This document shows positions 1 to 64,000 of a DNA stretch of 64,000 nucleotides, one piece after another. Below the pieces are notes generated by a model that worked only from the letters and a program-made list of their open reading frames with translations, was not told the origin of the DNA and ran no database searches. The position numbers were made by a program, and so were the translations under genes. The stretch's first letter is position 1. Each line of letters begins with the position of its first letter. This DNA is from Verrucomicrobiota bacterium (GTDB taxonomy: Bacteria > Chlamydiota > Chlamydiia > Chlamydiales > JAEYWL01): assembly GCA_023428915.1 (NCBI GenBank), contig JAEYWL010000010.1, forward strand, positions 3,357-67,356. The letters run 5' to 3'.

Positions 1-67
1 ATTTTCCTATTGAAATTGGATTCTTATTTAATGCACAATAATCACAGCGTGATAAAGAGGCATAACC

Positions 68-1417
68 GTGCAAGCTTGGCAAACATTTCTTGTAGAGCAG
101 GAGGGGATTTTAGGGAAGGAGATCGTAGAAAAATGGCTCCGTCCTCTAAAGGTGCTTCGTTTTGATGCGGGCAATATTTATCTGGAAGCTGCAGACCACT
201 TTCAGGCTCTGTGGTTTGAGGAGCACGCCAAAGCAAAAGCCCAATCCTTTTTTTCGCAGCTTGCAAATCGCAAATTTAAAATTCACTTAAGCATCAGTAC
301 CGAGAAAAAGATCCCTCAAGCTAAAAAAATACCTAAAAAAGAACTTAAGCCGGTTAAAGGCGCAGCTGTTGCACCATTCATGCTGCTTTTTGACCAGCTG
401 CACCCGCATTTTACTCTCGAGGAATACTTTTCCTCGCCAAATAATCAAGTCCCTGTCCAGCTAATTAAAGAAACAATAGAGGCCCATCCTAATAGCAATT
501 TTAACCCTATCTATCTTTATGGGCGCAGCGCTACAGGAAAAACGCATTTACTAATGGCTGCAGCGGCAGCCTATCGAAAAAAAGGAATAAAAGCGCTATA
601 CACTCGGGCAGAAACTTTCACAGACCATGTCGTTGGAGCTATCCGCGCTGGGGAAATGAGCCAATTCCGGGAAACCTACCGCAATGCAGATGTCTTGATT
701 GTCGACGATGTGCATTTGTTTTCAAGAAAAGGAGCCACACAGGAAGAGTTTTTCCACACCTTCAACACCCTGCATTTATCCGGCAAACAAATTCTTCTTT
801 CCGCAAATTGTGCGCCGCAGGAGCTTGACCTCATCGAGCCCCGCCTCATTAGCCGCTTCGAGTGGGGAATTGTGCTGCCGCTTGAGCCTCTATCACAGGC
901 AGAAATGCGGGAAGTTGTACGCCAGAAAGCAATGGCCCTGCAGTTTCCGCTAAATGAAAGGATTTTAGATTTTCTGCTGGAAATTTTTCCCACAGGGCTT
1001 AAGTCAGTCGTGAAAGGCTTGGAAGCCCTGATTTTGCGTTCTCATTTGCAAAACCGGGCTAGCTCCACTTCTTTAACGGTTCCTGCTGTTAAAAATATCC
1101 TTTCAGATCTAATTGCCGATGAGGAAAAAAATGCTTTAACTCCTGGCAGGATCCTTCAAGGCGTGGCTGAATTCTTTGGCATTCGCGTAGAAGATCTTCA
1201 GGGCAAATCACAGGCGCGCGAATGCGTGCTGCCGAGGCAGCTTGCCATGCAGCTCTGCCGCTCGCAATTAAAGCTGCCCTACATGAAAATCGGAGATCTT
1301 TTTTCCCGCGATCATTCTACTGTAATGTCAGCCATTAAAAAAGTTGATGAGGGCATTGCAGAGGGGGATAATGCCCTCCACACTGCCCGCACGGCAATTC
1401 TTAAAAAACTCCACTAA
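68..1417 (+). CDS. dnaA: Chromosomal replication initiator protein DnaA
   Basis: 449-aa ORF with GTG start. AAA+ Walker A GRSATGKTHLL and Walker B VLIVDDVH. C-terminal DNA-binding domain IV with DHSTVMSA motif. Confidence 0.95.
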   Translation: MQAWQTFLVEQEGILGKEIVEKWLRPLKVLRFDAGNIYLEAADHFQALWFEEHAKAKAQSFFSQLANRKFKIHLSISTEKKIPQAKKIPKKELKPVKGAAVAPFMLLFDQLHPHFTLEEYFSSPNNQVPVQLIKETIEAHPNSNFNPIYLYGRSATGKTHLLMAAAAAYRKKGIKALYTRAETFTDHVVGAIRAGEMSQFRETYRNADVLIVDDVHLFSRKGATQEEFFHTFNTLHLSGKQILLSANCAPQELDLIEPRLISRFEWGIVLPLEPLSQAEMREVVRQKAMALQFPLNERILDFLLEIFPTGLKSVVKGLEALILRSHLQNRASSTSLTVPAVKNILSDLIADEEKNALTPGRILQGVAEFFGIRVEDLQGKSQARECVLPRQLAMQLCRSQLKLPYMKIGDLFSRDHSTVMSAIKKVDEGIAEGDNALHTARTAILKKLH

Positions 1418-1440
1418 GTCGAAATACGTCAAAATAAGCA

Positions 1441-1492
1441 ATTTGGATCGAGTAGGAGGGAGTCTTATGACTCCCTCCTACTCGATCCAAAT
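1441..1492. terminator. Perfect 24-bp stem hairpin between convergent dnaA and yidC (likely bidirectional terminator)
   Basis: ATTTGGATCGAGTAGGAGGGAGTC - TTAT - GACTCCCTCCTACTCGATCCAAAT read directly from the sequence. It lies between two convergent stop codons. Confidence 0.6.
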
Positions 1493-1550
1493 CGATTTTC
1501 TTAAGTTGACGACATTGGGCTTACGTTTGTGGCTACATGCTATCCGCCTT

Positions 1551-4013
1551 TTAGCGGGCTTTTTTTACTGCAGGTTTTACCACTTCAACTTTAGCAGCAG
1601 CAGATTTCATGCTGCGCTGCGTCCACCATTGCTGCAGGATGCCTAGCAATAGCGAGGAAATCCAGTAGATGTTCAAGCCGGATGGCACATGGTAGAACAT
1701 AATGGCAAATACAATGGTCATAATGTTGCCCATAGCTTTTTGCTGCCTTTGCTGATCCGTCATCAGCTTAGGATCTGCAGGCACAGTAGAAGACATCCTT
1801 TGCTGGATGAACATCACTACTGCGAAAAGGATGGGCAGCAGGTGAAATTCAGTGCCAATAAAGAAAATGGGGTAATGCCAGCTGAAAAGCACGTCCGGAG
1901 CGGCTAGATTGTCGATCCAGCCGGGAATAAAGCTTGCGCCGCGCAATTCAAAGGTGGACTTTAACAAGTCAAACATCCCCACAAGAAAAGGCAATTGGAT
2001 AAGCAATGGCAAGCAGCCGGAGAATGGATTGACGCCTCGTTCGCGGTACAGGTTTGCAATTTCCAATTGCATTTTTTTCGGGTCTTTCTTGTAGCGCTCT
2101 TGCAGGGCTGTGACTTCAGGGGCCACTTGCTGCATCTTAATCATTGACTTCATCGACCAAGTATTCAAAGGGTATAAAATAATCCTAAGCACAACTGTCA
2201 ATAGGATAATGGATAAGGCCCAAGAATTGGTCAGGCTATGGAAGAACTTCATTAAAATTAGCAGGAATTGTGCAAAAGGCTCGGAAATAAAGGTAAAGAT
2301 CCCGTGAGATGTTTGGCAGGCAATATAGTCCGGATTGTAACCGGTAGCGGGGTCAGAGAAGGTGTTATCTACAGTTTTTAGGACTGAGTCGGCAAAGGGG
2401 CCGGCAAAAATCCTAAACGACATTGTGCCGCCAGTATTTTTGAGCGGCAGGAAAAGATTATAGCCGGGCATTTCAGCTGCCTTAAAACGTTCATACTCCT
2501 GGTCAATCTCGGTCAAGCGGGAGGGGACTGTGACTCCTGACACCTGAATTGCTTTATAGCCAGGGTCAACCTCGCTTAACGGATCTAAGATCATACCGAG
2601 GAAGCCGTTAGAGTTGCACAGCCAGTCTGGTTTAATGGAAGTGACTGTCACAGGGTCCTGAGGCAGATTTAAACTCTCCACTTTAGGCTTTTTATTGACA
2701 GTGACCCGGTATTTTAAAGCAGGAGCGATAGCTCCTGAAATCCATTCAACTTCAGGAATACCTGTAGATAGCCATAAGCCGCGGCTGTCGCCTTCTACTT
2801 TAACTGTTAAGTTAACAGCGTAAGGCGCTTCAGCATCGCTGCCGGCAAATTCGAAAGTCTTGGTTATGCGGCGATGGGGCTGCACGCCTTCAAATACAAT
2901 TTTCTTGCTGGTAAATTCTTTAACTTCATATTCCAGCTCCGCCAGTTCCGGGTATTCCGATACGATGTTGAAAGCATAGTAAGCTGGCTGCAGGCGGATG
3001 GTTTTAAATGGGGGACGTTCGATTAAGTCGCGGCGTAAAAGAGGGTAGTAGCCGCCCAGCACTCCTTTTTTTGGCTCTTCTGAGCCGGCTGTGTAATAAG
3101 GATGAGAGGGGAACATCGCATTTTCAGCATGGTATTTCACCATGTCGCGGTCAAAATCGATTTCCTTGACAACGCTTTTGGGATGGGTTTCGCTTTGGAA
3201 AGGGAGGTTGATTTCTACCAGGGCCCCGCCATAATTAGAAAATACTAACTGCTGTGTGCCGTTTTCCAAGACATAAAATTTCTCTTCGCCTCTTTTACCT
3301 TTAATAGCAGTTATTTGCTTCTCCGCTTGAAAATAGCGGTTAAGCCCTTCGATTTTGTCAAAGGGAGCAAAGGCATTGTAGTAGGAAAGATAAATGCCTG
3401 CCGGCACCCATTTATTATCCTTTTGGGCAAAAACAAAACCTGTAGTTTTAGGCATCTTGGCATGGTATTCGTCAGGAAACTCTTTGCCAAGCTGATTTAG
3501 AGGAAGAACAATTTGCCCGTCTTGGTAGTCGCCAGGCGTCTCTAACCCTTGATACTGGGCGTCCAAGGGAAAGTAAAGTTGCACAGGATATACGCCAAGT
3601 TCCGGCAGCGCTAGAAATGGCAATGCTTTAGCATCACCTTGGCCATATAAGGCTAATCCGCTTTGCTGCAGATTATCGGAAAGCAAAGGAAGAGATCCTT
3701 CATCGCTAAAAATTTCTTTTGGTGCTGCTTCCCTATCCATGATGACAAGCAAAGTATCATTTTGGCGGATAGCTAAACCGGCAGATTCTTTTTTGTCTGC
3801 ATCATAGTATACAGCTGCAAGCGGCAGCTGCTCGACAGCTACTTTTCTTTTAGAAATATCTGTGAGAAGTTCTTGCTTTTTCTTTTCTCTGGCGACTTTT
3901 TGCTGCTCATACCACTCCTTGTTGCGGTCTTGATCGAGGTAAGTAAAAAAGGCGTTAACCCCAAACATTGCCGCCGTTAGGATTAAAACAAAAAGAATGC
4001 TTCTTTTATCCAT
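1551..4013 (-). CDS. yidC: Membrane protein insertase YidC (long periplasmic-domain form)
   Basis: 820 aa with an N-terminal TM and a large periplasmic region. The C-terminal 60-kDa insertase core has multiple TMs (LLTVVLRIILYPL, CLPLLIQLPFLVGMF) and a basic tail. It lies adjacent to dnaA. Confidence 0.9.
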   Translation of the reverse strand: MDKRSILFVLILTAAMFGVNAFFTYLDQDRNKEWYEQQKVAREKKKQELLTDISKRKVAVEQLPLAAVYYDADKKESAGLAIRQNDTLLVIMDREAAPKEIFSDEGSLPLLSDNLQQSGLALYGQGDAKALPFLALPELGVYPVQLYFPLDAQYQGLETPGDYQDGQIVLPLNQLGKEFPDEYHAKMPKTTGFVFAQKDNKWVPAGIYLSYYNAFAPFDKIEGLNRYFQAEKQITAIKGKRGEEKFYVLENGTQQLVFSNYGGALVEINLPFQSETHPKSVVKEIDFDRDMVKYHAENAMFPSHPYYTAGSEEPKKGVLGGYYPLLRRDLIERPPFKTIRLQPAYYAFNIVSEYPELAELEYEVKEFTSKKIVFEGVQPHRRITKTFEFAGSDAEAPYAVNLTVKVEGDSRGLWLSTGIPEVEWISGAIAPALKYRVTVNKKPKVESLNLPQDPVTVTSIKPDWLCNSNGFLGMILDPLSEVDPGYKAIQVSGVTVPSRLTEIDQEYERFKAAEMPGYNLFLPLKNTGGTMSFRIFAGPFADSVLKTVDNTFSDPATGYNPDYIACQTSHGIFTFISEPFAQFLLILMKFFHSLTNSWALSIILLTVVLRIILYPLNTWSMKSMIKMQQVAPEVTALQERYKKDPKKMQLEIANLYRERGVNPFSGCLPLLIQLPFLVGMFDLLKSTFELRGASFIPGWIDNLAAPDVLFSWHYPIFFIGTEFHLLPILFAVVMFIQQRMSSTVPADPKLMTDQQRQQKAMGNIMTIVFAIMFYHVPSGLNIYWISSLLLGILQQWWTQRSMKSAAAKVEVVKPAVKKAR

Positions 4014-4049
4014 ATGTTAATTCATCTCACGTAGTTGGATATCTATCCG

Positions 4050-4967
4050 TTAAAAAAAATATTGCACAAAAATTGATGCTGTCCAGGATTGCCAGTTAAC
4101 AGCATTAAACTTGGTGTGAAAGGTTAAAGGGGCGCTGCTTCCGTTATCTGTTTCGACAAGAGCGGTTACTTTATCTACCCCATCTTCTGCCCTCCAAGTC
4201 TGAAAAACTCCTTTTAAGCCCAGCTCTAAACAATCGGTTAGGGGAAAGGCAAGGCCGCTTTTGAGCACTATGCCATATCCATTGGCCTCATGGGTGAAAT
4301 TGTCGATGATGTCGCTGCGTAAGTTCCAGTGGCCTGAGCCGTCAAAGCGCGCAAAGTGATATTCAGCGGCGCCCCACAATCTAACCCCCATAATTGCAGC
4401 CCAAGAAAGATCAAGGCCTAACCAGGGGCCATACCATGTGGCTGTGTAAGTACTATCAAGTCCTTGTATGGGGCCAAGGGCGCCAGGGAATTCTGAAATC
4501 ACCAGTTTGCCATCGTGCATGCATAGATGCTGCCCATGCACAGAATAACCAACCACTGGTGCAATAATGGCTTGATTGTTTAGGAAGCCAAATAGGTACC
4601 CGGCTCCTGCAGAAGCGTCATAGGCGTAATCGCCATCAGAGCGGGCATAAGATCGGGAAAATTCTTCAGTACGCTGATTTCCGTGGTAATCTGAATCTCT
4701 GTTATTTCCTGAAAAAATGCCCGCAATATCCCCATTGGCACGCATATAAATATTGTAGTTATTGCTGTAGGCGGCTTCTAATGAAACCTCTACGCTTTTG
4801 ACTTCGCGCCATTTAAGTTCAGACAGGATATTTGGCTGATCATTAAATCCTGCAATACTCCAATCCAATTGATCTTCACGGTAGCCGATGCCGCCTTGCA
4901 CAGTTAAATTGGCATAGGCAGAGGCGCTAATAATACATAAGGCAAATAAGGCGCGGGTAAAAATCAT
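4050..4967 (-). CDS. Outer-membrane beta-barrel protein, omptin-like
   Basis: 305 aa with a signal peptide (MIFTRALFALCIISASAYA) and alternating beta-strand pattern. The C-terminal aromatic signature is VQYFF. Blocks align by eye to OmpT (QLDWSIAG.., RDSDYHG, GPWLGLDLSW, AEYHFARFDGSGHW). Confidence 0.5.
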   Translation of the reverse strand: MIFTRALFALCIISASAYANLTVQGGIGYREDQLDWSIAGFNDQPNILSELKWREVKSVEVSLEAAYSNNYNIYMRANGDIAGIFSGNNRDSDYHGNQRTEEFSRSYARSDGDYAYDASAGAGYLFGFLNNQAIIAPVVGYSVHGQHLCMHDGKLVISEFPGALGPIQGLDSTYTATWYGPWLGLDLSWAAIMGVRLWGAAEYHFARFDGSGHWNLRSDIIDNFTHEANGYGIVLKSGLAFPLTDCLELGLKGVFQTWRAEDGVDKVTALVETDNGSSAPLTFHTKFNAVNWQSWTASIFVQYFF

Positions 4968-5899
4968 TATTTTCCTAAGGTCAAAAGGGGCTTAGGCAGG
5001 CCAAAAACGACATCTTCTTGTGTAAAAACGACATCTTCTACAGAGTTGACGCCCAGATCGATTAAACGTTGGATGCAGCGCTGCACGATCTCTTCAGGAG
5101 TTGAAGCACCTGCTGTAAGGCCGATGGTGTTTACTCCGGCAAGCCAGTTTGGCTCGATCTCATTCTCATTATTAATGAGATGGGCCTTAATTCCCCTTTT
5201 TAAAGCTACCTCGACCAAGCGGTTGGAGTTTGAGCTTTTAGGGTCGCCAACTACGAGCACTAAATCAGTCTGGTCTGTAATTTCTCTTAGGGCCATTTGC
5301 CTATTAGTGGTCGCATAGCAAATTGAGGAACTGGGCAGAGTTTCAATTTGCGGGTATTTAGCTTGGAGGGCTTCTGTTATATCTTTAACATCGTCAAGGC
5401 TAAGCGTAGTCTGGGTAATGTAAAATAGTTTATCTTGCTGTGTGAAGCTAAGTTTTTCCACATCGCTTACTGACTCAATAATCGTTGTGACATCCGGTGC
5501 TTCGCCAGCTGTCCCAATGATTTCGACATGGTTTTTGTGGCCGATTAACAGGATTTGGTAACCCATGGCGGCAAACCGTTTTACAGCAGAGTGTACACGT
5601 GTTACAAGCCCGCAGGTTGCATCGATCTCAATTAGCTGCCGTTGTTTAGCTTGTTCACGAACTGCAGGCGAGACTCCATGAGCGGAATAAATTAAACGGG
5701 CTCCTACCGGGACATCATTTAAATCTTCAATAAAAATGGCACCCTTGGCCTTTAATTGATCTACCACATAGCGGTTATGTACAATTTCATGTTTTACATA
5801 AATAGGAGCGCCCCATAAGCTAATAGCCTTTTCAACACTCTCTATGGCTCTTTCAACACCAGCGCAAAACCCTCTGGGTTTTGATAATAACAGTTTCAT
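4967..5899 (-). CDS. ispH: 4-hydroxy-3-methylbut-2-enyl diphosphate reductase IspH/LytB
   Basis: PRGFCAGVERAI, HEIVHN and further LytB blocks are present. I prefer the ATG at 5899 over the TTG at 5908. Its stop overlaps the start of the downstream barrel gene (TAATG). Confidence 0.92.
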   Translation of the reverse strand: MKLLLSKPRGFCAGVERAIESVEKAISLWGAPIYVKHEIVHNRYVVDQLKAKGAIFIEDLNDVPVGARLIYSAHGVSPAVREQAKQRQLIEIDATCGLVTRVHSAVKRFAAMGYQILLIGHKNHVEIIGTAGEAPDVTTIIESVSDVEKLSFTQQDKLFYITQTTLSLDDVKDITEALQAKYPQIETLPSSSICYATTNRQMALREITDQTDLVLVVGDPKSSNSNRLVEVALKRGIKAHLINNENEIEPNWLAGVNTIGLTAGASTPEEIVQRCIQRLIDLGVNSVEDVVFTQEDVVFGLPKPLLTLGK

Positions 5900-6125
5900 A
5901 GCTAGCAACCTTTAAATAAAAGCTAAGTAAAAATAGGAGTTATAATAGGGGTTCTCCTATTTTACTTCAAACCCAAGTTGCTTCTCTTAGGATCATTACA
6001 ATAAAGAGGAAACAAAGCTGAAATTTTGCGAATGCAGAAAGCAAACAGGGTTTTAATTTCATTGCACAAATTTATTAGCCTTGCTATTTCTTAAAAATAT
6101 AATTTTAAACCAAAGGGAAGGTTCT

Positions 6126-6410
6126 ATGGATATTGTAAGTTTGTTAACCAACGTTATTGGCGGCGGTGTTGGCGGGGGACTTTCAGGTGCGGCTCTAAAA
6201 GAGAAAAGTCTTGGCGCTATGGGCAACATTGTTGCTGGTATGGTAGGAGGCACAGCGGGTAGTTATATTCTGCAAGCTGTTGGCCTTTTGCAAATGCTCG
6301 GAATTGCAGATATGACCGTCGGATCATTAGCGGCAGAAGGCGGAGTCGCTGCAGTTATAGGAGCCATTACAACCGCAGCAGCCGGCTTTATTAAAAATAA
6401 GGCTAGCTAA
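6126..6410 (+). CDS. Small glycine-rich (glycine-zipper-like) membrane protein
   Basis: 94 aa from an ATG preceded by AAGGGAAGG. Gly/Ala-rich hydrophobic segments include GGGVGGGLSGAAL and NIVAGMVGGTAGSYIL. Confidence 0.5.
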   Translation: MDIVSLLTNVIGGGVGGGLSGAALKEKSLGAMGNIVAGMVGGTAGSYILQAVGLLQMLGIADMTVGSLAAEGGVAAVIGAITTAAAGFIKNKAS

Positions 6411-6415
6411 AAAAT

Positions 6416-6690
6416 ATGGTCTGAATTAGTCCCTTAAAGAGACAATGGACAATGGGGACGCCAGCGACCTTATGGACTTAAAGGACTAAGCCCTAATCAT
6501 TTGTCCCTGGAGTCTCTGGCGTCCCTATGAGACAGCTGCATAAGTCAGATTTAGCTATATCAAATGACATTATGGACCTTAACGACGCCGAAGACATTTA
6601 CGACAAGCAATTGGCGCTTAGTCCATTAAGTCCATAAGGTCCATGGCGTCGTTAAGGTCCATTGTCCCTTTAAGCGTCTAACTCAGACTG
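6416..6690. repeat. Cluster of four alternating-orientation repeat units with 9-bp internal periodicity (GTCC/GGAC every 9 nt)
   Basis: Unit 6428-6491 is the reverse complement (about 80 percent identity by eye) of unit 6616-6679. Shorter degenerate units lie at about 6500-6538 and 6560-6610. The cluster sits in a convergent intergenic region. Confidence 0.8.
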
Positions 6691-6696
6691 TAGCAG

Positions 6697-7170
6697 TTAT
6701 ATCTTTTTTTCTTTTTCCAGGTAAGAGAGGATGCCTTCACAGGCATCCTCGAGCATATCGAGAACTAGTTCAAAGCCGGCTTCGCCTTGATAATAAGGAT
6801 CAGGCACATCCTGCCCTTTATAGACAGCACTAAAATCATTGATGAGGTGCAGCTTGGCTTTCTCTTCAGCGGTTGCAGCATACTTGTATAAGTTATGCAG
6901 CACTTCATGGTCGGCGGCCAAAATCAAATCGTAATAAGCAAAGTTTTCTTTCTCGATCATCTTGGCCCGGGAAGAAAGCATAAAGCCTCGCATCTGTGCA
7001 GCTTTTAGCATGCGGTGGTCAGGATAAGCGCCTAAATGCCAGTCGCCTAAACCGCAGCTGGAAACTTCAACTTCTTGGCTGCCGGCTTTGGCCATATGCC
7101 GGAGAATTTCTTCTGCAGCCGGTGAGCGGCAAATGTTGCCTAAACAGACAAATAATACTTTCGCGGTCAT
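6697..7170 (-). CDS. Low-molecular-weight protein-tyrosine phosphatase
   Basis: 157 aa. The N-terminal CX5R(S/T) P-loop is VCLGNICRSPAAE and the DP loop is DVPDPYY. Confidence 0.9.
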   Translation of the reverse strand: MTAKVLFVCLGNICRSPAAEEILRHMAKAGSQEVEVSSCGLGDWHLGAYPDHRMLKAAQMRGFMLSSRAKMIEKENFAYYDLILAADHEVLHNLYKYAATAEEKAKLHLINDFSAVYKGQDVPDPYYQGEAGFELVLDMLEDACEGILSYLEKEKKI

Positions 7171-7182
7171 GATTCCTCAACT

Positions 7183-9036
7183 CTATTGAACGTCTGCGGC
7201 GCAGCGGAAGCCGTAGGTGCCGTTTACTGTACCGGGATTGTTCCGATGCCTTCGAGAGCAGCGCAAGTCTTCTTTCAAGCTCTTCCAGCAGCCGCCTCTA
7301 AGCACCCTATAAACACCTTGTAATGGTCCTTTAGGGTTTTCCGGTTCCTGAATGGACACTTCGTAGTAATTATAGCTATACCAATCCTGGCACCATTCAT
7401 ACACATTGCCGGCCATATCATAAATCCCTTGCTGGTTAGGGGCATAGCTCATTACAGGTGTGGTGTCCGCGCTGAAGAAGTTAGCTTCGCTTTTTTCAAT
7501 GTCATCTCCTGACGGGTAGAGAGTTTTGTCTAAGCCATTAGCTGCAGCCACTTCCCACTCTGCTTCGGTAGGAAGCCGCTTACCAACCCATTTGGCATAA
7601 GCTACGGCGCCATACCAAGTAACGCCAACCACAGGATGTTTTGCATACCCTGATTCAATGCTGATCCGGCCCCCGCTGCGCTTAATGCGTGATTCCCTAA
7701 GGCGGATAATGTCGTTGTGGTTGCTATCTTTTTCGCCGCCCATAACTTCAAGAAAACGTACGAACTGTTCATTGGTAACGGGGTGGATGTCGATGGCAAA
7801 ACTAGCGAGAGATATTTGGTGCTTAGGGGTTTCATCGCGATTGCCGTCATTGCTGCCGCGCATGAAGTTGCCGCCCTGGATGACCACCATATCAGTCAAG
7901 AGCGGATTAATGTTCTTAACTTCTTTGCGTTCCGGTTGATAGTGCTTTACAGTTGAATCTATTTGAAATACAGCTGCCGGATCAGGGTCGTGCTGAGGGC
8001 GATCGATTTGCGGGCGGTGGATAACCGGTTTTAAACCGCTGGATTGCTGGGAGAAAACTTCTTCGCGATTTTCGCTTGCGGCATTTGCCGGAGTAAATGC
8101 CGCCGCAGCAGCTTTTTTGCCTTTTTGAATATCTTTTAAAAATTCTGACAAAGAGTCAGGGCGGCGCGCGGGGTCGGCTTGCAAGCAGGCATGAACTAAT
8201 CTATCCCAATCATGTTGGTATTCCGGAACTTTAAAAGACGGCATGTCAAAAATTGCTTCAGGCAGCTCGCGGCAAATCAAATAATAGGCCAACGTTCCAA
8301 ATGCATAGGCATCGGTTTTGGCATCAATGGGGACGGGGTAATCTAAACGGCGCTGCTCCGGCGCAAGAAAAGCATAAGTTTGTAAGAAAGAAGCGTGCAA
8401 GGGGAGCAGTTTTTGCGTATCGATAGGGGGATTGGGATATTTATCAGCGTCATTTTTAAGCGTATCGGCTACAGTTTTTAGGGTGCGATTTAAAACAGCT
8501 CCTGTTCCGATAATTCTTGAAAGGCCGAAATCAGTAATAAATGGATCGTGTGCAGTTTTTCCTTTACCGATCAAAATATTATTGAGCTTCAAATTGCGGT
8601 GCACAATGCTCTTGCCGCTAATTTTTTTACTATGGGCATAATCAAGCGCTTCTGCTATGCAACTCAAAATATGCGATAGCTCAGCCTCTTCCAGCTTCCT
8701 GCTGCGTGAAGTGAGAAATTGCGCTAGATTGGTCGTTTCTCCCAGCCCGTCTACAATACAATCAGTTACTAGAAAATATTGCCCCTGGGCAAAAGAGATA
8801 TTGTGTATTTTTACAATGTGAGGATGATCTAAAGTGGCTAAAACACCGACATCTTCCTCAAAGCGCTGAATAAAGCTCCTATCGCTAGCTAATTCCTCAG
8901 GCAGTATTTTGACTACGTATTGCTTTTTCATGAAGAGATGTTCCGCCAAAAAAACTGTTCCCAGCGAGCCTTGGCCAATTTGCTTAATCAGCCGGTAATC
9001 TCCTAATGTACGCGCTTCCATCAACTTCCTCATCAC
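7183..9036 (-). CDS. pkn1: Ser/Thr protein kinase-like protein with C-terminal FGE-sulfatase (SUMF1-type) domain, Pkn1-like
   Basis: 617 aa. Kinase motifs are the G-loop IGQGSLGTVF, the VAIK-like YVVKIL and DFG (ITDFGLS). The catalytic loop reads HRNLKLNN, so it is HRN rather than HRD. The C-terminal FGE-sulfatase blocks are GGNFMRGS..ETPKHQ, RVLRGGCW and GFRCA. Confidence 0.85.
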   Translation of the reverse strand: MMRKLMEARTLGDYRLIKQIGQGSLGTVFLAEHLFMKKQYVVKILPEELASDRSFIQRFEEDVGVLATLDHPHIVKIHNISFAQGQYFLVTDCIVDGLGETTNLAQFLTSRSRKLEEAELSHILSCIAEALDYAHSKKISGKSIVHRNLKLNNILIGKGKTAHDPFITDFGLSRIIGTGAVLNRTLKTVADTLKNDADKYPNPPIDTQKLLPLHASFLQTYAFLAPEQRRLDYPVPIDAKTDAYAFGTLAYYLICRELPEAIFDMPSFKVPEYQHDWDRLVHACLQADPARRPDSLSEFLKDIQKGKKAAAAAFTPANAASENREEVFSQQSSGLKPVIHRPQIDRPQHDPDPAAVFQIDSTVKHYQPERKEVKNINPLLTDMVVIQGGNFMRGSNDGNRDETPKHQISLASFAIDIHPVTNEQFVRFLEVMGGEKDSNHNDIIRLRESRIKRSGGRISIESGYAKHPVVGVTWYGAVAYAKWVGKRLPTEAEWEVAAANGLDKTLYPSGDDIEKSEANFFSADTTPVMSYAPNQQGIYDMAGNVYEWCQDWYSYNYYEVSIQEPENPKGPLQGVYRVLRGGCWKSLKEDLRCSRRHRNNPGTVNGTYGFRCAADVQ

Positions 9037-9041
9037 TTACT

Positions 9042-9911
9042 TTAATATTGGCTTGACTTAACTAGCCGCTCGACTTCATCTATGCTGCGGCTGTAGCGGT
9101 ACCACTCGCGGCTTTTATTCACGAACTCTTCTGCTAATAATCGGTCCTGGATAGCAACAGCTTCAAGGGCATAGGTTTTTATGTCGGAACGGGGTATAAT
9201 GATATTTTCTGAGATAATTTTTCTCAACAGTTGCCTGACAATAGAGCTTTTATTTTTTTCGCCAGTAGTAACGATGATAAGTTTATATAGCTCTGCATCT
9301 TTGGGCTCCAGGTCAATTGCCTGCATTGCATAGCGATATATGCAGTCGGATTGCTGCTCTTTTAAAGCAGGTGTTTTTGCCAACGCGTATAACTTATAAT
9401 GGATAATAGCTAAGGTGCGATAGGCCAAATAATGTTCAGGGAATTGCTGGTACGCTTGATAAAAATTCTGAAAAAAATTTGGCAGCTCGCCTAAATTAGC
9501 CTCTGCAGCTGCCAATATAAATAGTAGTTGCGGCTGCTCTTTTGCCGCTTCAGAATAGGCAGCCGTTATTTCTTTAGCTGCTGTTTGAATAGTATGGCTT
9601 TCATGGCTATTTAAATAGAGGGATAAAGCTTCGCGATATTCCTTTGTCTCCCGCGGTTTAACTGCAGCCTTTTTTGGCAGTGTTTCTAGGGCTGCTAAGA
9701 AAGTTTGAAAGGCTTTTTCCGTTTCCTGGTCTTTTAAGTAGGCTAAAGTGAGTTGCAATAACAGCTGGCTCTTTGCTTGCGGTTCAGCTTGCTTAAGCTG
9801 TTCTTTATAAGCAGCTATCTCCGCCTTAGGATTTTCAGCCATAAGTGCGCTCATTGCACAAAGCAATAGCAGCAAAGGTAAAAGATGAAAGTAGAGAAAT
9901 TGTCTTAACAT
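9042..9911 (-). CDS. Secreted helical-repeat (TPR-like) protein, first gene of the kinase/phosphatase operon
   Basis: 289 aa with a signal-peptide-like N-terminus (LLPLLLLLCAMSALMA). The rest is an alpha-helical repeat composition. There is a 5-nt gap to pkn1. Confidence 0.45.
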   Translation of the reverse strand: MLRQFLYFHLLPLLLLLCAMSALMAENPKAEIAAYKEQLKQAEPQAKSQLLLQLTLAYLKDQETEKAFQTFLAALETLPKKAAVKPRETKEYREALSLYLNSHESHTIQTAAKEITAAYSEAAKEQPQLLFILAAAEANLGELPNFFQNFYQAYQQFPEHYLAYRTLAIIHYKLYALAKTPALKEQQSDCIYRYAMQAIDLEPKDAELYKLIIVTTGEKNKSSIVRQLLRKIISENIIIPRSDIKTYALEAVAIQDRLLAEEFVNKSREWYRYSRSIDEVERLVKSSQY

Positions 9912-10056
9912 CGAGCTTATAATAAAAAATATGCGATTAAATGGAAGTGCTAATCATACTTTCTCTATTTACTTGCTGATCTCAAATGAATGTGCTACAA
10001 TTGGTTGTCTTTGGACGGGCTTATTTCTGAAAATCACAAGTATTGGATAAAGCGTC

Positions 10057-10395
10057 GTGGGATCGAATTATCAACGCACACCAAAAAACTATCGGGGGAC
10101 TGCGCTTACGACCCGCCGCATGAGCGAGCTTCTTCCAGATGTTTTGCGTCAAATAAATCAAGTTTACCGGCATCGGCCAGACTTGATACTGGCCTCCTGG
10201 CCTGAAATTATAGGCTCAAAGCTAGCTGCAATGACCCAGGCAGTGGCTTTTAAAGAAGGCATACTACATATCAAAGTGCGGAATTCAACCCTGCACAGTC
10301 TGCTAAGTCAATACGATAAGCAGCGTTTATTAGCGAAGTTAAGAGAGAAATTTCCGGACTCGATGATTAAGGGCATTTCTTTTAGAATTGGATAA
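10057..10395 (+). CDS. DUF721 / DciA-like protein
   Basis: 112-aa ORF from a GTG; an alternative ATG is at 10120. The DUF721-like pattern is LLPDVLRQI...WPEIIGSKLAAMTQAVAFKEGILHIKVRNSTLHSLL. It lies immediately upstream of gyrB. Confidence 0.7.
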   Translation: MGSNYQRTPKNYRGTALTTRRMSELLPDVLRQINQVYRHRPDLILASWPEIIGSKLAAMTQAVAFKEGILHIKVRNSTLHSLLSQYDKQRLLAKLREKFPDSMIKGISFRIG

Positions 10396-12924
<2,529 letters not shown>

Positions 12925-12943
12925 ACCGCATTAGGAGAATTGT

Positions 12944-15502
12944 ATGTCCTATACAGAAAATGAAGTTACTCTGCCGCGCAATATCGAAGACGAGATGCGT
13001 GATAGCTACCTACGCTACTCCATGTCGGTCATCATTGCGCGTGCGCTACCCGATGTAAGAGATGGTTTAAAGCCCTCGCAGCGCCGCATCCTCTATGCGA
13101 TGCGCCAGTTGAGTTTGAGCCCGACAGGAAAACACCGTAAGTGCGCTAAAATCTCCGGCGACACTTCCGGTGATTACCACCCTCATGGTGAAAGCGTCAT
13201 TTATCCGACTCTGGTGAGAATGGCGCAAGAATGGGCCATGCGCTATCGTTTAGTTGACGGCCAAGGAAACTTCGGCTCAATCGACGGCGATCCCCCGGCT
13301 GCTATGCGTTATACTGAGGCGCGTTTGACAACCTCTTCTGTGCAGCTGATGGAAGACCTCGACAAAGATACAGTCGAAATGGTGCCGAACTACGACGAGA
13401 CCAAAAAAGAACCAACGGTATTCCCTTCGAAGTTCCCGAACTTGTTGTGCAATGGCTCTTCAGGAATCGCCGTGGGTATGGCCACAAACATTCCTCCGCA
13501 TAATCTGGCGGAACTAGTCAAAGCTACCCTGCTGGTTTTGGAGAACCCGGCTACCTCCATTGATGAGATCATCAAAGTGATGCCCGGACCCGACTTCCCT
13601 ACAGGCGGCATTATTTGCGGCTATAGAGGCATAAAAGAAGCTTATCACACAGGGCGCGGTAAAGTCATTCTGCGTGCCAATATCGTTGCTGAGCCTATGC
13701 CTGATAATCCGGACCGGCAGCGGCTGATCGTAGATGAGATTCCCTATGCGGTGAATAAATCGCGCTTAATCGAACAAATAGCGGAACTTATCAACAATAA
13801 ATCCATTACCGGCTTATCAGACCTGCGCGATGAATCAGATAAGGATGGATTGCGGATTGTTTTGGAACTTAAGCGGGGCGAGATCCCGGAAGTGATCATC
13901 AACCAGCTGTATAAATTCTGCGACATGCAAGTGACATTCGGTTGCAATATGCTAGCTCTGGACAAAGGGCTGCCGCGCATTATGAACATCAAGCACATGA
14001 TTCAGGCTTGGATTGATCACCGTATTGAAGTGGTTCGCCGCAGAACGCGCTTTGAACTCCTCAAAGCAGAAGCCCGTGCACACATTTTAGAAGGCTATCT
14101 TAAAGCAATTGATCACCTTGATGAAGTGGTGCGGCTTATTAGGCAAAGCAGCAGCCGCGAAGAAGCGCGCACAGAATTGATTGCCCGCTTTGAGTTTACT
14201 GAAAGACAGGCGAACGCTGTCCTTGAACTGCGCTTATACCAATTAACCGGCCTAGAGCGCGATAAAATTAGCGCTGAATACCAGGAACTGTTAGCTAAAA
14301 TTGCCTACTTGCGCAGTGTGCTTGCAAGTGAAGCAATGGTACGCGACATTATTCGCAAAGAACTGGAAGAGATCGAGAAAGGCTACAAATCTTCCCGTTT
14401 GACCAAAATTATCGCTGCTGAAGGCGATATGAATATGGAAGATCTGATCGCCAATGAAGAAGTGATCATTACAATTTCTCAAGACGATTACATTAAGAGA
14501 ATGCCTGTCGACGCCTTCCGCGAACAGAAGCGGGGAGGGCAGGGAGTTGCCGGCCTTCAATTGCGCAAAGAAGAAGATGCCTTAAAATCCCTCTATGTAG
14601 CCTCTACCCATGATTATTTGCTTATCTTTACCAGCCTTGGACGCTGCTATTGGTTGAAAGTGTGGCAGATTCCGGAATCCGGACGTAAATCGAAAGGCAA
14701 GCCGCTTATCAACCTTCTGGAAGACTTAAGGCCCGAGGAGAAGATTGCGACAGTCCTGCGCGTTTCCTCTTTTGAGGAGCAAGCCTGCATCCTCATGGCA
14801 ACACGTCAAGGTGTGGTCAAGAAAACAGAGCTTGGCGAATTCAGCAACCCGCGCCGCAAAGGGATCTGGGCCATCGATATCGATGAAGGCGATGAGGTGA
14901 TTGCTACCCGTTTAGCCCGGGCAGGTCAGCAGGTCATGCTCTTTACTTATAGCGGCATGGCAGTGCGCTTTGATGAAAATCAGGTGCGTTCTATGGGCCG
15001 TATGGCGCGCGGGGTAAAAGGAGTGACTCTGAAGAACGAAGGCGACTATGTAATTGCCTGTGAAGTTGTCAATGGCACAGAAACCATTTTAGTCGTTTGT
15101 GAAAATGGCTTCGGCAAACGCTCTGAAGTATCCGAATTCCGCCATACTAATCGCGGCGGTGTCGGCGTGCGTTCCATCATTACCAGCGAACGCAACGGCA
15201 ATGTGATCGGGGCGATTTGCGTCACCGATAACGACAGTTTGGTTATGATGTCTGATCAAGGGCAAACTGTGCGCATTAGCATGAAAGACGTGCGTGTCAT
15301 GGGACGCAACACACAAGGCGTAAAGCTGGCTAACCTGAAAGAAGGCACTCTGGTCGGTATGCAAAAAATTGAGTCGGCTGCCGACGAGCCTTTAGTTGAA
15401 GAGGAGTCTAAAAATCTCATTGAGGAAGAGCTGAATAACCATGCGCTGGCTCAAGAACAGATTGAGGAAGCTTCAGAAGAACAACCAGAGGAAAATGAAT
15501 GA
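12944..15502 (+). CDS. gyrA: DNA gyrase subunit A
   Basis: 852 aa. It has the GDTSGDYHPHGESVIYPTLVRMAQ (QRDR region), the active-site Tyr context AMRYTEARL and a C-terminal beta-pinwheel with an acidic tail. Confidence 0.97.
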   Translation: MSYTENEVTLPRNIEDEMRDSYLRYSMSVIIARALPDVRDGLKPSQRRILYAMRQLSLSPTGKHRKCAKISGDTSGDYHPHGESVIYPTLVRMAQEWAMRYRLVDGQGNFGSIDGDPPAAMRYTEARLTTSSVQLMEDLDKDTVEMVPNYDETKKEPTVFPSKFPNLLCNGSSGIAVGMATNIPPHNLAELVKATLLVLENPATSIDEIIKVMPGPDFPTGGIICGYRGIKEAYHTGRGKVILRANIVAEPMPDNPDRQRLIVDEIPYAVNKSRLIEQIAELINNKSITGLSDLRDESDKDGLRIVLELKRGEIPEVIINQLYKFCDMQVTFGCNMLALDKGLPRIMNIKHMIQAWIDHRIEVVRRRTRFELLKAEARAHILEGYLKAIDHLDEVVRLIRQSSSREEARTELIARFEFTERQANAVLELRLYQLTGLERDKISAEYQELLAKIAYLRSVLASEAMVRDIIRKELEEIEKGYKSSRLTKIIAAEGDMNMEDLIANEEVIITISQDDYIKRMPVDAFREQKRGGQGVAGLQLRKEEDALKSLYVASTHDYLLIFTSLGRCYWLKVWQIPESGRKSKGKPLINLLEDLRPEEKIATVLRVSSFEEQACILMATRQGVVKKTELGEFSNPRRKGIWAIDIDEGDEVIATRLARAGQQVMLFTYSGMAVRFDENQVRSMGRMARGVKGVTLKNEGDYVIACEVVNGTETILVVCENGFGKRSEVSEFRHTNRGGVGVRSIITSERNGNVIGAICVTDNDSLVMMSDQGQTVRISMKDVRVMGRNTQGVKLANLKEGTLVGMQKIESAADEPLVEEESKNLIEEELNNHALAQEQIEEASEEQPEENE

Positions 15503-16146
15503 GTCAAAGAGGCAGATTCCTAACCTTTGAAGGGGGTGAAGGCTCAGGCAAAAGCACTGTAAGCGCTCATATCGCTCGCTGGCTGCAGAAGCGAGGTTAT
15601 GAAGTGGTCTTGACTCGCGAGCCCGGGGGATCTGCTTTTGGCAATATGGTGAGAAAGTGGTTGCTCGATCCGGAATGCAAAACTCCCATCGGGCAGCAAG
15701 CTGAATTTCTTCTGTTTCTTGCAGCCCGTGCGCAGCATATAGAAGAACTAATCGCGCCGGCTGTGGCAGCCGGTAAAATTGTCTTATGCGACCGTTTTAA
15801 CGACTCTTCAGTTGCTTACCAAGGAGTTGCTCGCGGCTTGGGCTTTAAGTACACTAGGTTGCTATGCTCAATGGTTTGCGAACATATACAACCTGAAATG
15901 ACCTTTTTATTGGATATCGATCCGGAAATTGGCTTGCATAGAGCCAAAGGAACGGCAAAGGCCGAAGCCGCAGCAGGTCTGCACGACAAAATGGAGGCGG
16001 AAGCCCTTCACTTTCACCAGCAGGTACGTCAAGGCTTTCAAACTCTAGCAGCAATAGAGCCAGAGCGAATCCATGTAATCGATGCCAGCCAAACATTGCC
16101 AACCGTTTGCAATGCCATTGAAACCCTGATCGAAACGAAATGGTAG
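15499..16146 (+). CDS. tmk: Thymidylate kinase
   Basis: 215 aa with P-loop FLTFEGGEGSGKST and DRF motif. It overlaps gyrA by 4 nt. Confidence 0.92.
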   Translation: MSQRGRFLTFEGGEGSGKSTVSAHIARWLQKRGYEVVLTREPGGSAFGNMVRKWLLDPECKTPIGQQAEFLLFLAARAQHIEELIAPAVAAGKIVLCDRFNDSSVAYQGVARGLGFKYTRLLCSMVCEHIQPEMTFLLDIDPEIGLHRAKGTAKAEAAAGLHDKMEAEALHFHQQVRQGFQTLAAIEPERIHVIDASQTLPTVCNAIETLIETKW

Positions 16147-17105
16147 AATTTACTTCTTTTGACCATATTACGGGCAACGAAGAGGCTAAAAAATTTCTTA
16201 CCCACATGCTGGAAACAAATAGGGTAGGAAACTCTCTCTTATTTGCCGGCGCTAAAGAAGCAAACCTCGAAGCATTCGCATTGGCTGTTGCCCATAACTT
16301 AGTCGGTAATTCAAAAGAAGACCATCCCGATATTTACTCATTCCGACCAGAAGGCAAAATGGCTCTGCATAGCATTGAAGGAATGCGCCGTTTTTGCGAA
16401 GAGGTTTATCTAGCCCCTTTTGAATCGAGTTATAAAGTGTTTATCATCATTGATGCTGAACGCATGTTGCCCACAAGTGCTAACGCTCTTTTAAAGACAT
16501 TTGAAGAGCCTGCGCAGCATAGCGTCATTATTTTGACCAGCAGCCAGCCCAATGCAATTTTGCCGACGATTCTTTCCCGTTGCCGCAAACTCTATTTCAA
16601 AAATAGCGCCTCCTTAAAGCAGCACGAGAAATTATCAGACCCTTTGCTTGTCCTGCTTTCCCGCACCCCCGGCATCTCTTACATAGAGTTAAAAGAGTCT
16701 TTATCCGTGCTGGTCGCTGCCATTGAAGAAGAAAAAAAACAGGCAGAACAAGAGATTAGGCAGCAACTTGCTGCCCATTTTCCTCAAGATATGACCGCAC
16801 TGCAAAAAGAAGCCTTTGAAAAAGAAGTAGAGGGGAGCGTAGCAACTCATACCCAAGCCGTTTTGGGGCAGATGTTTGCGCAAATCTTTTTCTGGTATAG
16901 AGATCTGCAGCTTTTACAAGTATCCGGTAAACCTGATCTATTGCACTTTCCTGTCTATTTACAACATTTAGAACAGCAGCTCCAGTTCGGCGGTTTGCCT
17001 TCCCTTGAAACGGTCGAGCAGGCCATCAAGGGCGCCAAACAAGCCATCGCCCGCTTCAACCCCATCAATGATAGCCTGGAAGCCCTTTTCCTGAAACTAC
17101 ATTAG
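16140..17105 (+). CDS. holB: DNA polymerase III delta-prime subunit
   Basis: 321 aa, AAA+-like with a degenerate Walker A. It has the VFIIIDAERM and ANALLKTFEEP blocks and the SRC motif (LSRCRKL). Confidence 0.85.
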   Translation: MVEFTSFDHITGNEEAKKFLTHMLETNRVGNSLLFAGAKEANLEAFALAVAHNLVGNSKEDHPDIYSFRPEGKMALHSIEGMRRFCEEVYLAPFESSYKVFIIIDAERMLPTSANALLKTFEEPAQHSVIILTSSQPNAILPTILSRCRKLYFKNSASLKQHEKLSDPLLVLLSRTPGISYIELKESLSVLVAAIEEEKKQAEQEIRQQLAAHFPQDMTALQKEAFEKEVEGSVATHTQAVLGQMFAQIFFWYRDLQLLQVSGKPDLLHFPVYLQHLEQQLQFGGLPSLETVEQAIKGAKQAIARFNPINDSLEALFLKLH

Positions 17106-17427
17106 GTGTCGCTGCTGCCGCAGCTCAATATGTTTTTATGCGATAACCCCACGTTCCGGCACGCCTTTCGGCGGCCTTCACGCGGGGCTAACAACTGCCA
17201 TCGCTTCCGCGATGGTCTGTTAGCAAGATTGGTTTATATCTGGAGTGCGTCATGGTGATGCATCGCGGAAGCGATGGTCTGTCAGCAAGATTGGTTTATA
17301 TCTGGAGTGCGTCATGGAGATGCATCGCAGAAGAGATGCAAGTAGTTAGCCCCGCGTGAAGGCTCCGCAGGAGCCGGAACGTGGGGTTACTGAATAAAGA
17401 CAAATGGAGCTGCGGCAGCAGCGACAC
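17106..17427. repeat. REP array (left), a roughly 320-bp imperfect super-palindrome bounded by 21-bp perfect inverted repeats
   Basis: GTGTCGCTGCTGCCGCAGCTC lies at 17106-17126 and its exact complement at 17407-17427. The interior holds nested GC-rich hairpins and two tandem 62-nt units (17209-17270 and 17271-17332). Confidence 0.85.
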
Positions 17428-17436
17428 AAAAAAATC

Positions 17437-17891
17437 TCATCCCAACACAAACCTCTCATCAAATTTAACATTATGCAGCGTTAAGAGTTTTTTGTACTCT
17501 TCCTCAAATGACATTGTCGCATGATGCACTTCTTGGTTTTGAATATATTTTCGAACTTGTTCAATTGATGAAAAACTAACTGAAAATGAGCCATATCCTT
17601 CTTGCCATGCAAAATCACATGGCTGCTTGAATAGTTTTTGTGTATCCATAAAGAAGAAGAAGCTTTTAGGTCCCTAATAAAACCAGAAAATTTATCAAGA
17701 TTTGATAGCTCAATTAAGAGATGCACATGGTCTGGCATGCCGCCAATCGCTATAAGGTTACCGTGATGATTGGCAACAATACCCCCTAAATAAGGATAAA
17801 GGTGGATTTGAAGTTCAGGAGTGATAAATGCAAGGCGTTGTTTTGTTGACCAAATTAAATGAAAAAAATGTAAACGGTATGAATGTGTCAT
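17437..17891 (-). pseudogene. IS200/IS605-family Y1 (HUH) transposase of the REP-associated type (RAYT), interrupted by one frameshift
   Basis: The N-terminal half is MTHSYRLHFFHLIWSTKQR...GGMPDHVHLLIEL (HUH). The C-terminal half lies in another frame: DFAWQEGYGSFSVS...VRKYIQNQEVHH. The frames switch near 17600-17650. Confidence 0.8.
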
Positions 17892-17904
17892 ATTATTACT
17901 TTTT

Positions 17905-18176
17905 GTGTCGCTGCTGCCGCAGCTCAATATGTTTTTATGCGATAACCCCACGTTCCGGCTCCTGCGGAGCCTTCACGCGGGGCTAACAACTGCCATCGCT
18001 TCCGCGATGGTCTGTCAGCAAGGTTGGTTTATATCTGCATTTGTGTATACCAACGCTCCTTGCATTTACCCCACGTTCCGGCTTCTGCGGAGCCTTCACG
18101 CGGGGCTAACAACTGCCATCGCTTCCGCGATGGTCTGTCAGCAAGGTTGATTTATATCTGCATTTGTGTATACCAA
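17905..18176. repeat. REP array (right): third copy of the 21-bp repeat plus two 108-nt direct repeat units
   Basis: 17905-17925 is GTGTCGCTGCTGCCGCAGCTC. Units 17946-18053 and 18069-18176 are near-identical. Each carries the hairpins CCCCACG..CGCGGGG and CCATCGC-TTCC-GCGATGG. Confidence 0.85.
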
Positions 18177-18237
18177 TTCGAGCTCTTAGAGAGAAAATAA
18201 TTTCGAATATGACTTATTATAAGGTAGCAAGTCGGGT

Positions 18238-18630
18238 TTAAATAACGGGTACGATCTCCAAGTGGTATTTTGTCTCAGCAGGGTTAAAATAGCGAATTTT
18301 TCGGGACTGCATATCCACTTGATAATGAGAGATGCCCGCCATGGAAAGATCCTCTAGGAGTTCTAGATAGTTTGTCTTTCCTTCGATATGGCGTATAATT
18401 GCTTCTTTTGTCATAACATCACAAAAAACTTGTGAAGTTTGTAAAGGATGATAGCCTTTAAGTTCAGTTTTCTTAAACGAGCCAAAAGAGCCCTGAAAGA
18501 CTACATGATAGGATTGAGTTAAATGAACAATGTAGCTAGTAACTCCTGCAGTCTTTAATGCTTCAAAAGTTTTAGGAAATGGCCAATTTTGCAGTTGTGC
18601 ATTCTCTTGAATTTCTTCAATTATATTCAT
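18238..18630 (-). CDS. DUF1398-like small protein
   Basis: 130 aa with the pattern WPFPKTFEALKTAGVTSYIVHL..., reminiscent of DUF1398. It overlaps the upstream MarR gene by 14 nt, so the two form an operon. Confidence 0.5.
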   Translation of the reverse strand: MNIIEEIQENAQLQNWPFPKTFEALKTAGVTSYIVHLTQSYHVVFQGSFGSFKKTELKGYHPLQTSQVFCDVMTKEAIIRHIEGKTNYLELLEDLSMAGISHYQVDMQSRKIRYFNPAETKYHLEIVPVI

Positions 18631-19072
18631 TATTTACCTCTATGTTTATTTTTACGGCAATTTTCAGTAAAATTTTTTTTAAAGTCTCTTTTTCTTCTTT
18701 TTGCAGCATATGAAAAAATTCATAGTCGTTTTTATCTGCAAGTTCTGCCAGTTGGGGAATCAAAATGTTAGCTTTTTCTGTAAGCTCTAAAAATGTATAA
18801 CGGCGATCGCACCCAATTTTTCTGGTAATGAATTCGCGCTGCACTAACTTTTCAACGGTTCTGCTAATCGCAGCCCTGTCAATCCCTACTCGCATAGCGA
18901 TTTGTGCCGGGTTAACTTCTTTTTCATGGTAAAGGGCAATCAGCACACACCATTCAGGAATGGAGATATCTGCCCCTTTTAATTTTGCCACGAAGGCATG
19001 GTGGACTTCATTACTCAGTCTGCTGAGCCAGAAACCAATGTGATCTTCTAAGCGGGAAACATTTTTCTTCAT
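18617..19072 (-). CDS. MarR-family transcriptional regulator
   Basis: 151 aa with a winged-HTH pattern: WCVLIALYHEKEVNPAQIAMRVGIDRAAISRTVEKLVQREFITRK. Confidence 0.85.
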   Translation of the reverse strand: MKKNVSRLEDHIGFWLSRLSNEVHHAFVAKLKGADISIPEWCVLIALYHEKEVNPAQIAMRVGIDRAAISRTVEKLVQREFITRKIGCDRRYTFLELTEKANILIPQLAELADKNDYEFFHMLQKEEKETLKKILLKIAVKINIEVNNEYN

Positions 19073-19075
19073 AAC

Positions 19076-19113
19076 ATCAATATAATTGATATGTCTATTA
19101 TTGACAAGTCAAT
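19076..19113. promoter_or_regulatory. Two palindromic candidate operators upstream of the MarR operon
   Basis: ATCAAT-ATA-ATTGAT (19076-19090) and ATTGAC-AA-GTCAAT (19100-19113) share the half-site ATTGA(T/C). They lie 4-40 nt upstream of the marR-like start codon. Confidence 0.45.
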
Positions 19114-19127
19114 TAATTTGAGTCTTG

Positions 19128-19498
19128 TTAAGCCTCTTGAAGTGCAGCAGTTGAGTCTCTAAAGTTTAGAAGGGACCAACCTTGAATAGACTGGTTCCGG
19201 TCGCCAGAATAGATGAGATAACCTGTTGGACAACGGTCTCCGACCAGCTTCTTAAAGTAATTGAGGCGCTGTAAGAACTGTGAGTTATAAGTCGCGCTAG
19301 ACTTTACTTCAATAGGGATCAGCGGGTCTTCCACTGCCAGAAGTCTTGTCTCAGGATCTTCAAAGTTAACATAGGGTTTTCTGGGAAAGATTCCCTGACA
19401 AGCGTTGTTTTGCCTGATTGCCTAGGGCCAATAAGTGTTACCACTGGGAAATCCTGTGCCAGCTTTAATAGAATATTTTGCAAATGTCGAGGGTACAT
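19128..19498 (-). pseudogene. Remnant of an AAA-type ATPase gene (DUF4143-type C-terminus), internally deleted and frameshifted
   Basis: The N-terminal piece MYPRHLQNILLKLAQDFPVVTLIGPRQSGKTTL (Walker A) runs out of frame. The remaining piece is C-terminal-end-like: IPIEVKSSATYNSQFLQRLNYFKKL...GYLIYSGD. The roughly 300 aa expected between them are missing. Confidence 0.6.
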
Positions 19499-19671
19499 GG
19501 ATTACTTTGTGTAAAATTGAGTTGCAACTTCAGAATTACACAAAAAAAAGATTCAAAGCAAGCGGCGCTTGTTAAGATTACAATTTACTAGGCAATTGCG
19601 TCAGGCTGTGCTCATAAAGTTCTGGGTTGGAATAAATTTGCTTACTGCTTTTAACATACAGGCCTTGTTAT

Positions 19672-19703
19672 AAAAAAAGACCTTAAGAAAATCCTTAAGG
19701 TCT
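19672..19703 (-). terminator. Rho-independent terminator after the 169-aa gene
   Basis: Hairpin AGACCTTAAG-AAAATC-CTTAAGGTCT, followed on the minus strand by a T7 run. Confidence 0.65.
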
Positions 19704-19751
19704 TAAAAATGATTAGACTAGTTATTCAAATCCGTCGAAACGCTGATCTAT

Positions 19752-29431: not shown

Positions 29432-29513
29432 ACTCTTGCTTGTCATTAAAGCGCCTTTTCCTTACGATAACCGCTCGGTTTATCTCTACTACGCAATCCA
29501 TAAAGGTGCAACA

Positions 29514-31475
29514 ATGATTAGTCCAATCGGTTCTTCTTCTTCCGCTGCGTATATTAAATATCACCCCCAGGCAAGCCAGGGCGAACGATTAGCGCATTAT
29601 ATCTATTCCAAAGCTATTACCTCATTTGAATGGACCCGTAAAGCTGTATGGCATGACCCCTTAGCCCCTATCATGAACAAGCTCCGATATGAAGCTGATA
29701 AAAGCGGCGCTGTTATTGAAGCTATTGCCTATTTGGTTGCAAATCGTAATGAACGCCTCTCTATTTTGCTTAAATGTGTGTTAAATAACGCCTCTGAAGA
29801 TATGTTGAAGAAAATGATGCAGGGGGTTATTTCTCAGGCAATTGAAACTCAAAACGGGGCTCATTACAACCTGTTATTAGAGCATCTTGAATTAGCTGGC
29901 ATGGAGAAAATTCTGCCGGAAGAAATCCGGACCACCTTGCAAAATTTGGTCAAGCATACCAGGCCGGTTGAGAGCGAGTCATTGGGTAGAAAAGAGTGGA
30001 AAAAAGTATCTACAATGTTCACTTCATTTATCCCAAATCTGGTCAATACCTTGCTTTTGGAATTTAATTACTACAGCAATGGCAGGCTGCCGGATACTCC
30101 CTGGGAAAGGAATTGCTTTTTTGAAATCCAATATAAACTCTTCATGATTCCTGTCGCGCTTTTTTTTACCATTAACACTATAGTTGCCGCTCCAGTATTT
30201 GCCCTGACTATAACGGTTTCTATAATTGCAGCAACGTTGGCAGCTATCTATATTTATGTTAAATGCTTTCAAAAATGTCCTATAGCGTTGCCGAATTGCC
30301 GCAATCTTACGCTAGAAGCTGCTCTTGGCAAATTAACTCCCACCGTTGGTAGAGAAGAAGAAATTGAAAAGCTTATTACCTATTTGGGTAATTTAGAGCA
30401 GGATTTTTCATTAAATCCTTTGCTTTATGGTTTGACAGGGGCTGGCAAAACAGAATGCATTTGCGGAGTGGCCCAGCGCATTGTGAAAGGCGAGGTGTCT
30501 GCAAGCTTAAAGAATAAACAACTCTTTATGATTAACACTGCTGCACTTGTCAGCAGTTCATTTAATGGTTTTGCTGAGAAAATGGACCAGATCATGCTCC
30601 GTCTTAAAGGATTTGAAAATGAAGTTATCATTTTCTTTGATGAAGTCCATATGGCATTTGAAAAAGGAGATGGGCTGGCAAACTTCCTAAAAACTTATGC
30701 GGTTCCTGGAGGTGTGCATTGTATAGCTGCTACAACTACTGAAGGGTATCAATCTATTAAAAATAAAGACCCGGCATTTTTAAGGCGTTTTCAAGGCTTT
30801 ATAATTAATAGCACTGGCAGGGAGTTAACTAAGCAGATTCTCACAGAGAAATTTAAGCCGGCAGCTTCAAGTGTGATTATCGATCCGGATGTTTTCGAGC
30901 TTATAATAGATGAAACTAGCGCCCGCGTTCCTGAGAAAGCGCATCCATCTCCGGACATAAACATATTAGTGCAGGCAGTTAATAAGGTAATGCTATTATT
31001 GCAGCATAAGGATCATGTACCTGCTGCTATAAAGAAAAAACAGAATGAGTTGCAAACGCTAAAGGACAAATCAGCTTTAAGTAATCCAAATAGCTGGGGA
31101 AGCTCTTCAAGCTGCCTAATTCAACTTATTGAAAAAAACGAAGCGGAACTACAGAAGTTGGAGGAGGATTGGGCAGAAAAAAGCAAGCTGATAGGAAAGG
31201 TAAAATTTCTTGTTCAGCAGCTGCTTGAGAAAAAGCAGGAAATATTAGCGTTTGCCCACGATAAGCGACAATCTTTAGCCGGAAATATAGCTTTTGCCGC
31301 AAATTTTCATTTTCTAGTTCCCTTGCTTGAAAAAGAGATTGGGAAGATAGAGCTGCTTTTAGGGGAAGAATTTAAGATAAAAATCGATAAGCAGTTAGTC
31401 TTATCTGTCATTAATGAATTGCTGCCTGCAAGGCCTGCATTGAAAAAAAGCTGGTTCTGGAACAAAGGAACTTAA
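29514..31475 (+). CDS. Membrane-anchored AAA+ protein: bilobed hydrophobic domain plus a single ClpA/ClpB D1-type ATPase module and coiled coil
   Basis: The start is moved to the ATG at 29514, downstream of the terminator. The hydrophobic region is LFMIPVALFFTINTIVAAPVFALTITVSIIAATLAAIYIYV. It is followed by GKLTPTVGREEEIEKLI, Walker A GLTGAGKT, Walker B IIFFDEVH and GGVHCIAATTTEGY..DPAFLRRFQ, which is collinear with ClpB NBD1. Confidence 0.75.
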   Translation: MISPIGSSSSAAYIKYHPQASQGERLAHYIYSKAITSFEWTRKAVWHDPLAPIMNKLRYEADKSGAVIEAIAYLVANRNERLSILLKCVLNNASEDMLKKMMQGVISQAIETQNGAHYNLLLEHLELAGMEKILPEEIRTTLQNLVKHTRPVESESLGRKEWKKVSTMFTSFIPNLVNTLLLEFNYYSNGRLPDTPWERNCFFEIQYKLFMIPVALFFTINTIVAAPVFALTITVSIIAATLAAIYIYVKCFQKCPIALPNCRNLTLEAALGKLTPTVGREEEIEKLITYLGNLEQDFSLNPLLYGLTGAGKTECICGVAQRIVKGEVSASLKNKQLFMINTAALVSSSFNGFAEKMDQIMLRLKGFENEVIIFFDEVHMAFEKGDGLANFLKTYAVPGGVHCIAATTTEGYQSIKNKDPAFLRRFQGFIINSTGRELTKQILTEKFKPAASSVIIDPDVFELIIDETSARVPEKAHPSPDINILVQAVNKVMLLLQHKDHVPAAIKKKQNELQTLKDKSALSNPNSWGSSSSCLIQLIEKNEAELQKLEEDWAEKSKLIGKVKFLVQQLLEKKQEILAFAHDKRQSLAGNIAFAANFHFLVPLLEKEIGKIELLLGEEFKIKIDKQLVLSVINELLPARPALKKSWFWNKGT

Positions 31476-31536
31476 TCAAGGATTGATGGAAATAATGAAA
31501 TAGGTTAAAAATAAGAGCTAACCCTCTTGGAAAGCT

Positions 31537-32625
31537 ATGTTTGAGGAGCTCTACAAAACATCTTATAGCCATGGTCTTGAGGATATCTATGCCCTTGAAA
31601 CTATTGATATTAAGACTGTTCGACCATTAGCTGGCGTAAATACTGCTTTAGATGTCCAGGAGGCCCCAGCTCCCTATCATGAAGAGCAAATCCAGCAACA
31701 GCAGCCAGAATTAGATTTAGGTCCATTTTGGCGTGGTTCCGCCCCTTCATTTATACTTTTAGAGCCTATCCAAGTGTTAAATCTTCATCAGCCTGTTGAA
31801 AAGACATTAAGGGGGCATGGCATCCATTTGCTTCAAGATTTATTGCATGCGACCAAGGAATCTTTACTGGGCATCCGTGGATTAGGTCAAGGGCATATTG
31901 ATGAAGTCCTTTTTCGTTTCAAAAGCTATACAGAAAGAAGGGTGCTTCACAATGCAGTATGCGTCGATTTTTGCGCCCTCTTAAGAGCGATTGTCGGTTT
32001 TTTTGAGAAAAAGAAGATCGTGCTTTTATTACAGGAACTTGGATTGGAAGAGGAATATTCTCTGACTCCTCTGGAAGCTGCAGAGCTCAAGCGGCTGACG
32101 AAGGATAAAAGACTTGAGTGGAAAAAACAGGCGCTAGAGCATCTGCAAGTTGAAGTTAAGCAGCAGCAATTTGCTAATTGCCTAGATCATATTGTGAGGG
32201 TTTTTGTCCTCCCATGGATTCATATGCGCGGCGGGATTGCGGCGCAAACTGAAGTGGAAGAGCGCCTAATTGCCGTTAGCTTTGAACCCCTTAAAACTGA
32301 AAAGATCCTTAAGTTTTTCAGCAATATCTACTACCACGATCTTTTTCCTTTGAGCACTATTCTCTGCGAAGCTGATGAAGGAGTGTTTTGCTTAAACAGC
32401 GATACTTATGACGCCTACAGGAAAGTCAACGAATTGGCAGAAAGCTACTACTATCAAAAAGGCTTAAGCTATCCCTTGGAATACCTTTGCAACTGTATTT
32501 TACGTGAACTCGGCAAATCCTGGATAAATTATACGCAGGAATTTGTGCGAAAAGCCATTCTTTTTTCACCTCGTTTTCGCCTTGCCAAAACACCTGATGG
32601 CGTTCTCTCTGTAAGGCTCAGCTAA
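31537..32625 (+). CDS. Hypothetical protein with an RNA polymerase alpha C-terminal-domain-like (HhH) segment
   Basis: 362 aa. ILLEPIQVLNLHQPVEKTLRGHGIHLLQDLLHATKESLLGIRGLGQGHIDEV aligns by eye with the E. coli RpoA CTD segment [52 protein letters not shown]. Confidence 0.5.
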   Translation: MFEELYKTSYSHGLEDIYALETIDIKTVRPLAGVNTALDVQEAPAPYHEEQIQQQQPELDLGPFWRGSAPSFILLEPIQVLNLHQPVEKTLRGHGIHLLQDLLHATKESLLGIRGLGQGHIDEVLFRFKSYTERRVLHNAVCVDFCALLRAIVGFFEKKKIVLLLQELGLEEEYSLTPLEAAELKRLTKDKRLEWKKQALEHLQVEVKQQQFANCLDHIVRVFVLPWIHMRGGIAAQTEVEERLIAVSFEPLKTEKILKFFSNIYYHDLFPLSTILCEADEGVFCLNSDTYDAYRKVNELAESYYYQKGLSYPLEYLCNCILRELGKSWINYTQEFVRKAILFSPRFRLAKTPDGVLSVRLS

Positions 32626-32629
32626 TAAG

Positions 32630-33310
32630 TTATTTGTATTTTACTGTGTCATGCAGGCCGGCTTGGGCAAAGCCTTGCTTTCGCAGATAACAGGCATCGC
32701 ATTGGCCGCAATGGATTGTCCCATCGGGATTGTAGCAGGTGTGGGTTAGGTGCAAAGGCACTTGCAGTTCGGCCGCTTTCAGGATAATTTCTTTTTTATC
32801 CAGAAGGAGCAAGGGGGCTTTCAACTGCGGCGCATTTCCTTCTACAGCTCTAGCTGTTGCCAGTTTAAGCAGATTTTGAAAGGCATTGAGAAATTCAGGC
32901 CTGCAATCGACATAGGGTGTGCAATCAAGCTTATTAGGTCCGCAATGGATCTCATCGGCTTCCAACACCTCAGCTAAGGCAGTGGCATATGCCAGGAAGA
33001 TTGTGTTCCGGGCCGGTACGTAAGTGTTAGGGGTGCCGCTTGTTTCGATAGTGCGGGTGTCCCTGCCTATGTGAGCCTGAGTTTTTCCTGTTAAGGCTGA
33101 AATTTGCCCGAAGGCGTTGGGATCTATTGAAAGAAGCGTGTGTGGCACGCCGTAATGAGCGGCTATGCGCGCTGCTGCTTGCAATTCAACGGCGTGCTTT
33201 TGTTTGTAATCAAAGCTAAGTGCGTGGCAATCGATGCCTTGCTGAATAGCCCACGCTAAAACAAGCGAAGAATCCAGGCCTCCGCTTAATAACACAACAG
33301 CTTTTGCCAC
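32630..33310 (-). CDS. queC: 7-cyano-7-deazaguanine synthase QueC
   Basis: 226 aa with GTG start, the PP-loop VVLLSGGLDSS and the C-terminal Zn cluster CYNP..CGQCDAC. Confidence 0.92.
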   Translation of the reverse strand: MAKAVVLLSGGLDSSLVLAWAIQQGIDCHALSFDYKQKHAVELQAAARIAAHYGVPHTLLSIDPNAFGQISALTGKTQAHIGRDTRTIETSGTPNTYVPARNTIFLAYATALAEVLEADEIHCGPNKLDCTPYVDCRPEFLNAFQNLLKLATARAVEGNAPQLKAPLLLLDKKEIILKAAELQVPLHLTHTCYNPDGTIHCGQCDACYLRKQGFAQAGLHDTVKYK

Positions 33311-33960
33311 TATACGCCCTTTGTGTCGGGAGACCAGATAAATTTATGCATTTGCAGATTTAGCCGAACCGGCAGTTTATCGCGCAATATCCAGGCTACC
33401 AGCAGCTGGGAGTCCATGGCGCCATATACAGGGGAGAATAGAACATTGTTGACTTTGCGAAATAGAGAATAGCGTTGACAGACCTCTTTAGCGTATTCAA
33501 AATCTGTCTCATCCTTAATGACGAATTTTACCTCGTCTGCAGGCTTTAACCATTCAAGGTTTTCCCAGAGATTTTTCGCTTCCATTCCCGATCCCGGGCA
33601 TTTGATATCTAAAATTACAGACACTCTTGGATCAACGGCTTTAGTGCTTAAGGAGCCGCTTGTTTCAAGGGATACTTTATGTCCCCGATTGCAAAGGTGG
33701 CGCATGAGCAAGTGAACATTTTGCTGCAGCAGAGGTTCCCCCCCGGTAACACAAACAGCCGTAATGCCTGACTCAGTAATTTTTGCTGTGATTTCGTCTA
33801 AAGAATAGGGAGTGCCGCGTCCAAAAGAATACGTTGTATCGCACCAAGTGCAGCGCAAATTGCAAGCTGCCAGGCGTACAAAATATGTGGGCAAACCTGT
33901 AAATGAGGTTTCTCCCTGCACACTTGCAAAAAGTTCTATAATATTTAGTGCATTATCCAT
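33310..33960 (-). CDS. queE: 7-carboxy-7-deazaguanine synthase QueE (radical SAM)
   Basis: It has IIELFASVQGE and the CNLRCTWCDT cluster (CX3CX2C). The ATG at 33960 is preferred. It overlaps queC by 1 nt (TAGTG). Confidence 0.88.
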   Translation of the reverse strand: MDNALNIIELFASVQGETSFTGLPTYFVRLAACNLRCTWCDTTYSFGRGTPYSLDEITAKITESGITAVCVTGGEPLLQQNVHLLMRHLCNRGHKVSLETSGSLSTKAVDPRVSVILDIKCPGSGMEAKNLWENLEWLKPADEVKFVIKDETDFEYAKEVCQRYSLFRKVNNVLFSPVYGAMDSQLLVAWILRDKLPVRLNLQMHKFIWSPDTKGV

Positions 33961-34031
33961 AATAAATAGGTATGTTGAGAAAATATTATATTGATTCCAG
34001 CTTTTGATCACAATCTATATGTGGAGTTTAA

Positions 34032-35039
34032 ATGAAGAGTGTAAAAAAAATTGCCATTACAGGAGCGGCAGGGCAAATTGCCTACTCTCTACTGTTTAGA
34101 ATCGCCAAAGGAGAACTGCTTGGCCAGGACCAGCCCATTATTTTAAGCTTATTGGAAGTGCCTGAGTTTGTGCCTTCTCTGGAAGGTGTAAAAATGGAGC
34201 TCGATGACTGCGCCTTTCCCCTGTTAAAGGGTATACATGTAGGATCAAACCCAAAGGAAATTTTTAAAGATGCGGATTATGTTTTTTTAGTGGGTGCCAA
34301 GCCTCGCGGTCCAGGCATGGAGCGGAGCGATCTTCTTAAGGATAATGCCAAAATATTTGTAGAACAAGGGCAGGCTCTGGATCAGGCAGCCTCAAGGCAG
34401 GTAAAGGTTTTAGTGGTAGGGAATCCTTGCAATACTAATTGCTTAATTGCCATGCATCATGCCCCTTCGCTGACTCCCCGCAATTTTTTTGCAATGACGA
34501 TGCTTGACCACAATAGAGCTATAGCCGCTATTGCAAAAAAGGCAGGAGCAGAGGTGGGGCTGATCAGCAATGTGACAATTTGGGGTAATCACTCATCCAC
34601 ACAAGTATCGGATTTTACCCAGGCCAAAATTAATGATAAGCCTTTGCATGAGATAATTAAGGACCGCAGCTGGCTGGAAAATGATTTTTTTACCGCCATT
34701 CAAAAAAGAGGGGCAGCTGTCATAAATGCCAGAGGAAAATCTTCAGCAGCTTCTGCTGCAAATGCTGCAATTGATGCTATGCGGGCCATCCTGAATCCTA
34801 CTAAAGCAGGGGATTGGTTTTCCTGCGGGATCTACTCCAATGGCAATCCTTATGGCATTGCCGATGACATCTATTTTTCATTTCCATGCCGTTCACATGG
34901 AGATGGAAAACTTGAAATCATTAAAGGTCTTTCTATAGACCAATTTATTGAGGCTAAAATTAAATTAACGGAGAAAGAGCTTCTCGAAGAGCGAAGTATG
35001 GTTGAACATTTAATAAGACTAGGAGCAACTCATGGGTGA
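34032..35039 (+). CDS. mdh: Malate dehydrogenase
   Basis: 335 aa with the Rossmann motif [12 protein letters not shown]. The LDH/MDH blocks VGNPCNTN and WGNHS are present. Confidence 0.92.
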
Positions 35040-36195
35040 CGAATTATTTGTAATCACAAAAGAAAACCTTGAAACCGGTCTTAGGGGCTATCCAGTAGGT
35101 TATTGTACGACTTCTGCAGTACATCCTACCAAAGGAATTTCTTATGTAGAACACTCAATCGAGAGTGTTGCCTATTGGGATGTAGAGAAAGTCATTTATC
35201 TTCTATATTTTGGAAAAGAACCAACAGAAAGCCAGCTAAGCACATTTAAAAAAGACCTTGAGAAGCGCTCAAAGTGCAATCCTCAAGCTTTAGAAGCTAT
35301 TGCAAAGCTGCCTACTTCAGGCCATCCGATGAAGCTGTTTTGTGCGGCGCTTTTGATTTTTGGCATGTATGAAACAACCGGAGACTATAAAGAGGATTGC
35401 TTAAATGTAATCGCTAAAATTCCTACGTTGACAGCTGCAGTGATTCGCCAGCATTCAGGCTGGAAAACTGATACCTCAAGTAAACCGCAAGAGGGGTATA
35501 TTGAGAAATTTGTATATGAACTAAATCCCCCAGATGCAAATCATGAAGATTTGCTGCAAGTACTAAAGTTATTTACAATTTTGCATTTTGACCATGGCGG
35601 GGGGAACCTTTCTACATTCGTAGGAAAGGCTGTAGCTTCAGGGCTTGAGGATATGTACGGCTCGCTTTGTGCTGCCATGTGCGGTTTGGCAGGCCCCAAG
35701 CATGGAAAAGCTAATCAAGACTGCTTGCGATTTGTTTCCGAAATTCTAGAGCAAGTCGGCGCCGATGCTACAAGTGAAGACATAGCAAAACTTTTAGAAA
35801 AGAAATTGGAAAATCACGAGTTGATTTTTGGGTTTGGACACGCTGTCTTGCGAGAGGAAGATCCTCGCGCAAAAATATTTTTCGAGTTTGCACAAAAAAA
35901 ATACCCTGACTTCCCGCTTTACAAAATCGCAAAGCTGCTGCGCGAGGTAGGGCCTGACATCCTTAAAAAGCATTCTCAAGCAGCAGATCCGTATCCTAAT
36001 GTCGATGCAATTTCTGGAACCGTACTCGCTGCAGGAGGTTTTAATTACCCGCAGTACTTTACCATTTTATTTGGAATGTCTAGAATAGTGGGCATTGCCA
36101 TACAGATTGTGTATGAGAGATGCGAAGCCAGAAGCGGCAAAGGCACTCCAATAGTAAGGCCTAGTTATATCTATAAATCAAGAGAGCAGCATTAA
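35032..36195 (+). CDS. gltA: Citrate synthase (short, type I-like)
   Basis: 387 aa with [11 protein letters not shown], the signature [13 protein letters not shown] and PNVD. It overlaps mdh by 8 nt. Confidence 0.88.
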
Positions 36196-37010
36196 TGTTT
36201 GAGGCCATTTCCAAAGCAATAAGAAATTCTGCTAGAGATATTCTTAACAAAGAGTACTTGTTTGCTGCCGGTATTGGCCTTGCCCTAAGCGGCCTCCTCT
36301 TCGCATTTTTCCTGGCGCTTTCGTTTAGTGCAGGGGAGTGGTTAGGGGGCAGTCTGCCTTTCTTAGGTTATTTTTTTAGTCTTTGGATTATTTTGGGTGC
36401 GGGCATCTTAATTGTGCGGTCCCGTTCGCTAAGGAGTGCCGGCCGTTTTTCTTTGGCTACGGCAGTAAGGGCCTCCTGGAAACAAATTTTACTCTCTTCA
36501 AATGTAATGCTGCCTGTTGTAGCTGCATTTGCCGTGATTTGGTTTTGCCTTGGGGTATTTGTCCTGATTGCCCAGCTTCCTCATGCAGGCACAGCATTTG
36601 CTGCCGTGTTTGCCTTCATCCCTTTTTTGCTATTCTTGCTTTTAATTGTTATGGCTGCGGCAGCGCCGGTTGCACTTTTTTTCTGCTTGCCGGTTTTGGC
36701 GCAGCACGGCGATCTTTCGCCTAAGGAGCTCAGCCTGCGAGTATGGCATCGCCTGCGCGATTTTCCATTTAAAAGCTTTGCAGATGTTGTAATAGCTCTT
36801 ATTCCGCTGGCAGTATTATTTGCACTTATGAATAGTGCCAAATGCTTAACCATTCGGTTACTAGCGCCAACCATGAATGAAATAGAGTTTGGAATCATGG
36901 CTTTAATGATTCTGCTGCCTTTTTGCGTGCTGTTAGCGCCCGGCTTGCTGTTCTTCTTCTCATATTCTGTCGAAAGCCATAACGAACTATCAAATCAATC
37001 TAAGTCTTAA
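36195..37010 (+). CDS. Polytopic membrane protein of unknown function
   Basis: 271 aa with about 6 hydrophobic helices. Its start overlaps the gltA stop (TAATG). Confidence 0.55.
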   Translation: MFEAISKAIRNSARDILNKEYLFAAGIGLALSGLLFAFFLALSFSAGEWLGGSLPFLGYFFSLWIILGAGILIVRSRSLRSAGRFSLATAVRASWKQILLSSNVMLPVVAAFAVIWFCLGVFVLIAQLPHAGTAFAAVFAFIPFLLFLLLIVMAAAAPVALFFCLPVLAQHGDLSPKELSLRVWHRLRDFPFKSFADVVIALIPLAVLFALMNSAKCLTIRLLAPTMNEIEFGIMALMILLPFCVLLAPGLLFFFSYSVESHNELSNQSKS

Positions 37011-37152
37011 ATTATATCGTCAACTTTTTAAATAAAGTATTTATTTCACATTCTTCTTTTTATGTTTTTAACCATTTTTTTATTTGGCGTTAATATCTTT
37101 ACTCCAAGCTTTAGATTATCACTTTAATTACCTAATATGGAGAAATTTGAAA

Positions 37153-37734
37153 ATGGCACGTCCAGAAGTTCCGCAATCATTAAGCACAGATCTTTTTCAG
37201 CTTTATAGAGATGTTCAACAAGTAGAAGGCTATCTTAGTACAGCACGTTCTGAGGAGTGGAATGATGCTGATAGTGAAAATTGTAGTTTTAAGGGTATTC
37301 TAGATAAGGCTTTTTCTTATTCCGCTAATAAGACGGCTACAGATAAGGTTAGAGAATTAAGCGGCAGAGTACGAGCGTTTAATCAAGAAAAACTTCGTGA
37401 TTTTACAGAACTGAGAATGGTAAGCCCTCTTCCTGCTGAATTTGGTGAAGAGCGCATTATGCAAGCTGAAAATAACGAATGGCAGCCTTTGAATTTTTTC
37501 TTAGGCAATACAGGAAGCAGCTTAACTACGTTGCAAGCTATAGATGCTGTTGATAATGATGTTGCCAATCTCAGAAGAGCAATTCAACAGGCGCATTTAC
37601 AACTGTTTCCGCAGATGACGCCTCCGGGCCAAACGACCTTCGACTGGATTTGCAGTGCCATTTCCGCTGTCGCCATTATAGTTGTCTTTTTAGCTGCTTT
37701 AGCTGTTCAAGTAAATGAATCTAAAAACCACTAA
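37153..37734 (+). CDS. Hypothetical tail-anchored protein
   Basis: 193 aa from the ATG preceded by GGAGA. A single C-terminal TM is present (WICSAISAVAIIVVFLAALAV). Confidence 0.5.
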   Translation: MARPEVPQSLSTDLFQLYRDVQQVEGYLSTARSEEWNDADSENCSFKGILDKAFSYSANKTATDKVRELSGRVRAFNQEKLRDFTELRMVSPLPAEFGEERIMQAENNEWQPLNFFLGNTGSSLTTLQAIDAVDNDVANLRRAIQQAHLQLFPQMTPPGQTTFDWICSAISAVAIIVVFLAALAVQVNESKNH

Positions 37735-37823
37735 TACGAACATAGACCCTGATTACGCTACAAAAACAATGGAATAAAAGAGTGGCATATTTTATCCTGT
37801 AAGCTGATCAAAACGGAGCGAGA

Positions 37824-38471
37824 ATGAAGCAGAAAGTAATCGTACTTATTGGCGCCCCAGGTTCTGGAAAAGGAACGCAAGCCAAGATGTTAAGCCAAGA
37901 ATTCCAGTTACCCCATATTTCTACCGGGGATTTGATGCGTGAAGAAGTAAAAAAAGACTCGCCGCGAGGGCGGGAAATCAAAAGATTTCAGGAAAATGGA
38001 TTATTGGCTCCAGATGAATTTATCGTCGATTTGTTGTTTAATAGAACTTCGCAAAAAGATTGTGAACGGGGTTTTTTATTAGATGGCTTTCCCAGAAAAA
38101 TTTCCCAGGGAGAAATCTTGCAGCAACGCCTCCCTAAGGAAGAAAATGAAGTTATTGCCATCTACTTGCATGTCCATGATGATGTCATCATTGATAGAGC
38201 GGCGCAGCGCAGGACATGCGCGAAGTGCGGGGCAATATATAATCTTAAATCCTCCCCCCCTGCCAATGGTTCTACATGCGATGTCTGTAATGGAGACCTT
38301 TTTCAGCGTGACGATGACCTTCCGGAAGTTGTTAAGCAAAGATTGACTGTCTATCATGAGCAGACAGAACCCCTTATAGAGTACTATAAAAAACAAGGGT
38401 GTTTACATGAAATTGACGGAGAGCAAACACCTGAGGAGGTATACCGGCAGTTGAAAAGCATTATTGGATAA
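37824..38471 (+). CDS. adk: Adenylate kinase (Cys4 zinc-lid form)
   Basis: 215 aa with P-loop GAPGSGKGTQA. The lid carries CAKCG...CDVCNG. Confidence 0.95.
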   Translation: MKQKVIVLIGAPGSGKGTQAKMLSQEFQLPHISTGDLMREEVKKDSPRGREIKRFQENGLLAPDEFIVDLLFNRTSQKDCERGFLLDGFPRKISQGEILQQRLPKEENEVIAIYLHVHDDVIIDRAAQRRTCAKCGAIYNLKSSPPANGSTCDVCNGDLFQRDDDLPEVVKQRLTVYHEQTEPLIEYYKKQGCLHEIDGEQTPEEVYRQLKSIIG

Positions 38472-39531
38472 ATGGCTTGCTTATTTTGCTGCAAGCTAAG
38501 CTTGATTGGCGTTTCTTTAATAGTGTGATTGCAAACAGAAGGCTGCTAAGCATTAAATAAGTGCTGGGTTCCGGGGCGGGCATAAAATTATTTTGGTCGG
38601 CTGCGAAGCCAGAGAATTCTCCTTGCGTGATATAGGTGCTGCCTTGCAAATTATTTACAATTAAGTTGCCAATTAGGCTGCCGGAGTTAAAGTTAACCAA
38701 AGAATTTGGCGCGAGTATGCTGTAATAGCTGCCGCTTAAAGCCAGATTTGTGGCATTTGGCAAATTAAAGAGAATATTAGATGAGGCGATGCCTCCATTC
38801 AGGGAGCTTGATAAGCTTTTAAGCAGTGTTTGTGTGGGCGTTCCGTCGAGTATATTTATGACTAAAAATGCACTGCTTGGTCCGTTTACTAAATACCCCC
38901 AAGCGTTATTAATTTGACTGAGAGTTAAATTGATAACATTTCTGCCTGAAAGCAGATTGCTAATCTGCAGCTGTCCAAAGTTGTTAGTCACAGTTGCGGT
39001 TGGAGAAAGTGCTCCCCAAAAACTGCTTGCTGATTGAAAATACTGTTTTACATATTGTAAATTTTGCGAGGGCGTATAAGGCACATTTGATTGAATTAAT
39101 CCTGTTATTGTCAAGTTAGAGCTATTATTTCCGGTTAAAGTGGCGCTTCCCACTATTTGACCGAAGCCGCCTTGTAAATTCCCCCCTGAAACTATATTTC
39201 CTTGAATGGATACGGAGCTTAAATTAACTGTATTGGCGGCTTCAATTCCTCCATATGCAGAAGAGCCCCCATTTATTGTCACTGAACCGCCTGAATAAAT
39301 TGAATAAGGTGAGTAAGGGTGGGAAGCTTGGGCGCTAAAACTAGTGAAATAACTGTTTCCTAATGAACCCGTAATCCCTTCTACGCCATTTCCATATGGA
39401 ATAGATGATGTGCCAATTTGACCTTTTGCAAAAACGTTATACTGATAGGGTTGCACAATTGCGGCAAAAACAGAGGCATTTAAGGAAAAGATTGTTATAC
39501 AAATTACTAATAATAATTTTATTATATTCAT
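38461..39531 (-). CDS. Secreted repeat protein with a choice-of-anchor-A-like N-terminal region and a PEP-CTERM-like sorting signal
   Basis: 356 aa with a signal peptide. It has YQYNVFAKGQIG...GVEG near the N-terminus and a G/S/N-rich beta-helix-like body. The C-terminus is PAPEPSTYLMLSSLLFAITLLKKRQ plus a 14-aa tail. Confidence 0.55.
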   Translation of the reverse strand: MNIIKLLLVICITIFSLNASVFAAIVQPYQYNVFAKGQIGTSSIPYGNGVEGITGSLGNSYFTSFSAQASHPYSPYSIYSGGSVTINGGSSAYGGIEAANTVNLSSVSIQGNIVSGGNLQGGFGQIVGSATLTGNNSSNLTITGLIQSNVPYTPSQNLQYVKQYFQSASSFWGALSPTATVTNNFGQLQISNLLSGRNVINLTLSQINNAWGYLVNGPSSAFLVINILDGTPTQTLLKSLSSSLNGGIASSNILFNLPNATNLALSGSYYSILAPNSLVNFNSGSLIGNLIVNNLQGSTYITQGEFSGFAADQNNFMPAPEPSTYLMLSSLLFAITLLKKRQSSLACSKISKPFIQ

Positions 39532-39606
39532 ACAAGTTTATTTTATTAAAAACTCCTCCTATTATAAAAATAACTTTTTTTAATAAAAAAGTCAAATTAA
39601 TATTTT

Positions 39607-39671
39607 AAAACCCGGCTTGCTACCTTCTAAGAGCTCAAATCTGACTCTTAGAAGGTAGCAAGCCGGGTTTT
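39607..39671 (-). terminator. Perfect 27-bp-stem palindrome (terminator-like element)
   Basis: AAAACCCGGCTTGCTACCTTCTAAGAG - 11-nt loop - exact complement. It lies downstream of the stop at 39749. A partial copy is at 18180-18243. Confidence 0.5.
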
Positions 39672-39748
39672 AAACCATGAGTGATAAAGCAGTCGAGATC
39701 TACAAGTAGGATATTTAACAAGGAGGGAAAGGTATTTAAAACAACTCT

Positions 39749-40675
39749 CTATTTCTTTTTATTTTTTCTTATGAAATCGCTTAATAGCGATCTGGAAAAA
39801 ATGTAGTGTTTTTTTAGATCTGCGACAGTGAGCAGTCCGGCACTGGCTAAAGCTTTTGCGATTTCTTCTTTAATCAATGCAGGATTGTAATGGTTGACAG
39901 AGTCAATTAAGCCGCTGTTAACATAATCTTCCGGATGCAAGATTTGAAGCTTATATAGACCTTCGATGGCTGGATCATCATTGGAAAGTTTTTCATTGCC
40001 ATGGTTATCAAAAATAGAACCTAACTTATCTTGGAGAAGAGCGAAAAGGCCATTGCATGGATCAACGTTATAGCCAATGGTCTCATGCCTAATGCGGTAT
40101 AAGCGTTCTTTTTGTACTGAAAATCTCTCTACTATGCTGCTAATATCGTGCAGCCAAGCAATACTAAGGCAGCGGCTCAATAGTAAATCTAATTGCTCAA
40201 ATGTGTCTGCCAGTAATTGAAATTTATGTAATATCTTTGATAGATCTGAGCTATTTATATCAGATGGAATGATATCGAGAATTGCTTGCTGTTCTTTTTC
40301 AATAGAATCAACCCAAAGCTGCTCCTGTTTTTCGATATAGTGTTCCACAAAAAGCAGTTGGTGCTGCATACTTTCTTTTAGAGGGGAATGACGCAACTCT
40401 GTTAACAGCACTTCATCTTTAATTACCAATTCTCTAAAGACCGGAGAAGGCAATCTAATAAAAAAGTAGTGAAGCTGTTCTGGCGAGGCTTGTCCGTCGC
40501 GCAAGACTAGCTCAGCTAGAGCTGCTGAGCTATGCTCTCCAACTGTTTCGAAGTGTTGAATTTCGCTTAACCGCGAAACAAACTGCCTTAGCTCTGCTTT
40601 ATCTTTTATTGAGTGGCTGCTCATAAATGACTTTATAGAAGCATCGTCGAGTGGTTTGGCTTTTTGCGAAGTCAT
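39749..40675 (-). CDS. Hypothetical protein
   Basis: 308 aa from the ATG at 40675, preceded by AAGGAA. The longer ORF, which starts at 40744, would overlap htpX by 62 nt. No motif recognised. Confidence 0.5.
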   Translation of the reverse strand: MTSQKAKPLDDASIKSFMSSHSIKDKAELRQFVSRLSEIQHFETVGEHSSAALAELVLRDGQASPEQLHYFFIRLPSPVFRELVIKDEVLLTELRHSPLKESMQHQLLFVEHYIEKQEQLWVDSIEKEQQAILDIIPSDINSSDLSKILHKFQLLADTFEQLDLLLSRCLSIAWLHDISSIVERFSVQKERLYRIRHETIGYNVDPCNGLFALLQDKLGSIFDNHGNEKLSNDDPAIEGLYKLQILHPEDYVNSGLIDSVNHYNPALIKEEIAKALASAGLLTVADLKKHYIFSRSLLSDFIRKNKKK

Positions 40676-40682
40676 GCGTTCC

Positions 40683-41594
40683 TTATCTAGATCTTGAGTT
40701 TTGTAAACGTTCAATTCTTTCTGCAAGCGGAGGGTGTGTGGCAAAAAGATTTAATACACCTTTGGTATTTGAAATCTTAAAAGCTTGAAAAGCCGGTTGC
40801 TCCGTGCGTTCATCTTTCACTTCGATATTGCGCTGCAATGCCTTCAACGCATTGATCATTTTTTCGCGGCCAGCTAATTCTGCTCCGCCTTTATCCGCCC
40901 TAAATTCGCGAAAACGCGAATAGAAAGCAATTACAATCGAACCTAAAATCATAAAAACGATTTCGAACACAAATACGAGTATATAGTAAAAACCTGTTGA
41001 CGCTAATCCACTTTCTGATCTGTCGCGCATGCCTGAAACAACATAGGCGAGTACTCTTGCTAAAAACATAACAAAAGCGTTGATTACTCCTTGCAGTAAC
41101 GTCATTGTGACCATATCGCCATTGGCGATGTGGGCAATTTCATGGCCGAGCACTCCTTCTAACTCATCGCGATTCATCCGTTGCAATAAACCAGAAGAGA
41201 CTGCAACTAGAGAGCTTCTCTTGGTAGCTCCAGTTGCAAAAGCATTGAGTTCCGGTGATTGGTAGATGCCAACTTCGGGCATATCGGATAGCCTGGCCTT
41301 TTGAGCCAGATTGTAAACTATATCAAGCAATTGCCTTAAGCCAGGATCGTTTGTATTAGGATCTATGATTTGTACGCCCATTAACCATTTTGCCATGACC
41401 TTAGAAAGCAGCAAGGAAATGAAAGCGCCGCCCATACCCCAGATAAAACAGAAAATCATCAGAGATTGGTAATTAATTCCATGCTGACTCAAGAAGGGTT
41501 GAACATGAAAAATCGATAGAATAAATGAAATCGTAATGACGACCAGGAAGTTAACCAGTAAGAACAGAATTACCCGTTTAGCAATTGCAAACAT
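40683..41594 (-). CDS. htpX: Zinc metalloprotease HtpX (M48)
   Basis: 303 aa with 4 TMs, HEIAHIANGD (HExxH) and a downstream E in FREFRAD. Confidence 0.9.
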   Translation of the reverse strand: MFAIAKRVILFLLVNFLVVITISFILSIFHVQPFLSQHGINYQSLMIFCFIWGMGGAFISLLLSKVMAKWLMGVQIIDPNTNDPGLRQLLDIVYNLAQKARLSDMPEVGIYQSPELNAFATGATKRSSLVAVSSGLLQRMNRDELEGVLGHEIAHIANGDMVTMTLLQGVINAFVMFLARVLAYVVSGMRDRSESGLASTGFYYILVFVFEIVFMILGSIVIAFYSRFREFRADKGGAELAGREKMINALKALQRNIEVKDERTEQPAFQAFKISNTKGVLNLFATHPPLAERIERLQNSRSR

Positions 41595-41660
41595 GTGCCC
41601 TCCTCATGAAAAAGAACTAAATTCTATTGTATGCGATTTATAAAGGTTTTGCAAGAGCGT

Positions 41661-41858
41661 CTACCTTTTATCGATGTCGCAGGAATTTTTGCCAAGCATT
41701 TGATAGAGGACGCACCAGCCTCGGATAGCTTCAAAAAAGACAAACAAGGATGCGAGAAGCAATAACCAGCTCCAAAAATAGTACGCTAGCCCTAATAGGA
41801 GAATAGCTAAAATAAAACGGACCCAGCGGCCTAGGTTATTGATATTGGGTTTAAACAT
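41661..41858 (-). CDS. DUF2892-like small membrane protein
   Basis: 65 aa from the ATG with two TM helices and the GRWVRFILAILLLGLAYYF pattern. Confidence 0.5.
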   Translation of the reverse strand: MFKPNINNLGRWVRFILAILLLGLAYYFWSWLLLLASLFVFFEAIRGWCVLYQMLGKNSCDIDKR

Positions 41859-42032
41859 GATTACCACCAAGATTGTTATGCTTCATTTTGTTGACAAATT
41901 AAGGTAAATTAGGTTATTAAAAAACATCTTTTATTATTTCGCGACTTTAATTTCCTGGATTGAGTCAAATTCTTTTAGAAAGTCGCACTCAAGGCCAAGG
42001 GTTTACAACAACACAAACATTAAAGGATAACC

Positions 42033-44123
42033 ATGATTGAAAATGCCTATGGATTTGTCATCGGTTGCGGTATTTTAGCTCTGCTCTTTGGCATCTATCT
42101 AATCCGTTCCGTGCTCAAATTGAGTCCCGGTAGCGAACAGATGCAAAAAATCGCCTCTGCAATTCAAGAGGGTGCAACAGCTTACCTCAATCGCCAATAC
42201 CAAATGATTACGCTAGTGGGAATTGTAATTTTTGCCCTCTTAAGCTGGAGGCTTGGCCTGTATGTGGGTGTAGGATTTCTTATCGGCTCTGTCTTGTCAG
42301 GGTTGGCTGGCTATATTGGAATGAACGTTTCTGTACGTTCAAACTCCCGTACCGCTGAGTCTGCTAAACAAGGGTTAGCGCCTGCATTATCAGTAGCGTT
42401 TAAAGCAGGAGCAGTAACTGGCTTGCTCGTAGTTAGCTTAGCTCTAATCGGAATCACCTCCTATTTAATCTTCTTAAAAAATGCTAATCTGCCTTTAAGG
42501 GTAATATTAGAGGCTTTAGTTGCGCTAGGTTTTGGTGCGTCCCTGATCTCTATTTTTGCTCGTCTCGGGGGCGGCATCTTCACAAAAGGTGCTGATGTCG
42601 GTGCAGATCTTGTTGGTAAAATTGAAGCTGGCATTCCTGAGGATGACCCACGCAACCCTGCGGTAATTGCCGATAATGTAGGCGACAACGTTGGTGATTG
42701 TGCAGGCATGGCGGCCGACTTGTTTGAGACTTATGTAGTTACAATCGTTGGTACTATGCTGCTGGCCGGTATTTATTTTACAGGCGATATGTTAAATCTC
42801 ATGATGCTTTACCCGCTATTAATCGGGGGAGTATGCATGGTTTGTACAGTGCTGGGAACTTACTTTGTGCGTTTAGGTAAAAGCAATAATATCATGGGAG
42901 CGCTCTATAAGGGCTTTTTAGCGACAGCGCTGTTATCGATTGTGGCTATTATCGGCATGACTCATTTCTTAATTGGTTTTGATAGCGCGATTCAAGAAAA
43001 GGGACTGGCTTTTACCGGTAAGAATCTTATTTACTGCGCCTTGACAGGATTAGCTGTCACTGGCTTGCTTATGTGGATTACAGAGTATTACACTTCAACT
43101 CGTTATCGCCCTGTTATGAGCATTTCCAGTTCATCTATAACTGGACATGCCACTAACATTATCCAGGGCTTAGCCGTATCAATGGAAGCTACAGCATTGC
43201 CTGTAATTGTAATTTGCTTGGGCATTCTCGTAAGCTTTTTAAATGCCGGATTGTTTGGCGTGGCTATTGCGGCAACCTCAATGCTTGCATTGGCAGGCAT
43301 GGTTGTAGCATTGGATGCTTATGGGCCTGTTACTGACAATGCTGGCGGTATAGCAGAAATGTCCGGCATGCCATCAGATATCCGTAAAACTACTGACGCT
43401 TTAGATGCCGTTGGCAATACCACTAAGGCAGTAACAAAGGGATATGCAATTGGTTCTGCAGGCCTTGCAGCGCTTGTGCTGTTTACAGCCTTCATTGAAG
43501 ACTTAACGCACTATTTCCCCAATGTAAAAGTCAGTTTTGAGCTGCAAGACCCATATGTTGTTATCGGCCTATTTATTGGCGGGCTGCTGCCGTACCTTTT
43601 TGGTTCCATGAGCATGATGGCTGTCGGCCGCGCTGCAGGTTCTGTAGTTGTGGAAGTGCGCCGTCAATTTAGGGAAATCAAAGGCATTATGGAAGGGACT
43701 GCAAAACCTGATTATAGCCGGGCTGTCGACCTCTTGACAAAAGCTGCCATTAAAGAAATGGTGCTGCCATCATTGCTTCCTGTTGCAGCCCCAATTGTGG
43801 CTTACTTTTTGGTGTATGCAGTGGTTGGACAATCTGAGGCATTTACTGTGCTTGGCTCTATGCTCTTAGGCGTGGTAGTTACTGGTTTATTTGTAGCTAT
43901 TTCCATGACTTCTGGCGGAGGCGCCTGGGACAATGCTAAAAAGCAGATTGAAGACGGGCATCATGGCGGCAAAGGTTCAGAGGCGCATAAAGCTGCCGTT
44001 ACCGGCGACACAGTCGGCGACCCTTACAAGGATACTGCAGGCCCTGCAATCAATCCGATGATTAAGATCGCCAACATTGTGGCATTGCTATTGCTAGCCT
44101 TGCTATCTTCAGGAGCTCACTAA
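42033..44123 (+). CDS. hppA: Membrane-bound proton-translocating pyrophosphatase (K+-independent type by motif)
   Basis: 696 aa with [18 protein letters not shown] and [19 protein letters not shown]. It has [10 protein letters not shown], where Lys rather than Ala marks the K+-independent class. Confidence 0.93.
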
Positions 44124-44127
44124 GCTA

Positions 44128-44163
44128 AAAGGATCTTGCGCTACAGCGTTAAGGTCCTTTTTT
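44128..44163 (+). terminator. Rho-independent terminator after hppA
   Basis: AAAGGATCTT...AAGGTCCTTT stem (one G-U pair) followed by a T run. A second GC hairpin (CGTGCCC...GGGCACG) follows and may serve the convergent gene. Confidence 0.55.
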
Positions 44164-44208
44164 CCCGTGCCCGCGTGCGGGCATGGGCACGAAATGATAG
44201 TGAGAAGC

Positions 44209-44481
44209 TTATTCTATAATCTTAACATCCTTGTTCAAGGGATGTTTAAGATGTCCAAATTCAGGATTGCGCGAAAGCTCCATTAAGTGAATTGGGCTTT
44301 CAAATCTTTCAATTTCATAAACCAGCGCAGTGTTTTCATCCTGCAAGGCTTTTACTTCTTTTGCAATGAGCGGAATTTTTAAACGTAATTCGGTGATTTC
44401 ATTTTGTTTGTCGATCACCATTGAAAGTGTCAAACAGGCTAAAGCTATGCAAATCAATAGGCGTATAGATAAAAATTTCAT
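44209..44481 (-). CDS. FtsL/DivIC-like cell-division protein
   Basis: 90 aa with an N-terminal TM followed by a coiled coil. It overlaps rsmH by 4 nt, which is the classical rsmH-ftsL position. Confidence 0.55.
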   Translation of the reverse strand: MKFLSIRLLICIALACLTLSMVIDKQNEITELRLKIPLIAKEVKALQDENTALVYEIERFESPIHLMELSRNPEFGHLKHPLNKDVKIIE

Positions 44482-45419
44482 AGCTTTTGCACTATTCGCA
44501 GTTTTGCACTGCGGCTTCTTGGGTTTAGAGCTAATTCTTCCTCGCTAGCGGTAATCGGCTTTGTAGTAAGCAGTTTTACAATTGGTTGTTTGTCTTGAAA
44601 CACGCCGGCAATTCCTGAAGTCGTTTCCTTGTCGCTTGCAGCATATCTAAAGGCATTTTTAACAATTCTATCTTCCAGGCTATGAAAGCTAATGATACCG
44701 AGCATCCCTTTTGGCGCTAATGCATCGATAGCTGCCGGTATTAATTCCGTTAAAGAATGCAGTTCTTCATTTACCGCTATGCGCAAGGCTTGAAAAGTCA
44801 GCGTTAAAGGGTGGATTGATTTTTTCTTTACGTAATAGGGAAAAGAGGGCAGCAATAACTCGGATAACTGTTTTGTGCTCACAATGCGCTGCTGCTCTCT
44901 TCCTTTGACGATAGTTTTTGCGATCATTCTCCAAAGGGGTTCTTCACCGTAATTGCGCAAAATTTTGCCTAGCTCTTCAAAAGACCATTCATTAACGATA
45001 ATTTCAGCTGTTAGAAATCCTTCGCGATTCATTCTCATGTCCAATGGGCCGTCATGCATAAAACTAAAACCGCGTTCAGCTTGGTCAAACTGCATTGAGG
45101 AAACTCCTATGTCAAATAACATGCCGTCGAAACGATTAGCCGGCAGATTTGGCAACAAATGCTTTAGGTTTTTAAAATTGTCATGGCAAAAATGAAGCTT
45201 TCCTTCCCAGGGTGACAATCTTTCTCGAGAAATCGCCAATGCGGAAAGATCCTGGTCTATGCCAACCAAGAGTTGAATTTCCGGATGATGTTCTAATACA
45301 GCTTCTGCGTGGCCGCCTGCACCAAGGGTGCCATCCAAATAAGTTTTAAGATAAGATTGTTCCAATGCTGCAATCCATTCATTGCAAAGTACAGAAAGAT
45401 GCGGATAGGGCGGGGGCAT
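44478..45419 (-). CDS. rsmH: 16S rRNA (cytosine1402-N4)-methyltransferase RsmH/MraW
   Basis: 313 aa with the blocks DGTLGAGGHAEAVL, FDIGVSSMQFD and SFHSLEDR. Confidence 0.93.
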   Translation of the reverse strand: MPPPYPHLSVLCNEWIAALEQSYLKTYLDGTLGAGGHAEAVLEHHPEIQLLVGIDQDLSALAISRERLSPWEGKLHFCHDNFKNLKHLLPNLPANRFDGMLFDIGVSSMQFDQAERGFSFMHDGPLDMRMNREGFLTAEIIVNEWSFEELGKILRNYGEEPLWRMIAKTIVKGREQQRIVSTKQLSELLLPSFPYYVKKKSIHPLTLTFQALRIAVNEELHSLTELIPAAIDALAPKGMLGIISFHSLEDRIVKNAFRYAASDKETTSGIAGVFQDKQPIVKLLTTKPITASEEELALNPRSRSAKLRIVQKL

Positions 45420-45442
45420 ACAGAGTATCCTTTCGTAAAAAA

Positions 45443-45459
45443 TCTAGAATTATTCTAGA
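45443..45459. promoter_or_regulatory. Perfect 17-bp palindrome in the divergent rsmH / giant-ORF promoter region
   Basis: TCTAGAAT-T-ATTCTAGA, 24 nt upstream of the rsmH start codon. Confidence 0.35.
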
Positions 45460-45570
45460 GAGTATAAAAAAAATAAGATAGTAAAAAATATATACAAGTT
45501 TTTTGTTTGATTTTAAAAATCGACTCTTTTTGATAATCTTTTTAAGTTATTAATAATTGGATAATAAATT

Positions 45571-48500
45571 ATGCAAGTCCGAAAAAGCCTCGATGCAACG
45601 AACTGGCAGCTTATTGAAGAGCCGCCAAAGTTGCCCCCAAAGATAAAACGTCCTTGTCCTTATTCAGAGCGCAAGGGTGATTTGGTCGCCCATCGTTTTA
45701 GAGGAGCAGGCGTCTACACAGCAGAAGATGAGCTGCAAGAGCAGCATTTAGCAAAATCCATTATTCCTTTAGAGGGTGAAGGTGTTTTCTATCTTACACG
45801 TCAATTGTTTGAAAAGCACACGAGTACTGTACAAGTACTGCTTTCGCAGCTTAAACTTGATAATGGGAACTGGCAAGGTGAAAAAGAAATAGTCTATACC
45901 TGGTCGCCTATTGGCTTGTTGCTGTATCTTTTATTTGAATTTCCTAATATTTCTATTTCTGTAAAAGGGTCTATCGTCCGCAAAGCTCAAGCTTGTAATA
46001 ATAACAATTGGTATAGATGTTTTGTAGATACTCTATTTCCTAATTTGTCTTTACAGCTGCCAAGCAGTGTCTTTACACGTGAAGCCTCTCTTAGTCCATT
46101 ATGTAAACATGACGTAGATGTGAGCATTAAAGCAGAAAGTGCTGCCGAGGAAGAAGCGCTGGCAACTTTATTTGTTCACTATATTGCAATGCGATGTTTT
46201 GATGAAAGCAATATTCCCATTGCGGTCTGCACCCAGCTGCCTAAGCAAGCGCCTTTATTTGAGAACTATAAACCAATAAGGCCAAATGGGCTCGTTTCAA
46301 AAAGTCACTGTACTTTGATATCAGTAGCGGGTGTGGACCAATATGGTCTTATTCGGAATATTGATGCCGTGATTAGCAGTTTTCTCGACCCTGGATTTTT
46401 AGCAACTCACGATAATGCGGCATTGCTTCTTGAACTCCTTGATTTGGCAAAAATGATCCTCCAAGAAAATCCTGGCTTAATGGTTTTGCCAAAACGTCAA
46501 AGATATGAAAAATTAGGCGAGCTATTAAGGAAAAAATTTCCAACAAGTTTACAGCTAATAGGGGAAGCTGGTTCCCCAAAACAGGCCGTTTGTTCACAAC
46601 TGACGCGTAGATATGCTATCGAAGAGTTGGAGAAGCGCAACGGCAAAGTCTGTTTTGAAATTTACTACTTAGCTACACGCGACCGCTTATGTGATACAGT
46701 CGGAGCGGGGGTCTATCTTTTAAAGAGGATATTTTTTGAAGCCCAAAAGAATAGAAAATTTGAGTATTACCTGGGATTATGCAGAACTGTAATGGGCAAT
46801 CATCACATTCATACGAGCCCTTTAAATTTCCTATGCTATGGGTTTACCTGTTGTGCTTATCTTGAAGAGGCTAGGGTAAACTGTGAAGTTGCTGTTGATG
46901 AAGCCTTTATTAATGATATTTGGGAAAACTTTTTTTCCTTTAGGATACTTTCTAAAGATTTAAGAGCATCTTTAATTACATATTTTGAGTCTGCCACCAA
47001 AAACAGCAGCAATTTAATGCAATTAATTTACAAAGCTAGTACAGAAGGTTTTTCCTTTAGGCGTTTGCTATTTCTGGTAAAATTACGGGGCTTATTTGAA
47101 TTGCTCAAAACGCAAAATGATTTGGGGGTAATGCTTACATTCCAGTGCGGCGACAATTGCATACAAATTCCTGTATGGGACGAAAAGGGGACTTGCACTT
47201 TGATCGTCCCATTTATTAAGGCCGCCGATTTTGAAAATTGGAGAGCAGAGGAGTTTGCTGCATTTCACACAGATCAGTTAAATATTTTAACTACAGTACC
47301 TGCTCAGTCTACTCCTGACTTTTCCAATCAACCCCAATTAGTCCGCAATGCAGAGAAAATGCGGCAATTTGATTGGGAATCACTTATTGAATCGCTTGAG
47401 CAAGTCAGCTTAATATCACCATTACCTATACAGATAGTGTGCAAAAAACTTCTTATTTATATTTTTGTACATCAACAAGAAAATCTCTCGATAAAGAAAT
47501 TTCTTTGCGCATTTCCAAGCCTATTTTTTGAAACTGATTTCTTGCCAGTATTAGAAAAGTTTTCTGCTGCAAAAAGCATTGCAAATTTAATCGATTTTTG
47601 TGATGCAAATAAAAAGATTACATCGAATAAAGCTCTTATATTTAATTACTTAAATTGGCTTTCAGGGCAAGAAACTGAAGTTGTTGCTGAAGTTATTTTA
47701 ACTATTTTTAAGAGGAATCATAATATTTTTTCTGCCAATAAACTAAAAGAGTACATTTGCAATGTTTGCAAAAAAAATAGTCTATTGGCACTAAAGTTGT
47801 TCTTGTGCATGCATGAGCAAAAAAAATTTAAACCGGCAATCGAACTAGAATTAGCGGAATATATTTTTGGGCAGAGAGAACGATTAGTTGAAAATGAATT
47901 GAATGAGTTCTATTGCTTACTGCTACCATTTCTTCATAAAAAATGCCATAGAGTGGATCCACAAAAATATAGTGAGGAAAATCGCTCAGTTAGAAGATTT
48001 ATTGAAACAATTTTTTCGGCGAGTTATTGCACGGCCCCTGATGAATTTCTCTATAGTTTAGCATGCGAGGGCTTAAGGCACGATTGTTTAACCTCTTTTT
48101 CGCGAGTTGCGGAATACCTAGATAGACGGCTAGAAAGATTGATTTCTCAGCAAGCAAGGCAATTATCAAATCTAATTCGCTGTTTACAATTAATTGTTAC
48201 ATACAAATTGGATCCTTTACCGCTTTTTAGAAGCAAATGGGAAAGAGTAAAAATGCAAGTCACTACTCTATTATTGCATACTTACTCAAAAGAAGAGGCT
48301 CAAAATATTTTAAACACGATTTTTTATGAGCCTGAAAAAGTTATCGAAGTCGATGAAAAGGACTTATTAGAATTATTTACAGCGAACAATTATGAAGGAA
48401 TTTACAGAATAGTAAATTTACAGAGATTTACTATTTTAGATGACAGTAGAAAACTTTATTGGCTTGAGACCTTTGCCCAGCTTCCTGTATGTAGTGGCAG

Positions 48501-50802
48501 TAAACAAATGCATTTTTGTATATTGCGCATCGCTTTAACACATTCCAATCCTAAATTTGCTTTATGCTATAAGTTGATTAGCGATCTTATCTCTTTTTCT
48601 ACGCTGGTTTTTGATTTGCATGAGCTTTGCGAGCTACTTGAACATCATAATACCAAAGTATTGTTTCGCGATTTTCCCAATGCTATTTCTCTGCTTAAAA
48701 TTCGATTGTTAAATAAATTACCAATTCAACATGAGCATTATTCGCTGCTGCTTGCACATTTAGTGAATGTTTGTTTCAATCTCAATGATTATAGAATTGA
48801 TATACAGACCAGATTGGAAATTGCTTATTTATTATTAGCAGCCAGAAAGCAGACTGCTTCGTTAAGGCAAAGCGAGGTACTCAGAAATGCTGTACTGGCA
48901 AACCATGAAAGTATAAGAAAAATTTTAGTTCTATCACAGGAGTATGAAGCCCTTCTGCAATATCAGGCATATTTGCAAATTGCTAAAATAGGATTTCCTG
49001 AAGACTGGCACATTTCAACTTTAAACATAGCAATAGACTTTTTAAATAAAGGACATTCCACAGATAATTTTCTCGAATCCCTGCATCAATACCTGGCAAG
49101 TGACCATCCCGTTATCAAAGAAAAAAAACTTGTGCAAGTTTATCAAGTTTTTGAGTTGCTAATTAGTCAAAAAAGCTCTGAAAAACATTGTTACTATTTT
49201 GAGTTGCTAATTAGTCAAAAAAAAAGCTCTGAAAGATATAGCTACTATATTGAAGAAATTGTAAATAGAATTGAAGAGCAGAATATAAAGGAAAAAAAAC
49301 AGCTACAGTTGCCAGACGAGTTGACATCAGCTATTTTTTCTTATTATTCCTCCTTGCTATTCAATGCAGTTCATGAATTTGAGACATGCTTAGCCCCGCT
49401 TTTTGCATTGCGTATAAAAAAAGTAGCTTCTGAAAAGAAACTACTAGCTGAGTGGATAAATTTGATTGAAAGAGCTCAAAAAAATCAACAATGGCATCTA
49501 TTATTGATTATTTATCTGGAGTTAAATAATTTTAGAGAGTTGAAGTTAAGCATAAAAGAAAAGAGTTCGATCCGCAAGGCATTCACCAAAATTCTTAAAG
49601 GTAAACCATCAGCACTGGAAATTTCTACTGTCCTGAAAGCATTACCGCAATTTATGGGTTATGTAAATAATTATTGGGCGCAGGTATTTCAATTAGTGGC
49701 CAGTCACCCTAGGGAGTTTGAAAATTTACTATCCCAATTATGGTTAACTTTGGAGTCTTTGGAGTCATCTAAAGAAAAAAAAATTGTATTTCGGGAAGCT
49801 TCGCAATTTTGCTGGATTACAGCGATTAAGCATTATAGAAGATCAAAACAAAATGGAATGAGCGATCCTCACGTGGTTAATTTTTTAACTGCGATATATA
49901 ACCCTGAAAAAGCATTCCATCATTTTTTTCCTGTAAATACACAACCTGGAGTGTTAAGTGAAGCGTACCATGTGCTAATTGAAAGAGCTATAAATTTGAC
50001 TTCAGGTTCTGCATTATTTGATGAAACTCTTATTAGCAAAATTTTAGAATTAAAGGCTAAATTCGATGATTTTTTTCAGACAGTGACGGGGAAAGAGATT
50101 AATCCCGCAATTATACAAAGAATAATAAAAAAATACCCTTCTTTTCTAATTCCGCAATCAGTTCTTACAAAGAAACTCATAGGTAAAAAGGTTAAGATTT
50201 GCGCTCTTCTTTTTTCAGCTTTAAAAAATAGAAATAAGGATAAAGCTTGTGAAATTGGGCAAGAGTTATTGGAATATCAAGCACTAATTCAAAAGTCCAA
50301 TTTGGAGACTATAAAACAATCTAGCGAGAACTTGTTCATAAAGTACTTTGTAGAATATTTGCAGTTATTAAACTCGGCAAGCGATGATGTCAGAAACAGG
50401 CATATGAAAATAATTCATTTTCCAATTTGCTTTGCTTTTTATGAAACGATGACTTTAAAAGTCCGTCTTAATCTGATTAGATGTTTTTTAGAGCTTTATA
50501 AAGATTCCAGCTCCGCAACTTTTCACATGGAAAGATTAATTGTTTTAGAAGCATGCAAGCATTTAGAATTAGTGCTGCAAGAATTTATCAAAAGGAAACC
50601 CGATCCAACGGAAGTAGGATTAGTCAAAAACATCCTTATTAAAATAACTAATATTTGCGAGGAGGATTATTATTTGGCCGGCCATAAATGGGTATATTCT
50701 ATATTAGATGGAAAATATTATACTGCTAAGTGCCATTTTCTTACTTATACTGAAATTTACAAAATGCAAAACTTAGCAATATCAGCTTGCCAAATCCAAT
50801 AA
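45571..50802 (+). CDS. Giant orphan protein (1743 aa), alpha-helical, AT-rich gene
   Basis: Uninterrupted 5.2-kb ORF. The Leu/Lys/Phe/Ile-rich helical composition carries no motif I recognise. The gene is visibly more AT-rich than the flanking housekeeping genes. Confidence 0.7.
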   Translation: MQVRKSLDATNWQLIEEPPKLPPKIKRPCPYSERKGDLVAHRFRGAGVYTAEDELQEQHLAKSIIPLEGEGVFYLTRQLFEKHTSTVQVLLSQLKLDNGNWQGEKEIVYTWSPIGLLLYLLFEFPNISISVKGSIVRKAQACNNNNWYRCFVDTLFPNLSLQLPSSVFTREASLSPLCKHDVDVSIKAESAAEEEALATLFVHYIAMRCFDESNIPIAVCTQLPKQAPLFENYKPIRPNGLVSKSHCTLISVAGVDQYGLIRNIDAVISSFLDPGFLATHDNAALLLELLDLAKMILQENPGLMVLPKRQRYEKLGELLRKKFPTSLQLIGEAGSPKQAVCSQLTRRYAIEELEKRNGKVCFEIYYLATRDRLCDTVGAGVYLLKRIFFEAQKNRKFEYYLGLCRTVMGNHHIHTSPLNFLCYGFTCCAYLEEARVNCEVAVDEAFINDIWENFFSFRILSKDLRASLITYFESATKNSSNLMQLIYKASTEGFSFRRLLFLVKLRGLFELLKTQNDLGVMLTFQCGDNCIQIPVWDEKGTCTLIVPFIKAADFENWRAEEFAAFHTDQLNILTTVPAQSTPDFSNQPQLVRNAEKMRQFDWESLIESLEQVSLISPLPIQIVCKKLLIYIFVHQQENLSIKKFLCAFPSLFFETDFLPVLEKFSAAKSIANLIDFCDANKKITSNKALIFNYLNWLSGQETEVVAEVILTIFKRNHNIFSANKLKEYICNVCKKNSLLALKLFLCMHEQKKFKPAIELELAEYIFGQRERLVENELNEFYCLLLPFLHKKCHRVDPQKYSEENRSVRRFIETIFSASYCTAPDEFLYSLACEGLRHDCLTSFSRVAEYLDRRLERLISQQARQLSNLIRCLQLIVTYKLDPLPLFRSKWERVKMQVTTLLLHTYSKEEAQNILNTIFYEPEKVIEVDEKDLLELFTANNYEGIYRIVNLQRFTILDDSRKLYWLETFAQLPVCSGSKQMHFCILRIALTHSNPKFALCYKLISDLISFSTLVFDLHELCELLEHHNTKVLFRDFPNAISLLKIRLLNKLPIQHEHYSLLLAHLVNVCFNLNDYRIDIQTRLEIAYLLLAARKQTASLRQSEVLRNAVLANHESIRKILVLSQEYEALLQYQAYLQIAKIGFPEDWHISTLNIAIDFLNKGHSTDNFLESLHQYLASDHPVIKEKKLVQVYQVFELLISQKSSEKHCYYFELLISQKKSSERYSYYIEEIVNRIEEQNIKEKKQLQLPDELTSAIFSYYSSLLFNAVHEFETCLAPLFALRIKKVASEKKLLAEWINLIERAQKNQQWHLLLIIYLELNNFRELKLSIKEKSSIRKAFTKILKGKPSALEISTVLKALPQFMGYVNNYWAQVFQLVASHPREFENLLSQLWLTLESLESSKEKKIVFREASQFCWITAIKHYRRSKQNGMSDPHVVNFLTAIYNPEKAFHHFFPVNTQPGVLSEAYHVLIERAINLTSGSALFDETLISKILELKAKFDDFFQTVTGKEINPAIIQRIIKKYPSFLIPQSVLTKKLIGKKVKICALLFSALKNRNKDKACEIGQELLEYQALIQKSNLETIKQSSENLFIKYFVEYLQLLNSASDDVRNRHMKIIHFPICFAFYETMTLKVRLNLIRCFLELYKDSSSATFHMERLIVLEACKHLELVLQEFIKRKPDPTEVGLVKNILIKITNICEEDYYLAGHKWVYSILDGKYYTAKCHFLTYTEIYKMQNLAISACQIQ
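49150..49248 (+). repeat. In-frame tandem duplication inside the giant ORF (48-nt and 51-nt units differing at a poly-A tract)
   Basis: TTTGAGTTGCTAATTAGTCAAAAAAGCTCTGAAA... occurs twice. It encodes FELLISQKSSEKHCYY / FELLISQKKSSERYSYY, with A6 in one unit and A9 in the other. Confidence 0.85.
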
Positions 50803-50842
50803 AGTAAATACTAAGTAACAATTAAAAAAAGGTGAAAAAACA

Positions 50843-51190
50843 ATGAATGAGTTGCCAAAATGTGTAAATTGCGGTTCTGATTACACTTACCAAGATCTAG
50901 AATTGTATATATGTCCTGAATGCGGTCATGAGTGGCCGAAGGGCGCTGTAAAAGAAAGCCTTGAAAAAGAGCAAGTTGTAAAAGACGCCTATGGAAATAT
51001 ACTGCATGACGGCGATGACGTAACCATCATCAAGGATATTAAAGTAAAAGGGGCATCGTCAGTAATCAAGGTTGGCGTTAAAGTGAAAGGCATTCGTATA
51101 GTTGATGAAGTCAATGGGCATAATATAGAGGCTAAAGTCCCTGGCTTTGGTCTGATGATGCTCAAATCCGAGATCGTCAAAAAAACTTAA
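50843..51190 (+). CDS. yjdM: Zinc-ribbon protein YjdM/PhnA family
   Basis: 115 aa with the N-terminal CxxC...CxxC ribbon (CVNCGS..CPECGH). The C-terminal PhnA-type SH3-like block is VKDAYGNILHDGDDVTIIKDIKVKG. Confidence 0.85.
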   Translation: MNELPKCVNCGSDYTYQDLELYICPECGHEWPKGAVKESLEKEQVVKDAYGNILHDGDDVTIIKDIKVKGASSVIKVGVKVKGIRIVDEVNGHNIEAKVPGFGLMMLKSEIVKKT

Positions 51191-51224
51191 TCAGGTGATG
51201 ATATCCGAACAACAATCCATTGGC

Positions 51225-51290
51225 GCTTAGTCCATTAAGTCTATAAGGTCCCTGGCGTCCTTATCGTCCATTGTGTCCCTTTAAGCGCCA
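51225..51290. repeat. Third copy of the 9-bp-periodic repeat element, bounded by 9-bp inverted termini
   Basis: GCTTAGTCC ATTAAGTCT ATAAGGTCC CTGGCGTCC TTATCGTCC ATTGTGTCC matches unit 6616-6679. The termini are TGGCGCTTA and TAAGCGCCA. It lies in a convergent intergenic region. Confidence 0.8.
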
Positions 51291-51300
51291 AATTAATTCT

Positions 51301-52281
51301 TTAGTGTACGGAGGTTAACTCAATCCAATAAGCTGCCATTTCAGGAGAAAGGAAATTTGTGATTCCTGTGTAGTTTGGAAAGATATTATTGTACTCGGTA
51401 TCAATGAACGCAAATTTTCCTGTTTGCGTATAAGGGACATTGTCTGGTCGATAACTAGAACCGCCTACATAATTTACAATAGCAAATAACTCATCTAGAT
51501 GTTCACGTGTAATAAGTGTTTTCCAAGCATGTAAATTATCATCATAAGGTACTAATGGCACTTCTTCTACCAGCAAGATTTCATTCTTATTAGCTGCATT
51601 GGAAGTTTCTGCATCCGGCAATACATAAATCCATTTTTGCGGAGCTGAAAAATACTTAAAATTTCTAGCGGCAATAATCCGGCGTATTTTCTTCGAATTC
51701 TTTACACGTTGTGAAAACCATTGCCATGCCGGCTTGTTTTTGTAGTTGATCGTCCAACAGTCAAGATAGGCTTTTACTAAATAACCTGGCAAGCTGGGAT
51801 GCTTGCCAATTTGAATAAATTGTTCAGGTCTTGTTACAACAAATTGAAAACCTGCCTGTCTAAAAGTATCTTTGTTTTTTAATACCTGAAATGGCTGTGT
51901 AAAAATTTGATCAAGTGCAGGCTTGGCGGGATGATTTGCGGGCAGCAAGTAAGGGCGGATGGTTTTTCTTTCTTCCTTGGTAAGCATGCAAAGCCATTTG
52001 GCATGTTCAATATAAGGAAGGGCATCAGCCGGAAGTCCGATTTGAATAAAATTAGAGGCTTCTTCAAGACTGCAATAGAGTTCATCTTCCAGATCGCTTT
52101 CTTTTAAAATACTCTCTTGACTATGGAATTGTTCTAAAATGTTTGCAAGCGAGGTAGGAAAATCAACGTCTCCAGGATAAAGATTTTCTATTTCCTGAAT
52201 TAAAGTACGCTGTGTAATAAATGCGTGCAGTGAAAGTGTTGCGCACAAAAAACATGTAAGAAAAAATTGCATCATAAGCAC
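51301..52281 (-). CDS. Secreted hypothetical protein with a possible atypical kinase-like core
   Basis: 326 aa with a signal peptide. Candidate motifs are PGYLVKAY (beta3 Lys), ILLVEEV (hinge), YRPDNVPYT (catalytic-loop-like) and FAFIDTEY (DFG-equivalent). It is the last gene of the operon. Confidence 0.4.
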   Translation of the reverse strand: MLMMQFFLTCFLCATLSLHAFITQRTLIQEIENLYPGDVDFPTSLANILEQFHSQESILKESDLEDELYCSLEEASNFIQIGLPADALPYIEHAKWLCMLTKEERKTIRPYLLPANHPAKPALDQIFTQPFQVLKNKDTFRQAGFQFVVTRPEQFIQIGKHPSLPGYLVKAYLDCWTINYKNKPAWQWFSQRVKNSKKIRRIIAARNFKYFSAPQKWIYVLPDAETSNAANKNEILLVEEVPLVPYDDNLHAWKTLITREHLDELFAIVNYVGGSSYRPDNVPYTQTGKFAFIDTEYNNIFPNYTGITNFLSPEMAAYWIELTSVH

Positions 52282-52289
52282 CTAAATAT

Positions 52290-54125
52290 TTAATAAATGT
52301 ATTCTCCGGCAATATCTCTTTTACCGTAACCATCTAGCACATGAAATGTGCGAATTTTGTTCAAGGTAACAGGTGAAAGCTGGCCTAGTGGAATATACAC
52401 GATTTTCTTTCCATAACGGCGAGCAAAATTTTTTAAAAGCGTCCTTGGCGGCGAAGCAGCAACATAGACGATCAACGGTTTAACGGCATAATCAATGGCT
52501 GCTGCCAGCAGCACCTCGGCTTTATCTTTAAAAGCGCTATAATCAGGGTCTGACCAGACATCGAACATTCTACGCGGGGGATAGGACATCATAAACCCGC
52601 CATATTCGCAACGGCTGATCCCAGGCCCTATCACTTGGTTGGTTGCCGGAGTTGCATAAAAAGCCATGTCTGACTCTTGCTGGTGCTCCCCTAGCCAGGT
52701 AGCTTTCCACGAGTATTTGTTTTTTTCGGGGGAAATTTCCTCTTCCTTTTCTCCATGAAAAACAACCACGATAGAGCCTACTCCGCCGGGAGGTTTGCCG
52801 CGGGACTTCACATAGAGTTTATGCTCCGCCCAATGCCGAATAGTTTCACGAGTATCAAGCCCATCTTCCAAGCTGCTGGAAAAAGGGATTGTACGGGCAG
52901 ATTCTTCTGATAAAAGTTGCGTTCCTTTTTTTTGCAAGAATTTGCCGAAATTTTCAATAATCAAATCTTCTGGAGGATAAGAGCAAATTGCAAAAGGCCC
53001 CGGCGGCTTAAATTGCATGCCCGAGCGGTCCTTTCGCCTATGTCTAAAGAGGGGATCTTTCCGTCCTGGAGAGCGGAGATGAAATTTAATAAGTTTGCTA
53101 TTGCCCCAGATCTGTTCGCTTGAGACTTGCATTTCAGGAAGATTGTCGATGTTTTTTTTGTAGGGGTATTCTGTGGCCAATTCCCACGTTTCGTAGGCAT
53201 AGTTGTGGTCGACACAGCCTTTTGCAGCATTCAGTATCTTAAATAGGTCTGGCATTAAACGTCCGTGAAGCCAGGCGTAATTGCGCACAAACTTCATGAC
53301 ATTGCGATAGTTATATCCGGGAAAAGGATTGCCGGTCCGCTGGCGATAATTTTCGGCGGCGGCTTTATAAAGCTGCAATAACAATTGCTGCCTGTCAAGC
53401 AGGCGAGCCGCTTTTACCCCATCTTGCATTAAATCCTCGCGCCATTTTTCATAGTGCCGGCTAAACCAGCCTGGCTCCGCTAACACCTCCCGCATGGACA
53501 TGTCTGTAATGGTTTGCAGCGAAATTGAAAATTTAATGTCCGGTTGAAATTCAGGAAATGTTGTTTGCCCCATGAGATTCAGGACTCTTTGCAAGTGGAA
53601 CATGCCGCATACAAAGAAAACCTTATCGTAAGAGTAAGATAGAGCTTTTAATTGCTTGGCCATATACAGCTCGCGCAGCTCGTCTTCTTTACTGGCAGCC
53701 TCTTTTTTGCCAAGTTTTAAATAGGCGTTGTAATAAGCTTGTAAACCGATCTTAGTAATAGAATAAGAATCGGGATAGGCTTCGTAATGCTCTTTATAGC
53801 CGGCTACATCTAAATCAATGCAGAAGGCTGGAATTTTTCTTTCAAGGGCTGAGCGCAAAGCTTCAAAAGTTCCCTCTGAAGGTTCTGCAAGATAATAAGT
53901 ATTGCTGAAATCCTCAGCTTCTGCGGCCACTAAACTAATGTCCGGCAATCTAGAGGCGGCATGCAGCATTTGTAAATGCATAGTTTTGGGAAGCTCAACA
54001 GCCGCGCAGTCAGGTTTCAGCTCTTCAAAAGCAAGCTTTACCTGTGCCGCAAATTCCATGTTATAGTGCAAGATCGGCACGGCATATATATTGCCCCGCT
54101 GCACAAAAAAAGGTGTAGGTTTCAT
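52290..54125 (-). CDS. 611-aa protein of unknown function, N-terminus TraB/GumN/DUF5682-like
   Basis: The N-terminal pattern IYAVPILHYNMEFAAQVKLAFEELKPDCAAVELP resembles the start of TraB-family and DUF5682 proteins. No VWA MIDAS motif was seen. There is a 2-nt gap to the AAA+ gene. Confidence 0.45.
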   Translation of the reverse strand: MKPTPFFVQRGNIYAVPILHYNMEFAAQVKLAFEELKPDCAAVELPKTMHLQMLHAASRLPDISLVAAEAEDFSNTYYLAEPSEGTFEALRSALERKIPAFCIDLDVAGYKEHYEAYPDSYSITKIGLQAYYNAYLKLGKKEAASKEDELRELYMAKQLKALSYSYDKVFFVCGMFHLQRVLNLMGQTTFPEFQPDIKFSISLQTITDMSMREVLAEPGWFSRHYEKWREDLMQDGVKAARLLDRQQLLLQLYKAAAENYRQRTGNPFPGYNYRNVMKFVRNYAWLHGRLMPDLFKILNAAKGCVDHNYAYETWELATEYPYKKNIDNLPEMQVSSEQIWGNSKLIKFHLRSPGRKDPLFRHRRKDRSGMQFKPPGPFAICSYPPEDLIIENFGKFLQKKGTQLLSEESARTIPFSSSLEDGLDTRETIRHWAEHKLYVKSRGKPPGGVGSIVVVFHGEKEEEISPEKNKYSWKATWLGEHQQESDMAFYATPATNQVIGPGISRCEYGGFMMSYPPRRMFDVWSDPDYSAFKDKAEVLLAAAIDYAVKPLIVYVAASPPRTLLKNFARRYGKKIVYIPLGQLSPVTLNKIRTFHVLDGYGKRDIAGEYIY

Positions 54126-54127
54126 GG

Positions 54128-54979
54128 CTATGAAAAGGGGAGGTAGGCTAAGGCTTCATCGCCAAGGGTCATTACTATGGCTTGCCGTATCAATGATTCC
54201 TTGTCAGCTTTGCCGCCAAGGCTTTTTATACGTTTGGCTGCATAGCGGGCAATATTAATTCCATCCCTGATGGTGTAGCTTTCTTGGCTTGCGTGCGCGC
54301 GCTGTAAAAAGTCCACCACATAACTCATGATATGCTCTTCAATAAAGGGAAGGTTCTCCTTTAAAATTCTGCGCTCTTCATCGGCTTCTGGAAAATCCAA
54401 ATAGATTTGCGGCTGCAGACGGCTGTGAATATATTCTGGGATTTCAAAAGTAGAGGCGTCATCATTCATAGTAACGCAAATGCGAAAATCTTTGTGGGCA
54501 TGTACCTTCAAGCCTGCCGCAATCGATTCAATATACCGGCGGGTGTCCAGCAAGGGTGCCAATGAGGCCCAAGATTTTTCGCTCATTCTGTTGGCCTCAT
54601 CCAAAATACACACGCCTCCGCTAATCATTGCGGAAACCAATGCAGAGGCGACATAGCGGATGCCGCCGGCTTTATCCACTACGGGTGTAATCAATAAGTC
54701 TTCCGGGCGTGTATCCATCGTGCACTGGTAGATGTAAACCGGATGGTTGATTCTCTTGGCTGCAGCATAAGCCAGCGTAGTCTTGCCCACGCCTGGTTTG
54801 CCAATTAAGCGGGGATTCAAAGGGATGTCCTTTTCATCGACTACCATCCAGGCTGCTAACAATTGTTCCAAAACATCTTGCTGCCCGATCCATTCAAACT
54901 GGAACTCATCGGGAAAACCAAGAGCCAGCTCCACTCCGTCAATTACGACTCTCTTTTCTTGTCCATCCGAACTACTCAT
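54128..54979 (-). CDS. MoxR/CbbQ-like AAA+ ATPase (AAA_5-type)
   Basis: 283 aa with Walker A GKPGVGKTTLA and Walker B VCILDEANRM. It has the MoxR-like single AAA module architecture. Confidence 0.8.
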   Translation of the reverse strand: MSSSDGQEKRVVIDGVELALGFPDEFQFEWIGQQDVLEQLLAAWMVVDEKDIPLNPRLIGKPGVGKTTLAYAAAKRINHPVYIYQCTMDTRPEDLLITPVVDKAGGIRYVASALVSAMISGGVCILDEANRMSEKSWASLAPLLDTRRYIESIAAGLKVHAHKDFRICVTMNDDASTFEIPEYIHSRLQPQIYLDFPEADEERRILKENLPFIEEHIMSYVVDFLQRAHASQESYTIRDGINIARYAAKRIKSLGGKADKESLIRQAIVMTLGDEALAYLPFS

Positions 54980-54987
54980 GATCTGTC

Positions 54988-55755
54988 CTATTTTCTTGTT
55001 GCTTTATCCGAGCCATACAATAGAGAGGCATTGGCAATATTTTCCCGGGCATTAGGAAATGCTTCCTGAATCTCATCTAACAATTTATCGACTTGCCGCC
55101 GCATAGAATTCTGTCCTACAGGGCAGCGGCATGTGATGCGTGCAAAACCCTGCTGCCTGGCAAAGGTGCGAATGTCTGCTTCAGCAATATAAATCAAAGG
55201 ACGAATAATCGTCACCCCATAGTCGTGCATATGGATTTTCGGCAGATTGCCGGCAAATTCCCCCTTATGCAAAAGATTCATAAGCAAAGTCTGGGCATTA
55301 TCGTCCCTATGGTGCCCAAAAGCGATAATATTGGCGCCGCATTCTTTGGCTGCATCAAAAAGCAATCTGCGCCTTTCTCGGGAACAGCTGTAGCACTCCA
55401 GGGTTTCCAGTTTCTGCGCCGATTGCCGCTCGATGAAAGGCACATCCAAAGCTGTGCAAATCCCCTTTAGGTAATCCAAATTAACGCCGGCGCCGCAGGA
55501 AAACTCGCCGCTTACATGCACTGCGAATAACTTAAACGGGGGAAAGCCCCTGCCTGAAATGGCGTGTAAAAGAAATAAAAGCGCTAGACTGTCTTTACCG
55601 CCGCTTAAGGCTATGGCAACAGGGTTGTCATCTTGAATCATCCCAAAGTCAAATAGAGCCTTGCGGCAGGCGCTCTCTAAGCGCTTGCCAAGGCCAGACC
55701 ATGGCGGCCTGGCAATCGGCAGCCCGGCTTGTTCCGTATTTTCCATAATTTTCAA
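54988..55755 (-). CDS. ttcA: PP-loop ATPase, TtcA-like tRNA thiolation family
   Basis: 255 aa with PP-loop IALSGGKDSLALL. It has CYSCSRERRRL and FGHHRDDNAQTLLMNL as in TtcA, plus C-terminal CRCPVG cysteines. Confidence 0.65.
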   Translation of the reverse strand: MKIMENTEQAGLPIARPPWSGLGKRLESACRKALFDFGMIQDDNPVAIALSGGKDSLALLFLLHAISGRGFPPFKLFAVHVSGEFSCGAGVNLDYLKGICTALDVPFIERQSAQKLETLECYSCSRERRRLLFDAAKECGANIIAFGHHRDDNAQTLLMNLLHKGEFAGNLPKIHMHDYGVTIIRPLIYIAEADIRTFARQQGFARITCRCPVGQNSMRRQVDKLLDEIQEAFPNARENIANASLLYGSDKATRK

Positions 55756-55851
55756 CTCTGTAAATTAAATGCCTAATCAGTTTATAATCTAAGAGTAAGC
55801 ATGTCAAGAAGGCATAATCACAAATAATTCACATATATTACAGAGGTTCAC

Positions 55852-56127
55852 ATGTCAAATCAACCAGGACGTAATGATCCTTGCCCATGCGGCTCCGGAA
55901 AAAAATACAAAGCCTGCTGCTGGTCCAAGCAGCTTCCAAAAGCAAGAAAACCCCTGAATGCAAAATTATTAAGCTCGGGCGCCTCGGCATCTAATTTAAT
56001 GGGCCGTGTCTATGGCGGCTCCATGAATGCTCCTAAATTGCCTGAGCCTGAGCAGGCTGAGCAGCAAACACATGCTGAAATGCCTGAGAGCAGCTCTGTA
56101 GAAAGCAGTCAAGCTGAATCAAAATAA
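55852..56127 (+). CDS. SEC-C motif-containing small protein
   Basis: 91 aa. The N-terminal [18 protein letters not shown] is the SEC-C metal-binding motif. The tail is low-complexity. Confidence 0.7.
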
Positions 56128-56169
56128 AACCTGTCGAGGATTGTGCCAGAAGTTTAAATTACAATTTTG

Positions 56170-56199
56170 TTGTGCGAAATTAAAAGCTTCTGGTATAAA
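56170..56199 (+). promoter_or_regulatory. Candidate sigma70-type promoter for the tRNA pair
   Basis: TTGTGC - 18 nt - TGGTATAAA (extended -10) ends about 10 nt before tRNA-Thr. Confidence 0.35.
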
Positions 56200-56209
56200 T
56201 GTCCTTTCT

Positions 56210-56282
56210 GCTGACATAGCTCAATTGGTAGAGCACCCGACTTGTAATCGGGCGGTTGTGGGTTCAATTCCTACTGTCAGCA
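56210..56282 (+). tRNA. tRNA-Thr (anticodon UGU)
   Basis: Manual cloverleaf fold: acceptor GCTGACA/TGTCAGC, D arm GCTC/GAGC, anticodon stem CCCGA/TCGGG with loop CTTGTAA, and T arm GTGGG-TTCAATT-CCTAC. It is 73 nt with no encoded CCA. Confidence 0.9.

Positions 56283-64000: not shown

Follow-up and report, generated by a model that had tools for sequence, protein, structure and literature searches.

A frameshifted IS200-like transposase gene between inverted copies of a three-hairpin module in a chlamydia-like genome

Among the systems in which a transposase and miniature repeats have persisted over the long term in bacterial lineages, that of REP sequences and RAYT proteins is the best studied, and its characterisation has dealt chiefly with Proteobacteria and with class 2 enzymes. 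To our knowledge, none of the Y1 proteins assigned to subclass 1.2 has been characterised biochemically.

REPtrons, as described in E. coli, Pseudomonas, Stenotrophomonas and Marinomonas (Nunvar 2010, Ton-Hoang 2012, Corneloup 2021), are units composed of a Y1 HUH gene and the structured repeats that flank it in inverted orientation. The locus described here has this layout. Further resemblances are that extragenic repeat copies are found away from the gene, in our case in related contigs, that the key hairpin has an unpaired 5' foot with AG at its end and a stem irregularity that looks essential, and that repeats are concentrated at the gene. The AG of the foot and the concentration of repeats have precedents in Marinomonas, where REPs can concentrate beside tnpA and where the selected bases of REPMb are the last two (AG) of its GTAG foot (PMC8266576). 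The locus differs from REPtrons in that the protein is of class 1 (IS200-like) rather than class 2, the repeat is a composite of three hairpins of ~115 nt rather than a single palindrome of 20–40 nt, the foot is YAG (mostly TTAG) rather than GTAG, and the host belongs to the Chlamydiae.

Two further REP-related arrangements invite comparison. In REPINs (Bertels and Rainey 2011), as in most of the gene-less copies described below, inverted pairs of repeats with a short spacer are found in extragenic DNA in association with a low-copy Y1 gene; here, however, the half-unit consists of three hairpins, so that a dimer measures ~230–260 nt instead of ~100 nt, and the enzyme is neither a group 2 nor a group 3 RAYT. 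TIRtrons and their TIRYT proteins (Di Nocera et al. 2013) likewise have long inverted repeats flanking a Y1 gene, and these repeats can form moderately abundant families that occur as dimers or clusters, but TIRYTs are RAYT-like class 2 proteins (see the discussion of subclass 2.1 in Quentin et al.), whereas the repeats at our locus are REP-like hairpins.

By sequence and solved structure, the closest systems are the IS200/IS605 elements (IS200, IS608, ISDra2), in which the gene is also bordered by hairpins and the enzyme acts on single-stranded DNA, as that of our locus presumably does. The two ends of these elements are formed by unlike hairpins of a single strand, whereas at our locus they are inverted copies of one module, and a genome carries several near-identical copies of such an element; a single gene copy was found in the window (the whole 64-kb stretch of DNA that was analysed). 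The protein also resembles TnpA_Y1 subclass 1.2, with which it shares the motifs DH[IV]H, WQ and YI.NQ..HH, a length of ~148–150 aa, the conserved C-terminal tail F.EEY..FL......D..F and a low copy number. Quentin et al. 2018 (BMC Genomics 19:475) list this subclass as "REP: no", record it from Cyanobacteria and Bacteroidetes, and report low copy numbers and low within-genome identity, as against 4.8 copies per genome with 99% identity for IS200. Conserved structured repeats flanking the gene, and chlamydial hosts, set our case apart from the published ones.

The transposase gene and its frameshift

The source genome is chlamydia-like, as a sequence-only reading of this DNA had proposed: its GyrA is 77–79% identical to the proteins of Protochlamydia, Parachlamydia and Rubidus. 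A Y1 HUH transposase gene occupies positions 17437–17893 of the minus strand. The same reading had taken two minus-strand frames for the halves of one IS200/IS605-type enzyme, and profile scores, catalytic motifs and structural matches all bear this out. With the Pfam profile Y1_Tnp (PF01797), the N-terminal half (ORF 17481–17951, MTHSY...DHVHLL) scores 58 bits over profile positions 6–87 and the C-terminal half (ORF 17437–17649, DFAWQEGYG...YIQNQEVHH) 24 bits over positions 94–121, while the repaired protein of 151 aa, for which this profile had been suggested as a check, reaches 85 bits (cut-off 23). The repaired protein also passes the NCBIfam model transpos_IS200 (NF033573; 60.2 bits, cut-off 55), and NCBIfam names it an IS200/IS605 family transposase. 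An alignment with 12 homologues shows the catalytic motifs to be intact, namely HUH (H55, H57), Y116, Q120 and HH123-124, with DHVHLL and the Y116 of YIQNQ being invariant. The nearest solved relatives in the PDB are ISHp608, ISDra2 and Sulfolobus TnpA (E ~1e-12), and the chains matched at E<=0.01 are exclusively IS200/IS605 TnpA.

The label RAYT, which the gene had been given at first sight, had to be abandoned. The protein is not a strict RAYT, because it scores only 32.5 bits with the NCBIfam model REP_Tyr_transpos (NF047646), where the cut-off is 80, and because its tyrosine motif is Y...Q..HH (YIQNQEVHH) where class 2 RAYTs have Y...NP; together with the PDB matches, these results show that by sequence it is no TnpA_REP (class 2). 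Its motifs agree with subclass 1.2 as defined by Quentin et al. 2018, DHVH, AWQEGYG and YIQNQEVHH all being seen in a protein of 150/151 aa. Its C-terminal tail can be aligned to Bacteroidetes proteins with subclass 1.2 motifs, and it is 31–34% identical to proteins with these motifs from Bacteroidetes and Methylococcaceae (the Bacteroidetes relatives were found with an artificial probe sequence, and only the real proteins retrieved were used in comparisons). A tnpB gene is absent from the locus.

Three-frame translation places the frameshift, previously assigned to the region 17600–17650, at 17632–17639, where the minus strand reads CAC AAA AAC TAT TC at the junction of the frames (AAA AAC / (C)TA TTC, with a run of five A at 17635–17639). 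Relative to homologues of 150 aa, in which WIHKN-FxxLxDFAW is read without a shift, either 1 nt has been lost or 2 nt (TA) have been gained. An independent assembly (ENA ERZ27268836) contains an identical gene with the same frameshift. Because of this lesion, the transposase gene of this genome is most likely dead.

One could argue that the gene is nevertheless alive, the frameshift being an error of sequencing or assembly, or being overcome by -1 slippage of the ribosome on C AAA AAC. No second lesion affects the reading frame, the catalytic residues are all intact, the shift coincides with the A5 run, and a -1 slip after AAC would give WIHKN-LFKQPC-DFAW, which retains the WIHKN of the homologues. 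We nevertheless regard a living gene as improbable, as two contigs from different assemblies carry the same sequence, as no homologue among the 120 matches listed has a frameshift, and as the slip heptamer is imperfect, its first position being C and not A.

Anatomy of the repeat module

Three copies of a 21-mer had been noticed around the gene, and all three are exact: GAGCTGCGGCAGCAGCGACAC at 17407–17427 (plus strand) and its complement at 17106–17126 and 17905–17925, for a chance expectation of 0 (matches in 0/100 shuffles). Each 21-mer is no more than the inner tip of a larger module, which is ~115 nt long and comprises three hairpins (h2, h1, h0); four such modules, plus one partial copy, lie within 17103–18139. 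The gene is indeed bracketed by inverted repeats, but their length is not the 21 bp originally given, as the arms that enclose it (17323–17432 and 17900–18009) are 110 nt each and 90% complementary. GC-rich hairpins had been remarked upon in the surroundings of the gene, and it is of such hairpins that the inverted repeats consist, according to repeat search, covariance model and folding.

Module A is complete (17103–17221, minus strand; 99.7 bits with the covariance model R1, E 2.6e-21), with h0 at 17106–17126, h1 at 17147–17187 and h2 at 17198–17215. Its h0 faces holB, and the module begins 1 nt past the holB stop, holB ending at 17105 and the third copy of the 21-mer starting at 17106. The transposase gene had been described as starting next to holB; in fact module A intervenes, and it is the 3' end of the gene that follows, 331 nt further on. 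Two copies of a genome-specific "tail" (GTCTGTYAGCAAGATTGGTTTATATCTGGAGTGCGTCATGG) extend over 17215–17322 (plus strand) within direct repeats of 62 nt (17199–17260 and 17261–17322, 90% identical). Between the tail copies is a lone h2 hairpin (17261–17277; partial R1 match at 17261–17276) with an inverted loop, GGAA where TTCC is expected.

The gene itself is flanked by modules C and B, both complete and both with h0 toward the gene. Module C (17316–17430, plus strand; R1 97.1 bits) adjoins the 3' end and is composed of a degenerate h2 (17323–17338), h1 (17350–17386) and h0 (17407–17427), while module B (17902–18016, minus strand; R1 107 bits, E 5.6e-23) adjoins the 5' end, where its h0 (17905–17925) is 8 nt from the ATG and is followed by h1 (17946–17982) and h2 (17993–18010). 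Module D (18028–18139, minus strand; R1 70.3 bits) is a tandem addition of h1 (18069–18105) and h2 (18116–18133) without h0, after which the genome-specific tail runs to 18176; the stretch 18061–18176 is a direct repeat, 96% identical to 17938–18053. In ERZ27268836 the region is 222 nt longer, with two additional h1-bearing units between holB and the gene.

Read toward the gene, the order within a module is h2, h1, an A-rich spacer of ~18 nt, and h0. Both h2 and h0 are small hairpins with a GGNA loop, that of h2 on a GC stem. The long hairpin h1 has a 5' YAG foot, a conserved base formed by CCCCGCGT and ACGTGGGG with a G.T pair, a conserved internal loop (GAA/GGA) and a freely varying tip; the AG 5' of h1 is invariant, and the majority of the 29 distinct tips fold as hairpins. 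The hairpin stems covary. In a set of 30 elements, 96.5% of the cells are paired, compared to 30–50% with slid partners, and 10 pairs change on both sides; among 78 distinct elements, 96.8% are paired and 14 of 20 pairs change on both sides (172 cells), a result reached in 0/500 shuffles. The search pattern contained neither h2 nor h0, and both are nevertheless present and covarying. As the pattern did fix the base of h1, the invariance of this base among loci L008–L043 is partly a matter of ascertainment.

Folding of the strand read toward the gene, as single-stranded DNA, reproduces the three hairpins (z-scores between -4.5 and -5.0), and the complementary strand of the window module has a z-score of -3.7. 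The inverted copies amount to the same hairpin on opposite strands, which can be reconciled with the one-strand excision of IS608 only if further assumptions are made.

Related loci and gene-less copies

The REPtron-like layout proposed by the sequence-only reading recurs around homologues in other chlamydial contigs, where gene-less modules are also found in intergenic DNA. Modules are present on both sides, with h0 toward the gene, in seven of eight homologous loci (the window, L005, L006, L007, L036, L038 and L056; proteins 63–78% identical), usually with a gap of 0–19 nt between h0 and gene, while in the eighth (L057) only one side carries a module. Among the sources with a name are a Chlamydiales MAG, the marine Chlamydiales single-cell genome SCGC AG-110-M15 and the KR126chlam2 MAG. 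The neighbourhoods of the homologues are unrelated to one another. Relatives with a GyrA 80–86% identical have kept the block gyrB-gyrA-tmk-holB and carry neither module nor gene after holB, so that the unit is not an old syntenic resident. These two observations suggest that the unit as a whole may be mobile.

A metagenome scan yielded 36 loci with h1, of which 34 are without the gene. The taxonomy of most JGI loci is provisional (L013 is rich in GC, and an aa3 oxidase gene lies in L016), and the match at L028 probably arose by chance. The 79 matches to the covariance model are almost all intergenic. They comprise single modules, tail-to-tail pairs and head-to-head dimers whose halves are up to ~50 nt apart (11 loci, intergenic). 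Multiple separate sites were found on one contig in L014 (3 sites), L018, L023 and L039, and modules between genes are present in both orientations. In the metagenome assembly SDBU01, the stem types GATCGC/GCGATC and GCGCCGC/GCGGCGC are common to gene-side and gene-less copies.

The 64-kb window gives no sign of a dispersed family in this genome, since R1, with filters off and every position scored, found no further copies outside 17103–18139. Nor were there copies beyond the gene-side cluster in the flanks of the other gene-bearing loci (~40 kb in total). A 19-mer common to the four local copies gave two chance matches (Actinomycetota, Terriglobales) in species-representative genomes, a set to which the source genome does not belong. 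A phage link was rejected, as a search of viral contigs for the h1 pattern found nothing.

The modules might have a role of their own in the host, for instance as RNA structures, terminators or protein-binding sites, and the Y1 gene would merely tend to insert at them. REPs are documented as targets of insertion sequences (PMC1525189), modules far outnumber genes in the metagenome loci, and in RNA the conserved G.T pair would become G.U. We consider this very unlikely, however, because seven of eight independent loci share the layout with h0 toward the gene, a few nucleotides from its start and stop codons, because intergenic modules occur in either orientation, and because gene-side stems match those of gene-less copies in SDBU01. 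Moreover, Rfam has no match in 16900–18400 at E<=1, so that a known RNA family was rejected, and the one promoter-like and one terminator-like site that were detected do not exceed the shuffle expectation, so that a promoter or terminator role was also discarded.

A more serious rival is that the locus is a plain selfish insertion sequence whose ends are long inverted repeats. Here a unit of ~700 bp would jump, its gene-less dimers would be MITEs, and nothing would be domesticated or REP-like in the sense of being tolerated by the host. The unit does occupy non-syntenic sites and is missing from close relatives, whole-unit tandem duplicates exist in L038 and L056, the gene in the window has become a pseudogene, a common fate of decaying insertion sequences, the head-to-head dimers resemble internal-deletion derivatives, and the NCBIfam name points the same way. 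Yet Y1 enzymes act on subterminal hairpins of one strand and not on terminal inverted repeats, and the singles and tail-to-tail pairs, which are also common, are not predicted for a transposon defined by its terminal repeats. Homologous protein clusters were nearly all seen on 1–2 contigs, and the low copy number and low within-genome identity of subclass 1.2 contrast with the values for IS200 (Quentin et al.). On balance we hold a plain insertion sequence to be unlikely.

Of the possible explanations, we favour, with moderate confidence, a decayed REPtron-like unit in which a Y1/HUH gene of the subclass 1.2 type lies tightly packed between inverted copies of its presumed cognate substrate.

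Possible mechanism and significance

How such a REPtron-like unit may have worked can be sketched by analogy with TnpA of IS608 and ISDra2 and with TnpA_REP of E. coli, from which we infer binding, cleavage, mobilisation and the choice of the active strand. The trigger would be DNA in single-stranded form, such as that exposed at a replication fork. The enzyme would bind the folded h1 hairpin and cut at a site in whose choice the 5' foot takes part, and the strands would then be rejoined, with the outcome that modules are copied or moved into intergenic DNA, mostly as head-to-head dimers. The four local modules would be products of such an amplification, and as the gene is most likely dead, they would now be immobile unless the enzyme is supplied by another copy.

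Three Bacteroidetes genes with subclass 1.2 motifs likewise have small hairpin repeats at their sides. These hairpins represent a different sequence family, as R1 gives only weak matches at these loci (21 bits or less). The candidate repeat hairpins in Elizabethkingia meningoseptica CP115636.1 and in the Flavobacterium arsenatis and Lacihabitans assemblies have the form ATCCCGAAGGGAT...TTATAG. It is conceivable, though we put this forward only tentatively, that subclass 1.2 Y1 enzymes (YI.NQ..HH) are the partners of a structured extragenic repeat class of their own, with the chlamydial ~115-nt module and the analogous Bacteroidetes hairpin arrays as its representatives; a REP/RAYT-type partnership would then have arisen once more and independently, from the IS200-like branch.

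On the practical side, the modules break short-read assemblies, a Logan contig stopping 30 nt into the first module, and they cause spurious N-terminal extensions in gene calls. A literature search gave no description of RAYT or REP in Chlamydiae, in agreement with the initial impression that such a system had not been characterised there. If the association of gene and module is functional, the latter would be a candidate DNA substrate for subclass 1.2 enzymes, and its foot, G.T pair, internal loop and two auxiliary hairpins would make it an unusually information-rich test substrate for the way in which Y1 enzymes read single-stranded DNA. It would also extend the REP/RAYT phenomenon to the Chlamydiae, an obligate intracellular phylum in which repeats and mobile DNA are of particular interest for genome evolution.

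A split transposase gene behind holB

Between position 17103 and about 18178, the DNA following holB (end at 17105, the last gene of the gyrA-tmk-holB block) consists almost entirely of repeats arranged around one small minus-strand gene, a Y1 transposase gene (17437–17893) which is split over two frames. The first frame reads MTHSY...GGMPDHVHLLIEL...SSSLWIHKN and the second (L)FKQPCDFAWQEGYGSFSVS...YIQNQEVHH...FDERFVLG. The sequence-only reading had taken these for the halves of a single frameshifted Y1 transposase, and this is confirmed, as both match the Pfam family Y1_Tnp (PF01797) on complementary parts of the profile; the repaired 151-aa protein reaches 85 bits (cut-off 23) in the profile search which that reading had proposed. 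The lesion is located at 17632–17639 (minus strand AAA AAC TAT TC); relative to the 150-aa homologues (WIHKN-FxxLxDFAW), either one base has been lost there or two have been gained. Alignment with homologues revealed no second lesion in the reading frame, and the HUH histidines, Y116, Q120 and H123/H124 are intact in the repaired protein. An independent assembly (ENA ERZ27268836, contig locus L003) has the identical gene sequence, frameshift included, and a truncated product is recorded on two contigs only. We consider the window gene most likely dead.

On the same strand, two short adjacent ORFs of 59 and 68 aa are found at 19128–19498, the first with a P-loop (GPRQSGKTT) and a weak, sub-threshold match to AAA_14 (24 bits, cut-off 27). 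The two appear to be what remains of the N- and C-terminal parts of a single ATPase gene, which would be a second decayed gene near the transposase pseudogene.

A module of three hairpins

An exact 21-mer occurs three times around the gene, where no copy would be expected by chance, just as had been read from the sequence. Its description as a 21-bp inverted repeat holds in part: the copies are exact and inverted, but they are just the inner tips of a longer unit, the arms (17323–17432 and 17900–18009) being 110 nt each with a complementarity of 90%. Read towards the gene, this module of about 115 nt begins with a hairpin h2 (e.g. CCATCGC-GGAA-GCGATGG), continues with about 9 nt ending in TTAG, a hairpin h1 (CCCCGCGTGAAG, a variable stem-loop, GGAACGTGGGG) and an A-rich spacer of about 18 nt, and closes with a hairpin h0 (GAGCTGC-GGCA-GCAGCGACAC), which is the 21-mer.

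In the window, a covariance model of the module identifies four units plus an isolated h2. The h0 of unit A (17103–17221, minus strand, 99.7 bits) is directed towards holB, that of unit C (17316–17430, plus strand, 97 bits) towards the 3' end of the transposase gene, and that of unit B (17902–18016, minus strand, 107 bits) towards its 5' end; unit D (18028–18139, minus strand, 70 bits) is without h0, and the lone h2 (17261–17276, plus strand) is a partial match to the model. No further copy was detected in the 64-kb window, even with filters off. As all modules of the window lie beside a gene that is most likely dead, a dispersed family is unsupported for this genome.

In L003 (4250–4470), an assembly of the same organism, the stretch equivalent to 17388–17430 is longer by 222 nt, and two more units with an h1 are found on the holB side of the gene; either the array truly varies in length or an assembler has collapsed repeats. 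In this organism and close relatives, three Logan contigs end 30–78 nt past holB (L053, 11143–11220; L054, 7374–7448; and L004, which breaks off inside unit A, after 30 nt, at the equivalent of 17135), in keeping with repeated DNA immediately past these ends.

The hairpins are real structures. When our three-hairpin structure was imposed on a MAFFT alignment of 30 elements, 96.5% of the cells formed standard pairs, as compared to 30–50% with partners slid by 1–3 columns; ten pairs vary on both sides, and none of 500 shuffles reached the observed values. Among 78 distinct model-aligned elements, an alignment biased to the structure by construction, 96.8% of the cells are paired and 14 of 20 pairs show both-side changes (172 cells). 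The stem types of h2 and h0 interchange (ATCGC/GCGAT, GCTGC/GCAGC, GCCGC/GCGGC, GCCAC/GTGGC, CCCC/GGGG), with the GGNA loops remaining constant despite these swaps. Conserved in h1 are its base, a G.T pair (67 of 78 elements) and a GAA/GGA internal loop; invariance of the base in L008–L043 is partly due to ascertainment, as it was fixed in the pattern used to search for these loci, outside of which h2 and h0 lie. The h1 tip is represented by 29 distinct sequences, the majority of which fold as hairpins. The commonest, GCGAAGC (12 of 51 elements; tips in L006, L008, L012, L013, L024, L036 and L043), is scored as unfolded by nearest-neighbour energy models. It is reported to be an exceptionally stable DNA mini-hairpin, and this stability would favour structure at the level of DNA over that of RNA. 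Exactly these three hairpins are recovered when the module is folded as single-stranded DNA; z-scores lie between −4.5 and −5.0 for the gene-directed strand, and the opposite strand, folded for the window module, gives −3.7.

Modules with and without an adjoining gene

The window GyrA is 77–79% identical to that of Protochlamydia, Parachlamydia and Rubidus, which identifies the source as an uncultured Parachlamydiaceae-like bacterium represented by metagenome assemblies only. The repaired transposase has more than 2,000 relatives, with up to 78% identity; among the matches listed, nearly all have 150 aa and are found on one or two contigs, and named source organisms are always Chlamydiae. Several database homologues (P0001, with L005 692–757; P0005; P0012) are annotated 18–22 residues too long, because the gene caller started within h0, so that GCTGCGGCAAGCAGC was translated as 'AAASS'.

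Eight gene loci were compared. Modules flank the gene on both sides in seven of them (the window, L005, L006 from a Chlamydiales MAG, L007, L036, L038, and L056 from the marine Chlamydiales SCGC AG-110-M15), with h0 inward and usually 0–19 nt from the start and stop codons; the remaining locus (L057, from KR126chlam2) has a module upstream only. Two chlamydial contigs that are unrelated to each other carry a tandem duplication of the complete module-gene-module unit (L038 1551–3049, with a period of ~805 nt; L056 9868–11790, ~1209 nt), which could result from unequal recombination between modules, be a by-product of copying or be an assembly artefact.

The neighbourhoods of the homologous genes are mutually unrelated. 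Relatives with 80–86% GyrA identity retain gyrB-gyrA-tmk-holB, but both the gene and the module are missing behind holB, so the window unit is a lineage-specific arrival and not an old syntenic resident. In one relative (L055 11019–11205, GyrA 80%), the spacer after holB contains a different inverted repeat of ~52 bp (GTAGGGCTGACTTTAGTCTGC...), suggesting that small palindromic elements arrive repeatedly at the site following holB. Non-syntenic positions, tandem duplicates and decay favour the main rival to a REPtron-like system, namely a selfish element in the form of an ordinary insertion sequence whose derivatives are MITEs.

A scan of JGI metagenome contigs with the pattern GCCCCGCGTGAAG-N(4–30)-GGAACGTGGGG yielded 36 loci, and the gene adjoins the match in only two (L036 and L038). 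One locus, L028, seems to be a fortuitous match within a GC-rich coding region. The covariance model detects 79 elements across 257 kb of loci, almost all intergenic, occurring as single modules, tail-to-tail pairs and, in 11 loci, head-to-head dimers with gaps of up to ~50 nt; such a dimer is how a gene-bearing unit would be expected to look if its gene were removed. Several separate module sites are present per contig in L014 (four modules at three sites within 10 kb), L018, L023 and L039. Some JGI loci appear to be linked to chlamydiae: two neighbouring genes of L039 are 57% identical to two neighbouring window genes, the SDBU01 metagenome is the origin of a named Chlamydiae MAG, and the gene-adjacent stem types of L036 recur in gene-less copies of the same assembly. 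A module variant without h0 has another conserved 3' sequence (…CCTCTCTTCCTAATTGGATCCGAC) after h1 (L011 5667–5751; L015 5558–5653; L016 3275–3411). L016 encodes an aa3-type cytochrome oxidase, unusual for chlamydiae, so contigs with this variant may derive from another lineage.

The abundance of single modules and the low copy number of the gene argue for a REPtron-like system over a selfish element, and the present data tell these readings apart only weakly.

Relation to REPtrons and to subclass 1.2

Among solved structures, ISHp608, ISDra2 and Sulfolobus TnpA come closest, and all matches with E≤0.01 are IS200/IS605 TnpA chains. By sequence, the repaired protein is IS200-like (60.2 bits with NCBIfam transpos_IS200, cut-off 55; 32.5 bits with REP_Tyr_transpos, cut-off 80). 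What had been proposed as a REPtron-like RAYT is REPtron-like in layout, and chlamydial, but is not a RAYT by sequence. In motifs and length, the protein agrees with subclass 1.2, newly described by Quentin et al. 2018 (DH[IV]H, WQ, YIKNQKEHH, 148 aa, 1.7 copies per genome), who listed it without REPs and mostly from Cyanobacteria and Bacteroidetes. No follow-up on this subclass was found in the literature searched. Bacteroidetes and Methylococcaceae proteins with the same motifs are 31–34% identical to the window protein and have the C-terminal tail in common with it. Y1 genes with subclass 1.2 motifs in Bacteroidetes (Elizabethkingia meningoseptica, Flavobacterium arsenatis, Lacihabitans sp.) are also bordered by arrays of small hairpins in both orientations (L046 1851–1883 and 2473–2590; L048 1697–1949 and 2499–2673; L050 1643–1943), with the repeat AATCCCGAAGGGATGA...ATTATAG, or CCCC in Lacihabitans.

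REPtrons and TIRtrons likewise have a Y1 gene between inverted structured repeats that are also found away from the gene, and the likeness to REPtrons extends to h1, with its AG-ending 5' foot and irregular stem. The E. coli system requires a GTAG foot and a stem bulge, strong selection on Marinomonas REPMb is confined to the two final foot bases, and Marinomonas REPs cluster beside tnpA, which the authors read as recent arrival (PMC8266576). Within the PVC superphylum, tagged REPs were reported from Planctomycetes and Verrucomicrobia only (Di Nocera et al. 2013); no description of RAYTs or REPs in Chlamydiae was found in the literature searched. By analogy to IS608/ISDra2 and TnpA_REP, the enzyme would bind folded h1 in single-stranded DNA, cut at a foot-assisted site and rejoin the strands, and modules would be spread by this cutting and rejoining. 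What makes the locus interesting is less the decayed copy itself than the conserved three-hairpin module, together with the tie between this module and an enzyme subclass published without repeats.

What the first reader, a model, noticed from the sequence alone, without database searches (positions are those of the whole stretch)
29514..31475. Membrane-anchored single ClpB-D1-type AAA+ module with an Inc-like bilobed hydrophobic domain, next to the T3S chaperone Slc1
After a roughly 210-aa N-terminal region comes a hydrophobic stretch of about 45 residues (LFMIPVALFFTINTIVAAPVFALTITVSIIAATLAAIYIYV), of the bilobed type used to predict chlamydial inclusion-membrane proteins. The rest is collinear with ClpB NBD1. 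It has GKLTPTVGREEEIEKLI, Walker A GLTGAGKT, Walker B IIFFDEVH and GGVHCIAATTTEGY...DPAFLRRFQ. A coiled coil follows at the position of the ClpB M-domain, and there is no second NBD. A half-Clp unfoldase tethered to a membrane, encoded right after slc1 and its terminator, is an architecture I do not recognise as described. It could act on host or secreted proteins at the inclusion membrane.
Basis: partly seen in the sequence, partly recalled or inferred. Interest (0 to 1): 0.7.

Follow-up and report, generated by a model that had tools for sequence, protein, structure and literature searches.

The report
Membrane-anchored half-ClpB ATPase of chlamydiae
This gene encodes one ClpB-type protein-unfolding motor tethered to a membrane by a two-helix hairpin; it belongs to a large undescribed family seen so far only in environmental chlamydiae, and may act on the membrane of the host vacuole they live in.

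Summary
Window 29514-31475(+) encodes a 653-aa protein with these parts:
- a Ser-rich disordered N-terminus
- a new all-helical domain (about residues 21-195)
- a 41-residue uncharged two-lobed hydrophobic segment (209-249)
- a 13-residue linker
- a complete ClpB first ATPase module (D1) with the ClpB-type coiled-coil middle domain

There is no second ATPase domain. Walker A, Walker B, sensor-1 and the arginine finger are intact.

It is not a one-off. An exhaustive profile search found at least 123 clusters (50% identity) with the same architecture. Every context I could assign (six) is chlamydial. With that alignment AlphaFold2 gives pLDDT 89.7 and two helices (196-223, 227-252) across the hydrophobic segment. 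The best structural matches are ClpB.

N-termini across the family have a type III secretion-like composition. That fits an inclusion-membrane (Inc) protein, but localisation is untested.

The slc1 adjacency holds only in this small clade: 0 of 80 other slc1 loci have it.

Best reading (about 0.5): a secreted, Inc-like hexameric extractase whose entry face sits against the vacuole membrane. Main rival (about 0.35): the same machine in the bacterial inner membrane.

I found no description in the literature. I rate it a new variant of a known kind.

The parts
28841..29344 (+). slc1-like class I type III secretion chaperone (167 aa)
   Evidence: Pfam CesT at E 7.6e-32. It is 92-100% identical in the 3 related loci. 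322 relatives were found in chlamydial genomes, the best 80 at 74-94% identity.
29389..29435 (+). intrinsic-terminator-like hairpin plus T-run after slc1
   Evidence: 16-pair stem, 5-nt loop and a T-run. The AAA gene is therefore probably a separate transcription unit.
29440..29508 (+). promoter-like hexamers (29440-29468) and ribosome-binding site AAAGGTG (29502-29508)
   Evidence: Consensus scan scores 9 of 12, which is not above the shuffle expectation. The RBS was read directly from the sequence.
29514..31475 (+). whole gene, 653 aa plus stop codon
   Evidence: An identical protein, P0001, is in public assemblies.
29514..29573 (+). residues 1-20: disordered, Ser-rich N-terminus (candidate T3S signal)
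   Evidence: pLDDT is below 50 for residues 1-17. Over the first 25 residues the family has Ser 15%, S+T 22% and acidic 6%, against 7%, 13% and 12% in ClpB homologues.
29574..30098 (+). residues 21-195: all-alpha N-terminal domain with no known family. Residues 161-208 carry the conserved pre-membrane motif FIPNL(I/V)NT.L..F.....G..P...WE
   Evidence: AF2 gives helices 22-185 with pLDDT mostly above 90 for residues 50-150. There is no Pfam hit in 70 members, no Clp_N similarity by hhalign and no PDB sequence match. Residues 1-160 are 15-21% identical within the clade, against 65-73% for residues 161-208.
30138..30260 (+). residues 209-249: two-lobed hydrophobic hairpin (lobe 1 about 209-224, turn about 225-229, lobe 2 about 230-249)
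30261..30302 (+). residues 250-263: short juxtamembrane linker carrying the family signature Y248-x-K-W-x-x-P-C-P ... N264-L-T (three Cys in this protein)
   Evidence: Y248, P256 and N264 are each conserved in 116 of 123 members.
30303..30809 (+). residues 264-432: D1 large subdomain
   Evidence: Aligned to ClpB 167-335. Pfam AAA covers residues 303-429.
30429..30452 (+). Walker A GLTGAGKT (306-313)
   Evidence: K312 is conserved in 123 of 123 family members.
30552..30572 (+). pore-loop-1 equivalent SSSFNGF (347-353); F350 aligns with ClpB Y251
   Evidence: Alignment. F350 is invariant in the 4-member clade. The loop is variable and sometimes lacks an aromatic residue elsewhere in the family.
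30627..30644 (+). Walker B IIFFDE (372-377)
   Evidence: E377 is conserved in 117 of 123 and D376 in 110 of 123.
30732..30788 (+). sensor-1 T407/T408 and arginine fingers R424/R425
   Evidence: T408 is conserved in 114 of 123 and R425 in 119 of 123. These align to ClpB T315 and R331/R332.
30810..31013 (+). residues 433-500: first part of the D1 small (lid) subdomain
   Evidence: AF2 helices 436-450, 460-471 and 479-497. Aligned to the ClpB lid. Pfam AAA_lid_9 was not detected.
31014..31388 (+). residues 501-625: ClpB-type middle (M) coiled-coil domain
   Evidence: AF2 helices 504-522, 530-582 (53 residues) and 592-616. Aligned to ClpB up to residue 526. Foldseek match to 4hse (ClpB NBD1 plus M) has TM-score 0.63 normalised to the target. 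The [YF]600-L-L-P603 motif aligns with ClpB Y503..P.
31389..31472 (+). residues 626-653: closing helix of the lid (626-636) and a disordered tail
31537..32625 (+). co-syntenic 362-aa gene with a weak RpoA-CTD-like helix-hairpin-helix domain. Whether it belongs to the system is unknown
   Evidence: Pfam RNA_pol_A_CTD at E 3.6e-5, 23.9 bits against a cutoff of 23.8. It follows the AAA gene in all 4 clade loci and is absent from the other 80 slc1 loci.

Best explanation
The protein is a membrane-tethered, catalytically competent AAA+ unfoldase built from one ClpB D1 ring plus the ClpB middle domain.

Shown:
- The domain order.
- Intact ATP-binding and hydrolysis residues, conserved across a large family.
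- A two-helix hydrophobic hairpin of fixed length.
- A linker of only 13 residues between the hairpin and the first D1 element.

Inferred, geometry:
- A hairpin puts the N-terminal domain and the ATPase on the same side of the membrane.
- In ClpB the N-terminal end of D1 lies on the substrate-entry face of the ring (established ClpB structures). The short linker must therefore hold the entry face of a hexamer against the membrane, above a bundle of 12 transmembrane helices.
- Such a ring would pull polypeptide out of, or through, the membrane toward the ATP-containing compartment. This is how Msp1/ATAD1 or FtsH work. There is no attached protease.
- The M-domain acts as an Hsp70-responsive throttle, as in ClpB.

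Inferred, location (most likely):
- The protein is exported by the type III system, in this clade perhaps with Slc1 as chaperone.
- It inserts as an Inc-like protein in the inclusion membrane, with both domains in the host cytosol.
- The fast-evolving N-domain selects substrates that the ring extracts or unfolds. These could be host proteins on the vacuole, or chlamydial proteins crossing it.
For: Architecture and D1 placement.

Catalytic residues conserved in 114-123 of 123 members.

Hairpin:
- Hydropathy.
- Family-wide constant length, absence of charge, central Pro/polar turn and K/R flanks.
- AF2 helices 196-223 and 227-252 at pLDDT above 90, with whole-chain pTM 0.84. This implies the N-domain and ATPase pack together, so they lie on one side.

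Aromatic pore-loop residue F350, invariant in the clade.

M-domain signature [YF]-L-L-P aligned to ClpB Y503.

Secretion-type N-termini: disordered residues 1-17, and twice the Ser/Thr with half the charge of ClpB N-termini across 122 divergent members.

The hydrophobic domain meets the published Inc definition, which is 40-60 residues forming two TM helices of 15-32 residues with a loop of 3-22 (PMC3048545, read).

All six assignable contexts are chlamydial.

The N-domain is the most variable part, at 15-21% identity against 63-66% for the D1 large subdomain. That is expected for a host-facing specificity module.

The gene directly follows a T3S chaperone gene in this clade.
Against: - No localisation or secretion data exist, and no T3S predictor or topology predictor could be run.
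- The 208-residue folded domain ahead of the hairpin is long for an Inc. From my own knowledge, most Incs carry the hairpin near the N-terminus.
- The slc1 adjacency is confined to 4 close relatives, and a terminator separates the two genes.
- The pore loop lacks an aromatic residue in several family members, so threading may not be universal.
- Hexamerisation of a lone D1 is assumed, not shown.
- I could not inspect the model coordinates. The antiparallel packing of the two helices is inferred from the 3-residue break and the high pTM.
- Overall divergence (47%) is only a little faster than the neighbouring GlgX (55%).
Confidence: 0.5

Rival explanations
1. The machine is the same but sits in the bacterial inner membrane, with the N-domain and ATPase in the chlamydial cytoplasm. 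It would act as a protease-less dislocase or quality-control factor. One example would be extracting mis-inserted hairpin proteins, such as Incs awaiting secretion, and passing them to DnaK or to T3S chaperones.
For: - The ATPase needs ATP, and the hairpin with K/R flanks obeys the positive-inside rule for an N-in/C-in inner-membrane protein.
- The ClpB-like M-domain signature is retained, and it could couple to bacterial DnaK.
- Membrane-anchored AAA+ proteins of bacteria, such as FtsH, are cytoplasm-facing (established knowledge).
- The gene contexts of other members are ordinary housekeeping neighbourhoods, including Lon, H+-PPase, ssb, dnaN and RF3.
- The large folded N-domain ahead of the hairpin is atypical for Incs.
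Against: - The Ser/Thr-rich, charge-poor, disordered N-termini are maintained across 122 divergent members. An inner-membrane protein has no obvious need for them.
- The N-domain diverges very fast.
- The family was not seen outside chlamydiae among assignable contexts, although a generic quality-control role would be useful elsewhere.
Confidence: 0.35
2. A membrane-bound ATPase that no longer threads substrates. It would be a nucleotide-dependent scaffold or switch, in either membrane, that uses the D1/M fold for regulated oligomerisation or Hsp70 recruitment rather than unfolding.
For: - The pore-loop-1 region is the least conserved part of the D1 core and lacks an aromatic residue in several members, for example P0077, P0078, P0088, P0091 and P0093.
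- From established ClpB literature, D1 is the weaker motor and has a regulatory role.
Against: - The window protein and its clade keep F350/F353 at the pore-loop position.
- Walker B Glu, sensor-1 and the Arg finger are kept in 93-97% of members. This points to hydrolysis, not just binding.
Confidence: 0.1
3. Not a membrane protein, or not a real gene. The hydrophobic stretch could be a buried core of a soluble protein, or the ORF could be a decayed fragment of clpB.
For: I could not inspect the model coordinates to see whether the helices protrude.
Against: - The 41 consecutive residues carry no charge, and 72 of 123 homologues have no charge between P213 and Y248. Sequence identity there is low, while hydrophobicity and length are strictly conserved. 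That is the signature of a lipid-exposed segment.
- At least 123 divergent full-length homologues keep intact catalytic motifs, which excludes a pseudogene.
Confidence: 0.03

Closest known systems
ClpB/Hsp104 (class 1 Hsp100 disaggregases), first nucleotide-binding domain plus middle domain
   Same: - Homologous and collinear over about 360 residues, covering the D1 large subdomain, the lid, and the M coiled coil inserted in the lid.
- Same Walker A, Walker B, sensor-1 and Arg-finger residues.
- An aromatic residue at the pore-loop position.
- The M-domain aromatic-Pro motif at the position of ClpB Y503.
   Different: - No D2 ring and no Clp_N domain.
- A new N-domain and a transmembrane hairpin sit where ClpB has the flexible N-to-D1 linker.
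- The score against the ClpB equivalog model is 124 bits, against a cutoff of 1232.
Chlamydial inclusion-membrane (Inc) proteins
   Same: - A two-lobed hydrophobic domain of 40-60 residues with a short polar loop (definition in PMC3048545).
- Phylum-restricted as far as seen, and fast-evolving.
- An N-terminus with T3S-like composition.
   Different: - Incs are defined by localisation, which is untested here.
- Here the hairpin sits 208 residues in, behind a folded domain.
- My literature searches found no Inc reported to carry an AAA+ ATPase.
Msp1/ATAD1 and FtsH (N-terminally membrane-anchored AAA+ rings)
   Same: A predicted working analogy. A short tether holds the ring's entry face on the membrane, so that membrane proteins can be pulled out. 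This is inferred from the 13-residue linker.
   Different: - These belong to a different AAA+ clade (classic AAA, not Hsp100 D1).
- They have one or two ordinary TM helices.
- FtsH carries a protease.
- Neither has an M-domain.
Plasmodium PTEX HSP101
   Same: An Hsp100 unfoldase working at a pathogen vacuole membrane. Chain 6e10_1 appears among the structural matches, at rank 36.
   Different: - HSP101 is a soluble two-ring ClpB homologue.
- It sits on the lumenal side and is docked to a separate pore protein.
- The protein here is a single ring with its own membrane hairpin.
Stand-alone single-D1 AAA proteins of Mycoplasmatota and Bacilli (316 aa; P0208-P0230)
   Same: They consist of a ClpB-D1-like module only, which shows that half-Clp proteins exist elsewhere.
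   Different: They have no membrane segment, no N-domain and no M-domain. They occur in other phyla, going by the names the source databases give them.

Membership tests
Hsp100/Clp D1 module (ClpA/B/C first AAA+ domain) | Best profile and structure matches fall on D1 of Hsp100 proteins, not on D2 or other AAA+ clades | tested here: met
   - NCBIfam ClpB model positions 161-498 at E 8.5e-36, with ClpV, ClpG, ClpK and ClpA all matching over their D1 regions.
- PDB ClpB residues 167-526.
- Foldseek top 50 are all ClpB, Hsp104, ClpC, ClpA or HSP101.
Hsp100/Clp D1 module (ClpA/B/C first AAA+ domain) | Walker A Lys, Walker B Asp-Glu, sensor-1 Thr, trans-acting Arg finger | tested here: met
   K312, D376/E377, T408 and R424/R425 are all present. 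They are conserved in 123, 117, 114 and 119 of 123 family members.
Hsp100/Clp D1 module (ClpA/B/C first AAA+ domain) | Aromatic pore-loop-1 residue (ClpB Y251) | tested here: inconclusive
   F350 aligns with Y251 and is invariant in the 4-member clade. The loop is gappy and lacks an aromatic residue in several family members.
ClpB/Hsp104 proper | Long four-helix M-domain inserted in the D1 lid | tested here: met
   AF2 helices 504-522, 530-582 and 592-616, followed by closing lid helix 626-636. The sequence alignment runs through ClpB residue 526. Foldseek match to 4hse has TMt 0.63.
ClpB/Hsp104 proper | Two tandem AAA+ domains (D1 and D2) | tested here: not met
   There is a single Walker A, and the protein ends at residue 653 just after the M-domain. 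The TIGR03346 score is 123.6 against a cutoff of 1232.
ClpB/Hsp104 proper | Clp_N N-terminal domain | tested here: not met
   No Pfam Clp_N in 70 members. hhalign of the family N-region against ClpB N-domains gives probability 0.2%.
ClpB/Hsp104 proper | Cooperation with DnaK/Hsp70 through M-domain motif 2 | not testable with these tools
   Only the aromatic-x-x-Pro signature at the Y503 position is conserved: aromatic in 88 of 123 and Pro in 85 of 123.
Chlamydial Inc proteins | Bilobed hydrophobic domain of 40-60 residues: two TM helices of 15-32 residues with a loop under 30 (PMC3048545) | tested here: met
   The domain is 41 residues, with lobes of about 16 and 20 residues and a turn of about 5. 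It is conserved in the family. AF2 gives two helices at pLDDT above 90. No dedicated topology predictor was available.
Chlamydial Inc proteins | Functional N-terminal type III secretion signal | tested here: inconclusive
   The composition fits (Ser 15%, S+T 22%, acidic 6% in the first 25 residues; disordered). No predictor or assay was run.
Chlamydial Inc proteins | Localisation in the inclusion membrane with a domain facing host cytosol | not testable with these tools
   Needs antibody or tagged-protein localisation in infected amoebae.
Chlamydial Inc proteins | Restricted to the phylum Chlamydiota | tested here: inconclusive
   All six assignable contexts are chlamydial. Most of the 123 clusters carry no taxonomy, and a genome-wide survey failed.
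Cognate substrate of the chaperone Slc1 | Conserved genetic linkage or demonstrated binding to Slc1 | tested here: not met
   Linkage holds only in 4 close relatives. None of 80 other slc1 loci has it, and none of 11 other family loci does. Binding is untestable here.

The most novel reading that the evidence does not exclude
Environmental chlamydiae secrete an autonomous AAA+ unfoldase into the membrane of their own vacuole. It would be a single ClpB-D1 ring sitting on a 12-helix transmembrane bundle, with a rapidly evolving N-domain as substrate selector and an Hsp70-responsive M-domain that engages host Hsp70. The ring would use host ATP in one of two ways: to strip host defence or trafficking proteins off the inclusion membrane, or to pull chlamydial proteins from the lumen across it. 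The second would be a bacterial counterpart of the Plasmodium PTEX idea. It would be the first ATP-driven motor among Inc proteins.
Probability: 0.25. Interest if true: 0.9.

Novelty: new variant of a known kind. Interest (0 to 1): 0.62.

Why it matters
From my own knowledge, Inc proteins are the main interface between chlamydiae and their hosts, and those characterised so far are scaffolds or adaptors. My literature searches found none reported with an ATP-driven motor.

If the secreted reading is right, a conserved, catalytically intact unfoldase on the vacuole membrane would add active protein extraction or translocation to what intracellular bacteria can do to a host membrane.

If the inner-membrane reading is right, it would be a new bacterial solution, without a protease, for pulling proteins out of a membrane.

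Either way the family gives three things:
- a compact natural single-ring ClpB D1 plus M-domain for mechanistic work
- a new N-terminal domain
- a sharply conserved juxtamembrane motif (Y-x-K-W-x-x-P-C-P ... N-L-T) with no known function

The family is large, at 123 or more clusters, yet is annotated only as hypothetical or mis-called ClpB.

Tried and rejected
Searches that failed or added little:
- A genome-collection scan with the 4-member alignment found no confirmed relative. This used one of the two genome scans.
- The word-index protein search returned only ClpB homologues and stand-alone D1 proteins when given the 123-member alignment. It returned nothing when given a 54-sequence alignment of the pre-TM, hairpin and juxtamembrane segment. 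As a result I could not obtain source names or taxonomy for most of the family.
- The metagenome scan was dominated by ClpB/ClpC because one search pattern was the Walker B motif. Only L089-L092 are family members.
- The first AlphaFold2 run, with 4 sequences, was unusable at pLDDT 53.
- tblastn of the N-terminal half against plasmids gave no match.
- The Inc catalogue supplements of PMC3048545 contain no ATPase, AAA or Clp entries. PMC2944539 is not held.

Ideas rejected:
- The TTG-extended ORF from 29436. It overlaps the terminator tail, and homologues start at the ATG.
- The N-domain as a diverged Clp_N domain.
- Slc1 as a family-wide partner.
- Tandem paralogues or a second copy in the window.
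- A weak NCBIfam hit of residues 31-108 to a Wolbachia T4SS-associated family (E 0.004, 17 bits against a cutoff of 150). I treated this as noise.
Full report
**1. The observation**

The region holds one long ORF. The mechanical ORF starts at a TTG (29436). The start supported by evidence is ATG 29514, preceded by AAAGGTG. The same 653-aa protein, and its homologues, are called from that ATG in public assemblies.

The hydrophobic stretch is L209-V249, 41 residues bounded by K208 and K250. It is the only segment whose 19-residue Kyte-Doolittle average exceeds 1.6.

Pfam sees only a generic AAA domain at residues 303-429. More specific searches are clearer:
- The NCBIfam ClpB model aligns at positions 161-498 with E 8.5e-36. 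ClpV, ClpG, ClpK and ClpA follow, all over their first ATPase domain.
- PDB ClpB chains align over query residues 264-622, equal to E. coli ClpB 167-526. That covers D1 plus the whole middle domain.

There is a single Walker A, and the chain ends 30 residues after the coiled coil.

Upstream lies a CesT-family chaperone (E 7.6e-32). It is followed by a 16-pair hairpin with a T-run. From my own knowledge of C. trachomatis (CT042 glgX, CT043 slc1), the divergently oriented glgX-chaperone pair identifies this chaperone as Slc1. The Slc1 = CT043 equation is consistent with PMC3930595, which was listed but not read.

**2. It is a family, not a singleton**

The word-index search found only three close relatives, at 87%, 47% and 46% identity. 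All sit in the same glgX(-) / slc1 / AAA / 362-aa-gene arrangement.

The exhaustive HMM search with these four sequences changed the picture. Of the best 150 cluster representatives (50% identity level), 123 share these features:
- length 540-790 residues
- a single Walker A
- a strongly hydrophobic segment about 50 residues upstream of the Walker A
- collinear alignment with the query from about residue 70 to 645

Rank 150 is still a family member at E 8.5e-39, so the true size is larger.

In the 123-member alignment (A3):
- The ATP-site residues are almost invariant: K312 in 123, E377 in 117, T408 in 114 and R425 in 119.
- Three juxtamembrane residues are as conserved as the ATP site: Y248, P256 and N264, each in 116 of 123. 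Together they form the signature Y-x-[KR]-W-x-x-P-C-P-x7-N-L-T.
- A pre-membrane motif, F-I-P-N-L-I-[ND]-T-x-L-x-A-F-x5-G-x2-P-x3-W-E, is also conserved.

**3. The hydrophobic segment**

Across the family the distance from P213 to Y248 is 35-37 residues in 113 of 123 members. 72 members have no charged residue in that span.

Column profiles show:
- two apolar lobes, 209-224 and 230-249
- a Pro/Gly/Ser/Thr/Asn-rich turn at 221-229
- basic positions on either side: 208 (66% charged), 250 (82%) and 253 (78%)

Identity within the lobes is low while hydrophobicity is kept. That is the behaviour of lipid-facing helices, not of a soluble core.

With the 123-sequence alignment, AlphaFold2 gives mean pLDDT 89.7 and pTM 0.84. 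It models helices 196-223 and 227-252 with a three-residue break, at pLDDT above 90. I could not inspect the coordinates. The high whole-chain pTM argues that the N-domain and the ATPase pack together, which needs a hairpin.

The segment is internal, so it is not a signal peptide. It meets the published Inc criterion of 40-60 residues, two helices of 15-32 residues and a loop of 3-22 (PMC3048545), at the lower length limit.

**4. The ATPase and middle domain**

Foldseek against the PDB returns only Hsp100 proteins in the top 50:
- ClpB 6rn3_F at E 2e-16
- ClpB NBD1 plus M (4hse) with TM-score 0.63 normalised to the target

The model has the lid helices (436-497), then helices 504-522, 530-582 and 592-616, then a closing helix at 626-636. 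This is the ClpB arrangement, with the M-domain inserted in the lid.

F350 aligns with the ClpB pore-loop Tyr251 and is invariant in the clade. Elsewhere in the family the loop is variable and sometimes has no aromatic residue.

At the position of ClpB Y503, the M-domain regulatory and DnaK-contact tyrosine (established ClpB literature), the family has Y or F in 88 of 123 members. A Pro three residues on is present in 85 of 123.

**5. The N-terminal part**

Residues 1-17 are disordered. The table gives the composition of the first 25 residues.

| Measure | Family (122 divergent members) | ClpB homologues |
|---|---|---|
| Ser | 15% | 7% |
| Ser+Thr | 22% | 13% |
| S/T/N/Q/P | 42% | 27% |
| Acidic | 6% | 12% |

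For comparison, the family's whole-protein values are Ser 7% and Ser+Thr 12%. This is the composition type III signal predictors rely on (my knowledge). It is suggestive, not proof.

Residues 21-195 form an all-helical domain, with pLDDT about 95 for residues 50-150. It has:
- no Pfam family in 70 members
- no similarity to Clp_N by profile-profile comparison
- no PDB sequence match

Within the clade, residues 1-160 are only 15-21% identical. The pre-membrane motif is 65-73% identical, the linker 69-88% and the D1 large subdomain 63-66%.

**6. Context and taxonomy**

Slc1 of the window is 74-94% identical to 80 Slc1 loci from Parachlamydiaceae, Waddliaceae and other chlamydial genomes.
- Upstream synteny (queA, glgX, slc1) is conserved.
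- Downstream it is not. ssb follows slc1 in 23 loci, and other genes follow elsewhere.
- None of the 80 loci has a family member within 6 kb.

Eleven loci of other family members have unrelated neighbours, and none has slc1 or the 362-aa gene. Two distant members precede an H+-PPase gene. One sits directly upstream of ssb.

Where a neighbour could be compared, the contig is chlamydial:

| Locus | Evidence |
|---|---|
| L086 | H+-PPase 73% identical to the window's |
| L087 | dnaN/recF 50-60% and TrxB 72% identical to chlamydial MAGs |
| L091 | neighbour 60% identical to a Parachlamydiales MAG |
| L169 | SSB 68% identical to a chlamydial MAG |
| L170 | same assembly accession prefix as 'Parachlamydiales bacterium SW_13' |

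No non-chlamydial context was seen, but most members carry no taxonomy.

Divergence of the whole protein (47%) is only slightly greater than that of GlgX (55%). Slc1 is exceptionally conserved at 92-95%.

**7. Mechanism**

*Shown:* a catalytically intact ClpB-D1/M module, joined by 13 residues to a fixed-length hydrophobic hairpin, and preceded by a new domain.

*Inferred:* The N-terminal end of D1 lies on the substrate-entry face of Hsp100 rings (solved ClpB structures). A hexamer would therefore sit with its entry pore against the membrane, over 12 transmembrane helices. It would pull polypeptide from the membrane side toward the ATP side. This is the working principle of Msp1/ATAD1 or FtsH, without a protease, and with an M-domain that may answer to an Hsp70.

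Two compartments are possible.
- **Inclusion membrane (about 0.5).** I favour this because of the secretion-like N-termini maintained across the family, the Inc-type hairpin, the restriction to chlamydiae, the hypervariable N-domain and, weakly, the slc1 neighbour in this clade.
- **Bacterial inner membrane (about 0.35).** This fits the positive-inside flanks, the housekeeping contexts and the unusually long pre-hairpin domain.

A non-threading scaffold role (about 0.1) is suggested only by the variable pore loop. An artefact or a soluble protein is very unlikely.

**8. Comparison and novelty**

By homology this is an Hsp100 D1 plus M module. It is not ClpB: it has no D2 and no Clp_N, and it scores 124 bits against a cutoff of 1232.

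By hydrophobic-domain criteria it qualifies as a predicted Inc, but the defining localisation is untested.

Single-D1 proteins do exist elsewhere, for example 316-aa proteins of Mycoplasmatota and Bacilli. Those lack the hairpin, the N-domain and the M-domain.

Six full-text searches found no description of a membrane-anchored ClpB-D1 protein or of an AAA+ Inc. Source databases call members 'hypothetical protein' or 'ClpB'.

I rate it a new variant of a known kind. Interest is 0.62: a real, large, undescribed family with a clear and testable mechanistic proposal, but with the key claim, its location, still open.

Noticed in passing
window 31537-32625 (+): A 362-aa protein with a borderline RpoA C-terminal-domain (helix-hairpin-helix) match at residues 75-124. 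It follows the AAA gene in all four clade loci at 43-44% identity, and is absent from 80 other slc1 loci and 11 other family loci. It may be a partner or simply a co-transferred gene.
   Followed up: partly
window 28841-29344 (+) and loci L002-L084: Slc1 is 92-95% identical between genomes whose GlgX is only 55% identical. slc1 also marks a synteny breakpoint: queA-glgX-slc1 is conserved upstream, while downstream ssb follows in 23 loci and other genes follow elsewhere.
   Followed up: partly
L086 4583-8869; L170 10001-14648; window 42033-44123: Two distant family members (P0060, P0161) are each followed directly by an H+-pyrophosphatase gene that is 73-74% identical to the window's copy. In the window that gene lies 10 kb downstream of the AAA gene. 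This may be an older genomic position of the family.
   Followed up: no
L169 10001-12576: Family member P0207 lies immediately upstream of ssb, the slot that slc1 occupies in many Parachlamydiaceae. A SET-domain protein is nearby.
   Followed up: no
window 30261-30302 (residues 250-263): Three cysteines (C251, C255, C262) sit just after the second hydrophobic lobe. C255 is conserved in 71 of 123 members and C262 in about half, within the P-C-P motif. Possible roles are acylation or metal or redox chemistry at the membrane interface. This is pure speculation.
   Followed up: no
window 45571-50802 (+): A 1743-aa ORF with no Pfam match. It could be a large lineage-specific protein.
   Followed up: no
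window 38461-39531 (-): A 356-aa protein with a 'putative ice-binding-like adhesive' domain (pAdhesive_15, E 3e-22).
   Followed up: no
proteins P0208-P0230 and P0056: Stand-alone 316-aa ClpB-D1-like AAA proteins that are very common in Mycoplasmatota and Bacilli assemblies, with one cluster seen on 218 contigs. They form a separate, apparently uncharacterised half-Clp family.
   Followed up: no
protein P0168: A 992-aa relative with a hydrophobic segment at 135-182 and two Walker A motifs (336, 613). It could be a membrane-anchored two-ring form, and so an evolutionary intermediate between ClpB and this family.
   Followed up: no
window 29436-29513: The mechanical ORF extends 26 codons upstream to a TTG that overlaps the slc1 terminator tail. 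Gene callers that prefer the longest ORF would mis-annotate the start and hide the Ser-rich N-terminus.
   Followed up: yes

Follow-up and report, generated by a model that had tools for sequence, protein, structure and literature searches.

Four ORFs follow one another on the minus strand of a chlamydial genome, within the 64,000-nt stretch of DNA analysed here (the window), separated by gaps of only 8, 2 and 8 nt. This spacing raises the question of whether the four genes work together as one system. The first-pass annotation had taken them for a single operon made of a TtcA-like PP-loop ATPase, a MoxR-like AAA+ protein, a 611-aa TraB/DUF5682-like protein (D611 hereafter) and a secreted kinase-fold-like protein. 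The strand and the gaps were confirmed from the coordinates and the junction sequences. As described below, the apparent four-gene operon is a conserved two-gene module with two neighbours, and not one conserved unit. The features of the locus are as follows:

51301-52281, minus strand: 326-aa ORF with a hydrophobic N-terminus
52290-54125, minus strand: D611 (611-aa ORF), core gene 2 of the conserved pair, with its start codon 2 nt past the ATPase stop codon
52293-53000, minus strand: D611 residues 376-611, predicted family-specific alpha/beta C-terminal domain (conservation, no family match)
53001-53510, minus strand: D611 residues 206-375, predicted helical middle region (AlphaFold2 secondary structure)
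53511-54125, minus strand: D611 residues 1-205, predicted TraB/PrgY/Tiki-fold domain (Foldseek, and hhalign against PrgY)
54128-54979, minus strand: MoxR-class AAA+ ATPase (283 aa, a single AAA_5 module), core gene 1 (Pfam AAA_5, 1.6e-21)
54988-55755, minus strand: TtcA-family PP-loop ATPase (255 aa), putative [4Fe-4S] tRNA thiolase (Pfam ATP_bind_3, 5.6e-19)
55779-55807, minus strand: candidate sigma-70-like promoter (TTGACA, 17-nt spacer, TAAACT) upstream of the PP-loop gene
55852-56127, plus strand: small SEC-C-motif zinc-binding protein, divergent from the PP-loop gene (Pfam SEC-C, 1.2e-10)

All four ORFs are genuine genes with numerous homologues, and the starts of the 326-aa and PP-loop ORFs were probably set a little too far upstream. 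In the public annotation the 326-aa protein has 324 aa, which makes the gap 14 nt. The PP-loop ORF as called begins with TTG; since its homologues have 246-248 aa, the real start is probably the ATG at 55746. The promoter candidate, with 10 of 12 consensus matches, was the top site of the region in a consensus scan, but it is suggestive at most, since the total of sites in the region was no higher than in shuffled sequence. The GC content of the 326-aa gene is 37.6%, compared with 45-49% for the other three genes. An integrated phage-like element lies near the locus.

Conservation of the ATPase and D611 genes

The 283-aa ATPase belongs to the MoxR class, as first proposed, with an AAA_5 domain and intact Walker A (GKPGVGKT at residue 60) and Walker B (VCILDE at residue 123) motifs; Pfam AAA_3 was also matched, at 29.8 bits. 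Its closest solved relatives are the midasin AAA modules, CbbQ (5c3c, 46.7 bits) and NorQ, with CbbQ and NorQ the closest among single-module proteins, and it is also related to phage CobS-like ATPases. CbbQ, NorQ, midasin and the CobS-like ATPases each work with a dedicated partner.

The gene neighbourhood was surveyed in 85 related loci, 44 from Chlamydiota and 41 from other phyla. Enough upstream sequence was present in 76 of them (38 chlamydial and 38 non-chlamydial) to be informative for the position of the ATPase. Its gene was found directly upstream of the D611 homologue in 67 of these 76 loci (37/38 chlamydial, 30/38 non-chlamydial) and non-adjacent in nine, with a median gap between the two genes of −4 nt in chlamydial and +3 nt in non-chlamydial loci. 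The pair spans Chlamydiota, Geobacterales/Desulfuromonadales, Desulfobacterales and Acidobacteriota, and the identity of the ATPase is 62-83% across loci and 62-68% between phyla. D611 itself has at least 4605 homologues and 1335 cluster representatives, with at least 595 loci in species genomes.

Co-conservation of the four genes, on which the first-pass annotation had made its own proposal depend, was not found. Adjacent to the D611 homologue, the ATPase gene is present in 67-68 of all 85 loci, the PP-loop gene in 30 and the 326-aa gene in none. The ATPase and D611 pair is the sole part of the quartet conserved across phyla. Outside Chlamydiota, neither a third gene nor a candidate client gene was conserved beside the pair in the 41 loci, where the neighbours include a sigma-54 regulator, SelB, ferrochelatase, an ABC transporter and Tex.

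The two neighbouring genes

The 326-aa gene is a lineage-specific addition outside the conserved module. All of its 317 homologues are chlamydial wherever the source is named, and they form a paralogous, chlamydia-restricted family with about 215 conserved C-terminal residues (LVK, RPDN and IDTE motifs). The kinase-like fold assigned to this protein was not borne out, with no match in Pfam, NCBIfam or PDB for either the single sequence or a 24-member profile. By eye, the invariant K170, D280-N281 and D294-x-E296 of the family recall VxK, HxDxxxxN and DFG-type motifs.

A conflict or defence role, as was initially suggested for the locus, is not supported by the PADLOC, phage and plasmid results or by the stable housekeeping surroundings. 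In PADLOC, three of the four proteins (PP-loop, D611 and 326-aa) had no match, and the ATPase had just weak generic P-loop matches, the best being TRIP13 with 20.8 bits. No phage matches were obtained, and the single match in the plasmid collection was a chlamydial replicon where the housekeeping synteny is the same. Moreover, the ATPase is 74-83% identical in chlamydial loci, with the single exception of L041 at 70%, and its genomic position is stable, whereas the pattern of defence systems is variable and island-borne. The idea of a four-gene modification, maturation or conflict system, built from the PP-loop protein, the MoxR ATPase, a DUF5682-like protein and a secreted kinase-like protein, draws on the tight same-strand spacing in the window, on the nearby phage-like element and on the likeness of canonical DUF5682 loci to multi-gene MoxR-VWA systems, which are sometimes plasmid-borne near restriction-modification genes. 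Against the defence results, the unsupported kinase fold, the absence of the 326-aa gene beside the module in the 85 loci and its different GC content, such a system is highly improbable.

The PP-loop protein carries the motif SGGKDS at residue 51, CYSC at 121 and CRC at 209. These comprise the SGGxDS motif and the three Cys ligands of the [4Fe-4S] cluster of TtcA, a CxxC plus a third Cys that are also common to the TtuA/NcsA thiolases, and the Cys positions align with those of TtuA. The PDB relatives are TtuA, NcsA and TilS, and the Neochlamydia orthologue is named "TtcA family protein" by PGAP. The best NCBIfam match, which agrees with the original TtcA-like call, is TtcA (NF007972) with 166.2 bits, under the equivalog cutoff of 272 bits, so the protein is labelled here as TtcA family and not as a proven TtcA.

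This gene is adjacent in 30 of the 44 chlamydial loci and lies on the same strand as the ATPase gene with a median gap of 17 nt across 28 chlamydial loci, whereas it is absent within about 6 kb of the pair in all 41 loci from other phyla. Since it is usually found so close upstream, a functional link to the pair within Chlamydiota may exist. On the other hand, the flanking SEC-C, SurE, YitT and QueG genes are also conserved in Chlamydiota, on both strands, with the SEC-C gene occupying this position in at least 22 loci of the phylum, and the adjacency of the PP-loop gene is therefore not distinct from background synteny. In three chlamydial loci, transposase-type genes interrupt the adjacency while the pair is intact, and the pair persists without it in L001, L009, L011, L025 and L026.

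These data bear on a possible three-gene unit in chlamydiae, in which the [4Fe-4S] TtcA-like thiolase would be the target of the pair, for maturation, repair or regulation, or would share its tRNA substrate with it. The close same-strand arrangement and the Fe-S tRNA thiolase motifs are consistent with it, and MoxR-class systems often load metal centres (PMC9976466). Nevertheless, with the PP-loop gene missing near the pair outside Chlamydiota, the syntenic neighbourhood on both strands and the survival of the pair after loss of the adjacency, this unit is considered improbable. The TtcA-family gene most likely encodes an ordinary tRNA 2-thiolation enzyme that would share the candidate promoter and a phylum-wide synteny with the pair in chlamydiae, while the 326-aa gene would have entered the 3' end of the transcription unit later, in this lineage.

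Domain organization of D611

The AlphaFold2 model of D611 was confident (pLDDT 91.8, pTM 0.71), with a low-confidence loop at residues 360-370 after the helical middle region. The model and profile comparisons predict that residues 1 to about 200 are a TraB/PrgY/Tiki-fold domain with its His-Glu-Arg-His residues intact, and the TraB-like N-terminus recognized initially was thus upheld by both Foldseek and hhalign. The TIKI/TraB/PrgY fold is an alpha/beta fold defined by a parallel beta-sheet core with flanking helices, and the domain matched it in structure and profile searches. Among viral structures, the best Foldseek match was the TraB family protein A0A481YWY5 (E 6.2e-5, probability 1.0, 228 columns). 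The top PDB match was the Tetrahymena complex IV chain 7w5z_E/8b6h_DQ with a probability of 0.93, the TraB-family subunit being listed by the structure paper for the complex as a whole. The alignment with PrgY by hhalign reached 92.3% (E 5.7e-7), and the TIKI-type residues H20 (PILH), E44 (VELP), R151 (RELYMA) and H177 (GMFH) line up with the PrgY motifs GTAH, LEWD, ERD and GQAH, respectively.

Active TIKI enzymes are defined by two His, two Glu and a conserved basic residue (Arg), while PMT is a TIKI-fold protein without the catalytic motif and is non-enzymatic (PMC6254334). For the second Glu of D611, the candidates are E24 (conserved in 52/85 family representatives), E88 (76/85) and E152 (65/85), none of which was placed with confidence. 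The complete His-Glu-Arg-His set is present in 63 of the 85 representatives, and such retention in about three quarters of the family suggests selection for catalysis. In the other 22, at least one TIKI catalytic residue is lost while the invariant residues of the C-terminal domain are retained, so TIKI catalysis cannot be a universally essential activity. By analogy with PMT or ChaN, the TIKI domain may also serve as a scaffold or binding module.

The C-terminal domain (about residues 376-611) is the most conserved portion of D611, with a median identity to distant members of 44%, compared with 29% for the N-terminal and 26% for the middle region. It contains the motifs PPED, DGxDxRET, GEHxxESD, EYGGF and FHVL, and G422, E480, H595 and R603 are invariant. 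No Pfam match was found even at E ≤ 10, and no PDB match by profile search. Two candidate identities were rejected by hhalign, VWA_CoxE (0.6% against a six-member alignment) and the C-terminus of DUF5682 (0.14%). A VWA domain or MIDAS motif was not detected anywhere in D611 by Pfam scans or by hhalign, which gave 10% against YehP besides the low VWA_CoxE value, in agreement with the first reading of the sequence.

The earlier comparison with DUF5682 held for the first part of the protein and not for the rest. When the D611 family profile was compared with the DUF5682 alignment by hhalign, 95.3% was obtained (E 2.2e-8, columns 16-300 against 5-339), and the helical middle region is, by this profile homology, shared with DUF5682 up to about residue 300. 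Full membership requires a match along the whole model of about 700 positions, as given by E. coli YehM (331 bits, positions 1-695). D611 scored only 27 bits against Pfam DUF5682 (PF18934), with a cutoff of 26 bits and the best stretch covering just residues 141-179; no reportable match was found in 5 of 19 close homologues, nor in most distant ones, and the majority of the family stays under the threshold. Since the homology is limited to the first 300 residues or so, D611 is not a proper DUF5682 member, and its C-terminal residues, about 300 in number, are unrelated to DUF5682 proteins.

At the level of gene organization, the pair resembles the E. coli YehL-YehM-YehP-YehQ system and related DUF5682 loci, also uncharacterised, in which an AAA_5-type ATPase gene is directly upstream of that of a large protein with homologous first 300 residues. 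However, the ATPase described here is not a YehL orthologue, with BLASTP similarity confined to the surroundings of the P-loop. Canonical DUF5682 loci contain a VWA gene together with SWIM, DUF4132 or DUF5691 genes in all seven examined, whereas no VWA gene (VWA_CoxE or other), SWIM, DUF4132 or DUF5691 gene is conserved in the 85 loci of the D611 family.

Function proposed for the two-gene module

The MoxR-type ATPase with an unusual non-VWA partner is a part of the original proposal that was sustained. The preferred reading, with a probability of about 0.55, is that the two genes encode an ATP-driven machine for remodelling or processing, with a TIKI-fold protein where a VWA adaptor would be usual. 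The ATPase would form the usual hexameric ring and remodel a cytoplasmic client protein. D611, also cytoplasmic, would stand in for the VWA adaptor of NorQ/NorD, CbbQ/CbbO and YehL/YehP, docking on the ring probably via its highly conserved C-terminal domain. It would expose the client to a TIKI-type activity, either hydrolytic (protease or esterase) or substrate-binding, and the two proteins together would mature or process the client in an ATP-dependent manner.

The known systems NorQ/NorD, CbbQ/CbbO and CobS/CobT likewise consist of a single-module AAA_5 ATPase of about 270-290 aa beside a partner of about 600 aa or more, and a ring motor with a dedicated adaptor would be the common logic. 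They differ from the present pair in that the partner here has a TIKI-fold domain instead of VWA/MIDAS, and in that no client gene (cNOR, Rubisco or cobaltochelatase) is linked to it. D611 could also be a non-catalytic adaptor, and the pair a cofactor-insertion chaperone like NorQ/NorD, CbbQ/CbbO and CoxD/E. The TIKI domain would then serve for binding, the ligand of the conserved acidic and His residues in the C-terminal domain would be a metal or the client, and the ATPase would open the client enzyme so that it can be reactivated or loaded with its cofactor. Those characterised proteins to which the ATPase is most closely related (CbbQ, NorQ, CobS-like) are indeed cofactor or activation chaperones, the TIKI residues are eroded in about a quarter of the family while E480, H595 and R603 are invariant, and the precedent of PMT shows that TIKI-fold proteins can be non-enzymatic (PMC6254334). 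Since VWA/MIDAS is undetectable in the partner, no candidate client gene is conserved beside the pair outside Chlamydiota and about three quarters of the family keep the complete His-Glu-Arg-His set, this alternative is possible but rather unlikely.

The predicted fold and His-Glu-Arg-His positions of the N-terminal domain of D611 match those of the TraB/PrgY/GumN and Tiki superfamily (Tiki Wnt protease, RRSP, erythromycin esterases, ChaN). Known members are stand-alone, membrane-anchored or toxin-embedded, whereas D611 is encoded beside an AAA+ ATPase, and a literature search found no superfamily member described with an AAA+ ATPase partner or with a D611-type C-terminal domain.

In sum, the MoxR-type ATPase and its TraB/Tiki-like partner, which has a new C-terminal domain, are a two-gene module that is widely conserved and uncharacterised. 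More tentatively, and with more doubt than confidence, the pair may be a MoxR-type AAA+ machine of a class not recognised before, where the place of the VWA adaptor would be taken by a TIKI-fold hydrolase fused to a new, highly conserved C-terminal domain. Environmental chlamydiae would have kept it, with exchange between them and Desulfuromonadota, Desulfobacterota and Acidobacteriota. If true, it would constitute a new two-component ATP-dependent protein-processing system.

Conservation of the ATPase and 611-aa genes

The finding at this locus is a MoxR-type module of two genes, as yet uncharacterised, in which the partner protein is TraB/Tiki-like. Names of homologues and loci point to an environmental chlamydia as the source of the window. 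The first-pass annotation had described a four-gene minus-strand operon here, and the four ORFs were found at those places, with intergenic gaps of 8, 2 and 8 nt according to coordinates and junction sequences.

Features of the four-gene stretch
51301-52281, minus strand: 326-aa ORF, no profile match
52290-54125, minus strand: 611-aa ORF, marginal DUF5682 match (27 bits, cutoff 26)
54128-54979, minus strand: 283-aa ATPase ORF, AAA_5 (1.6e-21)
54988-55755, minus strand: 255-aa PP-loop ORF, TtcA as best named match (166 bits)
55807-55779: sigma-70-like site (TTGACA, 17-nt spacer, TAAACT) upstream of the PP-loop gene, the first of the four

The conservation of this arrangement was studied by searching with the window proteins and clustering all ORFs of the loci retrieved. 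Eighty-five loci with relatives of the 611-aa protein were compared, of which 44 are chlamydial and 41 come from Geobacteraceae, Desulfuromonadaceae, Desulfobacterales, Acidobacteriota and others; the genome loci sampled were the top 80 among at least 595. The ATPase and 611-aa genes form a pair conserved across phyla. Counting only loci that extend far enough upstream, 37 of 38 chlamydial and 30 of 38 non-chlamydial ones have the ATPase gene immediately before the 611-aa homologue, at median gaps of -4 and +3 nt, respectively. Identity of the ATPase is 74-83% in chlamydial loci (except 70% in one, L041) and 62-68% in other phyla, while the 611-aa partner shows 47-64% and 39-43%. Some Geobacteraceae loci (L059, L062, L077 and L078) have other genes inserted between the two. 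The protein encoded by the L059 insert (2460-5960; 1166 aa) has both an SNF2 helicase region and a SWIM-like zinc finger, which is curious since SWIM proteins accompany canonical DUF5682 systems.

The quartet did not hold as one conserved unit. The PP-loop gene adjoins the pair in Chlamydiota only (30/44 loci), where the surroundings are syntenic on both strands, with a divergent SEC-C gene and, downstream, an opposite-strand coiled-coil gene, surE, yitT and queG. Neochlamydia S13 has this arrangement in its annotated locus (SEC-C ... surE, yitT, queG). In Chlamydiaceae, judging from the C. trachomatis gene order, ttcA may stand beside surE without the pair. Three chlamydial loci carry a transposase-associated gene in the PP-loop position, and the pair is still intact.

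Genes of about 740 aa (DDE_Tnp_1_assoc) immediately upstream of the ATPase gene, on the opposite strand
L001, 4638-6860
L011, 2664-4955
L026, 2172-4325

Outside Chlamydiota, ORF clustering of the fetched loci gave no third conserved gene beside the pair, and its neighbours are housekeeping genes that differ at each locus. The score of the PP-loop protein in the profile scan, 166 bits, is below the 272-bit TtcA equivalog cutoff. Most simply, this TtcA-family gene is an ordinary tRNA thiolase that shares the chlamydial synteny of the pair and probably its transcript. A functional link between the two within chlamydiae is possible, but it finds no support outside that phylum.

The 326-aa gene adjoins the pair in none of the 85 loci and is a lineage-specific addition. 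Its family (317 matches) has variable N-termini and, as far as sources are named, only chlamydial members. The GC content of the gene is 37.6%, compared with 45-49% for the other three genes. The protein has a hydrophobic N-terminus; its putative kinase-like fold is suggested by motif resemblance only, and profile searches gave no support for it. Downstream, the intergenic region between the 326-aa gene and the convergent yjdM (51190-51300) contains a 10-nt inverted repeat, TTGGCGCTTA ... TAAGCGCCAA, with a spacer of about 52 nt, which may be a terminator or other structured element. A neighbouring plus-strand ORF of 1743 aa (45571-50802) has a low GC content (35%), like the adjacent 326-aa gene, and may encode a lineage-specific giant protein. 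Giant proteins of this kind are common in environmental chlamydiae.

Domains of the 611-aa protein and its ATPase partner

The domain calls of the first-pass annotation (TtcA-like PP-loop, MoxR-type AAA+ and TraB/DUF5682-like) were borne out by profile and fold comparison. For the 611-aa protein, an exhaustive profile search gave 1335 cluster representatives, and an alignment of 85 sequences reaching down to 26% identity yielded a confident AlphaFold model (pLDDT 91.8, pTM 0.71). This run replaced an initial model with 19 close homologues (pLDDT 51). The N-terminal region proved TraB-like by both fold and profile. With Foldseek against viral models, the sole significant match was a TraB family protein (E 6.2e-5, probability 1.0). 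Against the PDB there was no match at E < 1e-3; the top one, with a probability of 0.93, was a Tetrahymena complex IV subunit. The authors of that structure list a TraB-family protein among the subunits of the complex, and the matched chain may be that protein.

Profile comparison with PrgY of pCF10, a bona fide TraB/GumN protein, gave 92.3% (E 5.7e-7) over residues 12-194, pairing PILH/GTAH, VELP/LEWD, RELYMA/ERDQYLA and GMFH/GQAH. These His, Glu, Arg and His positions, here H20, E44, R151 and H177, are among those that define active TIKI-superfamily hydrolases (PMC6254334). At least one of them is lost in 22 of the 85 representatives, including the fairly close relatives P0242 and P0243 (about 48% identity), with the C-terminal invariant residues kept.

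Residues ~376-611 are the best-conserved part of the protein. G422, E480, H595 and R603 are invariant, the last three being present in 85/85 representatives, and S382, E386, D387, E391, T428 and E484 are nearly so. Since one or more TIKI residues are lost in 22/85 and E480, H595 and R603 in none, residue conservation suggests that this domain carries the indispensable function. The domain, which is the most constrained element, may be a docking site or a second active site. Pfam searches with the domain found no family even at E ≤ 10, and sequence and profile searches of the PDB (chlamydial, 85-member and C-terminal-only profiles) gave nothing meaningful. The Pfam 'Mor' match seen in 8 of 19 homologues was weak and at the extreme C-terminus, and was treated as chance because its short motif stops ahead of any helix-turn-helix.

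A 21-member DUF5682 alignment matched the 611-aa family at 95.3% (E 2.2e-8), over columns 16-300 only. Full-length membership in DUF5682 was therefore rejected, since homology stops at column 300 and the C-terminal domain scores 0.14%. A degenerate CoxE-type VWA domain was also considered. Single-sequence hhalign against YehP gave 10%, aligning 'DGIDxRETIRNWH..IYV' with a segment ahead of the VWA strand, and this fell to 0.6% against a six-member VWA_CoxE alignment. No VWA/MIDAS domain was detected in the 611-aa protein, in agreement with the first-pass annotation, which saw no MIDAS motif there.

The ATPase has one AAA_5 module, and its Walker motifs are intact. Among solved structures, its closest relatives are midasin modules, CbbQ and NorQ, and the PHROG that matches it best is CobS-like; orthology to E. 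coli YehL was rejected. In each of the seven canonical DUF5682 systems examined (E. coli yehLMPQ; loci of Iodobacter, Streptomyces, Agrobacterium, Deinococcus, Bacillus and Methylosinus), a YehL-like ATPase and DUF5682 occur together with a separate VWA gene and with SWIM, DUF4132 or DUF5691 proteins. Unlike these, the pair studied here has no VWA, SWIM, DUF4132 or DUF5691 genes. The literature search found no paper that deals with DUF5682, with the function of YehM or with a link between TraB and MoxR.

Mobile elements

A mobile-element origin of the pair was rejected: no phage records were found, and the one plasmid-labelled chlamydial replicon has normal chromosomal synteny. Two IMG/VR contigs classed as viral (L089 and L090) encode relatives of the 611-aa protein with 42% and 33% identity; this is probably host DNA that lies within or next to prophage calls.

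Features of the right-hand flank
56209-56283, plus strand: tRNA-Thr(TGT)
56295-56379, plus strand: tRNA-Tyr(GTA)
56264-57835, minus strand: large serine recombinase ORF (Resolvase, Recombinase and Zn_ribbon_recom domains)
58715-60454: primase/helicase-like gene (CHC2 zinc ribbon, Toprim, AAA_25, HTH)
62549-62980: gp3-like small terminase

The 3' end of the recombinase ORF reads across both tRNA genes, and 56209-57835 looks like an integration site at a tRNA locus. The primase/helicase-like and terminase genes stand to the right of the recombinase (58102-62980), probably in an integrated phage-like element that continues beyond the window. A search of 56150-64000 found no direct repeat of at least 16 nt.

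A MoxR-type module with a TraB/Tiki-like partner

The initial observation is confirmed and its interpretation partly supported, in the domain calls and not in the four-gene system. The conflict-system reading was not supported either: PADLOC defence models gave nothing beyond generic ATPase similarity for the four proteins. The pair is conserved, with closely spaced or overlapping genes; one encodes a MoxR-class ATPase, the other a protein that has a TIKI fold and a new C-terminal domain. The pair has no VWA, no conserved client gene and no defence signature.

MoxR-class AAA+ ATPases are abundant and few are understood, the working model being a ring motor with a VWA/MIDAS adaptor. The pair would form a machine for ATP-driven remodelling or processing. 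The 611-aa protein would stand in for the VWA adaptor, and its TIKI domain may serve either for catalysis or for binding.

The result corrects a plausible but mistaken operon inference: here, the tight spacing seen in one genome did not go with co-conservation of the four genes. The family is well conserved, with at least 1335 clusters at 50% identity and a presence in at least 595 species genomes, and cultivable hosts such as Geomonas, Geotalea and Pelotalea make it experimentally accessible. In it, a MoxR-class motor is coupled to a protein of TraB/Tiki fold and to a domain described by no database. Should the pair prove to be an ATP-driven processing machine, it would widen the repertoire of both superfamilies and would be the first link of the TraB/Tiki fold to an energy-dependent partner.
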